From a virus (Duplodnaviria; Heunggongvirae; Uroviricota; Caudoviricetes): DNA of 7,045 nucleotides. How positions within the stretch are numbered: position 1 is the stretch's first letter; the number at the start of each line of letters is the position of its first letter. The notes below the pieces were generated by a model. The model did no database searches. It saw only the letters and a program-made list of their open reading frames with translations, and was not told the origin of the DNA. The position numbers were made by a program, and so were the translations under genes. The stretch lies in the IMG/VR virus record IMGVR_UViG_2547132277_000003. The stretch is one strand, 5' to 3'. Of this stretch, positions 1 to 7,045 are shown in pieces.

Positions 1-852
1 TTCCTGCGTGAAGCGCTGTTCCGGTGTCTGCCTGAACTGGCGAAGTTCTCGCCTGTCAGCAACGTCAGCCATCCACTGCTCCAGTAGCTGGTTAACATGG
101 GCGAAGCTGTCGAACCGGCGGTACCGGATGAAGAAGTTTTCCTTGAGGTATTTCACCATCCGTTCAACCTTACCTTTGGTTCTGGCCCTTCGTGGACGGC
201 AGGCCCGTGGCAGGAAGCCATAGTGATCGGCCAGCAGCAGGAACCCGGAGTTGAACACCACCTTCCCGTTGTTATTTTTCAGCACTGCGGCTTTCTGGTT
301 ATCGACCAGCACGGTTTTCACGCTACCGCCGAAGTAGCGAAAGGCGCGGACCAGTGACTCATAGGTATGTTCAGCATCCTGCTTTGGTGCCGCGAAGACA
401 TGGAAGCGACGTGAGAACCCCAGCGTATTAACCGCGAAGTTAACCCTGCATCGTTGCCCGGCAACCTCAGCCTCAACTTCTCCCCAGTCATGCTGTAGCT
501 GGTAACCGGGCTGAGTTTCGAAGCGAACCGTTTTCTTCGATGGCCGCATCTTACGTTTGGGCTGGATGTAGTAGCGCAACATGGAACGGCCACCGGTATA
601 ACCCATCGCTTTGATTTCCGCCAGGATGACCTCGCCGTTCCAGACGTTCTCAGCCAGACGCATATCTATATAGTCCATGAACGGCTTGAGTTTGGCCATT
701 TTGTGGCGTGTTTTTCTGGCCGGAGGTTCCGGGTATTTCAGGTACCGTCTGACGGTCCGTTCAGAGCAACCAACCTGAGTGGCAATATCAACAATATACG
801 CACCTTGCTGGCGCATTTGCTTTATCATGTAAAAATCCTCTCTGCTCAGCAT
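1..852 (-). CDS. istA: IS21-family transposase IstA, N-terminal ~284 aa (C-terminus beyond window)
   Basis: Manual minus-strand translation from ATG (complement of 850-852) gives MLSREDFYMIKQMRQQGAYIVDIATQVGCSERTVRRYLKY..., an N-terminal HTH. Further in are ...GYQLQHDWGEVEAEV... (first Asp of the DDE core) and ...RPRRARTKGKVERMVKYLKENFF..., all typical of IstA. The frame stays open to position 1 (last residues read ...VADRRELRQFRQTPEQRFTQE). It is absent from the ORF track only because no stop lies in the window. Confidence 0.85.
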   Translation of the reverse strand, partial: MLSREDFYMIKQMRQQGAYIVDIATQVGCSERTVRRYLKYPEPPARKTRHKMAKLKPFMDYIDMRLAENVWNGEVILAEIKAMGYTGGRSMLRYYIQPKRKMRPSKKTVRFETQPGYQLQHDWGEVEAEVAGQRCRVNFAVNTLGFSRRFHVFAAPKQDAEHTYESLVRAFRYFGGSVKTVLVDNQKAAVLKNNNGKVVFNSGFLLLADHYGFLPRACRPRRARTKGKVERMVKYLKENFFIRYRRFDSFAHVNQLLEQWMADVADRRELRQFRQTPEQRFTQE

Positions 853-953
853 GAGTGTTCCCTTTGTGGTGTAGGAACCTTAAGGAAACAACATGTTGGG
901 TGGAGCGGACAATCCAAATGGTGAATTACTGTCTTATATCATTGGCGCTGACA
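1..953 (-). mobile_element. IS21-family insertion sequence, left end plus 5' part of istA (partial; continues beyond window start)
   Basis: Contains the istA 5' region. On the minus strand a TG-initiated putative terminus TGTCAGCGCC (plus 944-953) lies 101 bp upstream of the istA start, and a related copy TGTCCGCTCC (plus 903-912) sits 41 bp inside it, matching the multiple-terminal-repeat layout of IS21-family ends. Boundary placement is inferred, not verified. Confidence 0.55.
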
Positions 954-1251
954 AAAGGACGGTACCAGCCGGAAGCAAGGGTACAAACTGGTACCGCCAG
1001 GACTACACACAGCATAAAGTTGTGGTGCCGGGTGCCTCCCGGTGCCTGGCGAAGGTTGCACACCAGACGGGTGGGTATCCACAGAAGGTCGACTGTCAGC
1101 CTCAACCTTAACCCGCGTGCGCTGAGCCGCATTCACCACAACGCTAAGGATTCTCTTTGGTTGAAAATACTTAGCTGTTATGTGCCTGTCTTTTCACCAC
1201 TTCAGGCTCGGTGGTATCCTTTTAAGCCCGTATACATAAAAGGAAAATCAA

Positions 1252-1497
1252 ATGACTTTTGATGAAAAAGAACTTGATAATGCAATTAATAAAATCATCG
1301 TAACGTCGCTCTTTTCCTGTCTCAGCGACACTCAGCAGAAACAGTTCTACGAATCGGCTTTCAACATGATCGAGCGTTGTTGTTTCTGCGATGCCGACGA
1401 GTTACCTGAAAAAATCAGGAAACAGTTGGCTGATGCTCTTCGAGTGCGACTTTCTGACCAATTTTCTGAAATGTGCTCTCCGAATTTGGACAAATAG
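1252..1497 (+). CDS. hypothetical small protein (81 aa), AT-rich accessory-type gene
   Basis: ATG at 1252 preceded by AGGA (1241-1244) at 7 nt spacing. Codon usage is plausible and an AT-rich 8 bp hairpin (1507-1514 / 1525-1532) lies just after the TAG stop. No recognisable family. Its 3' end overlaps a convergent minus-strand ORF, so only one of the two may be real. Confidence 0.4.
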   Translation: MTFDEKELDNAINKIIVTSLFSCLSDTQQKQFYESAFNMIERCCFCDADELPEKIRKQLADALRVRLSDQFSEMCSPNLDK

Positions 1498-1690
1498 AAA
1501 AAGGCCATTTCCATTCAGGGTCTGATGGAAATACTTCAGCCTGTTCCAAAGCACGGCGTAAAGAGAACACAACTCCAGCCATAATCTGATGTTTCCCATT
1601 GGTCCAGCTATCGCCGCTCTGATCTACAGGGGCGGCTATGTCGTATGACCAAACGACTTCACAGTTATTGTTTAAAATCTGGACTTTCAT
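1415..1690 (-). CDS. hypothetical small protein (92 aa) in the PL-proximal position downstream of the repressor
   Basis: Start taken at the internal ATG (complement of 1688-1690) because it is preceded by GCAGGTG at 6 nt spacing; the ORF-track start at 1711 has no Shine-Dalgarno. It lies about 200 bp downstream (minus strand) of the OL-like operator pair. It is not Arg-rich, so not an obvious N-like antiterminator. It overlaps the 3' end of the plus-strand ORF 1252-1497 by 83 bp. Confidence 0.3.
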   Translation of the reverse strand: MKVQILNNNCEVVWSYDIAAPVDQSGDSWTNGKHQIMAGVVFSLRRALEQAEVFPSDPEWKWPFSICPNSESTFQKIGQKVALEEHQPTVS

Positions 1691-1897
1691 TTCATACACC
1701 TGCTTTAACATGAGTGCCTAGTGGCACAACATGACTCAACGAATCATCCTGGACTTCATATGCCCCAGGCGGCTACTTCGTGGGCGTCCTGCCTGTTCGT
1801 TTTTGACATTTACTGACTGCTTACGACACATGCACCGTGTTGCAACCAGATTTTGTTGTAATCCTGTAGTTGGTCTGGAACAAAAGATAAAATTAAA

Positions 1898-1934
1898 TTG
1901 CGAGACATGCAAATGATATTTGCGAGATATGCAA
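1898..1934. promoter_or_regulatory. OL-like operator pair: two 15-bp dyads TTGCGAGACATGCAA (1898-1912) and TTGCGAGATATGCAA (1920-1934)
   Basis: Near-identical direct repeats, each with inverted half-sites TTGCG / TGCAA, sharing the motif found in the repressor-cro intergenic region. A weak candidate leftward promoter overlaps them (minus-strand -35 TTGCAT at plus 1906-1911, -10 TATCTT at plus 1883-1888). Confidence 0.5.
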
Positions 1935-1946
1935 ATTTATAGGTAA

Positions 1947-1968
1947 TAAAAAGCCACCTTTCGGTGGC
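1947..1968 (-). terminator. intrinsic terminator downstream of the repressor gene
   Basis: Minus-strand RNA would form GCCACC-GAAA-GGTGGC (plus 1953-1968) followed by UUUUUA (plus 1947-1952), 21 bp after the repressor stop (1989-1991). There is no U-tract on the plus-strand side, so it is unidirectional. Confidence 0.65.
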
Positions 1969-1988
1969 CGATGGATGGGATATTGAGG

Positions 1989-2681
1989 TTAATTATGTCT
2001 CTTAAGGGTTTGCGACTGACTGATTAAGACCTTTCCAAAGACCATGAATCGGTGTTCGTTTTCGCTAGTAATTCCCCATTCACGGTAAATCTGGTTATCA
2101 GAAATCACCAGCAGTTTGTCAGGAATCATTTGAAGTCTTTTAACGTATATTTTGTCATCAAAACCAAAGACATATATACCATCACCATCAAACTGATTGA
2201 TGCTGACATCAACGAAGATGAGATCTCCGGGCTCAATGGTTGGACACATACTGTCCCCACGAACGTTGATAACTTTGATGTGATTGGCTGGTCGTCCGCC
2301 GAACATTGATACAGCATTATCAGTTCTGTATTCGATGGCATGAATCACATCAATGACATCACCGCCCTGGATAAGGCCATTTCCCGCACTGGCACTGATA
2401 TCCAGCATTTCAATACGGAACACATCCTTCACCTGCGCAACATCCTCATTATTACTGTTTTTATATACAGTATTACTTTTGTGGGCAGAGGTAAAGAGAT
2501 CAGCAATATCAACACCTAAGCTCTTGGCAATATTACTCAGTGTTTGTTCGGTAAATTGTTTTTGCTTACCCGTTTCTAAGCGCGAGATGTTCGCCGCATC
2601 TACTCCTATCGCTTCAGCGAGATCGGCGATTTTCATGTTCTTCGCTTGGCGAAGTTGTCTGACTCGGTTTCCTATGTTCAT
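1989..2681 (-). CDS. CI-type prophage repressor (N-terminal XRE-family HTH + C-terminal S24 LexA-like autopeptidase)
   Basis: 230 aa. N-terminus IGNRVRQLRQAKNMKIADLAEAIGVDAANISRLETGKQ is a classic HTH. The C-terminus carries the S24 signature GDSMCPTIEPGDLIFVD (Ser nucleophile) and IYVKRLQ (general-base Lys), with an Ala-Gly candidate cleavage site in DISASAGNG. The start has no Shine-Dalgarno and sits 6 nt after a -10-like hexamer. Confidence 0.9.
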   Translation of the reverse strand: MNIGNRVRQLRQAKNMKIADLAEAIGVDAANISRLETGKQKQFTEQTLSNIAKSLGVDIADLFTSAHKSNTVYKNSNNEDVAQVKDVFRIEMLDISASAGNGLIQGGDVIDVIHAIEYRTDNAVSMFGGRPANHIKVINVRGDSMCPTIEPGDLIFVDVSINQFDGDGIYVFGFDDKIYVKRLQMIPDKLLVISDNQIYREWGITSENEHRFMVFGKVLISQSQTLKRHN

Positions 2682-2778
2682 GCGTTTATTACATTTCTTT
2701 ATTGCGTGATAAGCAAATCAACTTGCGCAAAATAATTGCGTGAAATAACATGCATAACGCGCAATATTTGGAGGGCGT
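2682..2778. promoter_or_regulatory. divergent PRM/PR-like promoter-operator region between repressor and cro-like genes
   Basis: Candidate PR: -35 TTGCGC (2723-2728), 17 bp spacer, -10 TAACAT (2746-2751), then SD GGAGGG (2771-2776) before the cro-like ATG. Candidate PRM on the minus strand: -35 TTGCTT (plus 2711-2716), 17 bp spacer, -10 TGTAAT (plus 2688-2693), then 6 nt to the repressor ATG. Operator-like dyads: TTGCGTGATAAGCAA (2702-2716), the palindromic TTGCGCAA / CGCAA-N5-TTGCG cluster (2723-2740), and ATGCATAACGCGCAA (2749-2763). Confidence 0.6.
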
Positions 2779-3039
2779 ATGCAATCACCATTACGAAATG
2801 TGCGTAAGGCGCATGGTTTCACTTTGCAGCATGTTGCTGCGGGTGTTCAAGTCAATCCAGCGACGTTGAGTCGTATTGAGAGGCTGGAGCAGATTCCATC
2901 TATCGAGCTTGCAGAACGTTTAGCCAATTTTTTTAAGGGTGAAGTCAGCGAAATGCAGATTCTTTATCCGGCACGTTTTCAATCTAGCCAAAACCAGAAT
3001 GGGTTTAAACCACAGGAACAGGAGGTGAACCGTGGGTAA
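2779..3039 (+). CDS. Cro-like HTH transcriptional regulator (XRE family)
   Basis: 86 aa, divergent from the repressor, strong SD GGAGGG 3 nt... upstream of the ATG at 2779 (2771-2776). HTH segment GFTLQHVAAGVQVNPATLSRIERLEQ. Its 3' end overlaps the next gene by 8 bp. Confidence 0.8.
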   Translation: MQSPLRNVRKAHGFTLQHVAAGVQVNPATLSRIERLEQIPSIELAERLANFFKGEVSEMQILYPARFQSSQNQNGFKPQEQEVNRG

Positions 3040-3583
3040 GCATCACTGGAAAGTAGAAAAACAGCCTGAGTGGTACGTGAAAGCTGTCAGAAAAACTATC
3101 GCAGCGTTGCCGGGGGGGTACGCTGAAGCTGCTGACTGGCTGGATGTAACAGAGAACGCATTATTTAACCGCCTTCGTGCCGATGGCGATCAGATTTTCC
3201 CGCTGGGATGGGCAATGATTTTGCAACGTGCTGGTGGAACTCACTTCATTGCTGACGCTGTGGCGCAGTCTGCAAATGGCGTCTTTGTGTCTCTTCCTGA
3301 TGTCGAGGATGTGGACAACGCCGATATCAACCAACGCCTGCTGGAGGTCATTGAACAGATCGGCAGTTATTCAAAACAGATTCGTTCAGCAATCGAAGAC
3401 GGTGTAGTGGAACCGCATGAGAAAACTGCAATTAACGACGAGCTATATCTCTCAATTTCGAAGCTGCAGGAGCATGCAGCACTGGTCTACAAAATCTTTT
3501 GCATTTCAGAAAGTAATGACGCCCGCGAGTGTGCAGCTCCGGGCGCCGTGGCGTGTCGTGACTGTGGAGAAACTAACGCATGA
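3032..3583 (+). CDS. phage CII-like regulatory protein (CP76-type, ~183 aa)
   Basis: GTG start at 3032 preceded by AGGAGGT (3019-3025). Position immediately after cro and its size fit the enterobacterial prophage CII-like (CP76) family. The family call is from memory of that family and is not verified; the C-terminus has a Cys cluster [13 protein letters not shown]. Confidence 0.65.
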
Positions 3584-3918
3584 ACAGTTTAACAACACAC
3601 TACCGTCGCTCGCAACTGATTGCGCTTCCTGTACCGGGTGGAAAAGCGAAGGTGGAGTATTGCTATGCAGTAAATGTACCAGGTGACAGGGAAATTGTAA
3701 CCCACAGCTTTGCAGAGTGGGCTGTGGGTGATTTCAACCGGCAGAAGGAGACAGTCCTTTGCGACAAGTTAACCGCTGGTTCAAAGATCACTACGGAGTG
3801 CCCGTCAGAGTCATTCGTTGGGAACCGGAAACACAACGGGTTATCTACCTCCGCGAAGGCTATGAGCATGAGTGCTTCAGTCCGCTCGAACAGTTTCGTC
3901 GTAAATTCAGGGAAATAG
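3580..3918 (+). CDS. hypothetical protein (112 aa); frame is uncertain in its 3' half
   Basis: ATG at 3580 overlaps the CII-like stop (ATGA) and has GGAG 9-10 nt upstream. The N-terminal ~57 codons look protein-like, but the 3' half ([48 protein letters not shown]) is Ser/Thr-rich and reads like an out-of-frame translation. Confidence 0.3.
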
Positions 3919-3938
3919 AGGTCGGTCATGAGCACTAA
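3759..3938 (+). CDS. hypothetical small protein (59 aa, TTG start), alternative frame to the 3' half of 3580-3918
   Basis: Manual translation in the third frame: (M)[58 protein letters not shown]. Balanced, aromatic- and charge-rich composition. A perfect SD AAGGAG (3745-3750) lies 8 nt before TTG at 3759. Missed by the ORF track, probably because of its short length. Confidence 0.35.
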
Positions 3939-4869
3939 ATTAACCGGCTATGTATGGGATGGTTGCGCAGCGTCAGGCATGAAATTATCCAGCGTGGCAA
4001 TTATGGCCCGCCTGGCTGATTTCAGTAATGACGAAGGTGTGTGCTGGCCATCAATTGAAACCATTGCCCGTCAGATTGGCGCGGGGATGAGTACCGTCAG
4101 AACGGCTATCGCACGGCTGGAAGCAGAAGGCTGGTTAACGCGTAAGGCGCGTCGCCAGGGTAACCGCAATGCGTCGAATGTTTATCAGCTTAACGTTGCG
4201 AAGCTTCAGGCAGCGGCATTTTCTCAACTGTCAGATTCTGACCCGTCAAAATCTGACGCATCAAAATCTGACCCGTCAAAATTTGATGCGTCGAAATCTG
4301 GCAAAAAAGCGGGTTTTCACCCGTCAGAATCTGGCGGGGATCCGTCAGTAAAATCAAAACATGATCCGTCAGATAAAAAAACTTCTCGTCCGGACGCTTC
4401 GCAACCGGACACGCAGACGGCTGAACAGGAGTTTTTAACTCGCCATCCTGATGCGGTTGTATTCAGCCCTAAAAAGCGCCAGTGGGGAACGCAGGATGAT
4501 TTGACCTGCGCACAGTGGCTCTGGAAAAAAATCATCGCCCTGTACGAGCAGGCCGCCGAATGTGACGGCGAGGTGGTTCGTCCCAAAGAACCGAACTGGA
4601 CAGCCTGGGCAAACGAAATTCGCCTGATGTGTGTGCAGGATGGTCGTACTCATAAACAAATCTGCGAGATGTACAGCCGCGTCAGTCGCGATCCGTTCTG
4701 GTGCCGTAACGTGCTCAGCCCGTCGAAGCTGCGGGAAAAATGGGATGAGCTTTCCCTGCGCTTATCGCCGTCCGTCAGCACGTACACCGAAAAACGCGAA
4801 GACCCGTACTTCAAAGCCAGTTACGACAACGTGGACTACAGCCAGATCCCGGCAGGATTCAGGGGGTGA
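3928..4869 (+). CDS. phage replication initiation protein, O-like (N-terminal winged-HTH domain, iteron-encoded linker, C-terminal domain)
   Basis: 313 aa, SD GAGGT (3918-3922) 5 nt before the ATG. N-terminus VWDGCAASGMKLSSVAIMARLADFSNDEGVCWPSIETIARQIGAGMSTVRTAIARLEAEGWL resembles the HTH of prophage replication initiators. The central low-complexity linker (SDSDPSKSDASKSDPSKFDASKS...) is encoded by tandem DNA repeats, as in lambda O where the origin lies inside the gene. Confidence 0.8.
   Translation: MSTKLTGYVWDGCAASGMKLSSVAIMARLADFSNDEGVCWPSIETIARQIGAGMSTVRTAIARLEAEGWLTRKARRQGNRNASNVYQLNVAKLQAAAFSQLSDSDPSKSDASKSDPSKFDASKSGKKAGFHPSESGGDPSVKSKHDPSDKKTSRPDASQPDTQTAEQEFLTRHPDAVVFSPKKRQWGTQDDLTCAQWLWKKIIALYEQAAECDGEVVRPKEPNWTAWANEIRLMCVQDGRTHKQICEMYSRVSRDPFWCRNVLSPSKLREKWDELSLRLSPSVSTYTEKREDPYFKASYDNVDYSQIPAGFRG
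4228..4380. repeat. iteron-like tandem repeats (putative phage replication origin) inside the O-like gene
   Basis: Five contiguous 15-bp units at 4228-4302 (cTGTCAGATTCTGAC, CCGTCAAAATCTGAC, GCATCAAAATCTGAC, CCGTCAAAATTTGAT, GCGTCGAAATCTGGC), then further CCGTCAG-initiated copies at 4321, 4342 and 4366. Each unit has internal dyad symmetry (GTCAGA / TCTGAC). A moderately A-rich stretch (4343-4381) follows. Confidence 0.6.
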
Positions 4870-4871
4870 GC

Positions 4872-5360
4872 ATGAGTCTTTTGAATGACGTTCAGAAATT
4901 CATTGAAGCCCATCCGGGCTGTACTTCCGGAGATATTGCGGATGCTTTTGCCGGTTACTCACGGCAGCGCGTTCTGCAGTCAGCAAGCAAGTTACGTCAG
5001 AGTGGGCGTGTGGCTCACCGTTGTGAAGGAGATACACGCAGACATTTCCCGCGCCTGACTGAGAGAGCGCAGGAACCGGAACCACAACCAGTTCGTGAAA
5101 CCAGACCTGTGCGCAATTTCTATGTCGGCACTAACGATCCCCGTGTGATTTTGTGCCTGACCCGCCAGGCGGAAGAACTGGAGTCCAGGGGCTTATACCG
5201 TCGTGCTGCAACCGTGTGGATGGCGGCATTCCGTGAAAGCCACTCCCAGCCAGAACGAAACAATTTTCTGACGCGTCGTGAGCGGTGCTTACGGAAAAGC
5301 AGCAAGCGCGCTGCATCGGGTGAAGAGTGGTATCTGTCAGGGAATTACGTGGGGGCTTAA
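4872..5360 (+). CDS. PerC-family (Pch-like) transcriptional regulator with an N-terminal winged-helix-like extension
   Basis: ATG at 4872 preceded by AGGGGG (4861-4866); an alternative GTG at 4866 overlaps the upstream stop. The C-terminal half contains ...AEELESRGLYRRAATVWMAAF...RRERCLRK..., matching the signature I associate with PerC/Pch activators. Family call is from memory and not verified. Confidence 0.55.
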   Translation: MSLLNDVQKFIEAHPGCTSGDIADAFAGYSRQRVLQSASKLRQSGRVAHRCEGDTRRHFPRLTERAQEPEPQPVRETRPVRNFYVGTNDPRVILCLTRQAEELESRGLYRRAATVWMAAFRESHSQPERNNFLTRRERCLRKSSKRAASGEEWYLSGNYVGA

Positions 5361-6013
5361 TGAGTAATAAATATTGCCAGGCGCTGGTGGAACTGCGGAA
5401 CAAACCAGCCCATGAACTGAAGGAAGTGGGCGATCAGTGGCGCACGCCGGACAACATTTTCTGGGGAATTAACACCCTGTTTGGCCCGTTTGTTCTGGAT
5501 CTGTTCACTGACGGTGATAACGCCAAATGTGCCGCGTATTACACGGCGGAAGACAACGCGCTGGCGCATGACTGGTCAGAACGTCTTGCGGAGCTTAAAG
5601 GTGCTGCCTTTGGTAATCCCCCATACAGCCGCGCCAGTCAGCATGAGGGGCAATACATCACCGGCATGCGTTACATCATGAAACATGCCAGTGCCATGCG
5701 TGATAAGGGCGGGCGCTATGTTTTCCTGATCAAAGCTGCCACCAGCGAAGTGTGGTGGCCGGAAGATGCAGATCATATTGCTTTTATTCGCGGGCGTATT
5801 GGTTTTGAACTGCCTGTCTGGTTTATCCCGAAAGACGAGAAGCAGGTACCGACAGGAGCTTTTTTCGCTGGTGCTATTGCTGTTTTTGACAAGACCTGGA
5901 AGGGACCGGCAATCAGCTACATCGGGCGCGATGAACTTGAGGCATGTGGTGAGGCGTTTCTGGCGCAGGTTCGCCAGCAGGCGGAAAAACTGGTCAGGGA
6001 GATGGCGGCATGA
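5360..6013 (+). CDS. phage-type DNA N6-adenine methyltransferase (Dam family), orphan with no adjacent restriction gene
   Basis: Catalytic motif IV AAFGNPPYSR is present, with upstream DQWRTPDNIF and VLDLFTDGDNAKCAAYYTAEDNAL typical of phage Dam-type enzymes. Start chosen at ATG 5360 (TAATG overlap with the upstream stop); an in-frame GTG at 5327 is an alternative. Confidence 0.85.
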   Translation: MSNKYCQALVELRNKPAHELKEVGDQWRTPDNIFWGINTLFGPFVLDLFTDGDNAKCAAYYTAEDNALAHDWSERLAELKGAAFGNPPYSRASQHEGQYITGMRYIMKHASAMRDKGGRYVFLIKAATSEVWWPEDADHIAFIRGRIGFELPVWFIPKDEKQVPTGAFFAGAIAVFDKTWKGPAISYIGRDELEACGEAFLAQVRQQAEKLVREMAA

Positions 6014-6336
6014 CGACGTTAACTCAATGCCAGCAGCAGGTGCTGGATATGCTGATTTCTTATCAGAAAGAACGTGGCTTCCCGCCAACCAATCAGGAGG
6101 TGGCAACCATGCTGGGATACCGTTCGGTGAATGCAGCGGTGGAGCATCTTCGCGCACTGGAGAAAAAAGGCGTCATCACGATAAAGCGTGGCGTGGCCCG
6201 GGGGATAACGCTTCATACCGCGGTGAAGGACGACGACAGCGAGGCGGTCGGGATTATCCGCGCACTGCTTGCCGGTGAGGAAAACGCAAGGCTGCGTGCA
6301 ACCCACTGGTTACATGAGAGGGACCTGAAAGTATGA
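6010..6336 (+). CDS. LexA-like DNA-binding-domain-only protein (winged HTH, no S24 peptidase domain)
   Basis: 108 aa. LTQCQQQVLDMLISYQKERGFPPTNQEVATMLGYRSVNAAVEHLRALEKKGVITIKRGVARGITL parallels the LexA N-terminal domain (LTARQQEVFDLI...[36 protein letters not shown]...) but the protein ends about 35 residues later with no Ser/Lys dyad. ATGA overlap with the Dam stop. Confidence 0.75.
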   Translation: MTTLTQCQQQVLDMLISYQKERGFPPTNQEVATMLGYRSVNAAVEHLRALEKKGVITIKRGVARGITLHTAVKDDDSEAVGIIRALLAGEENARLRATHWLHERDLKV

Positions 6337-6614
6337 AGCTGATCCTGCCTTTTCCGCCCAGCGTGAACACGTACTGGCGACACCCCAACAAAGGGGCGTT
6401 TGCTGGTAAGAGCCTGATAAGCGCGGCGGGGCGAAAATTCCAGAGCGCGGCGTGCGCAGCAATAGTTGAGCAGTTACGTCGTCTGCCGAAACCAACGTCG
6501 GCACCTGCTTCAGTGGAGATCGTGTTGTTTCCTCCGGATAGACGGGATGGAAAACCGCCGCCATCGCCTGAACTGGGAAATGAGCCGGGACAGGTGTTTG
6601 CGGCTTGGCAGTAA
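6333..6614 (+). pseudogene. rusA: RusA-family Holliday-junction resolvase, C-terminally disrupted (catalytic Asp region missing)
   Basis: N-terminus MKLILPFPPSVNTYWRHPNKG matches the RusA signature (E. coli RusA LPWPPSNNRYYRHNRG). Similarity continues through ...VEIVLFPPDRR, but the expected RRDLDN...K...D catalytic segment is replaced by DGKPPPSPELGNEPGQVFAAWQ-stop. No alternative frame in 6538-6660 restores it. ATGA overlap with the upstream gene. Confidence 0.55.
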
Positions 6615-6650
6615 CCGGCTCATTTAAACCGTCTGGTCTGTTTCCTCCGG
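6526..6650. repeat. 12-bp exact direct repeat TGTTTCCTCCGG (6526-6537 and 6639-6650) flanking ~101 bp at the rusA breakpoint
   Basis: Seen directly in the sequence. The first copy lies within rusA codons just before homology is lost; the second lies 44 bp upstream of the right-hand transposase start. Confidence 0.6.
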
Positions 6651-6693
6651 CTCTACAAAAATAATGTCCATCATTTTTAATGGACACTATCGT

Positions 6694-7045
6694 ATGAAAC
6701 ACCGGACCTGGATCACTGAAGCTTTACGTCTTCACTTTGAAGAACATTTACCCCGGGTTGTGGCCGGGCGTCGCCTGGGTGTACCAAAATCAACAGTTTG
6801 TAGTATGTTCGTGCGCTTTCGGAGAGCTGGCCTTTCGTGGCCTTTGCCCGCAGGCATGTCGGAGCAGGAACTTGATGCCTGCCTTTACGGACAATTTTCC
6901 ACGATACCAGTCGTACGTCCTGAAAGCACCGTTATATCCGAAGCCCCCGTGGTAAAAAAACGTCCCCGGCGGCCCAACTTCCCTTATGAGTTTAAAATCG
7001 CCTTAGTGGAGCAGTCACTGCAGCCCGGAGCCTGTGTGGCGCAGA
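6694..7045 (+). CDS. IS transposase, N-terminal part with two HTH regions (family uncertain, IS3-family OrfA-like; partial, runs off window end)
   Basis: Manual translation from ATG 6694: MKHRTWITEALRLHFEEHLPRVVAGRRLGVPKSTVCSMFVRFRRAGLSWPLPAGMSEQELDACLYGQFSTIPVVRPESTVISEAPVVKKRPRRPNFPYEFKIALVEQSLQPGACVAQ..., no stop before the window end. The second HTH resembles IS2-type OrfA ([25 protein letters not shown]). It differs from the left-hand IstA, so the two flanking elements are different. Confidence 0.6.
   Translation, partial: MKHRTWITEALRLHFEEHLPRVVAGRRLGVPKSTVCSMFVRFRRAGLSWPLPAGMSEQELDACLYGQFSTIPVVRPESTVISEAPVVKKRPRRPNFPYEFKIALVEQSLQPGACVAQ

Follow-up and report, generated by a model that had tools for sequence, protein, structure and literature searches.

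The 7045 bp of DNA analysed here (the window) very probably hold the immunity region, the replication region and the left part of the nin-type region of a lambdoid myophage of SfII/SfV type, now defective, that resides in thrW, beside proA, in an O6:H16 ETEC lineage, the two IS elements at the edges being later and independent arrivals. No observation speaks against this reading. The locus is of an ordinary, already known kind and its novelty is low. It provides a worked example of prophage decay in ETEC, where tandem thrW lysogeny would have been followed by rearrangement, a microhomology deletion and sequential IS insertions, and its significance is small beyond bookkeeping. The features of the window are listed in Table 1.

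Table 1. Features of the 7045 bp window, in window coordinates (L001, surrounding locus of the source genome).
Feature	Position	Strand	Basis or remarks
ISEc62, left (IRL) part	1-953	-	istA from its start for 852 nt (1-852), plus the terminal repeat (…TGACA, ending at 953)
ISEc62 target-site duplication AAAG	954-957	.	second copy at L001 18825-18828
Candidate STnc100/PasD-like structured RNA	954-1164	-	resemblance to Rfam RF02076, sub-threshold
Small phage ORF, phrog_3311	1252-1497	+	E 1e-56
Small phage ORF, phrog_3195	1415-1711	-	E 6e-70
Putative OL	1898-1934	.	two exact copies of motif TTGCGNGANANGCAA, 1898-1912 and 1920-1934
Intrinsic-terminator-like hairpin	1952-1969	-	directly 3' of cI
CI repressor, 230 aa	1989-2681	-	HTH_3 and Peptidase_S24 self-cleavage domain
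Putative OR, between cI and cro	2702-2764	.	motif exact at 2702-2716; 2 mismatches at 2750-2764 (-)
Cro-like HTH repressor, 86 aa	2779-3039	+	domain search; matching SfII gene annotated cro
CII-like activator (YmfL, Phage_CP76)	3032-3583	+	domain and PHROG search
112-aa ORF, phrog_1170	3580-3918	+
DUF4222 ORF	3759-3938	+
O-like replication initiator, 313 aa	3928-4869	+	phrog_391, E 1.6e-135
PerC-family regulator (YfdN), 164 aa	4866-5360	+	domain and PHROG search
Phage N6-adenine DNA methyltransferase Dam	5360-6013	+	PF05869, E 1e-45
LexA DNA-binding-domain-only protein, 108 aa	6010-6336	+	no S24 domain; NCBIfam/PHROG-type profile matches
Truncated rusA	6333-6540	+	codons 1-69 of 129 kept; region after codon 71 missing
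int2 internal piece, P22-type thrW integrase	6541-6610	+	starts at about residue 105; resumes past ISCro1 at L001 29310-30087
ISCro1 target-site duplication GCTTGGCA	6603-6610		8 bp, perfect, within the int2 piece
ISCro1 left end	6611-7045	+	IRL GTAACCGGCTCATTTAAACCGT (6611-6632) and first 127 tnpA codons (6664-7045)

The window matched E. coli O6:H16 ETEC sequence NZ_CP024232.1 at 7044 of 7045 bases, and its surroundings were read over a 47-kb context that includes proA, tRNA-Thr, int, xis, yfdT/R/Q/P and further features downstream. The RefSeq gene names used here (yfdN, yfdP-yfdT) come from genes of K-12 CPS-53/KpLE1. Checking of the flanks for the rest of the prophage, as the initial annotation had proposed, was rewarded on both sides: the prophage's own int and xis were located 5 kb leftward of the window, along with attL in the tRNA-Thr gene thrW, and the far right end of a prophage, with attR, lies to the right. 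From left to right the order is thrW, int, xis, early-left genes, ISEc62, cI through the truncated rusA, an integrase fragment, ISCro1, the remaining integrase, an inverted att copy, Avs2, pin-invertible tail-fibre fragments, GIY-YIG, AraC and attR. Except for the fibre fragments, no Q, holin/lysis, terminase, capsid/head or tail gene was found in the island from thrW to attR (L001 14.6-41.5 kb). Integration at an att site, missing lysis and morphogenesis genes, and truncation of the genes at the breakpoints (rusA and int2) together mark a defective (cryptic) prophage, which from its gene content would be unable to make particles. The proposal of a cryptic, rearranged prophage was thus borne out, both by this context and by the absence of late genes relative to a collinear relative in H10407. 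A companion statement, that the window has no integrase, att site, Q, lysis or morphogenesis genes, was right for the late genes and wrong for integrase, of which the int2 piece is a part.

Two different IS elements do flank the early-gene block, as first described; they are ISEc62 of the IS21 family on the left and ISCro1 of the IS66 family on the right, and the 5657 bp between them (954-6610, about 5.6 kb) have solely early-region functions, namely cI, cro, the CII/CP76-like gene (YmfL), DUF4222, the O-like initiator, PerC/YfdN, Dam, the LexA DNA-binding-domain protein (LexA-DBD) and the rusA fragment. The S24-type CI, the divergent Cro and the repeated putative operators at OR and OL are those of a lambdoid immunity region, and the switch would be of the usual kind, in which a RecA-cleavable CI (HTH and S24) and, diverging from it, Cro are placed on either side of a 15-bp operator motif. 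Twelve bases of this motif are specified, and all three of its exact matches in the window fall within two regions flanking cI; the assignment of these regions to OL and OR is putative and was made by motif position. Since cI is intact, the remnant presumably still confers repressor immunity.

The genes rightward of cro follow in the standard order: CII-like, O-like with internal iterons, PerC/YfdN, Dam, LexA-DBD and RusA. Overlapping frames occur at 3580-3938, where RefSeq annotates the DUF4222 ORF and SfII annotation has the 112-aa ORF. The O-like initiator carries iterons within its own gene, as in a lambdoid replication module, with a 15-bp period and about 4-6 copies at 4231-4305 and more out to 4377; the origin is likely located there. 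There is no separate P-like loader gene in the block, nor is there one in SfII.

Phage SfII (KC736978), one of the serotype-converting lambdoid myophages of the SfI/SfV group, which integrate in thrW, is 98.5% identical in DNA to window positions 953-6540. It is viable, and has the identical order of cI, cro, cII, O, PerC, dam, LexA-DBD and rusA, a related int/xis pair and an identical thrW att core; one att core in thrW is common to SfI, SfII, SfV, SfX and P22 (PMC3636060). Compared with SfII, the ETEC remnant has nothing of the sequence past rusA codon 69 and no gtr serotype-conversion cassette next to int, and about 430 bp to the left of cI diverge (1219-1648; L001 21219-21648). Closer still is the thrW prophage of H10407/SEC470 (NZ_CP007594.1, about 297.4-336.9 kb), which is full-length, collinear and 99.3% identical over the block, shares the integration site and int, and matches the right-end cargo (pinE, GIY-YIG, AraC and rve') at 98%. 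The H10407 prophage keeps an intact rusA, KilA-N, DUF968, Q, lysis, terminase, HK97-type head and contractile tail genes, all of which the remnant is without, and unlike the remnant it has no IS in the module. In E. coli K-12, CPS-53/KpLE1 is a decayed relative that retains yfdN (PerC), yfdP-T and fragments of Dam and O, and CP4-6 occupies the same thrW-pao interval; CPS-53, compared by description only, differs in its argW integration site and in its breakpoints.

The initial annotation saw in these genes a retained regulatory cargo. They are there, but not as special cargo: intact phages of the SfII type have these genes in this order as standard. A stronger form of this idea is that the remnant is not a decaying prophage but a domesticated module, selected for superinfection immunity (cI) and for host regulation (the PerC-like protein, Dam and LexA-DBD). 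Every ORF from cI to LexA-DBD is intact; the accessions of CI (WP_001020634.1, shared by the source genome and H10407), Cro, YmfL, Dam and LexA-DBD equal those of the complete H10407 prophage, the O-like and PerC accessions being different; and int and xis survive together with both att ends. However, the block is invariant among the 16 genomes that carry the remnant, suggesting that the lineage is clonal and young, and for this reason the intact ORFs give no signal of selection. Insertion of IS elements into the module also goes on (ISEc62; IS100, which interrupts the O gene of FDAARGOS_1077; IS3-family insertions in related prophages), and the gene set has the normal order of intact phages. 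Domestication is rated as unlikely, and a decaying prophage is the reading kept here. Even so, we would give a slim chance, no better than a long shot, to the view that the thrW island is not inert, with its intact Int/Xis able to use three att copies (that at thrW, one inverted and one direct) for programmed inversion of the 11-kb Avs2 segment, and with the retained origin and O gene able to replicate in situ after SOS cleavage of CI, amplifying the neighbouring Avs2 defence gene.

Near the right edge of the block lies the fusion beyond which the late genes are missing. Three-way nucleotide alignment placed the fusion point at 6540/6541, with 2 bp of microhomology (TA at 6539-6540); a junction at 6548/6549, given by megablast, was rejected, its 8 extra bases being a chance extension. 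The sequence beyond the fusion is an inverted, N-terminally deleted integrase, int2, of which residues 105-384 of 384 remain. Its source was traced to a thrW prophage of P22/lambda-like type in strain XH992, whose 384-aa integrase adjoins tRNA-Thr; Avs2 was found as cargo at the right end of an ST131 lambdoid prophage. The Pfam search of the chimeric rusA ORF gave no match and that of the partial TnpA gave nothing; TnpA and RusA were identified with NCBIfam and PHROGs. The truncation very probably arose by illegitimate recombination at rusA codon 69, the 2 bp of microhomology joining it to the inverted, 5'-deleted int2; Q and the genes for lysis, packaging, head and tail are gone. Only the far right end of a prophage survives, 11-21 kb to the right, with the pin-invertible fibre segment, the cargo genes and attR. 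We infer that the inversion of int2 preceded the deletion and came about in a tandem pair of thrW prophages, by rearrangement at their invertible fibre segments, and the exact path behind int2 and Avs2 is offered as a model. Another route to this junction would be one inversion, broken in rusA and in int2, with deletions after it.

That rusA is disrupted at the edge of the block was noted initially, and the truncation stands; it was not cut by an IS, for rusA already ends at 6540 and it is the int2 piece that ISCro1 interrupts. The IS lies just 70 bp from the rusA breakpoint and the rusA ORF remains open up to it, and this proximity could suggest that the IS66-family element itself removed the late genes, by adjacent deletion or by recombination between IS copies, and so marks the rusA endpoint. 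The identical junction is nevertheless found in FDAARGOS_1077, where there is no IS66 element nearby and the ISCro1 site is empty, the 8-bp target GCTTGGCA occurring just once; because the junction exists without the IS, this explanation was rejected and is regarded as highly improbable. Furthermore, such a deletion would destroy the perfect 8-bp duplication that surrounds the IS, and the actual junction is the 2-bp microhomology between rusA and int2. Under the preferred reading, ISCro1 was the first IS to arrive, landing after the fusion 70 bp into the int2 remnant with an 8-bp duplication, and ISEc62 the second, a recent insertion into the terminator U-tract of the early-left region with a 4-5-bp duplication.

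Each element was assigned from its own sequence. ISCro1 measures 2699 bp (L001 26611-29309), has tnpA-tnpB-tnpC, GTAA… terminal repeats and an 8-bp duplication, as expected of the IS66 family, and its TnpA scored 155.7 bits against NCBIfam NF038385 (cut-off 150). It is 99.9% identical to copies annotated ISCro1, and 2699-bp full-length matches elsewhere confirm its boundaries. A perfect GTAAGCG left end was looked for and is absent; both the empty site and the full-length matches place an imperfect IRL, GTAACCGG…, at 6611. ISEc62, so named in RefSeq, measures 2125 bp (L001 18829-20953), and encodes IstA (HTH and DDE/rve) and, after it, the IstB ATPase; its ends are TG…CA and its duplication falls within the 4-8 bp of the IS21 family. 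It scored 267 bits against NCBIfam transpos_IS21 (cut-off 160) and matched Pfam rve too. Its boundaries were set from the empty sites in two loci (L002 and L004), and L002 positions 12001-12005 were found duplicated on either side of it. The duplication can be read as 5 bp (AAAAG) when base 953 is included. Copies of the IS elements elsewhere, which the initial annotation had suggested looking for, exist for both: besides the ISCro1 matches, full-length ISEc62 at 100% identity occupies 6 chromosomal and 2 plasmid places in the source strain. Both elements are ordinary copies, with ends and duplications typical of their families and no difference noted from annotated copies.

With these assignments, the suggestion that the IS pair could jointly move the 5.6-kb regulatory block as a composite transposon fails, and we leave it next to no probability at all. 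Only the geometry speaks for it, there being one IS at each end, reading outwards. The grounds for rejection are the IS families, the duplications, the empty sites and the distribution. Transposases of these families act on their own ends, and the two elements are not the same IS: the IS21 element (IstA/IstB, TGTCA…) and the IS66 element (TnpA/B/C, GTAA(C/G)CG…) have unrelated terminal repeats. Direct repeats at the outer IS ends, which had been proposed as a check, were not found; the outer flanks are unmatched, and AAAG and GCTTGGCA each lie on both sides of their own IS. Sister genomes carry one IS or none at the same locus, both occur together in only 2 of 5426 complete genomes, each time at thrW, and no plasmid and no other locus was found to carry the block with either this junction or both ISs. 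The block thus shows that an IS on each flank does not make a transposon. The elements are simple single insertions, as in the scenario that the initial annotation had held against its own reading, but the prophage that received them is not the complete one of that scenario.

The truncated rusA/int2 junction was present, at 100% identity, in 16 of the 5426 complete genomes. ISCro1 is present in 15 of these and ISEc62 also in 2, giving the stepwise states of junction alone (n=1), junction with ISCro1 (n=13) and junction with both (n=2); the junction and the two insertions can be used as lineage markers at these three frequencies. The 11-kb segment bearing Avs2 in FDAARGOS_1077 has the orientation opposite to that in the other 15 genomes, with the crossover in the att-core stretch. 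The order given to the large rearrangements is a proposal, as their polarity would need a phylogeny of the 16 genomes.

To the left of cI, the ORFs phrog_3311 and phrog_3195 are convergent and overlapping; no Pfam family was matched by ORFs within 1252-1711 or by the small ORFs at 926-1139. The Rfam scan gave, apart from a spurious microRNA match on the iterons, the STnc100/PasD-like resemblance at 954-1164, whose score over the full-length model is 36.5 bits here and 39.5 bits in L002, where the stretch is uninterrupted, both below the gathering score of 47, and which is a lead only; the fold z-score is -2.2. The terminator U-tract of this candidate RNA is the target of ISEc62. RefSeq annotates the same interval as a frameshifted hypothetical protein.

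The window was identical at 7044 of its 7045 bases to the chromosome of E. coli O6:H16 ETEC 2014EL-1346-6 (NZ_CP024232.1, 1031723-1038767, reverse strand), and strain B2C matched it equally well; the sole differing base (760) lies within ISEc62 istA, where the window translation is stop-free. We took 20 kb from either side (locus L001, where the window occupies 20001-27045). From proB, proA and tRNA-Thr (thrW) the locus runs through a tyrosine integrase gene (− strand), an HTH/excisionase-like gene and the early-left genes yfdT, yfdR, yfdQ and yfdP to the IS21-family element ISEc62 (istB and istA, − strand). There follow cI (− strand; HTH and Peptidase_S24 domains), cro, ymfL (CII/CP76-like), a DUF4222 gene, an O-like initiator gene (phrog_391, E 1.6e-135), yfdN (PerC), phage dam, a LexA-family gene (108 aa, LexA DNA-binding domain only) and partial rusA (RusA match limited to residues 1-72); then the IS66-family element ISCro1 (tnpA, tnpB, tnpC), a second, P22-type thrW integrase without its N-terminus (int2), a small ORF, Avs2 (− strand), pinE, tail-fibre fragments, a second pinE, GIY-YIG and AraC genes, transposase and LysR remnants, and paoD. 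That two IS parts flank early functions only, as initially annotated, was borne out by the NCBIfam matches at both ends, with a Pfam match at the left one, and by the genes between, which are early without exception.

Coordinates of features in the window (bare numbers), in L001 and in the sister loci L002 (LR883050) and L004 (FDAARGOS_1077)
Feature	Position	Details
IstA	1-852 (−)	284 residues, IS21 family; NCBIfam 267 bits (cut-off 160); Pfam rve
ISEc62	L001 18829-20953	2125 bp; ends TGTCA…TGACA; duplication AAAG (AAAAG counting the ambiguous A)
ISEc62 empty site	L002 12001-12005	found at both ISEc62 edges in L001
STnc100-like RNA	949-1164 (−)	Rfam 36.5 bits, full-length match; gathering score 47
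STnc100-like RNA, uninterrupted	L002 11997-12212 (−)	39.5 bits, also below 47
Absent from SfII	1219-1648	~430 bp
Convergent ORFs	1252-1711	phrog_3311 (+), phrog_3195 (−); 83-bp overlap; between OL and STnc100-like RNA
Putative OL	1898, 1920	TTGCGNGANANGCAA copies, left of cI terminator
Putative OR	2702, 2750	TTGCGNGANANGCAA at 2702, between cI and cro; 2-mismatch copy at 2750
Overlapping ORFs	3580-3938	different frames; 112 aa and 59 aa
Iterons	4231-4305	inside O gene; 15-bp period; further copies to 4377
rusA'/'int2 junction	6540|6541	rusA identity up to 6540, integrase identity from 6539
TnpA start	6664-7044	IS66 type; NCBIfam 155.7 bits (cut-off 150)
ISCro1	L001 26611-29309	starts at 6611; 2699 bp; terminal repeats GTAACCGGCTCATTTAAACCGT and GTAAGCGACTCGTCAGAACCGT; 8-bp duplication GCTTGGCA
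ISCro1 empty site	L004 23610-23617	appears duplicated in L001
att core 1	L001 14661-14724	thrW itself
att core 2	L001 30084-30147	inverted, 100% identical, just after int2
att core 3	L001 41389-41451	direct, 94%, before LysR remnant
241-bp inverted repeats	L001 30033-30273, 41263-41501	with thrW att cores
11.2-kb flipped segment	L001 30033-41501; L004 24333-35801	holds Avs2, two pinE, fibre fragments, GIY-YIG, AraC
Avs2	L001 30531-34985 (−)	3.5 kb right of window
Tail-fibre segment	L001 35472-38534; L002 26520-29582	opposite orientations
IS100	L004 19728-21655	IS21 family; within O-like gene

The block between the elements is collinear with the viable Shigella phage SfII (98.5% identity, same gene order up to rusA), apart from one stretch that SfII lacks, and with the complete thrW prophage of H10407/SEC470 (99.3% identity, same site); SfI, SfII, SfV, SfX and P22 reportedly have one att core in thrW in common (PMC3636060). 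Past the block, the H10407/SEC470 prophage has rusA intact, followed by KilA-N, DUF968, Q, holin, endolysin and spanins; terminase, portal, HK97-type head and contractile tail genes come next, and after them a fibre segment invertible by pin, GIY-YIG and AraC. No late genes were found between the thrW and pao genes of the source strain; its prophage is therefore defective, and the remnant cannot lyse cells or package DNA. These missing genes and the rusA'/'int2 fusion support the proposal of a cryptic, rearranged prophage, all parts of which are already known kinds of element.

The junction was mapped by aligning the window with intact rusA (H10407, SfII) and an intact integrase copy, and the two identities have only TA in common. 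Int2 matches an integrase of 384 aa over residues 105-384, with 99% identity. This intact integrase adjoins tRNA-Thr in strain XH992, within a P22/lambda-like prophage that has cIII, kil, ssb and genes for Rad52-like and anti-RecBCD proteins as well. Truncation of rusA by an IS was ruled out, since FDAARGOS_1077 has the identical junction with no IS nearby; from this and the TA-only overlap, the truncation is an illegitimate recombination older than both elements.

Of 5426 complete E. coli genomes, exactly 16 have the junction, with 100% identity each time, and all remaining rusA matches end at it. ISCro1 is present at the junction in 15 carriers, two of which have ISEc62 as well, and the order of events is therefore fusion, ISCro1, ISEc62. 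ISCro1 (99.9% identical to copies so annotated) lies 70 bp into the int2 remnant, and FDAARGOS_1077 is without it; LR883050, 99.9% identical on either side of ISEc62, is without that element. ISEc62 and ISCro1 are independent simple insertions; the complete, collinear prophage that the initial annotation had coupled with such insertions is not there, late genes being absent from thrW to pao. Its suggestion that the pair mobilises the block as a composite unit is rejected: the duplications are separate, the sister loci have empty sites, the block with junction or IS pair was found on no plasmid record and at no other locus, and the IS families are unrelated. Going by what is established for IS families, IS21 and IS66 transposases do not work on one another's termini, and the pair is therefore unable to move the block as one unit. 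A check for identical IS copies elsewhere found ISEc62 at six chromosomal and two plasmid places in the source strain; it is therefore currently active there. The early module is a recurrent IS target; IS100 interrupts the remnant's replication gene in FDAARGOS_1077, and related O157 prophage modules carry IS3-family insertions.

Within the early-left region ISEc62 separates cI from yfdP-int, and its target is exactly the terminator U-tract of the STnc100-like stretch (the AAAAG duplication being CUUUU on the RNA strand). In this stretch, labeled a frameshifted hypothetical protein in RefSeq, the core (UGGUGAAU…CACCGGGAGGCACCCGGCACCA) is conserved and the terminator is strong; STnc100 has been tied to the prophage sRNA PasD (2026 preprint, 10.64898/2026.05.13.724894). 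The location of pL, and any ISEc62 effect on the early-left transcript, would be as predicted from the position of OL.

The 15-bp motif TTGCGNGANANGCAA has three exact copies in the window, each at an expected operator place. CI, which the remnant should still express, has the same accession as CI of the complete H10407 prophage, and a GDSM motif as well as an Ala-Gly site can be made out by eye in its translation; the host of the remnant is therefore predicted to be immune to homoimmune phages. Of the two overlapping ORFs, the longer (phrog_1170) is annotated in SfII and the shorter (DUF4222) in RefSeq. The longer is matched by the 63-aa family phrog_20047 over residues 1-63 alone, which suggests a short gene lengthened by read-through.

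To the right, int2 and its att copy lie in the opposite orientation to thrW, and the segment between the 241-bp repeats is flipped in FDAARGOS_1077 versus the other 15 genomes. Repeat SNPs place the crossover in an 84-bp identical stretch with the att core, compatible alike with Int-mediated and homologous recombination. The pinE, GIY-YIG and AraC block is the right end of an H10407-type prophage (98% identity). The same Avs2 gene comes last in the cargo of a lambdoid prophage in ST131 (locus L008), where it adjoins attR and what is left of an integrase. We give roughly even chances to a history in which two prophages would have lain in tandem at thrW, inversion via the pin-invertible fibre segments of both would have brought int2 into inverse orientation, and a microhomology deletion would have removed everything from rusA to int2. 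Avs2, an AVAST type 2 anti-phage gene, adjoins the inverted att copy. The int2-att-Avs2 junction is also present in NZ_CM180512.1 (E1316), which is not among the rusA'/'int2 carriers; its locus was probably rearranged or deleted further. L001 and L002 are otherwise near-identical, and the flip of the fibre segment between their two inverted pinE copies (94.5% identical) is a Pin-type or homologous inversion inside the prophage remnant.

Follow-up and report, generated by a model that had tools for sequence, protein, structure and literature searches.

The stretch of DNA analyzed here (the window, 7,045 nt) belongs to an SfV/e14-like prophage of Escherichia coli O6:H16, of the SfV/SfII/e14/CPS-53 kind, and matches the chromosome of E. 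coli O6:H16 strain 2014EL-1346-6 at 100% identity. Near position 952, the end of an ISEc62 element (IS21 family) cuts the region off from the other genes of the early-left operon (yfdP, yfdQ, etc.), and an IS66-family element starts near 6690. Cro-like, CII/CP76-like, and O-like genes lie to the right of the cI-like repressor gene. Two small genes, referred to below as the plus gene and the minus gene after their strands, face each other between ISEc62 and the terminator of the repressor gene (Table 1). The original prediction placed them there correctly, with the addition that ~300 bp of prophage DNA, consisting of a ymfH-like pseudogene and a sub-threshold STnc100 match, separate the insertion element from the pair. 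The predicted AT-richness of the region relative to its neighbors holds for the left side only: the GC content of the pair is 0.40-0.45, against 0.54-0.55 on the left and 0.37-0.48 on the cI side.

Table 1. Features of the convergent gene pair and its surroundings (positions in the window).
Feature	Position	Strand	Remarks
Conserved upstream block, TGCCTGTCTTTTCACCACTTCAGGCTCGGTGGTATCCT	1183-1220	+	precedes the plus-strand gene
Plus gene	1252-1497	+	81 aa, acidic, phrog_3311
Minus gene	1415-1690	-	91 aa + stop, acidic, SfV orf33 family, phrog_3195
Truly dual-coding stretch	1435-1479 (~45 nt)	both	plus codons 62-76 opposite minus codons 71-85
Structured RNA-like element	1738-1801 (64 nt)	+ favored	between the minus gene and PL
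RNA element, P1	1738-1743 with 1796-1801		paired helix
RNA element, P2	1748-1752 with 1765-1769		paired helix
RNA element, invariant hairpin	1770-1791		
Putative OL/PL	1884-1934	-	two operators and candidate promoter hexamers
Intrinsic terminator of the cI-like repressor gene	1969-1942	-	terminator scan; SfII annotation of the identical sequence
cI-like repressor gene	1989-2681	-	Pfam S24/HTH match

The minus-strand reading frame is open from position 1711 (1415-1711, 98 aa), but the start of this 98-aa version is not conserved. All homologues begin at the second methionine (MKVQIL...), hence the shorter gene in Table 1, which is also the one annotated by RefSeq/PGAP; the length of 92 aa given originally was essentially right. 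The plus gene is preceded by a Shine-Dalgarno sequence AGGA at 1241-1244, 7 nt before its ATG at 1252, and the minus gene by AGGTG at 1701-1697, 6 nt before its ATG at 1690. Both good ribosome-binding sites and the 83-bp overlap (1415-1497) had been predicted and are confirmed. The public annotations conflict. SfV and RefSeq carry only the minus ORF, other phage records only the plus ORF, so that each annotation seen for the pair calls just one of the two genes; in this genome the plus gene has no PGAP annotation, and at diverged loci, gene callers usually report just one of the two ORFs. The names 'ChaB' and 'phage tail protein', found in source records for the plus protein, are unsupported. 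The window holds 75 ORFs of at least 30 aa, among them spurious antisense ORFs of up to 193 aa. As ORFs of such a size are common by chance here, the reality of the pair was tested by conservation, and by that measure both ORFs rise above chance.

Close relatives of the pair are abundant yet nearly identical. It occurs in 400 of 5,426 complete E. coli genomes (~7%), and scans of IMG/VR proteins returned near-identical copies only, while scans of species-representative genomes revealed no relatives of the pair. The diverged loci come from a search for contigs encoding relatives. They include Rac-like prophage loci on metagenome, Salmonella, and Klebsiella contigs (L007-L010, L013, L182-L184) and Yersinia enterocolitica prophage loci (L011, L012); a profile search with the minus family recovered its wider membership and added distant loci (L174-L177, L306-L308). 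All 13 of the 13 diverged loci, from Escherichia, Salmonella, Klebsiella, Yersinia, and metagenomes, carry relatives of both genes, convergent and overlapping, down to ~30% identity. Plus homologues were found in Klebsiella, Salmonella, and Yersinia, with 27-46% identity in L174-L176 and L306-L308. The overlap of the open frames at the diverged loci ranges from 116 to 173 bp, and the relative frame is identical in all. In eight loci, the plus and minus ATGs lie exactly 439 nt apart, with the plus stop at codons 76-82, while nucleotide identity falls to 53%. At the level of sequence, the two genes thus form an obligate two-gene module, always convergent, in the same relative frame and with overlapping 3' ends.

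The substitution pattern indicates that both members code. Outside the overlap, the Nei-Gojobori comparison of the window with L007 gave pN 0.18 vs. pS 0.83 for the plus gene and pN 0.18 vs. pS 0.86 for the minus gene. Over the eight gapless loci, mean pairwise variability follows the plus frame across plus codons 1-61 (0.26/0.15/0.47 at codon positions 1/2/3 for codons 1-23; 0.27/0.21/0.47 for codons 24-61) and the minus frame across minus codons 1-64 (0.24/0.15/0.43). Between 1435 and 1479, constraint is visible at all three codon positions in both frames (0.23/0.22/0.30 read in the plus frame); these ~45 nt specify, one on each strand, the C-terminal helices of the two proteins. Among 170 near-identical E. 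coli copies, 27 haplotypes were distinguished, with both ORFs intact in 27/27 and the SNP density lowest in the overlap (3 in 83 nt, vs. 14 in 163 nt and 17 in 193 nt). Judged by these patterns, both ORFs are genuine protein-coding genes under protein-level selection, and it is very likely that they are real genes forming an obligate pair. Two observations had been named beforehand as arguments against the original prediction, namely conservation of one strand only and homology to a known phage protein with a mundane function. Protein-level conservation was found on both strands, and no such homology for either protein.

The explanation that only one ORF is a gene, the other being a shadow frame that stays open through the codon usage of the real gene opposite, would agree with the conflicting public annotations and with the single ORF usually called at diverged loci. 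A real shadow of this type even exists: the extended C-terminal 'tail' seen in the minus ORFs of relatives. For the two genes themselves, however, the non-overlapped part of each ORF varies mainly at its own third positions, with pN far below pS, and both ORFs remain open and equipped with a Shine-Dalgarno sequence down to ~30% identity, which makes this explanation extremely unlikely.

The conserved core of the minus protein comprises residues 1-85, followed by an unconstrained C-terminal tail. Its relatives measure 91 to 162 aa, as the position of the stop varies, and substitutions in the tail follow the plus frame. On this pattern, the long Cys/His-rich C-terminal extension of the minus proteins is a read-through shadow of the plus gene and not a domain; a zinc motif in this tail was considered and rejected on the same grounds, the plus-frame evolution and the variable stop. 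In the window, the minus ORF ends at 1415-1417 because plus Leu51 is encoded by TTA, read as TAA on the opposite strand; the relatives have ATG in its place. Some minus relatives carry N-terminal extensions; the link of these to a 105-aa gene located upstream in L007 (E = 0.02) was too weak to be retained.

The pair occupies an accessory slot, bordered by the early-left genes on one side and the immunity region on the other, in SfV/e14-like, as well as Rac-like, prophages. The interval between cI and N is a mosaic hotspot for accessory genes, with rexAB and BstA among its occupants (PMC8585504), and at least five unrelated cassette types were encountered between the conserved flanks; the accessory nature of the slot, given in the original prediction, is supported. 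In e14, ymfI on the plus strand faces ymfJ on the minus strand. Strain XDL carries an ECs1072-family gene facing a 68-aa gene, SfIV an ECs1072-family gene for which no minus-strand partner is annotated, and SfII the gene SfII_36, again facing a 68-aa gene; YeP1 and AH07 each have their own facing pair. None of these other cassettes has sequence similarity to the window pair, and remote homology to ymfI/ymfJ or to any other slot cassette was rejected on that account. The only similarities among the other cassettes link YmfJ to the minus gene of YeP1 and the XDL 68-aa gene to a Yersinia gene. The exchange is well delimited in SfII: this phage equals the window up to GGTGGTATC (about 1219) and is identical again from about 1650, the cassette swap starting directly after GGTGGTATC. 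Of the minus gene, SfII keeps 15 codons that run into a stop.

The conserved block upstream of the plus gene is common to five cassette types (the plus81 family, e14 ymfI, ECs1072, SfII_36, and YeP1), and TGCCTGTCTTTTCACCACnTCAGGCTCGGTGGTATCC is found ~30 nt before the plus-strand start in every type except AH07. Since the block precedes unrelated plus-strand genes in the same slot, the slot is a hotspot of cassette swapping. The block may contain a plus-strand promoter, with a candidate -35 element TTCACC at 1193-1198, a 16-nt spacer, and an extended -10 element TGgTATCCT at 1212-1220. This candidate is weak by consensus and was not called in a promoter scan, because only 8 of the 12 hexamer positions match. 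For e14, genomic SELEX revealed an RNA polymerase site between xisE and ymfI (PMC5493296). The block could also act, with or instead of the promoter, as an RNA hairpin (GCCTG/CAGGC), a reading made possible by a compensatory change in L011.

On the other side of the pair, genes of the minus family always adjoin the repressor gene, in the same orientation. Two perfect copies of the OL-type operator sequence TTGC-N7-GCAA (1898-1912 and 1920-1934) are located between the cI terminator and the minus gene; the one other perfect copy in the window lies in OR (2702-2716). A candidate PL combines a -35 element TTGCAT (1912-1907), a spacer of 17 nt, and a -10 element TATCTT (1889-1884), with some 186 nt of leader behind it. 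Going left from cI, one thus meets the terminator, two operators, candidate PL, leader, and minus gene, the last of which appears to be the first gene after the putative PL/OL. At some Rac-like loci (L176), the repressor terminator lies ~20 nt before the minus Shine-Dalgarno sequence, which leaves little room for a separate PL. In e14, the slot gene of the same position and strand, ymfJ, joins the PR-side gene ymfM in a late SOS induction, and the YmfJ protein has been detected; ymfI, the slot gene on the plus strand, shows a much weaker response (PMC11002266).

Between the minus gene and the candidate PL, a structured RNA-like element is present, conserved by BLAST across many phages that differ in cassette and immunity region. 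A pattern scan retrieved 140 unique cores from IMG/VR. In 35 diverse sequences, 96.5% of the cells of the two helices are paired, vs. 34-55% with the partner slid, nine pairs have changed at both positions, and the covariation score reaches 0.474 vs. at most 0.09 in the slid controls. In the validated helices, G.U exceeds A.C by 30 to 15, standard pairs account for 96.4% on the plus strand vs. 85.7% on the minus strand, and the 3' flank is T-rich on the plus strand. From the G.U excess and this flank, the RNA is probably made from the strand of the plus gene, antisense to the PL leader. A search of Rfam gave no match at E <= 1 anywhere in 1200-2000, and a text search of the literature for the sequence string of the element found no mention.

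The put antiterminators of the HK022 type are formed by two stem-loops on the strand of the PL or PR transcript (putL/putR; PMC9378689). A put-like or nut-like leader RNA of PL was rejected for the window element, as the strand evidence points opposite to PL and the covariance model of the element (R1) found no match in the HK022 early region. Neither an attC-like site of integrons nor a hammerhead ribozyme fits the junction lengths and motifs, and both were discarded. The pair can occur without the element, as in L003, L174, L176, and L183. In ECs1072-type cassettes, a canonical plus-strand terminator lies 9 nt before it. Candidate roles are those of a 3' stabilizer or terminator of plus transcripts, an insulator of cI against antisense transcription, or an independent RNA.

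Both proteins match PHROGs end to end, the plus protein phrog_3311 (E = 1.2e-55, positions 1-81 of 81) and the minus protein phrog_3195 (E = 6.4e-70, positions 1-98 of 98), each labelled 'unknown function'. These were the only matches when both proteins and those of the alternative cassettes were searched against Pfam, NCBIfam, PADLOC, and PHROGs; a sequence-profile search of the PDB with both proteins gave nothing below E = 0.9. As already stated in the original prediction, neither ORF can be assigned to a family. Both proteins are small, acidic, and soluble, with a pI of 4.6 for the plus and 4.95 for the minus protein (net charge -4.3), and GRAVY values of -0.40 and -0.38. AlphaFold2 predicts, with good confidence, a three-helix bundle for the plus protein (pLDDT 83), for which Foldseek returned no significant match in the PDB or BFVD. 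The minus protein is predicted with low confidence (pLDDT 61) as a beta-hairpin followed by two helices, a model too uncertain to justify a fold search.

The minus ORF had been placed where lambdoid phages carry the first PL gene while not being Arg-rich like N, and this is supported: the protein is acidic, without an Arg-rich motif or a Pfam match, which separates it from lambda N-type antiterminators. Neither protein resembles the small hydrophobic membrane toxins of type I systems, given the GRAVY values and the predicted folds. The gene geometry does fit the type I class with 3' overlap; here, both partners are protein-coding and under selection. A type II toxin-antitoxin system is not indicated either, as the genes are convergent and no toxin or antitoxin family or fold was matched. 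The suggestion of exclusion or defense cargo found no support: PADLOC-DB v2 gave no credible match (the sole one relates the plus protein to SspC, E = 0.035 over 24 residues), and no family or fold was matched. In this situation, function has to be deduced from the anatomy of the locus. A defense or exclusion role is possible, while any specific role, such as exclusion, is doubtful.

The anatomy leads to a model of expression. The terminator scan revealed no terminator-like site on the plus strand between 1497 and 1780. Since the two genes leave no space between them for a terminator, the transcript of each would have to cross the other gene in antisense. The minus gene, as the first one behind a PL repressed by cI, would be made on induction or infection, whereas the plus gene, transcribed towards PL from a promoter of its own in the conserved block, could be made in the lysogen. 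Its transcript would probably extend to about 1805, antisense over the whole minus gene and its ribosome-binding site, and transcripts from PL would in turn run antisense through the plus gene. Convergent transcription, with transcriptional interference, together with 3' RNA duplexes would then impose reciprocal expression on the pair. This is the best fit to a geometry kept over deep divergence and to the obligate pairing. The two proteins would most likely be an antagonistic or partner pair, one a factor of the lysogenic state and the other an early-lytic factor. The model draws on sequence and on the analogy with e14, whose proteins are unrelated to those of the window. The antisense-regulated pair considered originally fits the conserved convergent overlap, and the regulation itself stays putative. 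That the plus gene is expressed in the lysogen and the minus gene on derepression, the two being coupled by convergent transcription, is given slightly less than an even chance. The best explanation as a whole, an obligate dual-coding module with inferred reciprocal expression, has a probability of about 0.55.

Other arrangements have to be considered. The two could be independent accessory genes (morons) that are neighbors by chance, their overlap reflecting genome compaction without coupling; phage genomes are compact, and the slot houses many unrelated small genes. Independent genes in a mosaic hotspot are, however, expected to separate, and the pair co-occurs in 13/13 loci across genera and two prophage backbones, with invariant spacing and frame and a conserved dual-coded segment, so that independence is unlikely. 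That both genes are real and always inherited together suggests, on the contrary, a coupled, switch-like module and not two stray frames. In a toxin-antidote module, or one of abortive infection with self-immunity, one protein would be harmful and neutralized by its partner protein or by the antisense mRNA, on the model of txpA/RatA and bsrG/SR4 (3'-overlapping type I) or of P22 sieB/esc/sas. The obligate pair with its convergent 3' overlap, the small, acidic, soluble proteins, and the immunity-adjacent slot, home of rexAB and BstA elsewhere (PMC8585504), are consistent with it. Yet no PADLOC, Pfam, or NCBIfam match was obtained, neither protein is hydrophobic (GRAVY about -0.4), unlike type I toxins or SieB, and the 'antitoxin' would be protein-coding; such a module is judged fairly unlikely.

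The minus protein could alternatively be a regulator of early development replacing N, cIII, or Kil, with the plus gene serving as an antisense brake on a leaky PL and its protein being incidental. The first place downstream of the putative PL, the induction of the e14 analogue ymfJ on repressor cleavage, and a plus transcript that would cover the minus ribosome-binding site all speak for it. The strong purifying selection on the plus protein shows that this product is not incidental, and the minus protein is acidic and has neither an Arg-rich motif nor an HTH, hence this possibility is rated very unlikely. The obligate module with reciprocal expression may be extended into a new kind of prophage switch, in which mutually silencing mRNAs would encode antagonistic products, the cassettes would be interchangeable, and the promoter block and the RNA at 1738-1801 would belong to the same regulatory unit. 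The two products would then act as a guard of the lysogenic state and an early-lytic effector, for example in exclusion with self-immunity or in an induction lock. This extension is speculative and, taken in full, improbable.

As annotation pipelines drop one member of the pair, a gene present in ~7% of complete E. coli genomes is mostly invisible, and it also reaches prophages of Shigella, Salmonella, Klebsiella, and Yersinia. In the pair, nature offers a clean example of antisense dual coding kept over the long term, in which each frame leaves a measurable signature, and this can serve as a benchmark for the detection of overlapping genes. The immunity-adjacent slot of lambdoid prophages is where functions of the rexAB, sieB, and BstA type came to light, and a two-gene module accompanied by a promoter block and a covarying RNA offers a concrete target for work on exclusion, induction control, and host takeover. 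The finding would gain weight should the two proteins turn out to form an antagonistic switch, or the neighboring RNA turn out to be functional.

The closest known relatives are SfV orf33, identical to the minus protein over the 91-aa core, and the two PHROGs mentioned above, for which neither obligate pairing nor overlap is recorded in the searched records and literature. The pairs of the other cassettes (e14 ymfI/ymfJ, ECs1072 and SfII_36 with their 68-aa genes, YeP1, and AH07) lie in the same slot, with the same upstream block (apart from AH07), the same flanking RNA element, and facing genes that overlap or abut; in the absence of sequence similarity, they are alternative cassettes and not relatives. 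Convergent transcripts with complementary 3' ends are known from OOP RNA and cII of phage lambda and from txpA/RatA and bsrG/SR4 of Bacillus prophage-like elements, where one transcript lowers the other through an RNA duplex. In OOP/cII and the type I loci, one partner is a non-coding RNA, and the type I toxins are hydrophobic peptides. In the window pair, by contrast, each partner encodes a conserved soluble protein. SieB is a membrane protein whose gene is opposed by an antisense RNA from the PL side, and BstA is a large DNA-binding protein. The sieB-esc-sas genes of P22 and lambda, lambda rexAB, and BstA are likewise accessory genes adjoining the repressor and PL (PMC8585504), without homology to the window pair. 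The pair is thus not a known system, but it falls within the known category of immunity-adjacent accessory cassettes of prophages, and what is new within this category is an obligate, convergent, and partly dual-coding pair of proteins.

The slot between the early-left genes and the immunity region is a site at which unrelated convergent gene pairs replace each other, and its left recombination boundary is a conserved block upstream of the plus-strand gene (Table). This block is common to at least five unrelated types of cassette: that of the 81-aa plus-strand gene (the plus81 family) and those of e14 ymfI, ECs1072, SfII_36 and YeP1. It is a candidate for either an extended -10 promoter or a hairpin.

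Phage SfII carries a direct footprint of cassette replacement within the minus-strand gene: the first 15 codons of this gene (MKVQILNNNCEVVWA*) are retained at SfII 3473-3524, the counterpart of window ~1650-1690, and are followed by a different convergent cassette. In two Yersinia enterocolitica prophage loci (L011 and L012), two convergent cassettes are arranged in tandem at 3034-4439, with the structured RNA-like motif (Table) located between them (3854-3924) and not adjoining the early-left promoter PL; hence, the gene pair of the window and its promoter block can insert as one unit.

Table. Features located in the window.
Feature	Position	Strand	Remarks
IS21-family ISEc62	1-952		istA on minus strand
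STnc100 (prophage sRNA), sub-threshold Rfam match	949-1164	-	
Conserved block TGCCTGTCTTTTCACCACTTCAGGCTCGGTGGTATCC	1183-1220		~30 nt upstream of plus-strand gene
Structured RNA-like motif	1738-1801	+ favoured	64 nt
Operator-like TTGC-N7-GCAA sites	1898-1934 and 2702-2764		both sides of cI
Repeat units TCAAAATCTGAC(C/G)C(G/A)	4215-4330		within O-like replication gene 3928-4869
IS66-family element	6333-7045 region		tnpA from 6695

Insertion sequences disrupt the prophage, which is therefore probably defective: ISEc62 splits the early-left operon, and the IS66-family element truncates a RusA-like gene, annotated in RefSeq as a pseudogene. Just inside the prophage DNA abutting the IS21-family insertion at ~952, a ymfH-like pseudogene region matches STnc100 with 36.5 bits, below the gathering score of 47 (E = 2.7e-5). 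Another Rfam match, to mir-5880, is spurious and caused by the repeat units of the O-like gene. These units, encoding amino-acid repeats such as DPSKSDASKSDPSKFDASKS, are probably origin iterons.

In the structured motif, an invariant hairpin, GGCGGCUACUUCGUGGGCGUCCUGCC, accompanies two helices that show strong covariation. The motif is absent from Rfam, and a put-like identity was rejected. Many SfV/e14/ST64B/Rac-like prophages carry it adjoining their immunity region; IMG/VR contains 140 unique versions of it, and about 1,800 of the 5,426 complete E. coli genomes have it.

Two perfect copies of the operator-like site lie to the left of the repressor gene cI (OL), and one perfect copy and one with a single mismatch lie to its right (OR). 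These sites define the immunity specificity, which the prophage of the window has in common with SfII.

Follow-up and report, generated by a model that had tools for sequence, protein, structure and literature searches.

Genes and relatives of the immunity region

The window (the whole stretch of DNA analysed, 7,045 nucleotides) carries two divergent genes, a repressor gene on the minus strand (1989..2681) and a cro-like gene on the plus strand (2779..3039), separated by a 97-bp gap; of 11 lineages, 10 have this length and the remaining one has 98 bp. The repressor gene encodes a CI-like protein of 230 aa with HTH_3 and Peptidase_S24 domains, assigned by Pfam and by an alignment to UmuD. The cro-like gene encodes an 86 aa HTH_3 protein, also assigned by Pfam, and is preceded by the Shine-Dalgarno sequence GGAGG (2770-2774, plus strand). 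The two genes are annotated as cI and cro in Shigella phage SfII. The third gene of the module (3032..3583, plus strand) encodes a CP76/CII-like (YmfL-like) regulator (Pfam PF06892) and adjoins cro in distant lineages too. At the far end of the repressor gene, a rho-independent terminator with a 7-pair stem followed by a T run lies at 1952..1969 on the minus strand, and a terminator is likewise recorded in the SfII annotation. Rfam and tRNA scans found nothing within 1898-2778.

The window is 98.7% identical to SfII (KC736978) over 1700-3600 and 98.4% identical over 1649-6548, and shares with it cI, cro, ‘cII’ and the terminator. Unlike SfII, it is a prophage copy interrupted by IS elements at 952/953 and 6548/6549, and its insert at 1219-1648 differs from the SfII sequence. 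The immunity module is present in 1039/5426 complete E. coli genomes and is also carried by Shigella serotype-converting phages and some Stx2a phages. The switch is real and unsurprising. The module already forms part of a sequenced and annotated phage, SfII. Operators, promoters and a leaderless start are absent from the annotation of the SfII record and from the SfII genome announcement, and the literature searched contained no paper on operators or transcription start sites in SfII, mEp460 or ST64B-type immunity, and no binding, transcript or cleavage results for this module. We consider it probable that the region serves an SfII-type lambdoid prophage as its immunity switch, working in ordinary lambda style with operators, a leaderless repressor mRNA and self-cleavage of the repressor.

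For comparison, a GTDB scan yielded four usable loci only, and deeper lineages were reached by protein search and contig look-ups. The footprint scores for the two dyads of the right operator (OR) come from 7 lineages, and the table of all sites takes in 11 diverged lineages, which extend to Lonsdalea, Klebsiella, Buttiauxella and Kosakonia. Copies from IMG/VR, whose repressors are 99-100% identical, are too close for deep footprinting and served as the source of micro-diversity at the left operator (OL). The same gene order is found in e14 (ymfK-ymfT-ymfL) and SfV, where the downstream genes are 95% identical to those of the window (3004-4161). We rejected e14 as a member of the same immunity type: its ymfK and ymfT are of the SfV type, and only the downstream genes match. 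Both e14 and SfV differ from this module in having their own repressor, cro and operator (TTGTACC-N5-GGTACAA), that is, a different immunity specificity.

A dyad motif at the proposed left and right operators

The original prediction held that a 15-bp dyad is shared by OL-like and OR-like sites. Exact matches to TTGCG-N6-GCAA occur at 1898-1912, 1920-1934 and 2702-2716 (3 vs 0.17 expected), a number reached in 1 of 200 shuffles. The looser TTGC-N7-GCAA finds the same three sites in the 7 kb (0.26 expected), and 0 of 200 shuffles reach three. The site at 2750-2764 (ATGCATAACGCGCAA) has one mismatch; alone it is not significant, and it is kept in 11/11 lineages. When the window was scanned with a PWM whose matrix was derived from related loci, four main sites scored 17.7-19.2 bits, the next best 11.6 bits and the shuffle maximum 8.3 bits on average; the high-scoring sites are confined to the two regulatory gaps.

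Two of the main sites form OL, just past the terminator of the repressor gene: OL1 (TTGCGAGACATGCAA, 1898..1912; an exact match, 18.3 bits), with conserved arms and a variable centre, and OL2 (TTGCGAGATATGCAA, 1920..1934; an exact match, 19.2 bits), which lies 22 bp from OL1, the spacing in relatives being 21-24 bp. The other two lie in the gap between the divergent genes. Site A (TTGCGTGATAAGCAA, 2702..2716) is an exact match of 19.2 bits with invariant arms and a variable centre, and site C (ATGCATAACGCGCAA, 2750..2764) scores 17.7 bits, its ATGC-N7-GCAA being invariant in 11 lineages around a variable centre. A fifth, weaker dyad, site D (GTGCGTAAGGCGCAT, 2800..2814; 11.6 bits), is found inside cro. 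Six other lineages have TTGCG-N5-CGCAT or CGCAA at this place, and the third-codon positions of the site are fixed in the arms and variable in the centre.

At every main site the 11 lineages keep the 4-bp arms, and the 7 bp between the arms drift. For the OR dyads in 7 lineages, 16/16 arm positions are invariant vs 2/14 centre positions (Fisher p = 1e-6), and 60 OL haplotypes combine almost unvarying arms with multi-allelic centres. It is almost inconceivable that the repeated motif arose by chance in AT-rich intergenic DNA. That the one-mismatch class is only mildly enriched (8 matches vs 3.15 expected) would suit such an origin, but the exact matches far exceed expectation and all fall in the two regulatory gaps, and the arms that persist while the centres change already refute chance. 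The recognition-helix region of the repressor is unchanged across five aligned phage lineages, so the same operator specificity would be expected in each; AANISRLETGK is its commonest form among 120 homologues. The comparative data support TTGC-N7-GCAA as the probable operator common to OL and OR, and the proposed sharing of the dyad by the two sides is borne out by three exact matches, a fourth with one mismatch and the conserved arms.

In every lineage the motif is inherited together with both Cro and the repressor, and the comparative data therefore cannot separate the two proteins. The dyads might then be bound mainly by Cro or by another factor, or the repressor might have a different or larger site, such as the invariant CAACTTGCGCAA box, which is conserved equally with the dyads. 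We regard an arrangement of this kind as very unlikely. The OL dyads occupy the position from which a prophage repressor has to silence the leftward operon, the geometry of the dyads (11 bp from centre to centre, with arms of 4 bp) suits HTH dimers, and the N-terminal domain of the repressor matches the solved designed protein dh434 (E = 4e-4), whose name points to 434 repressor. The 434 operator has 4-bp arms around a non-contacted centre (ACAA-N6-TTGT); its half-site sequence differs from that of the dyad here, which has a spacer one base longer. In lambda and in CP-933P, repressor and Cro-type proteins use common sites (PMC8630535 for CP-933P). Use of the same sites by Cro is an assumption here, since the N-terminal domain of CI and Cro have no pairwise similarity. 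Recognition of the dyads by the repressor is the reading we retain.

Predicted promoters and start of the repressor mRNA

Conserved arrangements of a -35 element, 17 bp and a -10 element overlap dyads at PL, PRM and PR. A sigma-70 consensus scan of 1700-3100 found no promoter, so all three were assigned from conservation; by hand count they match only 7-8 of 12 consensus positions. The predicted PL reads TTGCAT-17-TATCTT on the minus strand. Its -35 TTGCAT (1912-1907) is the right arm of OL1, which covers -35 to -21, and its -10 TATCTT (1884..1889), exactly 17 bp away, is found in 8/11 lineages, with TATCAT in one more. The predicted PRM, also on the minus strand, reads TTGCTT-17-TGTAAT. Its -35 TTGCTT (2716-2711) is the right arm of site A, which again covers -35 to -21, and its -10 TGTAAT (2688..2693) is invariant in 11 lineages. 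On the plus strand, the putative PR -35 TTGCGC (2723-2728) lies in the TTGCGCAA box (2723..2730), which also holds a strong half-site and begins 21 bp from where site A begins. In this box 8/8 columns are invariant in 7 lineages, and ACTTGCGCAA is constant in 11. The putative PR -10 TAACAT (2746..2751), 17 bp from TTGCGC, keeps the form TAAnAT in 11/11 lineages. Site C overlaps the final bases of this -10 and includes the position, about 2757-2758, at which PR is predicted to start.

The dyads had been proposed to overlap the -35 and -10 elements of both divergent promoters. This stands for the PRM -35 and, at PR, for the final two bases of the -10 plus the predicted start; the PRM -10 has no overlap, and the PR -35 coincides with a half-site only. 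The sites themselves are real, and the layout needs amending: OR consists of two full dyads and the half-site at the PR -35, and the fifth dyad lies inside cro. A third full OR operator at 2723-2737, 2726-2740 or 2735-2749 was considered and rejected, the right halves being degenerate and unconserved and the positions outside the 20 best PWM hits. Three adjacent OR operators with an OR2-type activating site, as in lambda, are thus not found, the middle position being a half-site. The assignment to the lambdoid switches consequently rests on other features, with a lambda-like working and a different wiring, and positive autoregulation is not to be assumed, as no full dyad occupies a position like that of the activating lambda OR2.

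Read on the minus strand, 2679-2681 gives the repressor ATG and 2688-2693 gives TGTAAT, with 6 bases (2682-2687) between them. TGTAAT-N6-ATG holds without exception in 11 lineages, ATG being the only start codon seen, and the 6 intervening nt vary. No GGAG-like Shine-Dalgarno sequence was found before the repressor ATG, and the sequence thus confirms the claim of an ATG that lacks one and lies 6 nt past TGTAAT. Change in codons 2-15 is confined to synonymous or conservative substitutions. With HTH_3 beginning at residue 7, a start at Met16 would truncate the domain. The geometry recurs in lambda, where the repressor ATG also lacks a Shine-Dalgarno and follows a -10 hexamer at a distance of 6 nt (TAGATT-TAACGT-ATG), and in e14/SfV (TTTAAT, 6 nt, ATG). 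Taken together, these comparisons leave the predicted leaderless transcript, similar to that of lambda cI, well supported: the repressor mRNA would begin at the A of AUG. In CP-933P, an analogous switch with the same 97-bp intergenic length, the repressor is leaderless by 5' RACE and N-terminal sequencing (PMC8630535).

An mRNA with a leader appears unlikely. It would start upstream, for example at an OR promoter that went unrecognised or at one inside cro that depends on CII, and be translated from Met1 without a Shine-Dalgarno or from Met16, the start annotated in 3 of 7 phage records and 7 of 120 protein clusters. In its favour, the promoter scan found no PRM, and regulators such as the CP76/CII-like protein encoded here could drive an establishment promoter; such a promoter, however, would supplement and not replace a leaderless maintenance transcript. 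A manual reading of the 97-bp region gave no better minus-strand promoter, and the pattern of change in codons 2-15, the start of HTH_3 at residue 7 and the exact 6-nt distance from TGTAAT to an invariant ATG across variable bases all argue for the leaderless form. The repressor start is thereby assigned to Met1 (230 aa), where public records conflict.

Lambda and this module have in common the divergent repressor and cro genes, an HTH and S24 repressor, a dyad used at both OR and OL, and an OL that lies past the end of the repressor operon. On each side lambda carries three operators of 17 bp, with OR2 abutting the PRM -35 for activation, whereas OR here consists of a half-site and two full 15-bp dyads spaced by 48 bp, and OL has two dyads. 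Site A covers PRM from -35 to -21, unlike lambda OR3, which covers -11 to -27. A further dyad lies inside cro, rexAB is missing, N is not recognisable, and the ‘cII’ gene is of the CP76/YmfL type, unlike that of lambda. The paaR2/ydaS/ydaT region of CP-933P (E. coli O157:H7) has a divergent intergenic region of 97 bp, as here, with two well-conserved palindromes, over PRM and PR, together with repeats that miss one half-site; related repeats occur at a PL-like promoter, the operators being common to OR and OL (PMC8630535). Its repeat consensus differs, being of the GTTTAGTAA type and 18 bp long. PaaR2 is the regulator of a toxin-antitoxin operon (PMC8630535), whereas the repressor here has an S24 domain, and the CP-933P repressor activates PRM at low dose (PMC8630535).

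Among prophages whose repressor, cro and OR are essentially identical, the non-contact bases of OL (those of OL2 especially) and the spacer between its dyads are multi-allelic; natural OL2 alleles include GAGAT, GAAAT, GTGAT and GGGAT. Diversity at these non-contact and spacer positions is about 20-30 times that at synonymous sites of the neighbouring gene, and the contact arms are fixed. Combined with the non-lambda wiring (two full OR dyads, of which the best lies on the PRM -35, an additional dyad within cro, and nothing at an OR2-like activator position), this hypervariability might mean that OL changes recurrently, as a hot spot, and in doing so tunes the switch, with the strength of PL repression or OL-OR looping under diversifying selection. 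We find this doubtful; if true, lysogens with one common repressor would differ in induction threshold.

Probable repressor cleavage and proposed operation of the switch

In the Peptidase_S24 domain of the repressor (PF00717, E = 6e-19), Ser144 and Lys181 align to Ser60 and Lys97 of UmuD. Ser144 is kept in 119/120 homologues, Lys181 in 120/120 and Ala99-Gly100 in 119/120. The S24 Ser/Lys dyad and the Ala-Gly site, both claimed to be kept, are therefore each present in at least 119/120 homologues. Gly106-Gly107, which a MAFFT alignment placed against the Ala-Gly of lambda CI and LexA, was rejected as the cleavage site: position 107 is Ser in 103/120 homologues. Ala99-Gly100 was preferred to it for its conservation alone. 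The conservation of Ser144, Lys181 and Ala99-Gly100 makes RecA/SOS-triggered self-cleavage of the repressor plausible.

The distance from Ala-Gly to Ser is 45 residues here; in lambda, LexA and UmuD it is 35-38 residues in the published numbering. This distance would fit an S24 domain that serves mainly for oligomerisation, with derepression by an antirepressor or some other route and no cleavage of the repressor. Relatives such as mEp460, Stx2a_1447 and the ST64B-like Salmonella phages have Rha or antirepressor genes just downstream of the CII-like gene, but the window and SfII are without an antirepressor at that position. Salmonella prophages offer a precedent, in that repressor cleavage is not their main route of induction and many use antirepressors (reviewed in PMC7380047). 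On the other side stand the near-universal Ala99-Gly100, Ser144 and Lys181, and the origin of SfII, which came from its lysogen by induction (PMC3772137), where the phage is described as ‘induced’ with the method unstated. We judge induction without self-cleavage to be improbable and retain cleavage as the working model.

What the sequence shows is the motif and how it is conserved, which genes are present, the catalytic residues and the placing of the -10 relative to the ATG; from these we infer how protein binding, promoter use, start sites, cooperativity and cleavage could fit together. Dimers of the CI-like repressor, and probably the Cro-like protein too, would recognise TTGC-N7-GCAA, with half-site centres 11 bp apart. 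Occupancy of OL1 by the repressor would block PL. Binding to site C, which overlies the PR start point and the final bases of its -10, would shut off cro, and binding to site A, over PRM from -35 to -21, would give negative autoregulation of the repressor. Two helical turns separate site A from the PR -35 half-site, which may fill cooperatively, and site D, 50 bp downstream of site C, may serve as a roadblock or loop anchor. Transcription from PRM should begin at the A of the repressor ATG and give a leaderless mRNA like that of lambda cI. On DNA damage, RecA would stimulate self-cleavage at Ala99-Gly100 by Ser144 and Lys181, which should part the DNA-binding domain from the dimerisation domain and so release PL and PR.

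The finding leaves the general understanding of such switches unchanged. With the module in about one fifth of complete E. coli genomes, the operator motif and promoter map are useful as annotation. The motif predicts which prophages have common immunity, and the mapped sites offer concrete targets for induction studies.

The SfII-type immunity region and its surroundings

Over 1649-6548 the window shares 98.4% identity with the early region of Shigella phage SfII (KC736978), and 953-1218 match SfII as well. IS elements flank the phage segment at 1-952, which includes an rve-type transposase gene (1-828, minus strand), and at 6549-7045, where the right-hand element truncates rusA at 6548. The SfII annotation gives a 693-nt repressor gene, cI (1989-2681, minus strand; Pfam HTH_3 and Peptidase_S24), a terminator just past it (stem 1969-1952), cro (2779-3039; HTH_3) and, after cro, a gene named 'cII' (Phage_CP76). 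The module is the lambdoid immunity switch of this sequenced phage; no operators, promoters or leaderless start are described for it in the SfII record or in any paper found. It is carried (window 1880-2790) by 1039 of 5426 complete E. coli genomes, and also by mEp460, several Stx2a phages and ST64B-like Salmonella phages.

SfII lacks the segment 1219-1648, in which lie an 81-aa ORF on the plus strand (1252-1497) and the 3' portion of a 98-aa ORF on the minus strand (1415-1711); a Pfam search matched neither. On the minus strand, 949-1164 gives a full-length match to the STnc100 sRNA family that falls below threshold (36.5 bits, gathering score 47; E = 3e-5), in a stretch common to SfII and e14. 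Identity to e14 is 95% over 3004-4161, and the 112-aa ORF at 3580-3918 is by position, size and DNA similarity the counterpart of e14 ymfM, a gene whose annotation is cell division inhibitor. Within an O-like replication gene, a 15-bp unit (TCTGACCCGTCAAAA) is present four times at 4237-4300; the copies also encode a DPSKSD peptide repeat, and by analogy with lambda ori they are likely to be origin iterons. The nin-like region also encodes a 108-aa protein (6010-6336), annotated in SfII, that is made up solely of a LexA DNA-binding domain and lacks S24; it might be a mimic of LexA that cannot be cleaved.

Proposed operator dyads and promoters

The original prediction placed a shared 15-bp dyad both beyond the repressor terminator (OL) and in the repressor-cro gap (OR), and motif searches bear this out. 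The 7045 bases contain three exact TTGCG-N6-GCAA matches, against 0.17 expected: OL1 (1898-1912) and OL2 (1920-1934), both past the terminator stem, and site A of the 97-bp OR (2702-2716). TTGC-N7-GCAA recovers the identical three sites (0.26 expected; 0 of 200 shuffles reached three), and a fourth copy with one mismatch, site C, lies at 2750-2764. With a weight matrix from related loci the four sites score 17.7-19.2 bits, the next site 11.6, and the shuffle maxima average 8.3.

We compared the same module in 11 lineages with repressors 69-100% identical (window/SfII, mEp460, Stx2a_1447, Salmonella phage F1055, three Citrobacter, Lonsdalea, Klebsiella, Buttiauxella and Kosakonia). Their DNA specificity should be shared: the recognition-helix region (GVDAANISRLETGK) is identical in five aligned phage lineages, and AANISRLETGK is the form seen most often in a set of 120 homologues. 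When OR was aligned across seven of the lineages, sites A and C proved invariant in all 16 of their arm columns but in only 2 of their 14 centre columns (Fisher p = 1e-6), a pattern also kept in the four deeper lineages. At OL, almost all lineages have both dyads, spaced 21-24 bp apart, with arms nearly fixed and centres multi-allelic. Fixed arms around varying centres are typical of a dyad that a protein contacts outside its centre, and the TTGC-N7-GCAA dyads are taken to be operators.

A sigma-70 consensus scan of 1700-3100 found no promoters, so the leftward (PL), repressor (PRM) and cro (PR) promoters are placed by conservation and geometry. An operator arm would provide the -35 element of each, 17 bp from its -10. 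For PL these are TTGCAT (1912-1907) and TATCTT (1889-1884), the latter at the exact distance in 8 of the 11 lineages; for PRM, TTGCTT (2716-2711) and an invariant TGTAAT (2693-2688); for PR, TTGCGC (2723-2728), part of an invariant box (CAACTTGCGCAA), and TAACAT (2746-2751), which is TAAnAT in all lineages. OL1 covers -35 to -21 of the inferred PL, and site A the same span of PRM. Site C takes in the final two bases of the inferred PR -10 together with the start predicted at about 2757-2758, a double duty that would account for its starting with ATGC, not TTGC. In the window, the position at PR equivalent to OL1 (2723-2737) has a good left half but not a good right one; among the deeper lineages, four (C. 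amalonaticus, Klebsiella, Buttiauxella and Kosakonia) keep 3 of the 4 right-arm bases. OR thus consists of two full dyads 48 bp apart and, 21 bp from site A, a half-site. The operator triplet of lambda is absent, and the switch differs from lambda in operator sequence, number and placement; the CP-933P switch is the closest in layout.

A fifth, weaker dyad, GTGCGTAAGGCGCAT, lies at 2800-2814 within cro codons 8-12 (11.6 bits). Its equivalent is TTGCG-N5-CGCAT in six other lineages, with CGCAA in one of them. The third-codon positions in its arms (G of TTG/GTG and of GCG/TCG) never vary and those in its centre (Arg and Lys codons) vary freely, which points to a constraint acting on the DNA; the dyad may serve as a roadblock or a loop anchor.

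Hypervariability at OL was seen among 82 prophages whose repressor proteins are 99-100% identical (64 distinct 1.3-kb haplotypes; loci L009-L089). Per-site diversity is 0.11-0.15 in the dyad centres and inter-dyad spacer (1895-1950 region; 17 of 21 columns vary), versus 0.005 at repressor third-codon positions (11 of 230; Fisher p = 1e-15) and 0.003 for cro. The OL centres and spacer are 20-30 times more diverse than cI synonymous sites, with repressor, cro and OR near-identical; diversity in the OL arms is only 0.013, and the OR centres exhibit no comparable hypervariability. A single 1.3-kb background, otherwise identical, carries six OL alleles of one substitution each. This variation may stem from recurrent selection acting on PL repression, from hypermutability of the locality or from micro-recombination. 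One prophage (L030) retains a single OL dyad; a deletion between the repeats, which are spaced 22 bp apart, seems to have removed the other.

Predicted cleavage residues of the repressor and possible routes of induction

The repressor had been proposed to be SOS-inducible, with an S24 Ser/Lys dyad and an Ala-Gly site. Both features hold: Ser144 and Lys181 align with UmuD Ser60 and Lys97, the lysine being marked by the K97A mutant chain 8gmt, and Ala99-Gly100 is retained in 119 of 120 homologues. MAFFT sets Gly106-Gly107 opposite the Ala-Gly of lambda CI and LexA, and we rejected this pair as the cleavage site, residue 107 being Ser in 103 of the 120. With Ala99-Gly100 kept and residue 107 mostly Ser, the likely scissile bond is Ala99-Gly100. 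It lies 45 residues ahead of the catalytic serine, somewhat longer than the 35-38 of LexA, lambda CI and UmuD. Induction is how SfII itself was obtained (PMC3772137). In relatives there are antirepressor genes downstream, and the weight of antirepressor routes in Salmonella is emphasised in a review (PMC7380047); the window has no antirepressor gene at that downstream position.

A predicted leaderless repressor transcript

As had been noted, the repressor ATG (2681-2679, minus strand) has no Shine-Dalgarno and follows TGTAAT (2693-2688) after six bases, AAACGC. TGTAAT-N6-ATG is unchanged in the 11 lineages, ATG being the start codon in every one, and the six bases in between differ (plus strand GCGTTT, GCACTT, TCACTC, GCGCCT and others). 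Lineage differences in repressor codons 2-15 are almost confined to synonymous third positions. With the HTH_3 match starting at residue 7, this points to Met1 as the true start, and not to Met16, the start annotated in 3 of 7 phage records and in 7 of the 120 clusters of homologous proteins. Public records differ on repressor length (693 nt in SfII and PhiR47_1; 648 nt in mEp460, Stx2a_1447 and 1720a-02), and we favour the 693-nt form.

Lambda has a matching layout, TAGATT-TAACGT-ATG. The CP-933P switch also has a 97-bp gap, and its repressor was shown to be leaderless by 5' RACE and N-terminal sequencing (PMC8630535). A leaderless repressor mRNA in the window is a well-founded prediction. 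The e14 and SfV immunity type, which has its own dyad (TTGTACC-N5-GGTACAA), has the matching layout TTTAAT-TTCGTT-ATG, in which TTTAAT is -10-like, with no Shine-Dalgarno (L095 3435-3524; L002 1360-1449), and the leaderless layout seems, from these sequences, to be general in this group of phages.

Follow-up and report, generated by a model that had tools for sequence, protein, structure and literature searches.

The interval between the CII-like and O-like genes of the DNA analysed here is probably a compact, multiply overlapping module, composed of two nested protein-coding genes and an oop-like antisense RNA. The whole stretch of 7,045 nt, referred to below as the window, is an e14/SfII-type lambdoid immunity-replication region; its DNA is 100% identical to that of E. 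coli 2014EL-1346-6 and 96% identical to K-12 e14 over 551 nt. The module is bordered on one side by the CII-like regulator gene ymfL (3032 to 3583, plus strand; Pfam Phage_CP76, E = 1.5e-13), whose product scores 168 bits against the NCBIfam YmfL equivalog (cut-off 90) and which is annotated under the same name in the identical genome 2014EL-1346-6. On the other side lies an O-like replication/primosomal gene with an HTH_36 N terminus (3928 to 4869, plus strand; Pfam HTH_36, E = 4e-11, and a weak DnaD_N match), whose counterparts in phages SfII and SfIV carry the annotation replication protein O or primosomal protein. The two proteins YmfM and DUF4222 and the sRNA ECS003 are each already on record but have never been treated jointly. 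PGAP (NCBI) calls ymfL, DUF4222, and the HTH gene here and does not call ymfM, whereas the K-12/EcoCyc annotation of the same DNA contains ymfM and lacks DUF4222, so that the two chief ways of annotating the same DNA disagree. Prophages of the SfV/Stx type are sometimes annotated with a single long 'Rha/Ash' ORF.

The inner gene, DUF4222, occupies 59 codons on the plus strand (3759 to 3938) and lies in the −1 frame relative to ymfM. The first-pass annotation had described a well-composed peptide in a frame open only from 3732 to 3938, with a perfect AAGGAG and a TTG start at 3759, and all of these features are present. The Shine-Dalgarno sequence AAGGAG (3745 to 3750) is located 8 nt upstream of the TTG, and the encoded protein matches Pfam PF13973 (E = 8.6e-19) with 67.3 bits against a gathering cut-off of 27, its residues 2 to 53 covering profile positions 3 to 52 of 53. 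It is identical to RefSeq WP_001250269.1 and belongs to PHROG 1343. Within the overlap, pN/pS is 0.12 to 0.23 in the DUF4222 frame against 1.2 to 2.6 in the ymfM frame, and the DUF4222 protein of K-12 is identical to that of the window despite four differences in the YmfM tail. The codon homologous to TTG 3759 is ATG in 25 of 30 relatives, GTG in 2, and TTG in the e14 group, and purine-rich GGAG/GAGG blocks precede the start in relatives; in two of them (L008 and L036), an in-frame stop stands 0 to 3 nt ahead of the DUF4222 ATG. On this sequence evidence, DUF4222 appears to be a separate gene, translated from its own AAGGAG/TTG signal. The protein matches the known DUF4222 proteins of lambdoid prophages over its full length, with a score that exceeds the curated threshold, and what the locus adds to them is the nesting of 53 of the 59 codons within ymfM, the TTG start of the e14 group, and a predicted Tudor/SH3-like beta-barrel fold (pLDDT 84). 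A comparison of the DUF4222 profile with PDB sequences gave no meaningful match, and the literature mentioning DUF4222 merely lists it, with no published function found.

The outer frame is the ymfM ORF (K-12 b1148; 3580 to 3918, plus strand), which extends over 112 codons (112 amino acids) from ATG 3580 to the TAG at 3916 to 3918 and matches PHROG 1170 with E = 6e-70. It follows ymfL directly and is co-linear with the 112-codon ORF of K-12 e14, of which it is the same gene in the same position; the N-terminal half is the same as in K-12, and the four amino acid differences are all in the tail. Among 80 e14-like viral contigs, 79 have an uninterrupted ORF of 112 codons; the scan was made with the DUF4222 alignment, covers near-identical e14-type loci only, and informs on polymorphism rather than on diversity. 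The first-pass annotation had credited this frame with coupling signals, a plausible N-terminal half, and a Ser/Thr-rich 3′ half, and each of these remarks is borne out. The ymfM ATG and the TGA stop of ymfL share an ATGA overlap. In three diverged clades, pN/pS over the N-terminal half is 0.33 to 0.49 in the ymfM frame and 0.94 to 1.6 in the other two frames, so that purifying selection on the ymfM frame appears to be confined to the first ~58 codons. The suggestion of two short overlapping genes was therefore correct as to the overlap but not as to the size of the frame 1 gene, which is not short and spans most of DUF4222.

The N-terminal module (~58 aa; 3580 to 3758, plus strand) is delimited by its pN/pS values, by stand-alone homologous genes of 59 to 78 aa, and by its match, when searched alone, to PHROG 20047 (63 aa). 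Its consensus reads M-N/T-S-L...PQ(L/F)R..P..GG...Y.(Y/V)...NHSF.EWAVGDF, and AlphaFold predicts three strands and two helices for it with a pLDDT of 58 to 72. The searches which had been proposed for the peptides separately thus led to DUF4222 (Pfam) and to PHROG 1170 for ymfM, the Cys-rich segment discussed below being without a match; no NCBIfam model matched YmfM or the small DUF4222 protein. The N-terminal half also gives recurrent weak matches to 'VTYCYAV-NTG' repeats in giant surface proteins, a likeness that we treat as the resemblance of a beta-hairpin motif and not as homology.

We compared the window with 36 closer relatives from at least 12 genera. Both ORFs, ymfM and DUF4222, are present in 36 of 36. 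In these 36 loci, the +1 frame of DUF4222 runs without interruption from an M(N/T)SL start as far as a single fixed stop, and the +2 frame is always broken; across DUF4222, the ymfM frame has stayed open in all 37 unique close relatives, whereas it is closed in distant ones. The alignment had been suggested as a way to see which frame is conserved, and it singles out the ymfM frame in the N-terminal half and the DUF4222 frame in the overlap. In more distant relatives, the ymfM N-terminal part (61 to 64 aa) and DUF4222 form two distinct genes of ~60 codons each, arranged in tandem; two of the three distant tandem loci (L134 and L135) have three or four stops in the +1 frame, and this frame is also closed over DUF4222 in phiNP and EKP1. 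One further locus, L129, is a natural DUF4222-deletion variant without the YmfM tail. In SfV, ST64B, Stx1, Stx2a, and Hafnia phages, the ymfM frame is stop-free and continues into a Pfam Phage_ASH domain, an arrangement as compatible with a linker within a longer protein as with a ribosome conduit.

The YmfM C-terminal tail (codons ~60 to 112; 3759 to 3915, plus strand) crosses DUF4222 in the +1 frame of the latter. It is Ser/Thr-rich, unconstrained in sequence, and predicted to be disordered (pLDDT 32 to 40; residues 68 to 112 below 50), but it is stop-free. At four-fold sites where a purine makes a stop in the ymfM frame, purines are found in 0 of 156 cases, as compared with 286 of 603 (47%) elsewhere. 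Because the 37 DUF4222 sequences are related, these sequence-wise counts overstate independence; the column-rank test, in which only the four columns that are fully vulnerable, of 24 in all, are all-zero (P ~1e-4), sidesteps the relatedness of the sequences and rests on 4 columns only. Synonymous randomisation of DUF4222 leaves the ymfM frame open with a probability of 0.015 to 0.14 per sequence, and at column 16, GTG is present only where the following base is not A. These patterns point to selection against stop codons in the YmfM tail while its sequence is free to drift. Lambda Rz/Rz1 is a nested out-of-frame phage gene pair in which both frames are functional sequence in the overlap. The pair described here resembles it in having two same-strand ORFs in different frames, with their own starts and the smaller almost wholly inside the larger, and both frames appear to be kept open by selection. 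Unlike in Rz/Rz1, however, amino acid purifying selection within the overlap is seen in DUF4222 only, and the outer ymfM frame is constrained just to openness.

The end of the open frame is placed precisely with respect to the next gene. At the junction TAG-AGGTCGGTC-ATG (3916 to 3930, plus strand), the ymfM stop is followed by 9 nt holding the O-like Shine-Dalgarno sequence (AGAGG, 3917 to 3921) and then by the O-like ATG in the same frame. This in-frame layout of stop, 9 nt, and ATG is found in 23 of 26 distinct junctions, and 2 more are in frame with 6 or 3 nt. In the window, the TAA stop of DUF4222 lies 8 nt beyond the O-like ATG, with an 11-nt overlap between the two genes, and the geometry from the ymfM stop to the ATG holds wherever the DUF4222 stop falls (+17 to +101). 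The ymfM stop is created by DUF4222 codon 53, which is always the rare NTA (ATA in 20, TTA in 9, and CTA in 1) and is kept through Ile/Leu replacements.

Termination-reinitiation translational coupling is known at phage and operon junctions, and the locus has the appearance of such junctions at both ends of ymfM: ymfL and ymfM meet in an ATGA, and the O-like ATG is preceded at 9 nt by the ymfM stop and followed at 8 nt by that of DUF4222. We propose that translation of ymfM would begin by ATGA coupling to the CII-like ymfL and would yield, in its first ~58 codons, the conserved small module. Ribosomes from the ymfM ATG would then traverse DUF4222 in the +1 frame, producing a Ser/Thr-rich disordered tail of ~53 residues, and would end at TAG 3916, 9 nt before the O-like ATG and in frame with it. 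The open frame might thus mainly deliver ribosomes to the O-like start, in a coupling chain from ymfL through ymfM to O; this role of the tail is deduced from geometry only. What would distinguish the arrangement from usual coupling is a putative 53-codon carrier frame lying over another gene.

The purging of stops from the ymfM frame would also be expected if the tail itself were functional in this clade, as a sequence-independent disordered Ser/Thr-rich tail or linker serving as a degron, spacer, or interaction region. The fusion of the same frame to the Phage_ASH domain in SfV, ST64B, Stx1, Stx2a, and Hafnia phages and the filamentation caused by the full 112-codon ORF in published work speak for this explanation, but we consider it rather unlikely. 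Given the tail pN/pS of 1.2 to 2.6 and the near saturation of the DUF4222 four-fold sites, no tail residue is conserved beyond the demands of DUF4222; moreover, the pLDDT is low, the stop position exactly tracks the ATG of the next gene, and stand-alone N-half genes exist. The distant relatives and L129 lack the tail, which therefore cannot be indispensable for the protein of the N-terminal half. Less probable still is that only the N-half gene and DUF4222 matter and that the open tail is a product of accident and hitch-hiking, its openness being unselected. The unconstrained tail sequence agrees with this, as do the end of the ymfM N-terminal gene at the DUF4222 start in distant relatives, the open +1 frame of two distant partnerless DUF4222 genes (Providencia and Yersinia), and an antisense frame at 3663 to 3935 that is likewise open in the window. 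However, accident does not readily account for the complete lack of stop-making purines against 47% at comparable, otherwise saturated sites, for the restriction of GTG at column 16 to contexts without a following A, or for the retention of the rare NTA at codon 53 through Ile/Leu changes. The antisense frame, a minus-strand ORF of 90 aa for which some records of Klebsiella phages carry an annotation, is interrupted in both LLS and mEp390 and is therefore not conserved, whereas the ymfM frame is never broken.

The first-pass annotation had also considered a frameshift mutation in a single gene, or a recoding site, and neither proposal survives the comparison. A single ancestral gene, composed of the N-terminal half and DUF4222 and split by a frameshift mutation or sequencing error, might be read from a few database proteins (P0031, P0053, P0059, and P0065) that join the two in frame. 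However, these fusions differ in their junction, their matching parts are close to the window sequence, and most of them stem from read-assembly collections, so that they are probably indels or errors. An arrangement in two frames, in which DUF4222 has a start codon and Shine-Dalgarno sequence of its own, is common to 36 of 36 closer loci, thousands of E. coli genomes, and cultured phages, and distant relatives carry two separate genes. We give the split gene practically no probability, a frameshift mutation or pseudogene being ruled out by the 36 loci together with the 80 viral contigs.

Programmed −1 frameshifting from ymfM into the DUF4222 frame is also very improbable, although the frame relation is indeed −1 and a stable, conserved hairpin that could act as a stimulator lies nearby. 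This mRNA hairpin in the ymfM N-terminal half (3700 to 3729, plus strand) had been pointed out correctly, and its 9-bp stem (3700 to 3708 with 3721 to 3729, enclosing a 12-nt loop) is the only perfect 9-bp inverted repeat within 3450 to 4000. The extended fold has −30.9 kcal/mol (z = −3.2), and 30 nt separate the hairpin from the DUF4222 start. In 17 diverse loci, a 6-bp core has been retained, with both partners altered at 3 pairs; the pairing is CAC/GTG in 13 of 13 against TAC/GTA in 4 of 4, the change from GTG to GTA being synonymous, and the G-U pairs fit the plus strand. The hairpin is real and conserved in the mRNA. It lies, however, upstream of the sole doubly open stretch (3732 to 3758) and not downstream of a slip site, and no slippery X_XXY_YYZ heptamer was found in the window or conserved across 18 loci. 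Furthermore, DUF4222 has its own start codon, and in L008 and L036 its frame opens just 0 to 3 nt before the ATG.

Three frames had been thought protein-like in this interval, of which ymfM and DUF4222 stand above chance and the upstream frame 3 segment does not. This Cys-rich stretch (3516 to 3686, plus strand, within the ORF 3417 to 3686) had been described as zinc-ribbon-like; the cysteines are there, but the spacing is CASC-x11-CSKC rather than x13. A third small gene encoding a zinc-ribbon peptide at about 3558 to 3686 would have the CxxC-x11-CxxC motif and candidate GTG starts at 3558 and 3564. It has, however, no Shine-Dalgarno sequence and no family match in Pfam or PHROG, the cysteines of its CxxC knuckles are lost in Klebsiella relatives, and the frame 3 pN/pS is 0.94 to 1.6, so that we regard such a gene as highly unlikely. 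The DNA at 3516 to 3686 owes its conservation to the gene for the antisense RNA and to the N-terminal half of ymfM, both of which the stretch overlies.

The layout of the two genes bears on the identity of a characterised E. coli K-12 gene product. The ymfM gene of K-12 e14 has been reported to be SfiC, whose product is SOS-inducible and inhibits the formation of the Z ring; the published constructs are the ORF in pBAD24 and a deletion, and expression of the full 112-codon ORF of the K-12 allele led to filamentation (Ansari et al., bioRxiv 10.1101/2020.11.19.390815). Compared with the published description of ymfM, we find protein-level selection on the N-terminal half only and a second, better-conserved gene within the ORF. 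The published expression construct also carries DUF4222 codons 1 to 53, and since the plasmid and the deletion affect both products, the ymfM phenotype is not yet assignable to one of them; no ribosome-profiling paper naming ymfM was found in the literature. We therefore put forward, tentatively and as a possibility with the odds somewhat against it, that ymfM/sfiC is a two-product locus in which the open frame couples the replication initiator to the cII-like/ymfM cistron and in which the SfiC block may be due wholly or partly to DUF4222 or to the 58-aa N-terminal half. If so, 53 codons would be translated in two frames with the protein information in the DUF4222 frame alone, and the annotated 112-aa YmfM may not be the division inhibitor, whose molecular identity is thus at stake. 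The locus is, besides, a tidy case in nature of a frame that overlaps a gene and is selected for openness and not for sequence.

The third component of the module is an oop-like cis-antisense sRNA, the counterpart of K-12 ECS003. The published sequence can be placed on the minus strand of the window from 3582 leftwards to ~3508, with its 5′ end complementary to the ymfM ATG. ECS003 of K-12 has been published as 116 nt by sequencing, with a main Northern band of ~70 to 78 nt and a precursor of ~120 nt. The RNA folds into a 5′ stem-loop (3579 to 3551) and a terminator hairpin (3547 to 3518), followed by the U-rich tail AUUACUUUCU. In the terminator helix, pairing reaches 99.4% across 31 loci, and both partners have changed at 6 of the 11 pairs; 0 of 500 shuffles reach the observed value, slid controls give 31 to 52%, and the G-U pairs in 8 loci are compatible with the minus strand only. 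A candidate promoter lies at 3586 to 3615 on the minus strand, composed of a −35 box TTGCGA (3615 to 3610), an 18-nt spacer, and a TG-extended −10 box TAAACT (3591 to 3586). This pattern has a single match in the window and falls inside ymfM codons 3 to 12; TTGC and TAAACTGTTCATGCG are invariant or nearly invariant in 31 diverse loci, and we infer that the two boxes act as a promoter. Part of the YmfM N-terminal conservation (MNSLT..SQL) coincides with the antisense promoter.

An Rfam scan of 3200 to 4200 (E ≤10) matched no family, and a consensus scan of 3300 to 4100 gave no promoter above threshold and one weak minus-strand terminator; the consensus scan missed the promoter of ECS003, with its 18-nt spacer, and the terminator, with its bulged stem. 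An oop-type antisense RNA is thus conserved with covariation across many enterobacterial prophages without an Rfam family. The first-pass annotation had thought a small regulatory module plausible here, given the oop antisense RNA in the cII-O interval of lambda; an oop-like RNA is supported, but at the ymfL/ymfM junction and not at the 3700 to 3729 hairpin.

Lambda oop RNA is 77 nt long, starts from pO, and is antisense to the 3′ end of cII. The window sRNA shares its place and orientation, as a short constitutive RNA of two stem-loops with its own promoter, here a candidate, just downstream of the CII-like gene, from which it runs back into the 3′ end of that gene and stops at an intrinsic terminator within it. 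A constitutive ECS003 of ~75 nt would thus start opposite the ymfM ATG and terminate inside the ymfL 3′ end, and by analogy with the action of lambda oop on cII, it probably down-regulates ymfL/ymfM. We file it as a positional and functional analogue of lambda oop rather than as a family member. Unlike lambda oop, the window sRNA has its candidate promoter inside a coding region, and it also covers the start codon and ribosome-binding site of ymfM.

The interval at 3516-3938 is largely explained by two overlapping genes, an oop-like antisense RNA, and one chance "motif." Frame 1 (3580-3918), whose ATG overlaps the stop codon of ymfL as ATGA, is the classical K-12 gene ymfM, encoding 112 aa. 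Expression of "the open reading frame" ymfM from pBAD24 produced filaments without Z rings, and ymfM was equated with the SOS-inducible inhibitor SfiC (Ansari et al., bioRxiv 10.1101/2020.11.19.390815). The NCBI pipeline leaves ymfM uncalled in all RefSeq E. coli records examined, a K-12 derivative included, and instead calls frame 3 from TTG 3759 as a "DUF4222 domain-containing protein" (WP_001250269.1). Frame 3, with its AAGGAG at 3745-3750, is open over 3732-3938 only, as the first-pass annotation had described. Its peptide scores 67 bits against Pfam PF13973 (cut-off, 27); the frame-1 peptide matched no Pfam or NCBIfam model and is assigned to PHROG 1170, with its first 59 residues alone matching PHROG 20047, a 63-residue family. 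Both genes are already on record, under annotations that conflict, and the antisense RNA is published but uncurated. The nesting of the frames, selection on one frame for openness only, and the uncertainty over SfiC that follows appear to be undescribed so far; literature searches on ymfM returned no account of its overlap with DUF4222, nor ribosome profiling bearing on the overlap.

The gene order is that of a lambdoid control region: a cI-like repressor gene (1989-2681, minus strand), a cro-like gene (2779-3039), ymfL (3032-3583, matching Pfam Phage_CP76 and the NCBIfam YmfL equivalog), and, directly after the ymfM/DUF4222 region, an O-like helix-turn-helix replication gene (3928-4869). Over the 551 bases around the region, identity is 100% to a prophage of E. 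coli O6:H16 2014EL-1346-6, 99% to Shigella phages SfII and SfIV, and 96% to the K-12 e14 element, and similar DNA is present in 2,700 of 5,426 complete E. coli genomes.

We compared 36 loci, selected by similarity of their DNA or of DUF4222 and without reference to the ymfM frame, from Escherichia, Shigella, Klebsiella, Citrobacter, Enterobacter, Kluyvera, Kosakonia, Atlantibacter, Raoultella, Silvania, Phytobacter, Buttiauxella, and the cultured phages LLS and mEp390. All 36 have an open +1 frame relative to DUF4222, which begins at an M(N/T)SL start some 170 nt upstream and ends at one fixed stop, and a broken +2 frame. DUF4222 starts at a codon of its own in the homologous position (ATG in most loci, TTG in the e14 group, and GTG in two). 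At least three diverged types can be distinguished among the upstream halves, and database proteins include recombinants in which the type of the N-terminal half is exchanged against that of the tail, which makes the DUF4222 start a mosaic boundary. Some Klebsiella phage records annotate a further ORF that is open across DUF4222, on the minus strand (3663-3935, 90 aa); it is probably spurious because it is broken in phages LLS and mEp390.

Selection acts on different frames in the two halves of ymfM. With the Nei-Gojobori method applied to three clades separately, pN/pS upstream of DUF4222 was 0.33-0.49 in the ymfM frame, compared with 0.94-1.6 in the other two frames, whereas in the overlap it was 0.12-0.23 in the DUF4222 frame and 1.2-2.6 in the ymfM frame. 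The conserved YmfM N terminus (MNSLT...SQL) is the complement of the candidate antisense-RNA promoter; we therefore repeated the pN/pS calculation with codons 14 and later, and the outcome was unchanged. The K-12 YmfM differs from that of the window at four residues, all in the tail, and the DUF4222 proteins are identical; polymorphism among 80 e14-like viral contigs is likewise concentrated in the ymfM tail. AlphaFold2 gave a confident small beta-barrel for DUF4222 (pLDDT 84); for YmfM, the N-terminal half was modestly confident (58-72), and residues 68-112 scored 32-40. YmfM residues 19-50 (window 3634-3729) matched giant proteins (500-1,700 aa) in several copies, with as many as 13 stretches and a lowest E of 5e-25, at repeats such as LPVGGGDVTYCYAVDNTGDVTL; these matches probably reflect a common beta-hairpin motif, not homology.

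The tail is nevertheless kept open. Given the protein and local codon usage, the +1 frame of a DUF4222 sequence would remain open to codon 52 with a probability of 0.015-0.14 and meet its first stop exactly at codon 53 with a probability of 0.001-0.058; both hold for every one of the 33 unique sequences. At four-fold codons, third-position purines are present in 286 of the 603 cases in which they do no harm, compared with 0 of 156 where a ymfM-frame stop would result. Of 24 columns, only the four that are fully vulnerable (codons 4, 18, 28, and 43) contain no purine at all, a column-level contrast of about 1 in 10,600 that does not depend on treating sequences as independent; in column 16, GTG is found only where the following base is not A. 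Codon 53, which forms the ymfM stop, is always a rare NTA (ATA, TTA, or CTA), retained through Ile/Leu exchange. In 23 of 26 distinct junctions, the ymfM stop is followed after exactly 9 nt, containing the Shine-Dalgarno sequence of the replication gene, by the ATG of that gene in the same frame; two others have 6 or 3 nt, also in frame, and for one no downstream gene was found. The DUF4222 stop varies in position (+17 to +101) while this geometry is fixed. The ymfM tail can thus drift in sequence but may not acquire stop codons. The conserved "DDHEH"-type C-terminal tail of DUF4222 (window 3919-3938) is encoded by DNA that also holds the replication gene's Shine-Dalgarno sequence, ATG, and first codons, and its conservation may be due to these start signals, not to DUF4222 function.

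Distant relatives served as controls. A search of the N-terminal half against 1.8 billion representative proteins found stand-alone homologues of 59-68 aa, in loci with the order cII, ymfM-N (59-64 aa), and then either DUF4222 and the replication gene or, at one locus, a KilA-N gene; the N-half gene ends at the DUF4222 start. In L133, L134, and L135 (1501-1875), ymfM-N (61-64 aa) and DUF4222 (59-63 aa) lie in tandem with junction overlaps of 1-17 nt, and the +1 frame of DUF4222 contains three to four stops in two of these three (L134 and L135). Among distant DUF4222 genes without a ymfM partner, two are closed in the +1 frame and two open. In Entomohabitans teleogrylli (L129, 2001-2237), the DUF4222 body is deleted and a 78-aa ymfM-N directly precedes the O-like gene, effectively a natural "delta-DUF4222" variant. 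The stand-alone genes, the closed +1 frames, and this deletion show that the N-terminal half and DUF4222 are separable small genes, and that the read-through tail is a derived feature of a large enterobacterial clade, within which it is maintained.

The two overlapping genes had been one of three proposals of the first-pass annotation, and it is the one borne out, ymfM and DUF4222 being read in different frames. All 36 loci share the two-frame layout, which excludes a single gene with a frameshift mutation; the few database "fusions" of the frames have differing junctions and come mostly from read assemblies. Programmed -1 frameshifting also fails as an explanation: an X_XXY_YYZ heptamer is absent in the window and none is conserved among relatives, the DUF4222 frame in two loci opens just 0-3 nt before its ATG, and the hairpin lies upstream, not downstream, of the frame overlap. 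A Cys-rich stretch of frame 3, read earlier as a zinc ribbon, does exist, with the spacing CxxC-x11-CxxC and not x13, but we reject it as a gene on the basis of the pN/pS of its frame (0.94-1.6) and the loss of its cysteines in Klebsiella relatives. The main rival to the coupling chain proposed below is that the ymfM tail works as a functional tail or linker independent of its sequence. This is plausible because in phages SfV, ST64B, Stx1, Stx2a, and Hafnia the ymfM frame lacks the stop at DUF4222 codon 53 and continues in frame into a Phage_ASH domain (PF10554), as in L037 974-1810 (SfV orf37), L040 (ST64B sb41), L038 and L126 (Stx1/Stx2a phages), L121 (Hafnia phage yong2), and L127 and L128 (E. 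coli genomes); in the Stx1 phage it extends past Phage_ASH into a Rha domain. PGAP treats such loci inconsistently, annotating in one genome DUF4222 together with an internally started "ash family protein" and in another a single 383-aa "Rha family" ORF from the ymfM-like ATG, with DUF4222 unannotated.

In the most likely mechanism, ribosomes from the ymfM ATG would be carried across DUF4222 to the replication-gene start, giving a coupling chain from ymfL through ymfM to O. DUF4222 would initiate internally and terminate 8 nt past the replication-gene ATG, and the antisense RNA would damp ymfL/ymfM expression. The ymfM mRNA is known from the literature to rise late in the SOS response. The 339-bp ymfM ORF includes the Shine-Dalgarno sequence, start, and codons 1-53 of DUF4222, that is, the whole Pfam domain, and a ymfM deletion takes out most of DUF4222; therefore, published data cannot separate the 112-aa YmfM, its 58-aa N-terminal half, and DUF4222 as candidates for SfiC.

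A perfect 9-bp inverted repeat, noticed earlier at 3700-3708/3721-3729, is the sole one in 3450-4000, and its extended fold has -30.9 kcal/mol (z = -3.2). Its 6-bp core (C-C/U-A-C-A/C-G/A and partner) is retained in 17 loci, which represent every N-half type as well as the distant stand-alone genes, with both-side changes at three pairs. His CAC is found with Val GTG in 13 of 13 cases and Tyr TAC with Val GTA in 4 of 4; the two Val codons are synonymous. Because the core is kept, changes are paired, and the G-U pairs are compatible with the plus strand only, the repeat at 3700-3729 probably forms a conserved structure in the mRNA, about 30 nt ahead of the DUF4222 start or, in distant relatives, of the N-half stop. 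A small predicted hairpin at 3742-3764 pairs the AAGGAG of DUF4222 with its TTG-start region (GCAGAAGG...CCUUUGC) and could limit internal initiation unless opened by ribosomes translating ymfM.

The suggestion of a small regulatory module in the cII-O interval held insofar as an antisense RNA is encoded there, although at the ymfL/ymfM junction and not at the 3700-3729 hairpin. ECS003 is the most abundant promoter-associated cis-antisense RNA candidate in K-12, lies opposite this junction, and is constitutively expressed, with a Northern band of ~70-78 nt and a faint ~120-nt precursor (Shinhara et al., PMC3175480). The published sequence maps to the minus strand of the window from 3582, the complement of the ymfM ATG. 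Upstream of the RNA start is a candidate promoter (3615-3586, minus strand; TTGCGA, 18-nt spacer, TG-n-TAAACT), and downstream, with a 5' stem-loop, a terminator (3547-3518, minus strand) consisting of an 11-bp bulged hairpin and then AUUACUUUCU. The -35 TTGC and the -10/start block TAAACTGTTCATGCG show little or no variation among 31 diverse loci, and the terminator helix is 99.4% paired, with 6 of 11 pairs altered on both sides; 0 of 500 shuffles matched this, and slid controls gave 31-52%. Eight loci, the window included, have a G-U pair, which on the plus strand would correspond to a C-A mismatch. The cII gene of Klebsiella-type and mEp390-type loci is a different one and ends ~60 nt earlier, so that the hairpin falls in non-coding DNA; the conserved element is therefore the RNA, not the CII C terminus. 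Promoter and terminator are still recognizable in L133-L135, with further compensatory changes, and the Entomohabitans locus keeps the antisense-RNA elements as well as the plus-strand hairpin, the latter with a G-U pair. A scan of 3200-4200 matched no Rfam family (E <= 10). By position and orientation, we take this RNA to be the counterpart of lambda oop.

In the annotation of the 100%-identical genome (L001; window 1-950 and 6384-7045), the prophage is degraded, with an IS21-family element on the left-hand side and, beside IS66 accessory genes, a truncated RusA gene (window ~6333-6545). For this reason, the prophage copy is probably a cryptic remnant, as is e14.

Follow-up and report, generated by a model that had tools for sequence, protein, structure and literature searches.

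The initiator gene of an SfIV/SfII-like lambdoid prophage contains an array of short palindromic repeats that, judging from its sequence and conservation, is very probably the initiator-binding part of a vegetative lambda-type origin of replication. The array was analyzed within a window of 7,045 nucleotides of prophage DNA that shares 99.5% identity with Shigella phage SfIV. The computational tests that were run all favor a cis-acting DNA element linked to the initiator, and the 13-base-pair site likely to be recognized by the N-terminal domain of the initiator is GTCAGAATCTGAC. The presence of iterons inside the initiator gene is the textbook layout of phage lambda, and the core finding is in this respect ordinary. 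It defines a likely origin and a 13-base-pair recognition site for a very common replication module, which is found in 2103 of 5426 complete Escherichia coli genomes (39%), in the Shigella serotype-converting phages SfII and SfIV, and across Enterobacterales. An origin for the HTH_36/O-like family of initiators is undescribed in the searchable literature and records. An origin is not reported in the genome paper of SfIV, a full-text literature search for the iteron sequence returned only matches to unrelated primers, and the SfIV phage record and one RefSeq record of E. coli carry no annotation of an origin. The RefSeq label of the initiator gene is only 'helix-turn-helix domain-containing protein'.

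The features of the window are the following:

3759–3938, plus strand: small DUF4222 gene, abutting or overlapping the start of the initiator gene (Pfam DUF4222, 8.6e-19; RefSeq annotation)
3928–4869, plus strand: O-like replication initiator gene, 313 residues (phrog_391 'replication initiation O-like', 1.6e-135; 100% identity with SfIV gp41)
3928–4221, plus strand: N-terminal winged-helix DNA-binding domain, residues 1–98 (Pfam HTH_36, PF13730, 4.2e-11)
4230–4302: five 13-base-pair palindromic iterons with consensus GTCARAWTCTGAC, starting at 4230, 4245, 4260, 4275, and 4290, in exact 15-base-pair steps
4320–4338: isolated sixth site, extended palindrome CCCGTCAGAATCTGGCGGG, with a 13-base-pair core at 4323–4335
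4339–4386: two A-rich 24-base-pair repeats headed by GATC, GATCCGTCAGTAAAATCAAAACAT and GATCCGTCAGATAAAAAAACTTCT, a candidate unwinding element (direct repeat, low GC)
4387–4412: GC-rich right end of the conserved module, containing a direct repeat (nucleotide conservation profile)
4420–4767, plus strand: C-terminal domain, residues 165–280, homolog of the lambda/434 O C-terminal domain (BLASTP, tblastn, AF2)
4840–4866, plus strand: C-terminal tail SQIPAGFRG, with eight of nine residues identical to the C-terminus of E. coli DnaT
5327–6013, plus strand: phage Dam methyltransferase gene (Pfam Dam, 1.1e-45)

Organization of the iteron array

The original prediction of five contiguous 15-base-pair repeats with dyad symmetry was confirmed by Tandem Repeats Finder and by shuffling. 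Tandem Repeats Finder reported a period of 15 base pairs with 4.3 copies between positions 4237 and 4300, and also scored the same array as a 30-base-pair period with 2.1 copies. The unit CCGTCARAATCTGAC, with up to three mismatches, occurs on the plus strand at 4228, 4243, 4258, 4273, 4288, and 4321, and because it is palindromic it has three extra matches on the minus strand. The nine matches compare with 0.36 expected, and nine were reached in none of 200 shuffles. Six matches to the dyad core GTCARAWTYTGAC within two mismatches are found in the window, at 4230, 4245, 4260, 4275, 4290, and 4323, versus 0.57 expected, and six were reached in 0 of 200 shuffles. The palindromic sites correspond to codons 101–136 of the initiator gene, and the encoded low-complexity linker peptide is LSDSDPSKSDASKSDPSKFDASKSGKK, as had been predicted. 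The three degenerate copies starting with CCGTCAG that had been proposed were located at 4321, 4342, and 4366. The conserved element, from about 4218 to 4410, is slightly larger than the predicted extent of the array, 4228–4385. An Rfam scan of the window gave no match at gathering thresholds, so the repeats are not accounted for by any known RNA element. On the minus strand, a terminator-like hairpin (4323–4310) was dismissed as a chance occurrence, since its left arm is not conserved in relatives, and a promoter scan of positions 3500–5000 returned no promoter-like site.

The sixth site is followed by the A-rich repeats. The moderately A-rich stretch of the original prediction is real but modest: the lowest-GC 40-base-pair segment of the gene, 4340–4379, has a GC content of 32.5%. 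Among the 30-mers of the gene, 4349–4378 is the least stable, with a value of −34.1 kcal/mol, which is only about two standard deviations above the window mean (−41.4, standard deviation 3.4), and 2.5% of the 30-mers in the window are less stable. The density of GATC at the A-rich repeats is 10.6 per kilobase, compared with 1.8–2.8 per kilobase in the flanks, and the 24-base-pair spacing of the two GATC sites is kept across loci. The window contains six one-mismatch matches to the DnaA box versus 5.4 expected, with none in positions 3600–5000; nothing points to a DnaA-dependent origin.

Arrays to which an initiator binds can have other roles as well, in autoregulation or incompatibility. The array of the window could bind the initiator and function in autoregulation, as a transcriptional roadblock, or in titration for copy control or exclusion, with replication starting elsewhere or by recombination. 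The weakness of the A-rich element would agree with such a role, as would the inhibition phenotype known for plasmid-borne lambda iterons (PMC3349717) and the many Chi sites of the loader-less related phage LLS, whose growth is linked by the authors to host recombination (PMC12315714). However, no second tandem iteron-like array is present in the SfIV genome, where six of the eight dyad-core matches fall in the array region; the position of the array is that of the lambda/434 origin; the array is followed, inside the co-inherited module, by the part of the gene with the lowest stability; and no other origin-like candidate was seen. An array that is bound by the initiator and is not an origin is therefore improbable.

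Conservation of the array at the DNA level

Synonymous codons were compared among 51 distinct diverged loci. Their identity is 0.452 in codons 1–95, which encode the N-terminal domain, rises sharply at codon 99, and is 0.867 in array codons 100–120. For the six-fold-degenerate serine codons of the array it reaches 0.96–1.00. The serine codons TCA and TCT account for 86% of serine codons in the linker versus 21% in the N-terminal domain, and the lysine codon AAA for 96% versus 58%. The core CARAWTYTG occurs 22.6 times per kilobase in the linker versus 0.05 times per kilobase elsewhere in the same genes. These comparisons indicate that selection acts on the array as DNA, not as a peptide.

The alternative is that the repeats matter only as a flexible linker rich in Ser, Asp, Lys, and Pro, and that their likeness as DNA results from slippage and gene conversion. 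The frame that encodes the low-complexity peptide is the same in almost every locus, and the copy number shifts by whole units, as expected of slippage. However, concerted evolution within a locus cannot keep synonymous codons identical across 51 loci whose synonymous sites in the N-terminal domain are near saturation (0.45 versus 0.87), and the codon choice is extreme. What is conserved is a palindrome of the DNA, a property meaningless for a peptide, and residues in the centers and spacers of the iterons vary (K/E/D/N and P/A/T/L) where the bases remain RAW. Furthermore, phiP27 and locus L076 each have one copy of the core in a different reading frame, and the linker is predicted to be disordered. 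A function of the repeats as a peptide alone is therefore very unlikely.

Domains of the initiator

The N-terminal domain of the initiator belongs, according to its profile matches, to the HTH_36 family and lies outside the lambda O family. In Pfam, HTH_36 was matched and PF04492 (Phage_rep_O) was not, whereas O of phage 434 matches PF04492 at 5.6e-36. The comparison of the N-terminal domains of the two proteins by hhalign gave a probability of 0.1% and no profile similarity. The AF2 model of the domain contains helices formed by residues 43–50 and 54–66 and a wing of strands 70–74 and 84–88; residues 54–66 are presumed to be the recognition helix. A PDB sequence search and Foldseek returned only generic winged-helix-turn-helix regulators for this domain, and the Foldseek matches are dimeric regulators of the MarR/ArsR type, which bind palindromes.

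The C-terminal domain is, by sequence comparison, a true homolog of the lambda O C-terminal domain. It aligns with 434 O in BLASTP (30% identity over 216 residues, E 7e-26) and with lambda in tblastn (34.9% identity, E 4e-18). Its AF2 model has a pLDDT of about 90, and it had no match in the PDB sequence search or in Foldseek. The designation 'O-like' in the original prediction thus fits the C-terminal domain and fails for the N-terminal one. The C-terminal domain of lambda O is the half that interacts with P. Residues 103–164, between the two well-folded domains, are predicted to be disordered (AF2 pLDDT below 50) and are exactly those encoded by the array and the A-rich part. The expected lambda-like arrangement, with the origin inside the O gene, is supported by the array lying between the folded domains, at a position comparable to that of the annotated 434 origin: the iterons occupy codons 117–145 of 434 O and codons 101–136 of the window initiator.

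Inheritance of the N-terminal domain and array

About 75 loci distributed over Enterobacterales keep the array in register. Nucleotide conservation among 76 loci is high between position 4218 and approximately 4410 and falls off abruptly beyond it, and the drop just past the GC-rich segment is, from this profile, a recombination boundary. Within the module, conservation is highest at the sixth site, whose distance from the array differs between loci in 15-base-pair steps. The comparison of repeat number across related loci, suggested with the original prediction, gave about four to nine copies, changing in steps of 15 base pairs (five residues). One N-terminal domain with its array is joined to three types of C-terminal domain, lambda-O-like, Phg_2220_C, and phiP27-type; as judged from these loci, the N-terminal domain and array move as one module. 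Matches in PLSDB were rejected as evidence of autonomous replication; they are prophage regions, megaplasmids, and phage-like circles, which do not single out the module as a sole replicon. The phage-like circular records include a 16-kb record from E. coli and a 44-kb record from Klebsiella.

Initiators with the helix sequence STVRT have T at half-site position −5, and those with STVYG (loci L083 and L085), STIRG (L077), and STVIT (L079) mostly have C. The half-site flank thus appears to co-vary with the recognition helix, on the basis of about three lineages. If the co-variation is real, the change of R58/T59 to Y/G would shift the preference toward CCAGAATCTGG. In Edno5, a distant HTH_36 N-terminal domain is accompanied by 24-base-pair ATCCCAAAATTGGGAT repeats at the same place and by a P gene downstream.

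The palindromes could instead be bound by another protein, such as the DUF4222 product, the LexA-N-like protein, or a host factor, and a DUF4222 homolog is co-inherited with the N-terminal domain, directly upstream, in 70 related loci. However, the array is fused to the coding sequence of the N-terminal domain and co-varies with its recognition helix, a dimeric winged-helix protein suits a 13-base-pair palindrome, and the precedents of lambda, P22, and L pair the N-terminal domain with internal iterons, which makes a different binding protein highly improbable. It is barely conceivable that the conservation is due to an overlapping gene in the open reading frames 4190–4357 (minus strand) and 4169–4351 (plus strand): the minus-strand frame is open in 72 of the 76 loci, but this is trivial for a repeated palindromic unit without a stop in that frame, and the frames encode 55–60 residues of QNLT/QILT repeats, vary in length with copy number, have no family match, and leave the dyad symmetry and the 15-base-pair register unexplained.

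Proposed initiation of replication

According to the preferred reading of the array as an origin, rightward early transcription through the cro-like, cII/YmfL-like, DUF4222, and O-like genes would produce the initiator and also cross the origin. Dimers of the N-terminal winged-helix domain would bind each 13-base-pair palindrome, five at 15-base-pair steps and a sixth 33 base pairs further on. The 15-base-pair spacing, tighter than in lambda, would place adjacent dimers almost on opposite sides of the helix, and therefore the architecture of the complex may differ from that of lambda. The nucleoprotein complex would destabilize the adjoining A-rich region with its two GATC-headed repeats, and the lambda-O-like C-terminal domain with its C-terminal tail would recruit DnaB, the helicase of the host. 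Neither a P nor a DnaC protein of the phage would take part, because neither is encoded.

The absence of a P/DnaC-like loader gene after the initiator gene agrees with what had been predicted: the next genes in the window are PerC/YfdN-like, Dam, LexA-N-like, and a broken RusA, with no P-, DnaC-, or DnaB-like gene among them. No helicase or loader is annotated in the 39.7-kb SfIV genome, and none lies within 2.5 kb in 67 of the 75 related loci. With no loader gene, a step central to replication in lambda has no recognized equivalent in this module, which speaks against a full parallel. The prophage copy in the window may be defective, with rusA broken and IS-like frames after it. The O homolog is the only recognizable replication gene in this lambdoid early-right operon, which places the module in the 'O-only' class. 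PMC12315714 reports O-only modules in 34 of 314 Enterobacterales lambdoid phages, including LLS and mEp460_4F5, and describes their replication as not understood.

Only the last nine residues of the initiator align with E. coli DnaT in BLASTP, and Pfam gave no match to a DnaT domain in the C-terminal half at E ≤ 1. The label 'primosomal protein' in phage records is explained by this tail shared with DnaT. The tail class is associated with the absence of a loader gene, and no partner is assigned to DnaT residues 154–179 in the DnaT literature examined. A Dam-like gene is present within 2.5 kb downstream in 44 of the 75 loci, and its product may work together with the two conserved GATC sites of the proposed origin.

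It is suggested, tentatively and with considerable doubt, that O-only initiators load the host DnaB without a phage loader by imitating DnaT, with the GATC pair under Dam/SeqA control. Through the short, portable ..SQIPxGFRG-COOH tail, or a '..WNxIWKE..' tail in its place, the complex of initiator and origin would attach to the host partner of the DnaT tail itself, for which DnaB–DnaC, PriA, and PriB are candidates, and Dam and SeqA would control the firing of the origin through the GATC pair of the candidate unwinding element. If true, the imitation of DnaT would add to the P-type and DnaC/DnaB-type modules a third means by which lambdoid phages recruit a helicase. A minimal fragment with the likely origin, one protein, and a DnaT-like tail provide a handle on the question of O-only replication as put in PMC12315714.

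Comparison with known systems

The window and lambda/434 share the location of the origin, here a probable one, in the initiator gene, between the DNA-binding N-terminal domain and the C-terminal domain; iterons with dyad symmetry and an A-tract, and an A/T-rich stretch to their right; a homologous C-terminal domain; the position of the gene in the rightward early operon; and the exchange of the N-terminal domain and iterons as one module. By contrast, the N-terminal domain is of the Phage_rep_O type in lambda/434 and of the HTH_36 type here. Lambda and 434 have four iterons of 18–19 base pairs at 20–24-base-pair steps, whereas the window has five contiguous iterons and one more, of 13 base pairs, the contiguous ones at 15-base-pair steps. 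The A-rich part is weaker here and contains two conserved GATC sites, and the P loader of lambda/434 has no gene here.

Internal iterons in the initiator gene have also been published for lambda, P22, and L, with six 11-base-pair repeats in gene 18 of phage L (PMC8022706). Gene 18 of P22 and L resembles the window initiator gene in having its own short imprecise repeats, which differ by specificity type (PMC8022706). However, a DnaB-type helicase (gene 12) is encoded beside the initiator of P22 and L, whereas neither helicase nor loader is present here. In Stx phages of the 933W type, with six lambda-type iterons, the number of iterons likewise varies and extra iterons lengthen the O linker (PMC7466680); these phages differ in having lambda-type iterons, a lambda-type N-terminal domain, and a P protein. 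The 'P27' of that paper has lambda-type iterons and has no bearing on the phiP27 record compared here.

The O-only modules of LLS and mEp460_4F5 similarly encode a single O homolog without helicase or loader, and part of the window initiator gene is common to mEp460_4F5, with 97% nucleotide identity. The available part of PMC12315714 describes the class and does not define its origin and iterons. The extreme C-terminus of E. coli DnaT, SQIPPGFRG, is nearly that of the window initiator, SQIPAGFRG. The C-terminal domain of DnaT is a three-helix bundle that binds ssDNA, and initiators of Rac (YdaU), SPN1S, phiV10, and epsilon15 carry a DnaT C-terminal domain, whereas the window initiator has a lambda-O-like folded C-terminal domain.

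Palindromic repeat array in the O-like initiator gene

The O-like replication initiator gene (313 residues, 3928–4869, + strand) contains an embedded array that is very probably a lambda-type candidate origin and has a 13-bp palindromic iteron of its own, phased at 15 bp; the origin reading of the original prediction is supported. The 15-bp repeats described there are present. With up to three mismatches, the 15-mer occurs at 4228, 4243, 4258, 4273, 4288, and 4321 and has three reverse-strand matches. The total of nine compares with 0.36 expected and was reached by no shuffle. Tandem Repeats Finder identifies a 15-bp period at 4237–4300 (4.3 copies), and a 30-bp period scores higher still. The predicted internal dyad of the repeat corresponds to the 13-bp palindrome GTCARAWTYTGAC, which is found six times with up to two mismatches (4230, 4245, 4260, 4275, 4290, and 4323; 0.57 expected). 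Degenerate copies starting with CCGTCAG were located in the 4321 region, which forms the isolated sixth site, and at 4342 and 4366, where they head two A-rich direct repeats of 24 bp, each starting with GATC. The linker peptide encoded by the repeats is as predicted, and the A-rich stretch is present, though modest in GC and duplex-stability profiles.

Over the segment 3900–4900, identity is 99.5% with Shigella phage SfIV and 98.8% with SfII, and several E. coli phages are about as close. Across the complete SfIV genome, the motif clusters nowhere but at the six palindromic sites. The sole other tandem array there consists of two copies of a 20-bp unit (TGTATCTCGTGGGTACATTA, 28455–28493) beside the repressor gene and is probably an operator. 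A 22-nucleotide stretch in the helix-turn-helix-coding part of the O-like gene (4067–4088, CCCGTCAGATTGGCGCGGGGAT) shares 82% identity with the sixth site and its flank (4320–4341); the likeness is probably due to chance, because synonymous sites there are unconserved in relatives.

Selection on the DNA of the array

The array was compared among 80 Enterobacterales genome loci encoding the same N-domain (52–100% identity) and five phage loci. After codon 100, nearly all of them share the palindromes and their 15-bp register. Comparison of repeat number, which had been proposed as a check, showed that the copy number varies by whole 15-bp units: the sixth site lies at gene position 381, 396, 411, or 426, depending on the locus, and about nine units are present in a locus from Providencia.

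Every codon at linker positions 99–128 of 77 distinct genes was counted without selection on the motif. Serine is encoded by TCA or TCT in 86% of cases in the linker, compared with 21% in the N-domain and 31% in the C-terminal part, and by AGC or AGT in 3% of cases in the linker and 51% in the N-domain. Lysine is encoded by AAA in 96% of cases in the linker and 58% in the N-domain. Synonymous identity, defined as the use of the same codon given the same amino acid in pairs of genes from 51 gap-free aligned loci, is 0.452 in N-domain codons 1–95 and 0.867 in codons 100–120, and climbs abruptly at codon 99. It reaches 0.96–1.00 in the serine codons of the palindrome arms, which are sixfold degenerate. 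The amino acids encoded by the centers and spacers vary (K/E/D/N; P/A/T/L/G), and the bases remain within RAW. The linker has 22.6 copies of the core CARAWTYTG per kb, and the remainder of the same genes has 0.05; in phiP27 and a Citrobacter relative, one copy is read in a different frame, coding for QNL. An AlphaFold2 prediction based on a 50-sequence alignment has folded domains at residues 1–98 and, with pLDDT about 90, at residues 165–280, whereas residues 103–164, exactly the array and the A-rich part, have pLDDT values below 50. Codon usage, synonymous identity, motif density and frame, and predicted structure together indicate that selection acts on the DNA of the array and that the linker peptide is a tolerated by-product.

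The N-domain and its presumed binding sites

The N-domain is a winged helix-turn-helix of the HTH_36 family, the predicted model of which resembles dimeric MarR/ArsR regulators, binders of palindromes. Across 76 loci, the nucleotide sequence is highly conserved between about 4218 and 4410, and conservation collapses beyond. Downstream of this boundary the same N-domain and array are joined to three unrelated C-domains: the lambda-O-like type found in the window, Phg_2220_C, which is the majority type, and the phiP27 type. Such modularity would be expected of a binding domain and sites that have to be inherited as a unit. Where STVRT, the presumed recognition helix, is altered, in the related loci L083 and L085 (STVYG), L077 (STIRG), and L079 (STVIT), half-site position −5 changes from T to mostly C, resulting in CCAGAATCTGG-type sites. 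The co-variation is only suggestive, since it involves about three lineages. In Edno5, which has a P gene and the same lambda-O-like C-domain, the N-domain is a distant HTH_36 member, and the equivalent position is occupied by 24-bp repeats with the palindrome ATCCCAAAATTGGGAT.

A-rich repeats and GATC sites

The two 24-bp repeats to the right of the sixth site (4339–4386) hold the gene's least stable 30-mer (−34.1 kcal/mol; window mean −41.4, s.d. 3.4) and form a putative unwinding element. Each is headed by a GATC site (4339–4342 and 4363–4366), exactly 24 bp apart. The sites and their spacing are conserved across loci, with 24 bp by far the most frequent spacing. Across loci, the A-rich part of the gene has 10.6 GATC sites per kb, whereas the N-domain has 1.8 and the C-terminal part 2.8. 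In 44 of 75 loci, a Dam-like gene is located no more than 2.5 kb downstream. Methylation state matters at oriC and P1 oriR, and methylation control of the candidate origin is possible. DnaA boxes do not occur above chance in the window.

Absence of a helicase loader and the DnaT-like tail

The gene order of the window is of the lambdoid early region type:

1989–2681, − strand, cI/LexA-type repressor gene
2779–3039, Cro-like gene
3032–3583, CII/YmfL-like gene
3759–3938, small DUF4222 gene (59 residues)
3928–4869, O-like gene
4866–5360, PerC/YfdN-like gene
5327–6013, Dam gene
6010–6336, LexA-N-like gene
6333–6614, RusA-like ORF of a broken RusA gene

The DUF4222 gene overlaps the 5′ start of the O-like gene, and 70 related loci have a homolog (27–100% identity) adjoining the initiator gene. 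It also overlaps a 112-residue ORF in another frame (3580–3918), which the SfIV record annotates as gp40 in its place; RefSeq annotates the DUF4222 gene. The RusA-like ORF goes out of frame beyond ..FPPDRR, other frames between about 6650 and the end of the window resemble N-termini of IS transposases, and rusA of a near-identical E. coli copy has an internal stop. The prophage copy in the window may be disrupted by an IS.

As originally remarked, no P- or DnaC-like loader gene follows the O-like gene: P, DnaC, and DnaB homologs are absent downstream in the window and from the annotation of the SfIV genome, and a loader is absent within 2.5 kb in 67 of 75 related loci. This loader-less context matches the 'O-only' class of lambdoid phages described in PMC12315714. 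The O-like protein ends in DYSQIPAGFRG, and DnaT of E. coli K-12 in SEPDSQIPPGFRG; the last nine residues, SQIPAGFRG (4840–4866) and SQIPPGFRG, are identical at eight positions, both at the extreme C-terminus. All 67 loader-less loci end in an SQIPAGFRG-type or ..WNxIWKE.. tail, irrespective of the C-domain, whereas seven of the eight loci with other tails adjoin a DnaC- or P-like gene (Fisher p = 4e-9, uncorrected for phylogeny). L083 and L085, from outside the 75-locus set, are exceptions with both a DnaT-like tail and a DnaC-like gene. Many other phage initiators carry the whole DnaT C-domain. The accessible DnaT literature states no partner of its last residues; we hypothesize that the DnaT-like tail of the O-like protein is linked to helicase recruitment. 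The loader-less context and this tail merit follow-up more than the origin itself.

Prevalence

Of 5426 complete E. coli genomes, 2103 contain the 401-bp candidate ori segment, a count that includes the yfdO remnant in the cryptic prophage CPS-53 of K-12. Since yfdO matches the window only from 4161 on, it keeps the iteron array and C-domain without the DNA-binding N-domain. The protein family comprises 2367 clusters at E ≤1e-10, mainly named 'helix-turn-helix domain-containing protein'. Neither the SfIV phage record nor the RefSeq E. coli record inspected annotates an origin at the O-like gene.

Comparison with the origins of lambda and 434

The initiator genes of the lambdoid phages lambda, P22, and L each hold their own iterons (PMC8022706), and in Stx phages the number of iterons varies, lengthening the linker (PMC7466680). 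The proposed lambda-like placement inside the initiator gene is borne out: the phage 434 record annotates four iterons at codons 117–145 of O, spaced by 20, 24, and 23 bp, whereas the window sites occupy codons 101–136 with 15-bp phasing. The lambda/434 element TCGTCAGAGAATTCTGGCGAATCC, which is located to the right of the AT-rich region (1555–1590 of the 434/lambda record), is similar to the sixth site of the window, CCGTCAGAATCTGGCGGGGATCC (4320–4342), and the encoded peptides, SENSGE and SESGG, are also alike. The two may be a common ancestral ori element, on the opposite side of the A/T-rich part.

The designation O-like is accurate for the C-domain, a clear homolog of that of lambda/434 O (30% identity over 216 residues, E 7e-26), but not for the N-domain, which is of another family than that of lambda: it has no match to Phage_rep_O, which 434 O matches at 5.6e-36, and profile comparison of the N-domains detected nothing. 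Because its C-domain is homologous to O and its N-domain is outside the lambda family, the O-like protein shares half of O and would work like it, yet would belong to a different origin-binding specificity class.

Follow-up and report, generated by a model that had tools for sequence, protein, structure and literature searches.

The gene at 4872–5360 on the plus strand of the window, the stretch of 7,045 bp analyzed here, is yfdN. Both this identity and the membership of its product in the PerC family are near certain. The best explanation of yfdN is that it is a conserved delayed-early gene of lambdoid prophages of the SfV/ST64B/mEp460 type. In the predicted structure YfdN was shown to comprise a winged helix, a flexible linker, a basic PerC/ANR-type three-helix domain and a conserved tail.

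The ORF list and the sequence showed an intact ORF of 162 amino acids, running from ATG at 4872 to TAA at 5358–5360 on the plus strand. A Shine-Dalgarno-like AGGGGG is located at 4861–4866 (plus strand), 5 nt 5' of this ATG, and the TGA of the upstream replication gene (4867–4869) sits between the two (junction sequence GATTCAGGGGGTGAGCATGAG). GTG at 4866 is an alternative start which gives a product of 164 amino acids and is the start chosen by PGAP. Because of the spacing of AGGGGG, and because distant yfdN homologues start with MSL or MSI, ATG 4872 is the likelier start and was preferred over GTG 4866. The assignment of the coding sequence to yfdN was made from its identity to annotated yfdN. 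At the DNA level it is 100% identical to the PGAP-annotated yfdN of NZ_CP024232, to ETEC O6:H16 strain 2014EL-1346-6 and to many other genomes. PGAP labels the identical gene yfdN, “PerC family transcriptional regulator.”

The protein is identical to K-12 YfdN (b2357, CPS-53/KpLE1 prophage) at 161 of 164 positions (98%). The K-12 protein is still an “uncharacterised protein” in RefSeq. A yfdN match was found in 2,673 of 5,426 complete E. coli genomes, which is about half. Phage copies are 94–99% identical in SfV (orf40), SfII, SfIV, mEp460 and Stx2c/Stx2a phages, and 68.5% identical in Salmonella phage ST64B. Homologues are also present in Salmonella, Citrobacter, and Hafnia. K-12 YfdN and the phage orthologues (SfV orf40, ST64B, SfII, mEp460) represent the same gene with no substantive differences. 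The K-12 gene is flanked by the replication gene remnant yfdO upstream and the methyltransferase remnant yfdM downstream, matching the neighbors in the window. The copy in the window differs in its surroundings: the remnant that holds it is flanked by IS elements, has decayed in another way and belongs to an ETEC background. With a name and an annotation already in place, yfdN is no discovery: annotation pipelines label it as PerC family and the EHEC literature names it as the K-12 PerC homologue.

No test of YfdN function was found in the literature searched, which contained incidental mentions only. Uhlich et al. referred to yfdN as the PerC homologue of K-12 and, as a precaution, used a ler-lacZ reporter strain from which it had been deleted (PMC5931665). 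Over-expression of yfdN altered glycogen accumulation in a screen of the ASKA over-expression library. A list of CFT073 genes that nitric oxide changed 12.6-fold included yfdN along with other prophage genes. An interactome cluster predicted for “negative regulation of transcription” also contains YfdN, and prophage co-regulation accounts for another incidental mention.

YfdN matched Pfam PF06069 (PerC) at 36.6 bits (E 5.5e-9) over amino acids 98–149, above the gathering cut-off of 22.6. It also matched PHROG 1324, “transcriptional activator,” over its full length (E 2.8e-78). The PerC core motif, LE-x-[KR]-G-L-[YW]-RRAA-x-x-W followed by RR-x-x-C, is present as LESRGLYRRAATVW at amino acids 103–116 and RRERC at 135–139, the latter within RRERCLRK at 135–142. 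In the form A-E-x-L-E-x-[KR]-G-L-[YW]-R-R-A-A-x-x-W ... R-R-x-x-C this core is common to YfdN, PerC of the EPEC pEAF plasmid and PchA/B/C of EHEC prophages. All of these proteins share the three-helix core and are carried on mobile elements. The YfdN core also aligned with Sakai PchD and PchE and with a Pch-like ORF. The PF06069 match is limited to model positions 5–56 of 90, which is the three-helix core, and does not cover the whole model. Positions 57–90, the C-terminal extension found in PerC and Pch, are absent from YfdN. The canonical Pch-like ORF in comparison covered model positions 1–82 at 133.8 bits. This ORF came from a plasmid match (H79) that was considered as the pEAF PerC and ruled out, being a Pch-like gene beside phage lysis genes; it was used solely as a reference for the canonical PerC model. 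It lies downstream of a lysis gene (Rz1), whereas yfdN is located in the replication module. PerC and Pch are single-domain proteins, and the group 1 pch genes are 315 bp long. YfdN, at 162 amino acids, exceeds the small single-domain size of about 90–130 amino acids and has in addition an N-terminal winged helix, a linker and a conserved tail of its own.

The structure of YfdN was predicted using AlphaFold2 with 18 homologues as input and had a mean pLDDT of 77.8. The N-terminal domain (4872–5057, plus strand; amino acids 1–62) has predicted helices at 3–13, 19–25, and 31–44 and wing strands at 47–52 and 55–60. These have pLDDT values of 85–92 and follow the H1-H2-H3-strand-strand order of a winged helix. 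Sequence matches to winged helix-turn-helix families were weak (phrog_1687 MarR, E 6.6e-5; BilQ, E 0.0035), and Penicillinase_R, MarR_2, and HTH_24 matched the N-domain of a few homologues. The predicted recognition helix and wing are basic, with K40, R42, and R46 invariant in close homologues. A Pro/Glu-rich linker follows (5058–5135, plus strand; amino acids 63–88). It is of low confidence, with amino acids 63–83 below a pLDDT of 50 and predicted to be disordered; it is gapped and variable in alignments and its length differs among homologues. The PerC/ANR-type domain (5136–5318, plus strand; amino acids 89–149) carries both motifs and is formed by helices at 90–105, 109–122, and 126–148 with pLDDT values of about 88–95. 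Both motifs fall in a helical hairpin whose helices were modeled at a pLDDT above 90. Both folded domains are basic, with pI values of 9.8 for the N-domain and 11.1 for the C-domain. The C-terminal tail, GEEWYLSGNYVGA (5319–5357, plus strand; amino acids 150–162), is of low pLDDT and holds the motif W-x-L-[AS]-G-x-[YF]-x-G.

No solved relative was found by phmmer against PDB sequences, even at E 10, and a BFVD fold search gave nothing at E ≤ 0.001, although small ANR-like proteins of phages superposed on the C-domain with weak E-values. At the level of fold YfdN resembles the HTH plus TPR regulators (PlcR, Rap, and other RRNPP proteins). The resemblance does not extend to sequence and no signaling-peptide gene was present. 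With about 1.5 repeats YfdN has too few to form a peptide-binding groove as RRNPP proteins do.

These results uphold most of the first-pass annotation, which had described a PerC/Pch-like regulator with its C-terminal half fused to a winged-helix-like N-terminal domain of about 60 residues. The ORF lies at 4872–5360 with both of the quoted motifs. The suggested profile search against the PerC family gave a significant match, well beyond chance, and at 36.6 bits against a cut-off of 22.6 the family call holds. The predicted winged helix at amino acids 1–62 ahead of the PerC domain agrees with the proposed fusion.

The architecture of YfdN defines a two-domain subfamily. When 1.84 billion representatives were searched exhaustively with HMMER, 99 matches were obtained. 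About 30 of these were full-length two-domain proteins with 23–48% identity to YfdN, and PF06069 was matched by 30 of 30 distant two-domain homologues. L103, R111, A112, A113, R136, and C139 are invariant or nearly so across the approximately 30 homologues. G157 and G161 of the tail are nearly invariant among 30 sequences at 23–48% identity, and the tail motif is conserved within the subfamily. The motif was absent from the PchD, PchE and Pch-like sequences compared, and the tail could not be aligned with Pch C-termini. Sakai PchD (89 amino acids), PchE (90 amino acids) and the canonical Pch-like protein have only the three-helix core in common with YfdN; they carry a different C-terminal extension and no winged helix. 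The experimentally tested PerC-family proteins that were checked (PchD, PchE, and the products of the 315 bp group 1 pch genes) are too short for the architecture of YfdN, which combines a winged helix, a PerC/ANR core and a conserved tail. Results obtained with PerC, Pch, and ANR proteins are therefore not simply transferable to YfdN.

Profile matches and the PGAP-annotated neighbors place yfdN in the early region of a prophage, as had been proposed from the sequence. A CI-type repressor gene (HTH plus S24 peptidase; Pfam Peptidase_S24 and HTH_3) is encoded on the minus strand at 1989–2681. On the plus strand a cro-like gene (2779–3039; Pfam HTH_3) and the cII-like ymfL (3032–3583; Pfam Phage_CP76), both named by PGAP, form the head of the rightward early operon. 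A DUF4222 gene is located at 3759–3938. The replication initiator gene (3928–4869, plus strand; HTH_36; PHROG 391, “replication initiation O-like”) has a stop codon adjoining the yfdN start. Downstream of yfdN on the plus strand is a phage N6-adenine DNA methyltransferase gene, dam (5360–6013; Pfam Dam 156 bits, TIGR01712 256 bits, PADLOC MTase_II). It is followed by a gene for a protein of 108 amino acids consisting only of a LexA DNA-binding domain (6010–6336, plus strand; Pfam LexA_DNA_bind 69 bits) and by a 5' remnant of rusA (6333–6545, plus strand). The rusA remnant had a weak RusA match and is classed as a pseudogene by PGAP; in NZ_CP024232 it is followed by an IS66-family insertion with tnpA starting at about 6664. 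The junctions are TAATG for yfdN/dam and ATGA for both dam/lexA-like and lexA-like/rusA. No promoter-like site was found on the plus strand from cro to rusA, and the only terminator-like structure there was a weak stem-loop inside cro. Given the tight junctions and the lack of an internal promoter-like site, the replication initiator, yfdN, dam, lexA-like and rusA genes are probably in a single early rightward operon. By analogy with lambdoid organization, we infer that this operon is silent while the CI-type repressor is intact. No non-coding RNA was predicted in the window by Rfam at gathering thresholds. YfdN was also considered as a component of anti-phage defense. This was ruled out as YfdN had no PADLOC match and the methyltransferase alone matched MTase models.

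A mechanism for YfdN can be proposed by borrowing from work on its relatives. PerC and PchA-C activate LEE1/ler. Activation by Pch depends entirely on silencing by H-NS/StpA/Hha/YdgT, and Pch lowers the occupancy of LEE1 by H-NS (PMC4764244). Fukui et al. did not co-precipitate H-NS with PchA (PMC4764244), and for this reason the action of Pch itself is only partly defined. For ANR proteins the mode of action is binding to AraC-family activators and H-NS. The composite reading reached here is that yfdN encodes a delayed-early prophage regulator which joins DNA binding by the winged helix to a PerC/ANR-type action on silencing or activator complexes. The chances for and against this reading appear about equal, and its mechanistic part is far less certain than the identity and family of the gene. 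Transcription of yfdN would come from the early rightward promoter and only after inactivation of the repressor, for example in the SOS response. The winged helix would bind DNA. The PerC/ANR module, a helical hairpin of a protein-interaction type, would loosen silencing of the H-NS/StpA/Hha type or bind a transcription activator. This step is proposed because Pch and ANR proteins are reported to work in this way, and the anti-H-NS action in particular is taken from the Pch work (PMC4764244). During lytic development phage DNA, and host DNA as a side effect, would then be transcribed differently. Several results count against the composite reading. The PF06069 match is confined to the three-helix core, the ANR score of YfdN is under the curated cut-off, a single promoter can respond in opposite ways to different PerC-family members, and the constant methyltransferase neighborhood could indicate a role other than in transcription.

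The same C-terminal domain could instead act as an ANR-type anti-activator. The three-helix domain would then inactivate an activator of the AraC/XylS family (in ETEC, for example, Rns/CfaD) or H-NS by protein contact, with repression as the net effect. YfdN resembles the ANR family (Aar, Rnr, Cnr; NF033650) in its three-helix signature and type of fold. The NCBIfam model NF033650 (ANR_neg_reg) gave 23.9 bits with full-length YfdN and 24.9 bits with the C-domain, below the cut-off of 32. Among its relatives 32 of 45 matched the model at E ≤ 0.01 (best 6.3e-12), so that a match which is below threshold for YfdN is nonetheless consistent within the family. The published ANR signature is A..E..A..W..A..W..R..C on three helices (A10, E14, A22, W26, A29, W43, R47, and C51; PMC4983702). 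When mapped by eye onto YfdN, A100, E104, A112, W116, A119, R135, and C139 fitted the spacing of this signature, whose residues are conserved, and the second aromatic, F132, was one residue off register. The C-domain has a TPR-like fold of a protein-interaction type. A 60 amino acid ANR protein of an Aeromonas phage superposed on it at 0.6 Å over 56 columns, at a weak Foldseek E of 0.068. From the model matches, the signature mapping and the superposition, PerC and ANR look like one superfamily. The overlap is not new, as it was noticed earlier for a PerC-family protein borne on a phage-inducible chromosomal island (PICI) (PMC11773190). That protein, EcCIMP1_025, represses LEE1, and its authors suspected an ANR-like action (PMC11773190). 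Set against this, the ANR score of YfdN remains at 24 bits where 32 are required. ANR proteins are single-domain proteins of 4–9.5 kDa which accompany AraC-family regulators, whereas YfdN is larger, has a winged helix and is without an adjacent AraC partner. No AraC-family gene was found in the window, in the 12.5 kb ETEC locus or in related loci. Most yfdN hosts, K-12 for example, are without a virulence AraC regulon. Anti-activation of the ANR type is therefore held to be unlikely.

The state of the prophage raises a different question, which concerns the locus. The whole 7,045 bp window is 100% identical to two ETEC-type chromosomes, and in 14 others the match begins at position 953, thereby excluding the left-hand IS. 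What is left of the prophage has an IS21-family element at 1–952, a rusA gene cut after about 6545 by an IS66-family element, and no late genes. As the window holds a remnant, yfdN may rarely or never be expressed there. It could be a silent passenger, carried in a decaying prophage and serving no present function for the host. This is favored by the truncation at both ends, by the missing late genes and by the intact repressor gene, owing to which the operon should be off. On the other hand the ORF is uninterrupted, many ETEC genomes carry it in identical form, and the block from cI to lexA-like is undamaged. In K-12 the prophage has decayed even further, yet it retains the 98% identical copy. 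Induction of yfdN through cleavage of the S24 repressor in the SOS response could still occur, and the nitric oxide list of CFT073 includes the gene. A silent passenger is accordingly judged improbable. As this concerns the locus and not the mechanism, it is compatible with the other readings, and the probabilities given to them need not sum to one.

The gene order around yfdN recurs in homologues at 25–42% identity. In six loci (L003, L005, L007/L008, L010, L016, and L017) the gene upstream is a replication gene of the Phg_2220_C/HTH_36 type, and in L004 it is lambda P. The downstream gene is a methyltransferase from one of four unrelated families: Dam (PF05869) in the window, L005, L006, and L010, MT-A70 in L003 and L017, D12 in L016, and a C5-methylase/PAPS-reductase fusion in L004. 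In the lambdoid contexts examined the methyltransferase is always immediately downstream, and LexA_DNA_bind and RusA genes come next wherever the contig reaches. Two exceptions have no methyltransferase: L009, a PICI-like island that encodes an integrase and AlpA, and L015, where the gene follows recT. YfdN was also considered as a substitute for a helicase loader, the slot of lambda P. This role was rejected because a 42% identical homologue directly follows a lambda-P-family gene.

The neighborhood could mean that YfdN is an accessory of the replication/DNA-modification module, for example a controller or targeting partner of the downstream orphan methyltransferase. A replication gene, either the Phg_2220_C/HTH_36 initiator or lambda P, is upstream wherever visible in lambdoid-type contexts, and the methyltransferase downstream usually has overlapping codons and is drawn from four unrelated families. 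A conserved order in a mosaic nin-type region of lambdoid phages need not imply functional coupling, however, and the two-domain gene also occurs without a methyltransferase. Its co-occurrence with lambda P argues against replacement of the helicase loader. The N-domain was considered as a duplicate of the winged helix of the replication protein and showed no similarity to it by BLASTP. No methyltransferase partner with the fold of YfdN is known. An accessory role of this kind is thus rather unlikely. A broader form of the proposal would make the winged-helix-PerC/ANR proteins a distinct subfamily that acts with a phage orphan methyltransferase and not as a PerC-like virulence activator. Such proteins might set the timing or the target of methylation while phage DNA replicates, or might link anti-silencing to the methylation state. 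This too was given a low probability. The fixed slot between a replication gene and an interchangeable DNA methyltransferase is nonetheless a testable clue to a role in lytic development.

The first-pass annotation had gone further and suggested that YfdN could act on host virulence loci such as the LEE and so link prophage state to host gene expression. The distribution of the gene does not support this. The LEE (escN-escV) was found in 697 of the 5,426 complete E. coli genomes compared to 2,673 for yfdN, so at least 1,976 carriers (74%) have no LEE. K-12 carries yfdN without the LEE. The window matches ETEC O6:H16 chromosomes, and the ETEC pathotype is generally regarded as LEE-negative. As most carriers have no LEE and homologues occur in Salmonella, Citrobacter, and Hafnia, a LEE-specific role is not the conserved function, and YfdN is not a LEE-specific activator.

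Membership of the PerC family is no predictor of LEE activation either, as the effect of characterized members on LEE1 may be activation, none or repression. Activation of ler was four-fold or more with PchA-C and below two-fold with PchE, and PchD gave none; PchE also represses csgD and curli. PchD, PchE and the PICI-borne proteins (EcCIEDL933, EcCICFT073, and EcCIMP1_025) are divergent PerC-family proteins from prophage-like elements which have the same core motif as YfdN. They are functionally heterogeneous, having little or no effect on ler, repressing curli and adhesion, or repressing LEE1. Their genomic contexts are unlike that of yfdN. One two-domain homologue, P0186, likewise comes from a PICI-like island, where an integrase and AlpA are encoded. 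As an activator of the PerC and PchA-C kind, the prophage-borne YfdN would switch on LEE1/ler or some other virulence locus of the host and so tie virulence to the state of the prophage. This is suggested by the shared core motif and Pfam family and by the activation of ler by PerC and PchA-C. Uhlich et al. took cross-talk to be plausible and on that account removed yfdN from their ler-lacZ reporter strain (PMC5931665). Such an activator is very unlikely given the carriers and homologues outside LEE-positive strains, the little or no ler effect of PchD and PchE with the same core, the neutral or repressive PICI-borne proteins (PMC11773190), and the lack in YfdN of PerC model positions 57–90 together with its extra domains. 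Of the earlier interpretation, the family, the two domains and the early-region location stand and the link to a virulence locus does not.

The finding itself adds little to what is annotated. The gene is nevertheless common, carried by roughly half of the complete E. coli genomes and by phages including SfV, ST64B, and Stx2c phages. If the composite reading is true, with YfdN tethered to DNA, relieving silencing and induced along with the SOS response, it would give cryptic prophages a widespread means of perturbing host transcription.

The window carries a prophage remnant whose left end is filled by an IS21-family element (ISEc62 istA, positions 1-952, minus strand); this insertion is missing from 14 genomes that are otherwise identical to the window. 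At the other end (6545-7045) rusA is cut off by an IS66-family element. In the enterotoxigenic E. coli O6:H16 chromosome NZ_CP024232 a truncated integrase gene and an AVAST Avs2 defence gene are located just past the IS66 element.

Two ORFs overlap on opposite strands at 1252-1497 (plus strand, 81 aa) and 1415-1711 (minus strand, 98 aa). PGAP annotated only the minus-strand ORF of this pair, as a hypothetical protein, and no family was found for either among Pfam, PHROG (as tested) or PADLOC. Repeated TTGCG(C/T)...-type sequences, including TTGCGTGATAAGCAA, TTGCGCAAAATAATTGCGTG and ACGCGCAATA, were present in the cI-cro intergenic region at 2700-2770. From their sequence these look like operator sites. 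No promoter was called at 2700-2770 by a simple sigma-70 scan. A second pair of overlapping ORFs, both on the plus strand in different frames, has family support for each member. The ORF at 3580-3918 (112 aa) had a full-length match to phrog_1170 (E 6e-70) and a match to phrog_20047 limited to its first 63 aa. The ORF at 3759-3938 (59 aa) has a TTG start, was called by PGAP and matched Pfam DUF4222 (67 bits). This arrangement may mean that an ORF family has been mis-called, that the two genuinely overlap, or that a frameshift site lies here.

PGAP places the start of yfdN at GTG 4866, giving the N-terminus MSMSLL... The ATG at 4872 is favoured as the probable start, both by its distance from the Shine-Dalgarno sequence and by the fact that distant homologues begin with MSL... 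In rare database proteins the YfdN sequence is joined to Dam, the HTH_36 replication protein or RusA (P0019/P0020, P0023/P0024, P0036/P0038/P0045). These fusions are mostly single-member, with eight members in one cluster, and look like deletion or frameshift products of decaying prophages and not real architectures.

A DNA methyltransferase gene lies directly 3' of the winged-helix-PerC gene in the window (5360-6013) and in the homologue loci L003, L004 (1003-3357), L005, L006, L010, L016 and L017. The enzymes in this slot belong to four unrelated families, namely Dam (PF05869), MT-A70, D12 and a C5-methylase/PAPS-reductase fusion of 785 aa. Codons usually overlap at the junction. The link may be either functional or positional alone. 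Directly 3' of the methyltransferase, at 6010-6336 (plus strand), is a gene for a 108 aa protein that has a LexA DNA-binding domain (69 bits) and nothing more, the S24 peptidase domain being absent. This gene keeps its place directly 3' of the methyltransferase in related lambdoid loci where these extend far enough, and its product might occupy SOS boxes in competition with LexA.

In E. coli Sakai pchE (90 aa) is located in Sp7, where it follows genes for primase and SSB in an arrangement resembling that of a PICI. In the Sakai region 1436000-1441000, pchD (89 aa) is directly preceded by ibrA, which is PAPS-reductase-like, and ybdM. Fused PAPS-reductase domains are also carried by methyltransferases adjoining YfdN-type genes (phrog_33262, L004, phage cdtI). 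These arrangements hint that PerC-family genes are recurrently associated with DNA-modification genes.

Follow-up and report, generated by a model that had tools for sequence, protein, structure and literature searches.

The window analysed here, a stretch of 7,045 nt, matches the chromosome of the ETEC O6:H16 strain 2014EL-1346-6 (NZ_CP024232.1) with 100 per cent identity throughout. In this chromosome int-yfdT-yfdR-yfdQ-yfdP adjoin thrW/proA, and the window takes in part of a prophage remnant at thrW together with one end of an insertion sequence. Its features are as follows.

1989-2681, minus strand: cI-type prophage repressor with an HTH and an S24 self-cleaving peptidase domain (Pfam Peptidase_S24, 6e-19; HTH_3/HTH_26)
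2779-3039, plus strand: cro-like HTH gene, first of the rightward (PR) operon (Pfam HTH_3, 5e-10; placed as the SfV/SfII cro)
3032-3583, plus strand: CII-like regulator YmfL (Pfam Phage_CP76, 1.5e-13; annotated ymfL; 8-nt overlap with cro)
3759-3938, plus strand: small DUF4222 ORF (from the ORF list and RefSeq annotation; 11-nt overlap with the replication gene)
3928-4869, plus strand: replication initiator, O-like/DnaD-like winged helix (Pfam HTH_36, 4e-11; weak DnaD_N; 'replication protein O' in phage annotations)
4872-5360, plus strand: YfdN, PerC-family protein, 162 aa from ATG 4872 (PGAP start GTG 4866; Pfam PerC PF06069, E 5.6e-9; annotated yfdN)
5360-6013, plus strand: orphan phage Dam, DNA N6-adenine methyltransferase, 217 aa (Pfam Dam PF05869, E 9.7e-46)
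6010-6336, plus strand: 108-aa protein, LexA-type winged-helix DNA-binding domain plus a ~40-aa tail (Pfam LexA_DNA_bind PF01726, E 2.9e-19, positions 1-65 of 65)
6333-6540, plus strand: rusA pseudogene reduced to its 5' part, codons 1-69 of 129 (identical to H10407/SfV RusA to D69; annotated partial; phrog_34, 7e-23)
6541-6610, plus strand: start of an N-terminally truncated tyrosine-integrase gene, 70 nt, fused to the rusA fragment in a different frame and marking a deletion junction
6611-7045, plus strand: left end of an IS66-family element (inverted repeat from 6611; tnpA from 6664; NF038385 IS66 TnpA, 9.8e-46)

On comparison with related phages and prophages, we consider it very likely that the interval 4872-6614 is the replication or 'nin-like' segment within the early-right (PR) operon of a lambdoid prophage of the SfV/SfII/CPS-53 type, integrated at thrW (tRNA-Thr), with ordinary operon compaction, an orphan GATC Dam, and no living phage around it. 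The gene order is cro, cII-like, DUF4222, replication initiator, YfdN (PerC family), phage Dam, LexA-DNA-binding-domain-only protein, and RusA. Control of the rightward operon, four-gene cluster included, is presumed to lie with the cI-type repressor at 1989-2681. Within the replication initiator gene, positions 4237-4300 hold 4.3 copies of a 15-bp repeat, and these copies are likely origin iterons. Rfam and tRNA scans of the 7,045-nt window returned no match. Five further ORFs, at 5576-6157 (-), 6310-6702 (-), 5131-5403 (-), 6019-6306 (-), and 5766-6278 (+), were set aside as mechanical alternative-frame or antisense ORFs; none has a Pfam family.

The closest known counterpart of the cluster is orf40-dam(orf41)-orf42-orf43 of phage SfV (U82619), which has the same genes, order, and overlaps and the same place in the PR operon, following the replication gene. 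Its DNA is 97.9 per cent identical over 4872-6548, and the same block is found in SfII, mEp460, and Stx2a/Stx2c phages. The window differs from SfV in that rusA is cut at codon 69 and everything downstream has been lost. It also has an immunity region of the SfII type rather than the SfV type, the DNA of the cI/cro region being 99.4 per cent identical to its SfII counterpart. The remnant, which is without Q, lysis, or virion genes and has ISEc62 and IS66 elements on its flanks, is a degraded, dead prophage. In the intact relative in ETEC H10407, the cluster is followed by KilA-N, DUF968, Q, lysis, and HK97-type head genes. A further relative is the cryptic prophage CPS-53 (KpLE1) of E. coli K-12, where identity is ~97 per cent across yfdN and the module's first ~760 nt and yfdM is the same methylase gene. 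The K-12-type yfdM stops at about window position 5626, just past the NPPY codons (~90 aa), whereas the gene in the window keeps its full length of 217 aa. Published work on YfdM has dealt with it as a 'putative Dam methylase' promoting production of the T1-type phage SW1 (bioRxiv 10.1101/413146).

The first gene of the cluster, yfdN, was rightly labelled PerC-like: it scores 36.6 bits against PF06069 (cutoff 22.6), with residues 100-151 only aligning to profile positions 5-56 of 90, and it matches phrog_1324 'transcriptional activator' at 2.8e-78. Its SfV counterpart, orf40, starts at the ATG. We treat the family name as annotation only, activation of a target such as ler being the function that the name would imply.

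At the other end of the cluster, the first-pass annotation had read the fourth ORF as a RusA gene running to 6614. The ORF matches intact RusA only as far as Asp69 (nt 6540) and is read-through from there on. Intact RusA in H10407 and SfV has 129 aa, and the catalytic Asp residues of RusA sit in the C-terminal half of this ~120-130 aa protein. A Pfam search with the window ORF gave no match, while the intact H10407 protein matches RusA (PF05866) at 6e-15. Strain FDAARGOS_1077 carries the same rusA'-'int fusion without interruption, and its ORF matches Phage_integrase at 5.5e-35. In the ETEC chromosome the integrase reading frame resumes on the far side of the IS66-family element, and the stop of the RusA ORF (TAA, 6612-6614) falls within the left inverted repeat of that element.

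We considered the IS66 element as the cause of the rusA truncation and rejected it. The break is at 6540/6541, and the element begins at 6611 with its own 8-bp target duplication (GCTTGGCA at 6603-6610, repeated directly after its right end at positions 24310-24317 of E. coli-genome locus L002). The same fusion in an IS-free strain also excludes this reading. The left end of the element, GTAACCGGCTC..., is similar to the reverse complement of its right end, ...GAGTCGCTTAC, and in plasmid copies of the element the match to the window sets in at 6599-6607.

The methylase gene is an uninterrupted ORF of the same length as SfV Dam, and its NPPY motif is intact, as first described, at nt 5615-5626 (Dam residues 86-89). 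The protein scores 156 bits against PF05869 (cutoff 28.1; profile positions 3-167 of 169) and 256.5 bits against the equivalog TIGR01712, phage N-6-adenine-methyltransferase (cutoff 97.05; positions 1-165 of 165). PADLOC MTase_II (PDLC03263) covers 217 of its 217 positions. Compared with SfV Dam (AAL89443), 216 of 217 residues are identical and the sole difference is C-terminal; the SfV record names the gene dam, 'DNA adenine methylase'. Experiments by Allison and colleagues in 2002 reportedly confirmed that SfV orf-41 encodes a Dam methylase, and a search of open full-text literature found no paper restating the SfV assay. We rejected GTG 5327 as an alternative start for the gene, since the homologue in Klebsiella cannot extend upstream and starts at the equivalent ATG.

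The description of the gene as a methylase with no adjacent restriction enzyme also stands: annotation of the source chromosome shows no restriction endonuclease in the 15 kb to either side. The same is true of annotations in the intact H10407 prophage and the complete SfV genome, and the sole nuclease nearby in relatives is an HNH protein beside the terminase. The methylase might in principle be what survives of a restriction-modification system, with the endonuclease just outside the window. This would fit the fact that Type II methylases are generally paired with endonucleases, and the PADLOC label 'MTase_II', and nothing else. The three sets of annotations refute this reading at the annotation level, and we give it virtually no chance of being correct.

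The target site had been thought impossible to infer from the sequence. It can be inferred from three things: the near-identity to SfV Dam, the equivalog-level match to TIGR01712, and a characterised member of the family, M.EcoVT2Dam, whose reported target is GATC (PMC6602927). On these grounds the enzyme at 5360-6013 is very probably GATC-specific. M.EcoVT2Dam (from the Stx2 phage VT2-Sakai/933W) and the small Dam enzymes of T1 and HP1 belong to the same Pfam family (PF05869) as the window Dam and are likewise orphans. M.EcoVT2Dam, too, is encoded in the nin region of a PR operon of lambdoid type and, like the window Dam, has ATGA overlaps with both neighbours. It differs in its neighbours (NinB and NinE), in length (175 versus 217 aa), and in sequence (31 per cent identity over 143 residues). 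The host enzyme EcoKDam, of the alpha class, is an orphan that methylates GATC at N6-adenine, as the window Dam probably does, but comes from a different family. The GATC specificity shared by bacterial Dam and most phage Dam-like enzymes has been described as convergent (PMC5537653).

A specificity other or broader than GATC, giving wide anti-restriction protection in the manner of the non-specific M.EcoGII, is distinctly improbable. Relaxed-specificity prophage adenine methylases do exist (PMC5778455), the enzyme of Serratia phage OS31 being one example (PMC7556043). A PDB sequence search with the window Dam gave no match even at E <= 1; with no solved structure in the family by this search, known complexes offer no template for modelling target recognition, and digests with GATC enzymes (restriction protection) would overlook extra, relaxed sites. 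M.EcoGII, however, is from a different family, a beta-class enzyme of 349 aa with the DPPY motif first (PMC5778455). The window Dam is a TIGR01712 equivalog one C-terminal residue away from SfV Dam, and its relative M.EcoVT2Dam is GATC-specific.

For the virion DNA of lambda and P22, host Dam is limiting (PMC8022706), and the likely job of a GATC-specific phage Dam would be to supplement it, keeping fast-replicating phage DNA fully methylated at GATC. Full methylation would shield phage DNA from methylation-sensitive GATC cutters and from MutH, and would sustain Dam-dependent phage functions. What phage Dam enzymes do biologically is still considered poorly understood in the literature (PMC7556043). 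The failure of a new methylated motif to appear on expression had been put forward as a refutation, but this outcome is expected of a GATC enzyme in a Dam+ host and cannot refute activity. Since the phage Dam adds no new motif in such a host, methylome screens of native strains cannot test whether it is active.

The third gene had been labelled LexA-like. The label is right for the DNA-binding domain and goes too far for the rest of the protein. Its alignment to E. coli LexA covers only residues 2-86 (E 1e-15), Pfam finds no Peptidase_S24 in the 108 aa, and its TIGR00498 score of 70.6 (profile positions 1-91 of 203) is below the cutoff of 110.95. Because the S24 protease domain is absent and the score falls under the cutoff, the protein is not a LexA orthologue.

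A protein of this kind could be the member of the cluster that matters most functionally, as an uncleavable LexA mimic that, after induction or infection, re-occupies SOS boxes, including one inside cI. It contains a LAGE stretch, a candidate site for RecA*-dependent or trans cleavage. Residues S39, N41, A42, and E45, whose role in the recognition helix is known from LexA-DNA structures, are identical to those of LexA. A perfect TACTGT-N8-ACAGTA box lies within cI at 2453-2472 and is kept in cI homologues down to 70 per cent DNA identity. If this were true, a LexA mimic made from the same mRNA as Dam would rewire the host SOS response and cI expression. Against it, the N-terminal domain of LexA is a weak binder when the dimerisation domain is missing, and both ST64B and the Klebsiella phage P7641 keep the box while lacking the LexA-like gene. 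Host LexA therefore suffices for the box, and a link between the gene and the cI box, uncoupled as they are in these two phages, is not supported. We regard the mimic as unlikely; on a weaker variant, the conserved box by itself would be the mark of an element within cI that is under LexA control and is not yet described.

The three stop/start overlaps between the four genes are present as first reported (TAA 5358-5360 with ATG 5360-5362; ATG 6010-6012 with TGA 6011-6013; ATG 6333-6335 with TGA 6334-6336). All four ORFs of 4872-6614 are on one strand, every stop lies at or overlaps the following start, and a purine-rich Shine-Dalgarno-like stretch precedes each start in the cluster. This tight packing does not begin at 4872. 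The TGA of the replication gene (4867-4869) abuts the next gene, 2 nt ahead of ATG 4872, and with the PGAP-chosen start at GTG 4866 the replication gene and yfdN overlap by 4 nt.

The first-pass annotation took the overlaps to imply tight translational coupling of a functionally mixed set. Over 2600-6700, no plus-strand promoter or terminator site was predicted except for a weak stem-loop at 2798-2815. The SfV annotation places a weak -35/-10 ahead of dam, corresponding to window positions ~5269-5295. Because the ORFs are co-oriented, with no such site predicted between them, co-transcription and some translational coupling are plausible; this part of the proposal survives, and a special co-functional set does not. 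RNA folding of the four junctions against shuffles revealed no unusual structure (z from -1.06 to +1.31). Obligate coupling is unproven, since the junction RNAs show no structure tying downstream initiation to upstream translation. Once the cI-type repressor is inactivated, on infection or SOS induction, one PR mRNA would carry the cluster genes, and ribosomes ending one ORF could restart on the next. This would be ordinary compaction and not a purpose-built four-gene machine, and in the ETEC strain the cluster would at most be expressible as an SOS-inducible relic.

The overlaps are also common in genomes of this type. In SfV, 27 of 50 same-strand junctions overlap (15 of 50 by exactly 1 or 4 nt), with two separate runs of three, and when the junction labels are shuffled a run of three or more appears in 65 per cent of trials. 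The overlap pattern in 4872-6614 is not above chance for such genomes and amounts to generic packing. The lambda nin region consists of small unrelated accessory genes between the replication genes and Q, packed via ATGA/TAATG junctions. Packing of the same type is found in the nin region of VT2-Sakai and in SfV, and nothing but gene content sets the window cluster apart from the lambda region or from ordinary coupled operons.

It is very unlikely that the four genes make up a dedicated system with a shared function (for anti-restriction, epigenetic, or SOS control, for example) whose overlaps enforce stoichiometric co-expression. Such a system would account for the keeping of order and overlaps in many phages and in ~30 per cent of complete E. 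coli genomes: sixty-eight phage records, including SfV, SfII, mEp460, and Stx2 phages, match the module at 95-99.8 per cent identity, and 1635 of 5426 complete E. coli genomes carry it at a coverage of at least 80 per cent. It would also suit the phage cdtI, in which the PerC-like gene has an internal deletion and a 30-codon, in-frame remnant ORF still ends at the TAATG before dam. Conservation at this level, however, reflects recent common descent rather than independent retention, and in diverged or variant sequences the genes are lost or replaced singly, with the stop/start overlap remade with the new neighbour. SfIV is missing dam exactly between the two ATGA tetranucleotides, which leaves PerC-TAATGA-LexA'. 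In ST64B and 'S.Typ Adana' the LexA-like gene is missing and the arrangement is PerC-Dam(297 aa)-RusA, and in a Klebsiella phage Dam stands between unrelated genes with ATGA overlaps still present. Dam-less versions of the module are common among E. coli genomes, overlaps are equally frequent among unrelated SfV tail genes, and no PADLOC defence family spans the gene set. Judged by these comparisons, the genes of the cluster are independently exchangeable cassettes, and the overlaps are not the sign of a co-functional set.

The cluster is real but ordinary, and it is already known. The module is annotated in GenBank and RefSeq and is carried by about one in three complete E. coli genomes, and the methylase is said to have been characterised in phage SfV two decades ago, so its value lies mainly in calibration and little in discovery. 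The sole point that may deserve follow-up is the conserved LexA box inside cI, which lies outside 4872-6614. Besides the point on methylome screens made above, the cluster serves for calibration in two ways. It shows that an ORF of complete appearance can join a truncated gene, a fragment of a neighbouring gene, and the end of an insertion sequence into a chimera. In phage early operons, stop/start overlaps are the default and mark the boundaries of cassettes rather than functional units.

The window was identical (100 per cent, full length) to part of the chromosome of E. coli O6:H16 (ETEC) strain 2014EL-1346-6, in a prophage remnant adjoining proA and the thrW tRNA-Thr gene. The remnant begins with an integrase, yfdT, yfdR, yfdQ, yfdP, ISEc62 (window 1-952), and a cI-type repressor, in that order, and continues rightward with cro, a CII-like gene (ymfL), DUF4222, a replication initiator, yfdN, the phage N6-adenine methyltransferase, a 'LexA family' gene, and a partial rusA. 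At the same site, ETEC H10407 has an intact relative that goes on to KilA-N, DUF968, Q, lysis, terminase, portal, and HK97-type head genes. Because of this gene order and its intact continuation in H10407, the interval 4872-6614 is the replication or 'nin-like' stretch of a lambdoid early-right operon. In 2014EL-1346-6, ISEc62 (IS21 family; 13886-15952 in L002, the locus of this chromosome that holds the window) breaks the early-left region, and in close relatives without it (strain E8 and others) the match starts only at window position 953. The replication-initiator gene contains 4.3 copies of a 15-bp unit (TCTGACCCGTCAAAA) at 4237-4300, which encode SDPSK/SDASK peptide repeats and are probably origin iterons, placed inside the initiator gene as ori sits within lambda O.

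The first three genes of the cluster have Pfam matches that agree with their first-pass labels, whereas the fourth ORF (6333-6614), labelled RusA-like, matched no Pfam family.

Genes of the cluster with Pfam matches
4872-5360, + strand, YfdN (PerC, E = 5.6e-9, residues 100-151 only)
5360-6013, + strand, Dam (PF05869, E = 9.7e-46)
6010-6336, + strand, LexA-like protein (LexA_DNA_bind, E = 2.9e-19)

The PerC-like C-terminal region of YfdN (residues ~98-144) has a second match, to the ANR (AraC negative regulator) model NF033650 but below that model's cutoff (E = 2.8e-5), which hints that these two groups of small regulators may be related.

The sequence and a six-frame ORF list bear out all three overlaps. 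In the TAATG at the first junction, the last A of the TAA (5358-5360) is the first base of the ATG (5360-5362); at the second and third, TGA codons at 6011-6013 and 6334-6336 are overlapped by ATG codons at 6010-6012 and 6333-6335. The tight set does not begin at 4872, however, as close packing starts further upstream: DUF4222 and the replication gene overlap by 11 nt, and the replication gene's TGA (4867-4869) lies 2 nt ahead of the ATG at 4872 or overlaps PGAP's GTG start at 4866. Such overlaps are generic. Twenty-seven of the fifty same-strand junctions in the complete SfV genome overlap, and in fifteen of them the overlap is exactly 1 or 4 nt. Three such junctions follow one another twice in SfV, once among the tail genes and once at this cluster, and a run of at least three arose in 65 per cent of trials with shuffled junction labels.

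Co-transcription of the cluster is well supported, and a sequence scan predicted no promoter-like or terminator-like sites on the + strand inside it. Every start is preceded by a Shine-Dalgarno-like purine run, and RNA folding at the junctions was no better than in shuffled sequences (z from -1.06 to +1.31). Coupling by termination and reinitiation is plausible, and none of the junction data gave any sign of obligate coupling.

Comparison with other phages shows that the genes are cassettes and not a unit. The dam gene behaves as a precise 650-bp presence/absence cassette, with an ATGA tetranucleotide at each border (5360 and 6010). Exactly this stretch is missing from SfIV, where the PerC-like gene ends ...GGGGCGTAATGACGACG... 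and the same TAATGA links it to the LexA-like gene (L005, the compared SfIV locus, 2925-2940). Ayreon, 2H10, and some Stx2c phages lack it just as exactly, and so do many E. coli genomes, in which TAATGA likewise makes the direct link. In Salmonella, phages ST64B and 'S.Typ Adana' carry PerC, a 297-aa Dam, and RusA without the LexA-like gene; a C-terminal extension of ~80 aa in this Dam (ST64B sb44, L013 5328-6221; a second Salmonella locus, L007 2501-3394) stands where E. coli and Shigella phages carry that gene. In a Klebsiella phage, a Dam with 65 per cent identity is flanked by unrelated genes, again with ATGA overlaps. Such swapping is the mosaicism typical of lambdoid phages. The content is indeed functionally mixed, as first described, but this follows from the mosaicism and is not evidence for joint function. 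In phage cdtI (L006 1580-1675), the PerC-like gene has an in-frame internal deletion leaving a 30-codon ORF, which still ends in a TAATG overlapping the dam start. This leftover could be a hint that translating an ORF upstream helps dam translation, although one such deletion in three would stay in frame by chance.

The fourth gene is not intact, contrary to the first-pass reading of a RusA-like gene ending at 6614. Its identity with intact RusA (129 aa; PF05866, E = 6e-15) extends only to Asp69 (nt 6540), after which the ORF runs into unrelated sequence.

Features to the right of the rusA break
6541-6610, start of an N-terminally truncated tyrosine-integrase gene, in a different frame from rusA
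from 6611, left end of an IS66-family element (tnpA from 6664; NF038385, E = 9.8e-46)

The IS66 insertion point is 70 nt downstream of the rusA break, and the supposed stop codon (6612-6614) falls within the IS inverted repeat. An 8-bp target duplication, GCTTGGCA, occupies 6603-6610 and recurs after the IS right end (L002 24310-24317). Strain FDAARGOS_1077 carries the same rusA'-'int fusion without interruption, and its ORF matches Phage_integrase. The evidence spans window 6540/6541 and 6603-6614, L002 24270-24320, and 11340-12387 of a further compared locus (L004). Because the fusion exists uninterrupted and the IS has its own duplication, a deletion first fused rusA to a neighbouring island's integrase, and IS66 inserted afterwards. 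Q, lysis, and virion genes are missing from the prophage, which cannot make phage. An Avs2 (AVAST type 2) anti-phage gene (L002 25531-29985) lies ~3.5 kb past the right edge of the window, in the island from which the integrase fragment joined to rusA comes.

The methylase has its NPPY motif encoded at 5615-5626 and is an orphan, as first proposed: no endonuclease is annotated within 15 kb on either side in the source chromosome or in the whole SfV genome. Its target had been considered beyond inference from sequence. We predict with good confidence that it is GATC, since the protein is nearly identical to the SfV dam product (216/217 residues), matches TIGR01712 (phage N-6-adenine-methyltransferase) at equivalog level (256.5 bits, cutoff 97), and has a more distant relative (31 per cent identity), VT2-Sakai Dam, for which GATC is the reported target (PMC6602927). 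Like the present gene, VT2-Sakai dam sits in a nin region, that of its own phage, and overlaps each neighbour through an ATGA. A REBASE-derived PADLOC model matches the protein along its entire length, and a sequence search matched no solved structure for a family member. In GenBank the SfV gene is labelled 'DNA adenine methylase', and a putative -35/-10 is annotated for it. Experiments by Allison et al. in 2002 reportedly confirmed that the product of SfV orf-41 is a Dam methylase. The prophage part of the window holds 19 GATC sites where 21.7 are expected, which shows neither avoidance nor enrichment. Three RefSeq phage records (NC_003444, NC_019716, NC_021857) name this protein (window 5360-6013) 'phosphoadenosine phosphosulfate reductase', which looks like an annotation-transfer error; phrog_33262, which has 495 positions and the same reductase name, matches Dam at positions 283-492 and is the likely source.

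The 108-aa LexA-like protein aligns to residues 2-86 of E. coli LexA (E ~1e-15), and its recognition helix (RSVNAAVEHLRAL) is mostly identical to the corresponding thirteen residues of LexA. Pfam and NCBIfam profile searches found no S24 domain, so it fails as LexA proper. At residues ~81-90 (window 6250-6280), the protein keeps an 'LLAGE' stretch opposite the self-cleavage site of LexA (VAA^GE), although it has no protease domain. The variable linker of the cI gene (1989-2681, minus strand) contains a perfect 20-bp LexA/SOS box, TACTGTTTTTATATACAGTA, at 2453-2472; ~0.0004 matches to its twelve fixed bases would be expected by chance in the window. Both halves, TACTGT and ACAGT, are unchanged in the cI homologues of mEp460 (93 per cent DNA identity), ST64B (77 per cent), and Klebsiella P7641 (70 per cent), while the linker around them varies, down to the amino acids encoded, a pattern that points to selection at the DNA level. 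Host LexA would be the simplest binder, because ST64B and P7641 have the box and no LexA-like gene; action of the phage protein there is speculative. The box may belong to an internal promoter under LexA control or to an antisense promoter, or it may act as a roadblock. A literature search listed no description of this box.

The block 4872-6548 is present at 95-99.8 per cent identity in sixty-eight phage records, including SfV, SfII, mEp460, and many Stx2 phages. Among 5426 complete E. coli genomes, 1635 carry it at 80 per cent coverage or more, and 2682 carry any part. The K-12 version, in cryptic prophage CPS-53, consists of yfdN and a yfdM truncated at about window 5626, immediately past the NPPY codons. 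YfdM has been described as a 'putative Dam methylase' that raises production of a T1-type phage (bioRxiv 10.1101/413146).

Apart from the fourth gene, the earlier observation is real. Its interpretation is partly right: the orphan methylase and compact operon hold up, while the target beyond inference does not. The cluster is an ordinary module in a dead prophage, one that was already annotated and experimentally touched.

Follow-up and report, generated by a model that had tools for sequence, protein, structure and literature searches.

Why would a lambdoid prophage carry, at the start of its rusA gene, a gene for a small protein that resembles the DNA-binding domain of LexA and ends where the protease domain would follow? 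The question arises from a stretch of 7,045 nucleotides of a tailed phage (Caudoviricetes; IMG/VR record IMGVR_UViG_2547132277_000003), in the following called the window, whose features are collected in Table 1. The sequence of the window is found with 100% identity in ETEC O6:H16 and in other strains, where it belongs to a defective SfII-like lambdoid prophage beside tRNA-Thr and proA. Damage to this prophage is extensive: rusA is interrupted by an IS66-family element, an IS21 element is located to the left, the late genes are lost and the late region is replaced. At this locus the LexA-like gene is therefore an intact passenger in a defective prophage. A search with Rfam returned no RNA families in the window.

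Table 1. Features of the window (positions refer to the 7,045-nt stretch).
Feature	Position	Strand	Remarks
cI-like prophage repressor (HTH_3 + Peptidase_S24)	1989..2681	-	controls the PR operon that holds the LexA-like gene
Canonical 20-nt SOS (LexA) box TACTGTATATAAAAACAGTA	2453..2472	-	perfect CTGT-N8-ACAG, inside linker codons (N-T-V-Y-K-N-S) of the cI-like repressor gene
Early rightward operon upstream of the LexA-like gene	2779..5360	+	five genes, cro-like to PerC/YfdN-like
cro-like gene	2779-3039	+	
cII/YmfL-like gene	3032-3583	+	
DUF4222 gene	3759-3938	+	
Replication O-like gene	3928-4869	+	
PerC/YfdN-like gene	4866-5360	+	
Phage N6-adenine methyltransferase (dam)	5360..6013	+	upstream neighbour in this lineage; varies in others
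Gene for the 108-aa LexA-like protein	6010..6336 (incl. stop codon)	+	start codon shares ATGA with the dam stop, stop codon shares ATGA with the rusA start
LexA-type winged helix-turn-helix, codons 1-68	6010..6213	+	Pfam, AF2 secondary structure, 3JSO_B superposition, pN/pS
Recognition helix, residues 40-52	6127-6165	+	wing = R64-G65-I66
Linker, codons 69-74 (HTAVKD)	6214..6231	+	short, acidic, low confidence (pLDDT block 71-80 mean 62); length varies in the family alignment
Conserved two-helix tail, codons 75-108 (H75-88, H93-103)	6232..6333	+	AlphaFold model, family alignment, pN/pS 0.235
rusA (Holliday-junction resolvase) remnant	6333..6545	+	ends after about codon 70, where an IS66-family element has inserted (about 6545)
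Left end of IS66-family element	6546..7045	+	tnpA from about 6664, runs off the window; tnpA/tnpB/tnpC annotated in NZ_CP024232

In lambdoid phages of the SfII/SfV/mEp460 type the PR operon counts the gene among its delayed-early (nin) genes, with its translation coupled to that of rusA and, in the window, also to that of dam. Given this PR-driven position, the protein is expected to be made only after inactivation of the repressor or upon infection, and not in a quiescent lysogen. A promoter scan found no promoter-like site directly upstream of the gene. The dam promoter annotated in SfV (TTGCGC/TACGGA) was considered as a route to expression in the lysogen and discarded, as the site is weak and its sequence in the window has changed.

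The protein's N-terminal part is a LexA-type winged helix-turn-helix. Residues 1-65 match the complete Pfam profile LexA_DNA_bind (PF01726, profile positions 1-65 of 65, E = 2.9e-19, 69 bits against a cutoff of 23.7), and the best sequence matches in the PDB are E. coli LexA and its isolated N-terminal domain (1LEA, matched over residues 2-70, E = 6e-16). BLASTP aligns the protein to E. coli LexA over 90 amino acids with 43% identity (E = 1e-21). An AlphaFold model built from 21 family members (pLDDT 83.9, monomer pTM 0.57) predicts three helices and a two-stranded wing for residues 1-68 (H6-22, H28-35, H40-52, E56-58, E66-68), and superposes on the LexA chain of the LexA-DNA crystal complex (3JSO_B) with an rmsd of 1.0 Å over 68 columns at 50% identity. 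According to a published summary of the LexA-DNA structure, E. coli LexA reads CTGT mainly through S39, N41, A42, and E45 (PMC11442139). All four residues are present in the phage protein (R38-S-V-N-A-A-V-E45), and the wing R64-G65-I66 is likewise kept. Position 44, a Glu in LexA, is a Val here and is never Glu across the family, and positions 42 and 45 are variable in distant family members; the specificity may therefore have drifted.

The protein ends at residue 108 and gives no Pfam match to Peptidase_S24 (PF00717). The NCBIfam equivalog model for lexA (TIGR00498) aligns over model positions 1-91 of 203 only and scores 70.6 bits, below its cutoff of 110.95. The protein is not a LexA by membership, since the defining feature, the S24 domain, was tested for and is absent. 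When the protein is aligned to LexA, the match includes the cleavage-site region (VAAGE against LLAGE), and A88-G89 falls opposite A84-G85 of LexA; this pair is not conserved in the family, lies within a predicted helix, and has no catalytic domain to accompany it. Membership in a defense system was also considered and rejected, the sole PADLOC match being a sub-threshold hit to CARF3 (E = 3.6e-4, residues 3-60) that we treat as noise.

These results agree with most of an earlier, sequence-only reading of the locus. That reading had placed an open reading frame of 108 amino acids at exactly 6010-6336, as the ORF call confirms, had likened its N-terminal ~70 residues to the winged helix of LexA, for which both the profile search and the superposition on the LexA N-terminal domain speak, and had noted the missing S24 protease domain. 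It follows, as was also proposed, that a LexA-type winged helix-turn-helix of this architecture would not be self-cleavable through RecA. Occupation of LexA-type sites by a protein that escapes cleavage is plausible from the sequence. The description as a DNA-binding domain only is imprecise, as residues 75-108 are predicted to form a two-helix hairpin that is conserved in the family.

The conserved positions of this tail in the family alignment are E78, L86, L87, A93, A97, and L101, and the tail is retained in nine relatives with 38-50% identity. It is a candidate dimerization or partner-binding module; the conserved helices probably stand in for the missing dimerization domain, and dimerization through the tail itself is our guess. 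A Foldseek comparison with the PDB detected a weak whole-chain likeness to winged-helix regulators with helical C-termini (MntR, MepR, and a BlaI-like protein), with E > 0.01 and rmsd of 8-10 Å, and was unusable for assigning a fold to the tail. The protein is best explained as a phage-borne derivative of LexA (gammaproteobacterial type), in which a 34-residue two-helix tail takes the place of the S24 protease/dimerization domain.

The gene belongs to a widespread family. Residues 1-108 match PHROG 362 over its full length (1-106 of 106, E = 3.8e-59), and the protein is 100% identical to that of an isolated phage, vB_EcoS-569R4 (RefSeq WP_000210155.1, 'LexA family transcriptional regulator'). 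Proteins with 96-100% identity are encoded by SfV (orf42), SfII (gp44), mEp460 (gp46, 'LexA DNA binding domain protein'), phage cdtI, and Stx2a, Stx2c, and Stx2k phages. Altogether, the gene is found in 61 phage records and in 2232 of 5426 complete E. coli genomes, with up to four copies per genome. Full-length members with the tail were found in Enterobacterales only (Shigella, Citrobacter, Salmonella, Hafnia, Buttiauxella, Enterobacter, and Klebsiella), also in a scan of genome contigs with a narrow family alignment. The family is under purifying selection: over 52 alleles, pN/pS is 0.10 for the whole gene, 0.024 for the winged helix-turn-helix, and 0.235 for the tail. The annotation of PHROG 362 is by homology only; the literature searched yielded experimental work on GIL01 gp6 and its relatives, and none on PHROG 362 or on any other enterobacterial phage protein that consists of a LexA N-terminal domain without the remainder of LexA.

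Apart from the architecture, the most consistent feature of the family is its position upstream of rusA. In two IMG/VR samples rusA is located downstream on the same strand in all 104 family genes, directly abutting in 102 and with one intervening gene in the other two. The same arrangement is found in SfII, SfV, mEp460, cdtI, 2H10 (a phage without dam), and mEp390 (47% identity), as well as in five contexts of distant homologues, two of which lie beside a very divergent type of RusA. SfIV also has a rusA, unannotated and with an in-frame stop. The upstream neighbor varies and can be a methylase (Dam or a Dcm-like one), a replication protein, or a hypothetical protein. The dependence of the two genes is one-way, as RusA also occurs without the LexA-like gene: RusA is present in 409 phage records, against 61 for the LexA-like gene, and 58 of 80 loci with an ST64B-type RusA do not have it. 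One exception to the linkage is Klebsiella phage ST846-OXA48phi9.1, which has the LexA-like gene and no rusA. The gene is real and conserved, under purifying selection, derived from LexA, devoid of the S24 domain, tail-bearing, and linked to rusA.

A possible target lies within the window itself. The sequence-only reading had reported that the window contains no canonical CTGT-N8-ACAG box; this is incorrect, as a perfect box is located within the cI-like repressor gene (Table 1), whose letters all agree with those of the E. coli umuD and sbmC boxes (compared with Table 4 of PMC3009722). A candidate target therefore exists, namely a putative operator that host LexA, and perhaps the LexA-like protein as well, would bind. 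The box is more likely a site for host LexA than for the phage protein, because it is also found in related phages without the LexA-like gene, for example in ST64B.

Strong SOS boxes (e.g. TACTGTAAAAATAAACAGTG, CACTGTTCATAAATACAGTA) also occur elsewhere in phages that carry the gene. Besides the site inside cI, they are located upstream of a KilA-N/Ant-like gene about 50 nt past rusA, at the 5' end of a methylase gene of the orf48-like type that follows Q, and, in tandem, upstream of dinI-like genes. The scoring matrix was derived from about 29 E. coli boxes, of which the entries for umuD, recN, dinI, dinD, lexA, yebG, ruvA, uvrD, and sulA agree with Table 4 of PMC3009722. In 80 loci with the gene the density is 49.5 boxes per Mb, compared to 0.46 per Mb in shuffled sequences and 0.7 per Mb in 80 loci of the HK75/HK97 type. 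The apparent association with the LexA-like gene had to be rejected, however: within the ST64B-type RusA backbone the densities are 25.6 per Mb with and 28.2 per Mb without the gene, and the gap of 49.5 versus 0.7 is gone. Since there is no excess with the gene within one backbone, the boxes are characteristic of a phage lineage wired to host LexA, and not of the LexA-like gene.

The box inside cI deserves a remark of its own. It is found at the same codons in six repressor lineages (SfII, mEp460, ST64B, Klebsiella phage 1 LV-2017, phage Eeyore, and Cronobacter phage ENT47670) down to a protein identity of 50%, each time with at least 22 bits; the spacers differ, and the flanking linker diverges and contains an indel. 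Among 28 four-fold degenerate codon columns with an invariant amino acid, the third base is identical in all six genes in only two, T71 (ACT) and V72 (GTA), which form the CTGT half-site. Likewise, there are seven columns with an invariant Ser, and in only one of them, S76 (AGT) of the ACAG half-site, do all six genes share the codon. This amounts to selection on the DNA of the box itself. Repressors that have only the C-terminal domain in common with these (BTP1, HK022, and KPC2phi6.1) do not contain the box, and neither does the e14/SfV type. Most simply it is an operator for host LexA. Among its possible roles, the box might act as a roadblock to transcription of the repressor gene, or as a weak sense promoter (TTTACC-N17-TACTGT) from which a C-terminal repressor fragment would arise upon SOS induction; the spacing of the latter motif is conserved and free of indels. 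Sequences of these cI boxes are not printed in any paper of the literature searched.

What, then, does the protein do? With all CTGT-reading residues kept, the best-supported reading, which we hold tentatively and with slightly less than even confidence, is a RecA-proof, dimeric repressor of LexA-type operators that is made after induction. The dimerization, the binding to SOS boxes, the repression, and the timing are inferred. A LexA head with its reading residues, no C-terminal domain, and a conserved amphipathic helical tail would be best explained by a dimeric, RecA-insensitive repressor. The protein would be produced once the prophage repressor is inactivated, or on infection. It would dimerize by means of the tail together with contacts between N-terminal domains like those of LexA on DNA, and the dimer would bind CTGT-N8-ACAG operators. 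During the destruction of host LexA it would remain on the DNA, because it has neither the cleavage machinery nor the RecA-binding domain, and repression would be re-imposed on host and phage SOS-box promoters in lytic development. The C-terminal domain of LexA holds the determinants for dimerization, self-cleavage, and contact to RecA*; operator-bound LexA has an extensive interface between its N-terminal domains that acts together with DNA binding, and dimerization-defective LexA fails to bind its sites (PMC3159453). An N-terminal domain with a substitute dimerizer could therefore be a workable repressor.

For this repressor reading we count that the strong SOS boxes of the phage lineage would be natural targets. 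Several observations count against it. Within one backbone the boxes are no denser with the gene, and hence give no specific support; the specificity may have drifted, to judge from positions 42, 44, and 45 in the family; the near-absolute linkage to rusA is left unexplained by a role in shutting off the SOS response; and the only characterized truncated LexA of a phage, gp6 of GIL01, is an activator with a different palindrome (PMC6182141). A bolder version, which we regard as rather doubtful, is that a RecA-proof surrogate of LexA, present in the lambdoid prophages of about 40% of E. coli genomes, re-occupies the SOS boxes after induction, dimerizing via its private tail, so that the phage would control the damage response through the rest of the lytic cycle. 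The host SOS regulon would then be shut again, including sulA, umuDC, SOS-induced toxins, colicins, and the LexA-controlled antirepressors of rival prophages, and the phage would also shut its own SOS-box genes, with the box inside its repressor gene among them.

Alternatively, the protein may be a phage-specific transcription factor with its own operator, possibly activating later genes and without any role at host SOS boxes. In this it would parallel gp6, whose example shows that a LexA homologue, once truncated, can acquire a site of its own (GaCACAnnTGTGaC) and switch on a late promoter (PMC6182141). The systematic absence of Glu at position 44, the variable positions 42 and 45 of remote relatives in the family, the missing association of SOS-box density with the gene within one backbone, and the location between the replication genes and Q, a frequent place of timing regulators, are all consistent with such a regulator. 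The CTGT-reading residues, however, are all intact in the E. coli lineage, and the protein has no sequence similarity to gp6. A search for CTGT-Nn-ACAG and ACAG-Nn-CTGT repeats with n = 0-20, comparing loci with and without the gene, likewise argues against an operator of its own: the spacing N8 alone stands out, and neither a convincing other spacing nor a candidate palindrome other than the SOS box was found. Two outliers in this search, N19 and N14, are GC-rich, lie inside conserved coding sequence, and were rejected as operators. On balance we consider a dedicated operator unlikely.

The synteny suggests a further explanation, in which the protein is an accessory of RusA: the winged helix would bind DNA and the tail would contact RusA, thereby targeting or restraining junction resolution in phage replication and recombination, or the gene would mainly serve to couple the translation of rusA. 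The unbroken linkage in both IMG/VR samples, which extends to distant homologues and contrasts with the variable upstream neighbor, speaks for this proposal, and the hydrophobic face of so small a two-helix tail has to be buried against a partner. However, in a mosaic genome with 4-nt overlaps between genes, a tight linkage is to be expected as well. As RusA is commonly present without the LexA-like gene, RusA works without it; conversely, ST846-OXA48phi9.1 keeps the LexA-like gene in the absence of rusA, and the same conserved tail residues are found beside two types of RusA that are barely alike. We know of no resolvase that needs such a partner, which also counts against the proposal. A role as RusA accessory is thus, in our estimate, quite improbable. 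That the gene is a functionless relic, a decaying fragment of a captured lexA in a dead prophage, would fit the damage to this prophage and an alignment that passes through the cleavage-site region, as a truncation origin predicts, but it is highly improbable, and largely refuted for the family by the selection data, given an intact reading frame identical to the copy of a viable phage, the low pN/pS among 52 alleles, the full-length PHROG match, and an architecture kept at 38-50% identity in several genera.

The distinction between these explanations matters beyond the locus. If the repressor reading is right and the protein binds SOS boxes, a very common prophage gene would constitute a built-in, damage-insensitive brake on the SOS response, with consequences for mutagenesis, for the induction of prophages and toxins by antibiotics, and for the competition among co-resident prophages. 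The gene is carried by Stx2-, Cdt-, and serotype-converting phages. If, on the other hand, the protein has its own site or is a partner of RusA, it would be an ordinary phage regulator or accessory of local interest. The idea of a repressor is cheap to test, as it requires one protein of 108 amino acids, known operators, and existing reporters.

Among known systems, the closest reference is E. coli LexA itself. The phage protein and the N-terminal domain of LexA (1LEA, 3JSO) share the fold, the reading residues, and the R64-G65 of the wing, with sequence identities of 43% over 90 amino acids and 50% over the 68 structurally aligned residues. In contrast to LexA, the phage protein has no S24 domain, and hence neither the Ser119/Lys156 active site nor the dimer interface of the C-terminal domain nor the contact surface for RecA*. 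A helical tail of 34 amino acids follows the hinge instead, E44 is replaced by Val, and the gene is part of a phage early operon rather than the chromosomal lexA locus. The N-terminal fragment that LexA autocleavage releases (residues 1-84) comprises nearly the same segment, as the alignment reaches the Ala84-Gly85 region; the phage protein is about 20 residues longer and extends into the second conserved helix. The natural fragment has a lowered affinity for DNA and is degraded by ClpXP and Lon (PMC3159453), whereas the phage protein appears to be a selected and stable gene product.

In architecture, the phage protein resembles gp6 of the Bacillus tectivirus GIL01, a phage-encoded truncated LexA homologue of 66 amino acids, without being its homologue. 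From a palindrome of its own, gp6 switches on the late promoter P3 (PMC6182141). Both proteins have a LexA DNA-binding domain without the catalytic domain and are encoded in an early operon of a temperate phage, early expression being deduced in our case from the operon position. BLASTP gives no alignment between the two at E ≤ 100; hence the phage gene is an independent capture of LexA, from a different LexA lineage. Also, gp6 is tail-less and is an activator with a changed operator, whereas the phage protein described here has recognition residues of the E. coli type, a conserved tail, and the link to rusA. A third case is Edwardsiella phage EPP-1, whose nin-type region encodes a LexA N-terminal domain of 71 amino acids; its recognition helix (RSPNAAEDHLKAL) resembles that of LexA. 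This protein has no tail and its gene is not located directly upstream of rusA; it is probably the result of a separate truncation event. PHROG 362, SfV orf42, mEp460 gp46, and the RefSeq 'LexA family protein' represent the family of the window gene, and no difference exists between them and it. Should binding to SOS boxes prove true, the family would provide the first Gram-negative counterpart of gp6. Phage-encoded truncated LexA is known as such; new are the conserved tail, the intact reading residues of the E. coli type, and the fixed linkage to rusA.

The gene for the cI-like prophage repressor (HTH_3 plus Peptidase_S24) carries a perfect SOS box (CTGT-N8-ACAG, the LexA operator), identical in sequence to the operators of umuD and sbmC. 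Its placement in the same codons is kept across six repressor lineages whose identity falls to 50%. Since the only fully conserved synonymous sites of the repressor gene, namely T71 (ACT), V72 (GTA) and S76 (AGT), all lie within the box, codon conservation shows that it is selected at the DNA level. The box may act as a LexA roadblock; alternatively, it may place under LexA control an internal promoter from which a repressor fragment consisting only of the C-terminal domain is produced. It is found also in phages without the LexA-like gene.

Further SOS boxes recur in related phages. In 11 of the 80 related loci a strong box, TACTGTATTTATGAACAGTG, lies in the intergenic region approximately 50 nt after rusA, with a KilA-N/Ant-like gene following approximately 100 nt farther downstream (loci with a post-rusA box include L029, L055, L064, L071, L072, L082, L083, L088 and L098, as well as SfIV, L347). 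The latter gene, adjoining the pair of LexA-like gene and rusA, looks like a LexA-controlled gene of antirepressor type. Boxes also recur at the first codons of an orf48-like 'DNA methylase' gene that lies after Q; others, arranged in tandem, precede dinI-like genes.

Coordinates of SOS boxes, LexA-like proteins and neighbouring features
Feature	Locus	Position	Remark
Perfect SOS box	window	2453-2472 (-)	linker codons of cI-like gene (1989-2681)
Box TACTGTATTTATGAACAGTG	L046	10765-10784	
Recurrent boxes (orf48-like/dinI-like sites)	L006 (SfV)	34170-34189	
Recurrent boxes (orf48-like/dinI-like sites)	L003 (mEp460)	29516, 11750, 11778	
Recurrent boxes (orf48-like/dinI-like sites)	L007 (cdtI)	44083, 26720, 26748	
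LexA N-terminal domain, 71 aa, without tail	L349	1495-1710	Edwardsiella phage EPP-1
rusA with in-frame stop	L347 (SfIV)	~1824-2215	unannotated in record
67-aa ORF	L012	6405-6608	between LexA-like gene and divergent RusA
67-aa ORF	L348	966-1169	Klebsiella phage ST846-OXA48phi9.1, without any RusA
IS21 element	window	1 to ~1200	on the left
rusA remnant	window	6333-6545	truncated by IS66-family element
IS66-family element, left part	window	6546-7045	
IS66-interrupted rusA region	L001 (longer locus)	13007-15953	
Integrase fragment and Avs2 gene	L001 (longer locus)	15976-21659	beyond window, downstream of IS66

Stand-alone LexA N-terminal domains exist in other architectures (P0130, P0131, P0148 and P0150). 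The recognition helix of the tail-less EPP-1 protein is almost identical to that of LexA, and other proteins contain two tandem LexA_DNA_bind stretches. The occurrence of both forms suggests that the S24 dimeriser has been dispensed with repeatedly, by independent routes.

In Shigella phage SfIV the rusA that follows the LexA-like gene has an in-frame stop (…SAAG*KFQ…), and in one sub-lineage the LexA-like gene is followed by a conserved ORF (MKKxWF…PPRIDRTY). In the prophage itself, an IS66-family element (tnpA/tnpB/tnpC) cuts rusA after approximately codon 70. The prophage is defective, given this truncation, the IS21 element on the left and the absence of late genes, but it retains intact immunity and early genes. 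What has replaced the late region is an integrase fragment together with a 4.4-kb anti-phage gene of AVAST type 2 (Avs2).

Around the nin region, strong SOS boxes occur at 49.5 per Mb in phages of the SfII/SfV/mEp460/ST64B type (L019-L098), whereas the HK75/HK97-type phages (L107-L186) have 0.7 per Mb, approximately the level of shuffled sequence. With this roughly 70-fold difference, the wiring of lambdoid phages to the host LexA differs at the level of lineages.

Follow-up and report, generated by a model that had tools for sequence, protein, structure and literature searches.

A rusA gene cut short in a defective thrW prophage of ETEC O6:H16: fusion to an integrase gene, insertion of ISCro1, and a coincidental 12-bp repeat

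How does a resolvase gene come to lose its catalytic half, and does a short repeat standing beside the break say anything about how the loss occurred? The question is raised by a stretch of phage-derived DNA of 7,045 nucleotides (the window), toward the right end of which a RusA-like reading frame ceases to resemble RusA part-way along; a 12-mer, TGTTTCCTCCGG, occurs on either side of the place where a transposable element begins. The first-pass annotation supposed that the catalytic region of RusA had been lost, that the resolvase was in consequence inactive, and that the 12-mer might be a target-site duplication, the homology at a deletion junction or the terminal repeats of the right-hand element. 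The loss is real, and so is a recombination junction just after the first 12-mer, at 6539-6540; none of the parts proposed for the repeat can be upheld. One way to understand the locus, to which we give a probability of about 0.92, is as the outcome of two independent and ordinary events, a fusion of rusA to an integrase gene and then an insertion of ISCro1, with the 12-mer pair arising by coincidence. The features concerned are collected in Table 1.

The window is 100% identical to a segment of the chromosome of ETEC O6:H16 strain 2014EL-1346-6 and to 14 related genomes. What it covers is the early region of a prophage, now defective, at thrW (next to proA-thrW) in ETEC O6:H16. Positions beyond it are given in the coordinates of record L001, in which position equals window position + 5701. 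The RefSeq gene order begins with a repressor/cro-like pair, a replication gene, a PerC-like gene, a Dam methylase and a LexA-like regulator; after the regulator come a RusA pseudogene, an IS66-like element and an integrase pseudogene. The left edge of the window (1-852) starts within istA, on the minus strand, of the IS21-like element ISEc62. Neither H10407 nor FDAARGOS_1077 has ISEc62 at the corresponding place in the prophage; the latter carries IS100 in the replication gene instead. A replication-initiator-like gene (3928-4869) contains 4.3 tandem copies of the 15-bp unit TCTGACCCGTCAAAA (4237-4300, 81% matches), which encode a PSKSDASKSD-type repeat; by analogy with the lambda O gene, these are possibly iteron-like origin repeats.

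Table 1. Features at the right end of the window, in window coordinates
Feature	Position	Strand	Basis or remark
rusA 5' fragment, codons 1-69 of 129, ending ...VLFPPD	6333-6540	+	Identical to intact H10407 rusA
Chimeric 93-aa ORF	6333-6614	+	69 aa RusA, then 24 aa out-of-frame integrase, TAA stop
12-mer copy 1, TGTTTCCTCCGG	6526-6537	+	Native rusA coding sequence (LFPP)
Crossover of rusA::integrase fusion	6539-6540		Three-way base-by-base comparison
thrW-type tyrosine integrase remnant, from codon 105 (...VDGMENRRHRLNWEMSRDRCLRLG)	6541-6610	+	Matches E. coli HS integrase
Left copy of 8-bp target-site duplication, GCTTGGCA	6603-6610		Same 8-mer after right end
ISCro1 (IS66-family), left 435 bp	6611-7045	+	Left inverted repeat starts GTAACCGGCTC at 6611
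12-mer copy 2, TGTTTCCTCCGG	6639-6650	+	Native ISCro1 interior, element positions 29-40
ISCro1 tnpA accessory gene, 5' part	6664-7045	+	RefSeq WP_001704819.1
Hairpin, 7-bp stem + 8-nt loop	6665-6686	+	TGTCCAT (6665-6671) / ATGGACA (6680-6686)

What has been lost is best judged against an intact homologue, here the 129-aa RusA of ETEC H10407 (L007 20324-20713). The intact protein reads FPPDNRIRDLDN, and after FPPD it continues NRIRDLDNYNK...EDDSQV; the residues that follow FPPD in the window (RRDGKPPP...) are integrase DNA translated out of frame. Similarity to RusA had at first been followed to ...FPPDRR, at about 6545. It holds up to FPPD, at 6540, but the 'RR' belongs to the out-of-frame integrase and is an accidental likeness. 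RefSeq marks a RusA pseudogene 'missing C-terminus' at 6333-6545. No RusA Pfam domain is detectable in the 93-aa ORF, even at E<=1; under relaxed thresholds its sole Pfam match is a meaningless one at E=0.2. The intact homologue matches PF05866 at 6.1e-15 over profile positions 1-123 of 124, that is, at full length, which bears out the claim that the catalytic region is gone from the window copy.

Alignment to a protein of known structure locates the loss more closely. The intact homologue aligns to E. coli RusA (PDB 1q8r) over residues 3-120 (E 3.8e-18); FPPD stands opposite HMPD (residues 62-65), the last RusA residue of the window being the equivalent of D65, and RDLDN...K...DD stands opposite R69-D70-L-D72-N...K76...D90-D91. 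The window copy is without equivalents of R69, D70, D72, K76 and D90/D91. In the E. coli enzyme, endonuclease activity depends critically on D70, D72, K76 and D90; the cation-binding site consists of D70, D72 and D91, and R69 has an important part in DNA binding (PMC1636454). Keeping 69 of its 129 residues and losing the catalytic ones, the truncated RusA is inactive, and a resolvase cannot be made from it; on this point the initial suspicion is correct.

Could the short ORF instead be native, a naturally short RusA-like protein? Its start codon is intact, and 93 codons are read through to a stop; that stop (TAA, 6612-6614), however, is supplied by the end of ISCro1, and residues 70-93 are out-of-frame integrase DNA. 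About 2,200 records have rusA running past the junction, and the one read fully, that of H10407, encodes 129 aa. With the lack of a RusA Pfam match added to these, the likelihood of a natively short protein is, in our estimate, vanishingly small.

The DNA that replaced the lost half is part of an integrase gene. Base by base, agreement of the window with the rusA parent lasts through 6540, and that with the integrase parent sets in at 6539; H10407 rusA, the intact gene aligned here in order to place the exact junction, diverges after 6540. Perfect microhomology at the crossover amounts to 2 bp, TA only, amid patchy similarity. A 14-bp overlap between rusA and integrase (6535-6548) was entertained and then set aside: read base by base, it is patchy similarity with 2 bp perfect. 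The integrase remnant is identical to the intact E. coli HS integrase (L008 11691-12845) over 6539-6610, and the gene resumes beyond ISCro1, outside the window. The pre-insertion sequence was reconstructed by removal of ISCro1 and one copy of the duplication. The reconstructed frame is open across the insertion site (...DGMENRRHRLNWEMSRDRCLRLGKPVPEYKPKL...), and the reconstituted integrase remnant matches Pfam Phage_integrase (PF00589) at 5.5e-35. The catalytic domain is thus present, with a 46-nt thrW core downstream, yet the integrase is not complete: it lacks codons 1-104, and ISCro1 divides what is left of the gene. RefSeq has a site-specific integrase pseudogene here, 'missing N-terminus'.

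Each side of the junction is common; the combination is rare. Among the complete E. coli genomes, the 292-nt reconstruction finds intact integrases in >2,000, matching them only from query position 33-35 on; window 6010-6610 matches ~2,200 intact-rusA records, only up to 6548. The fusion itself is found in 16 records, as against the ~2,200 with rusA running past the junction; 15 of the 16 carry the IS and one does not.

The right-hand element was taken from the start to be transposable, and so it is: ISCro1, of the IS66 family. Its total length is 2,699 bp, and over these 2,699 positions it shows 3 differences from a full copy in record L002, the transposase of which is assigned to the ISCro1 family by RefSeq. 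The published description of ISCro1 gives 2,699 bp and an 8-bp target-site duplication (PMC12115866). The genes tnpA, tnpB and tnpC are consecutive (RefSeq, L001 12365-14980), and the window holds the 5' part of tnpA only. The left end, GTAACCGGCTCATTTAAACCGT, and the reverse complement of the right end, GTAAGCGACTCGTCAGAACCGT, are imperfect inverted repeats beginning GTAA(G/C)CG; the right end in L001 reads ...GAGTCGCTTAC at 15010, and the right copy of GCTTGGCA follows it directly, at L001 15011-15018, outside the window. Three genes, inverted repeats, 8-bp duplication, length and sequence all place the element in IS66-family ISCro1. Five other copies (on a plasmid, in a porin/tia locus, in a tape-measure gene, in a relaxase gene and at a further chromosomal site) agree with the window at every base from 6611 to 6675 and bear no relation to it further left; four of the five have 8-bp duplications of their own (GCTTATAA, GGCCTTGC, GGTAAGCC and GCTTATCA).

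A left end at 6595-6602, taken from the points at which megablast matches start, proved wrong; the aligned copies put it at 6611. The matches start at 6595-6602 because several targets share GCTT-rich sequence ('gcggcttataa', 'tccggcttatca'). A CGGCTT motif lies across the start of the duplication in three of six ISCro1 sites (GCTTGGCA, GCTTATAA, GCTTATCA); window 6595-6610 shares it with the DNA to the left of the element in L002 and in L005. To judge by these sequences, the shared motif suggests a target preference of ISCro1.

Inside the element, TnpA matches Pfam HTH_Tnp_1 at 8.6e-15, and two in-frame ATGs, 30 nt apart, are available to it: 6664, used by RefSeq, and 6694, an alternative. 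The hairpin that had been described as lying just upstream of the transposase start is real (dG -8.6 kcal/mol, z -2.4), but it covers the RefSeq tnpA ATG at 6664, 30 nt upstream of 6694. The same hairpin sequence is present in other ISCro1 copies; it is a feature of the IS itself.

The order of events can be read from the one fusion record that lacks the IS. The genome of FDAARGOS_1077 is the reconstructed IS-less sequence (100% over 292 nt), with the GCTTGGCA target uninterrupted and in single copy. As it has the fusion without the IS, the fusion preceded the ISCro1 insertion. In the first event, rusA would have been linked by illegitimate recombination, at the end of its codon 69, to the integrase gene of a second thrW phage at codon 105; the catalytic half of RusA would have been removed and the integrase left without its N-terminal 104 codons. 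In the second, ISCro1 would have transposed into the integrase remnant, 70 bp to the right of the junction, duplicating GCTTGGCA. The provenance of every base from 6333 to 7045 is established.

What, then, of the 12-mer? It does occur in the window twice, as first reported, exactly and on the plus strand both times; a search with up to one mismatch across the window returned no third site. The match is exactly 12 bp, because the flanking bases differ on both sides. The base-by-base reading covered the five other ISCro1 copies and one intact rusA: copy 1 is at the equivalent place in the intact rusA of ETEC H10407, and copy 2 is at the same offset in five of the five ISCro1 copies. Present in every ISCro1 examined, copy 2 is therefore ordinary IS interior, neither terminus nor duplication. 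The end of ISCro1 falls between the two copies, with 73 bp separating it from copy 1, outside the element, and 28 bp from copy 2, inside it; a second copy abutting an IS terminus, which it had been suggested to look for, is not what is seen. The pair is a coincidental match of normal rusA with the normal interior of ISCro1; this is called chance because each copy has an independent provenance, and not from statistics alone. The later transposition of ISCro1 would have set the two, by chance, no more than 113 bp apart.

A functional tie between the 12-mer and the rearrangement, whether as target duplication, deletion homology or terminal repeats, has the attraction of proximity. Copy 1 ends just 2 bp before the real junction, and in 2,000 Markov-1 simulations just 5.6% of windows of this size held a 12-mer pair as close (<=150 bp apart). 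Such proximity is somewhat uncommon and statistically only mildly unusual; the same window contains four further 12-mer direct pairs, exact and isolated, and 'unlikely by chance' was an overstatement. Nor does any of the three roles suit the particulars. The true target duplication is the 8-bp GCTTGGCA, which abuts both ends of ISCro1, and the ISCro1 family makes 8-bp, not 12-bp, duplications. As deletion homology, the repeat would call for a partner in the integrase parent, which has no similar 12-mer at the crossover, TA alone being shared; moreover both 12-mer copies persist, the second coming from ISCro1. As for terminal repeats, the ends of ISCro1 are imperfect inverted repeats (GTAACCGG... 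/ ...CGCTTAC) that start GTAA, unlike the 12-mer, which in all five copies belongs instead to the ordinary sequence inside the end of a known IS. Copy 2 moves with the element to unrelated sites; intact rusA already has copy 1; and the IS-less fusion exists with copy 1 only. A role for the 12-mer in the rearrangement is accordingly very improbable, and coincidence is the reading retained here.

The orientation of the pieces bears on how the fusion arose. The remnant of the integrase gene has plus-strand orientation, and the 46-nt thrW 3' core that follows it is reversed (L001 15803-15848); the genuine thrW (L001 332-407) is plus-oriented, and the prophage's own integrase is on the minus strand. 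The inverted position of remnant and core relative to thrW makes an inversion endpoint the more likely origin, and the fusion is probably the endpoint of an inversion in a tandem double lysogen rather than of a simple collinear deletion. The two breakpoints of the inversion would have lain in the first phage's rusA and in the integrase of another phage, lodged at the right attachment site of the first; after it, the reciprocal product would have been deleted. Homologous recombination between near-identical integrases was considered as well and rejected: the two integrases of the locus are just 71% identical over 263 bp.

The reciprocal junction (integrase 5'::rusA 3'), sought with a chimeric query of 440 nt, has no counterpart in a set of 5,426 complete E. 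coli genomes: not one record covers at least 80% of the query. Nor was it found within ~45 kb downstream in 2014EL-1346-6, where a further 35 kb of downstream chromosome holds backbone genes only. Since the reciprocal junction was not found, the inversion step is one that we infer.

An alternative perspective supposes a one-step deletion between two head-to-tail prophages at thrW, with loss of the first prophage's late genes together with the 5' end of the second's integrase. Deletion is the commonest route of prophage decay, and the absence of the reciprocal product fits it; thrW is a tandem integration site, and H10407 has a second integrase-bearing element after its intact prophage. A collinear array, however, would put the second integrase on the minus strand beside a plus-oriented thrW core (compare L001 332-1540), whereas the actual remnant is plus-strand and the 46-nt core reversed; and the one flip that is known, between the ~240-bp inverted repeats described below, excludes the integrase remnant. 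With orientation against it, deletion in one step seems unlikely, and an inversion endpoint remains the preferred origin of the fusion.

Outside the window, on the same chromosome, is a ~240-bp inverted repeat (L001 15734-15974 / L010 32268-32506, 93.8% identical) that comprises the integrase 3' end, the 46-nt thrW core and 126 bp. The ~9.7-kb segment between the repeats carries avs2 (AVAST type 2), two pinE genes, and tail-fibre, GIY-YIG and AraC-like genes; it is oppositely oriented in 2014EL-1346-6 and in FDAARGOS_1077. At L001 21209-24162, two facing pinE genes stand across a tail-fibre invertible segment without the constant tail-fibre part, and the intact H10407 prophage has one pinE; the region has the look of two prophage right ends joined together. 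A fuller scheme can be offered tentatively, with the odds somewhat against it: the rusA::integrase fusion would be the surviving endpoint of a large inversion in a thrW double lysogen, followed by deletion between opposed tail-fibre segments, which would have left the ~9.7-kb Avs2 cassette. Were this scheme true, decayed att sites would flip-flop a cassette of defence genes (Avs2), and the 12-mer would still be coincidental.

Both pseudogenes and the IS were already marked by RefSeq, all the elements are of known kinds, and the region of the rusA truncation is a case of ordinary prophage decay. The value of the analysis is mainly one of annotation: the exact junction (6539-6540), the end of ISCro1 (6611), the duplication (6603-6610) and the order of events. 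It also illustrates that a striking short repeat beside a breakpoint can be a chance juxtaposition, and it may serve as a small worked example of thrW tandem lysogeny decaying via illegitimate recombination, IS insertion and recombination between att-region repeats.

Three known systems provide the comparison. Beside E. coli RusA (PDB 1q8r, 2h8c), the intact homologue of this lineage conserves the R-D-L-D-N...K...DD motif, whereas the window copy ends at the equivalent of D65. Beside ISCro1 as described, the element agrees in length, in the order tnpA-tnpB-tnpC, in its GTAA-starting imperfect inverted repeats and in the 8-bp duplication; the tnpC protein accession of the window copy is not that of the common allele, and otherwise nothing sets it apart. 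Beside defective lambdoid/CPS-53-like prophages of E. coli, the likeness is of a general kind: the early region is kept and the late genes are lost, rusA is truncated, microhomology at the junction is only 2 bp long, and IS elements have built up (ISEc62 on the left, ISCro1 on the right). The difference lies in the fusion partner, the integrase of a second thrW phage in inverted orientation, which points to inversion plus deletion rather than a single deletion.
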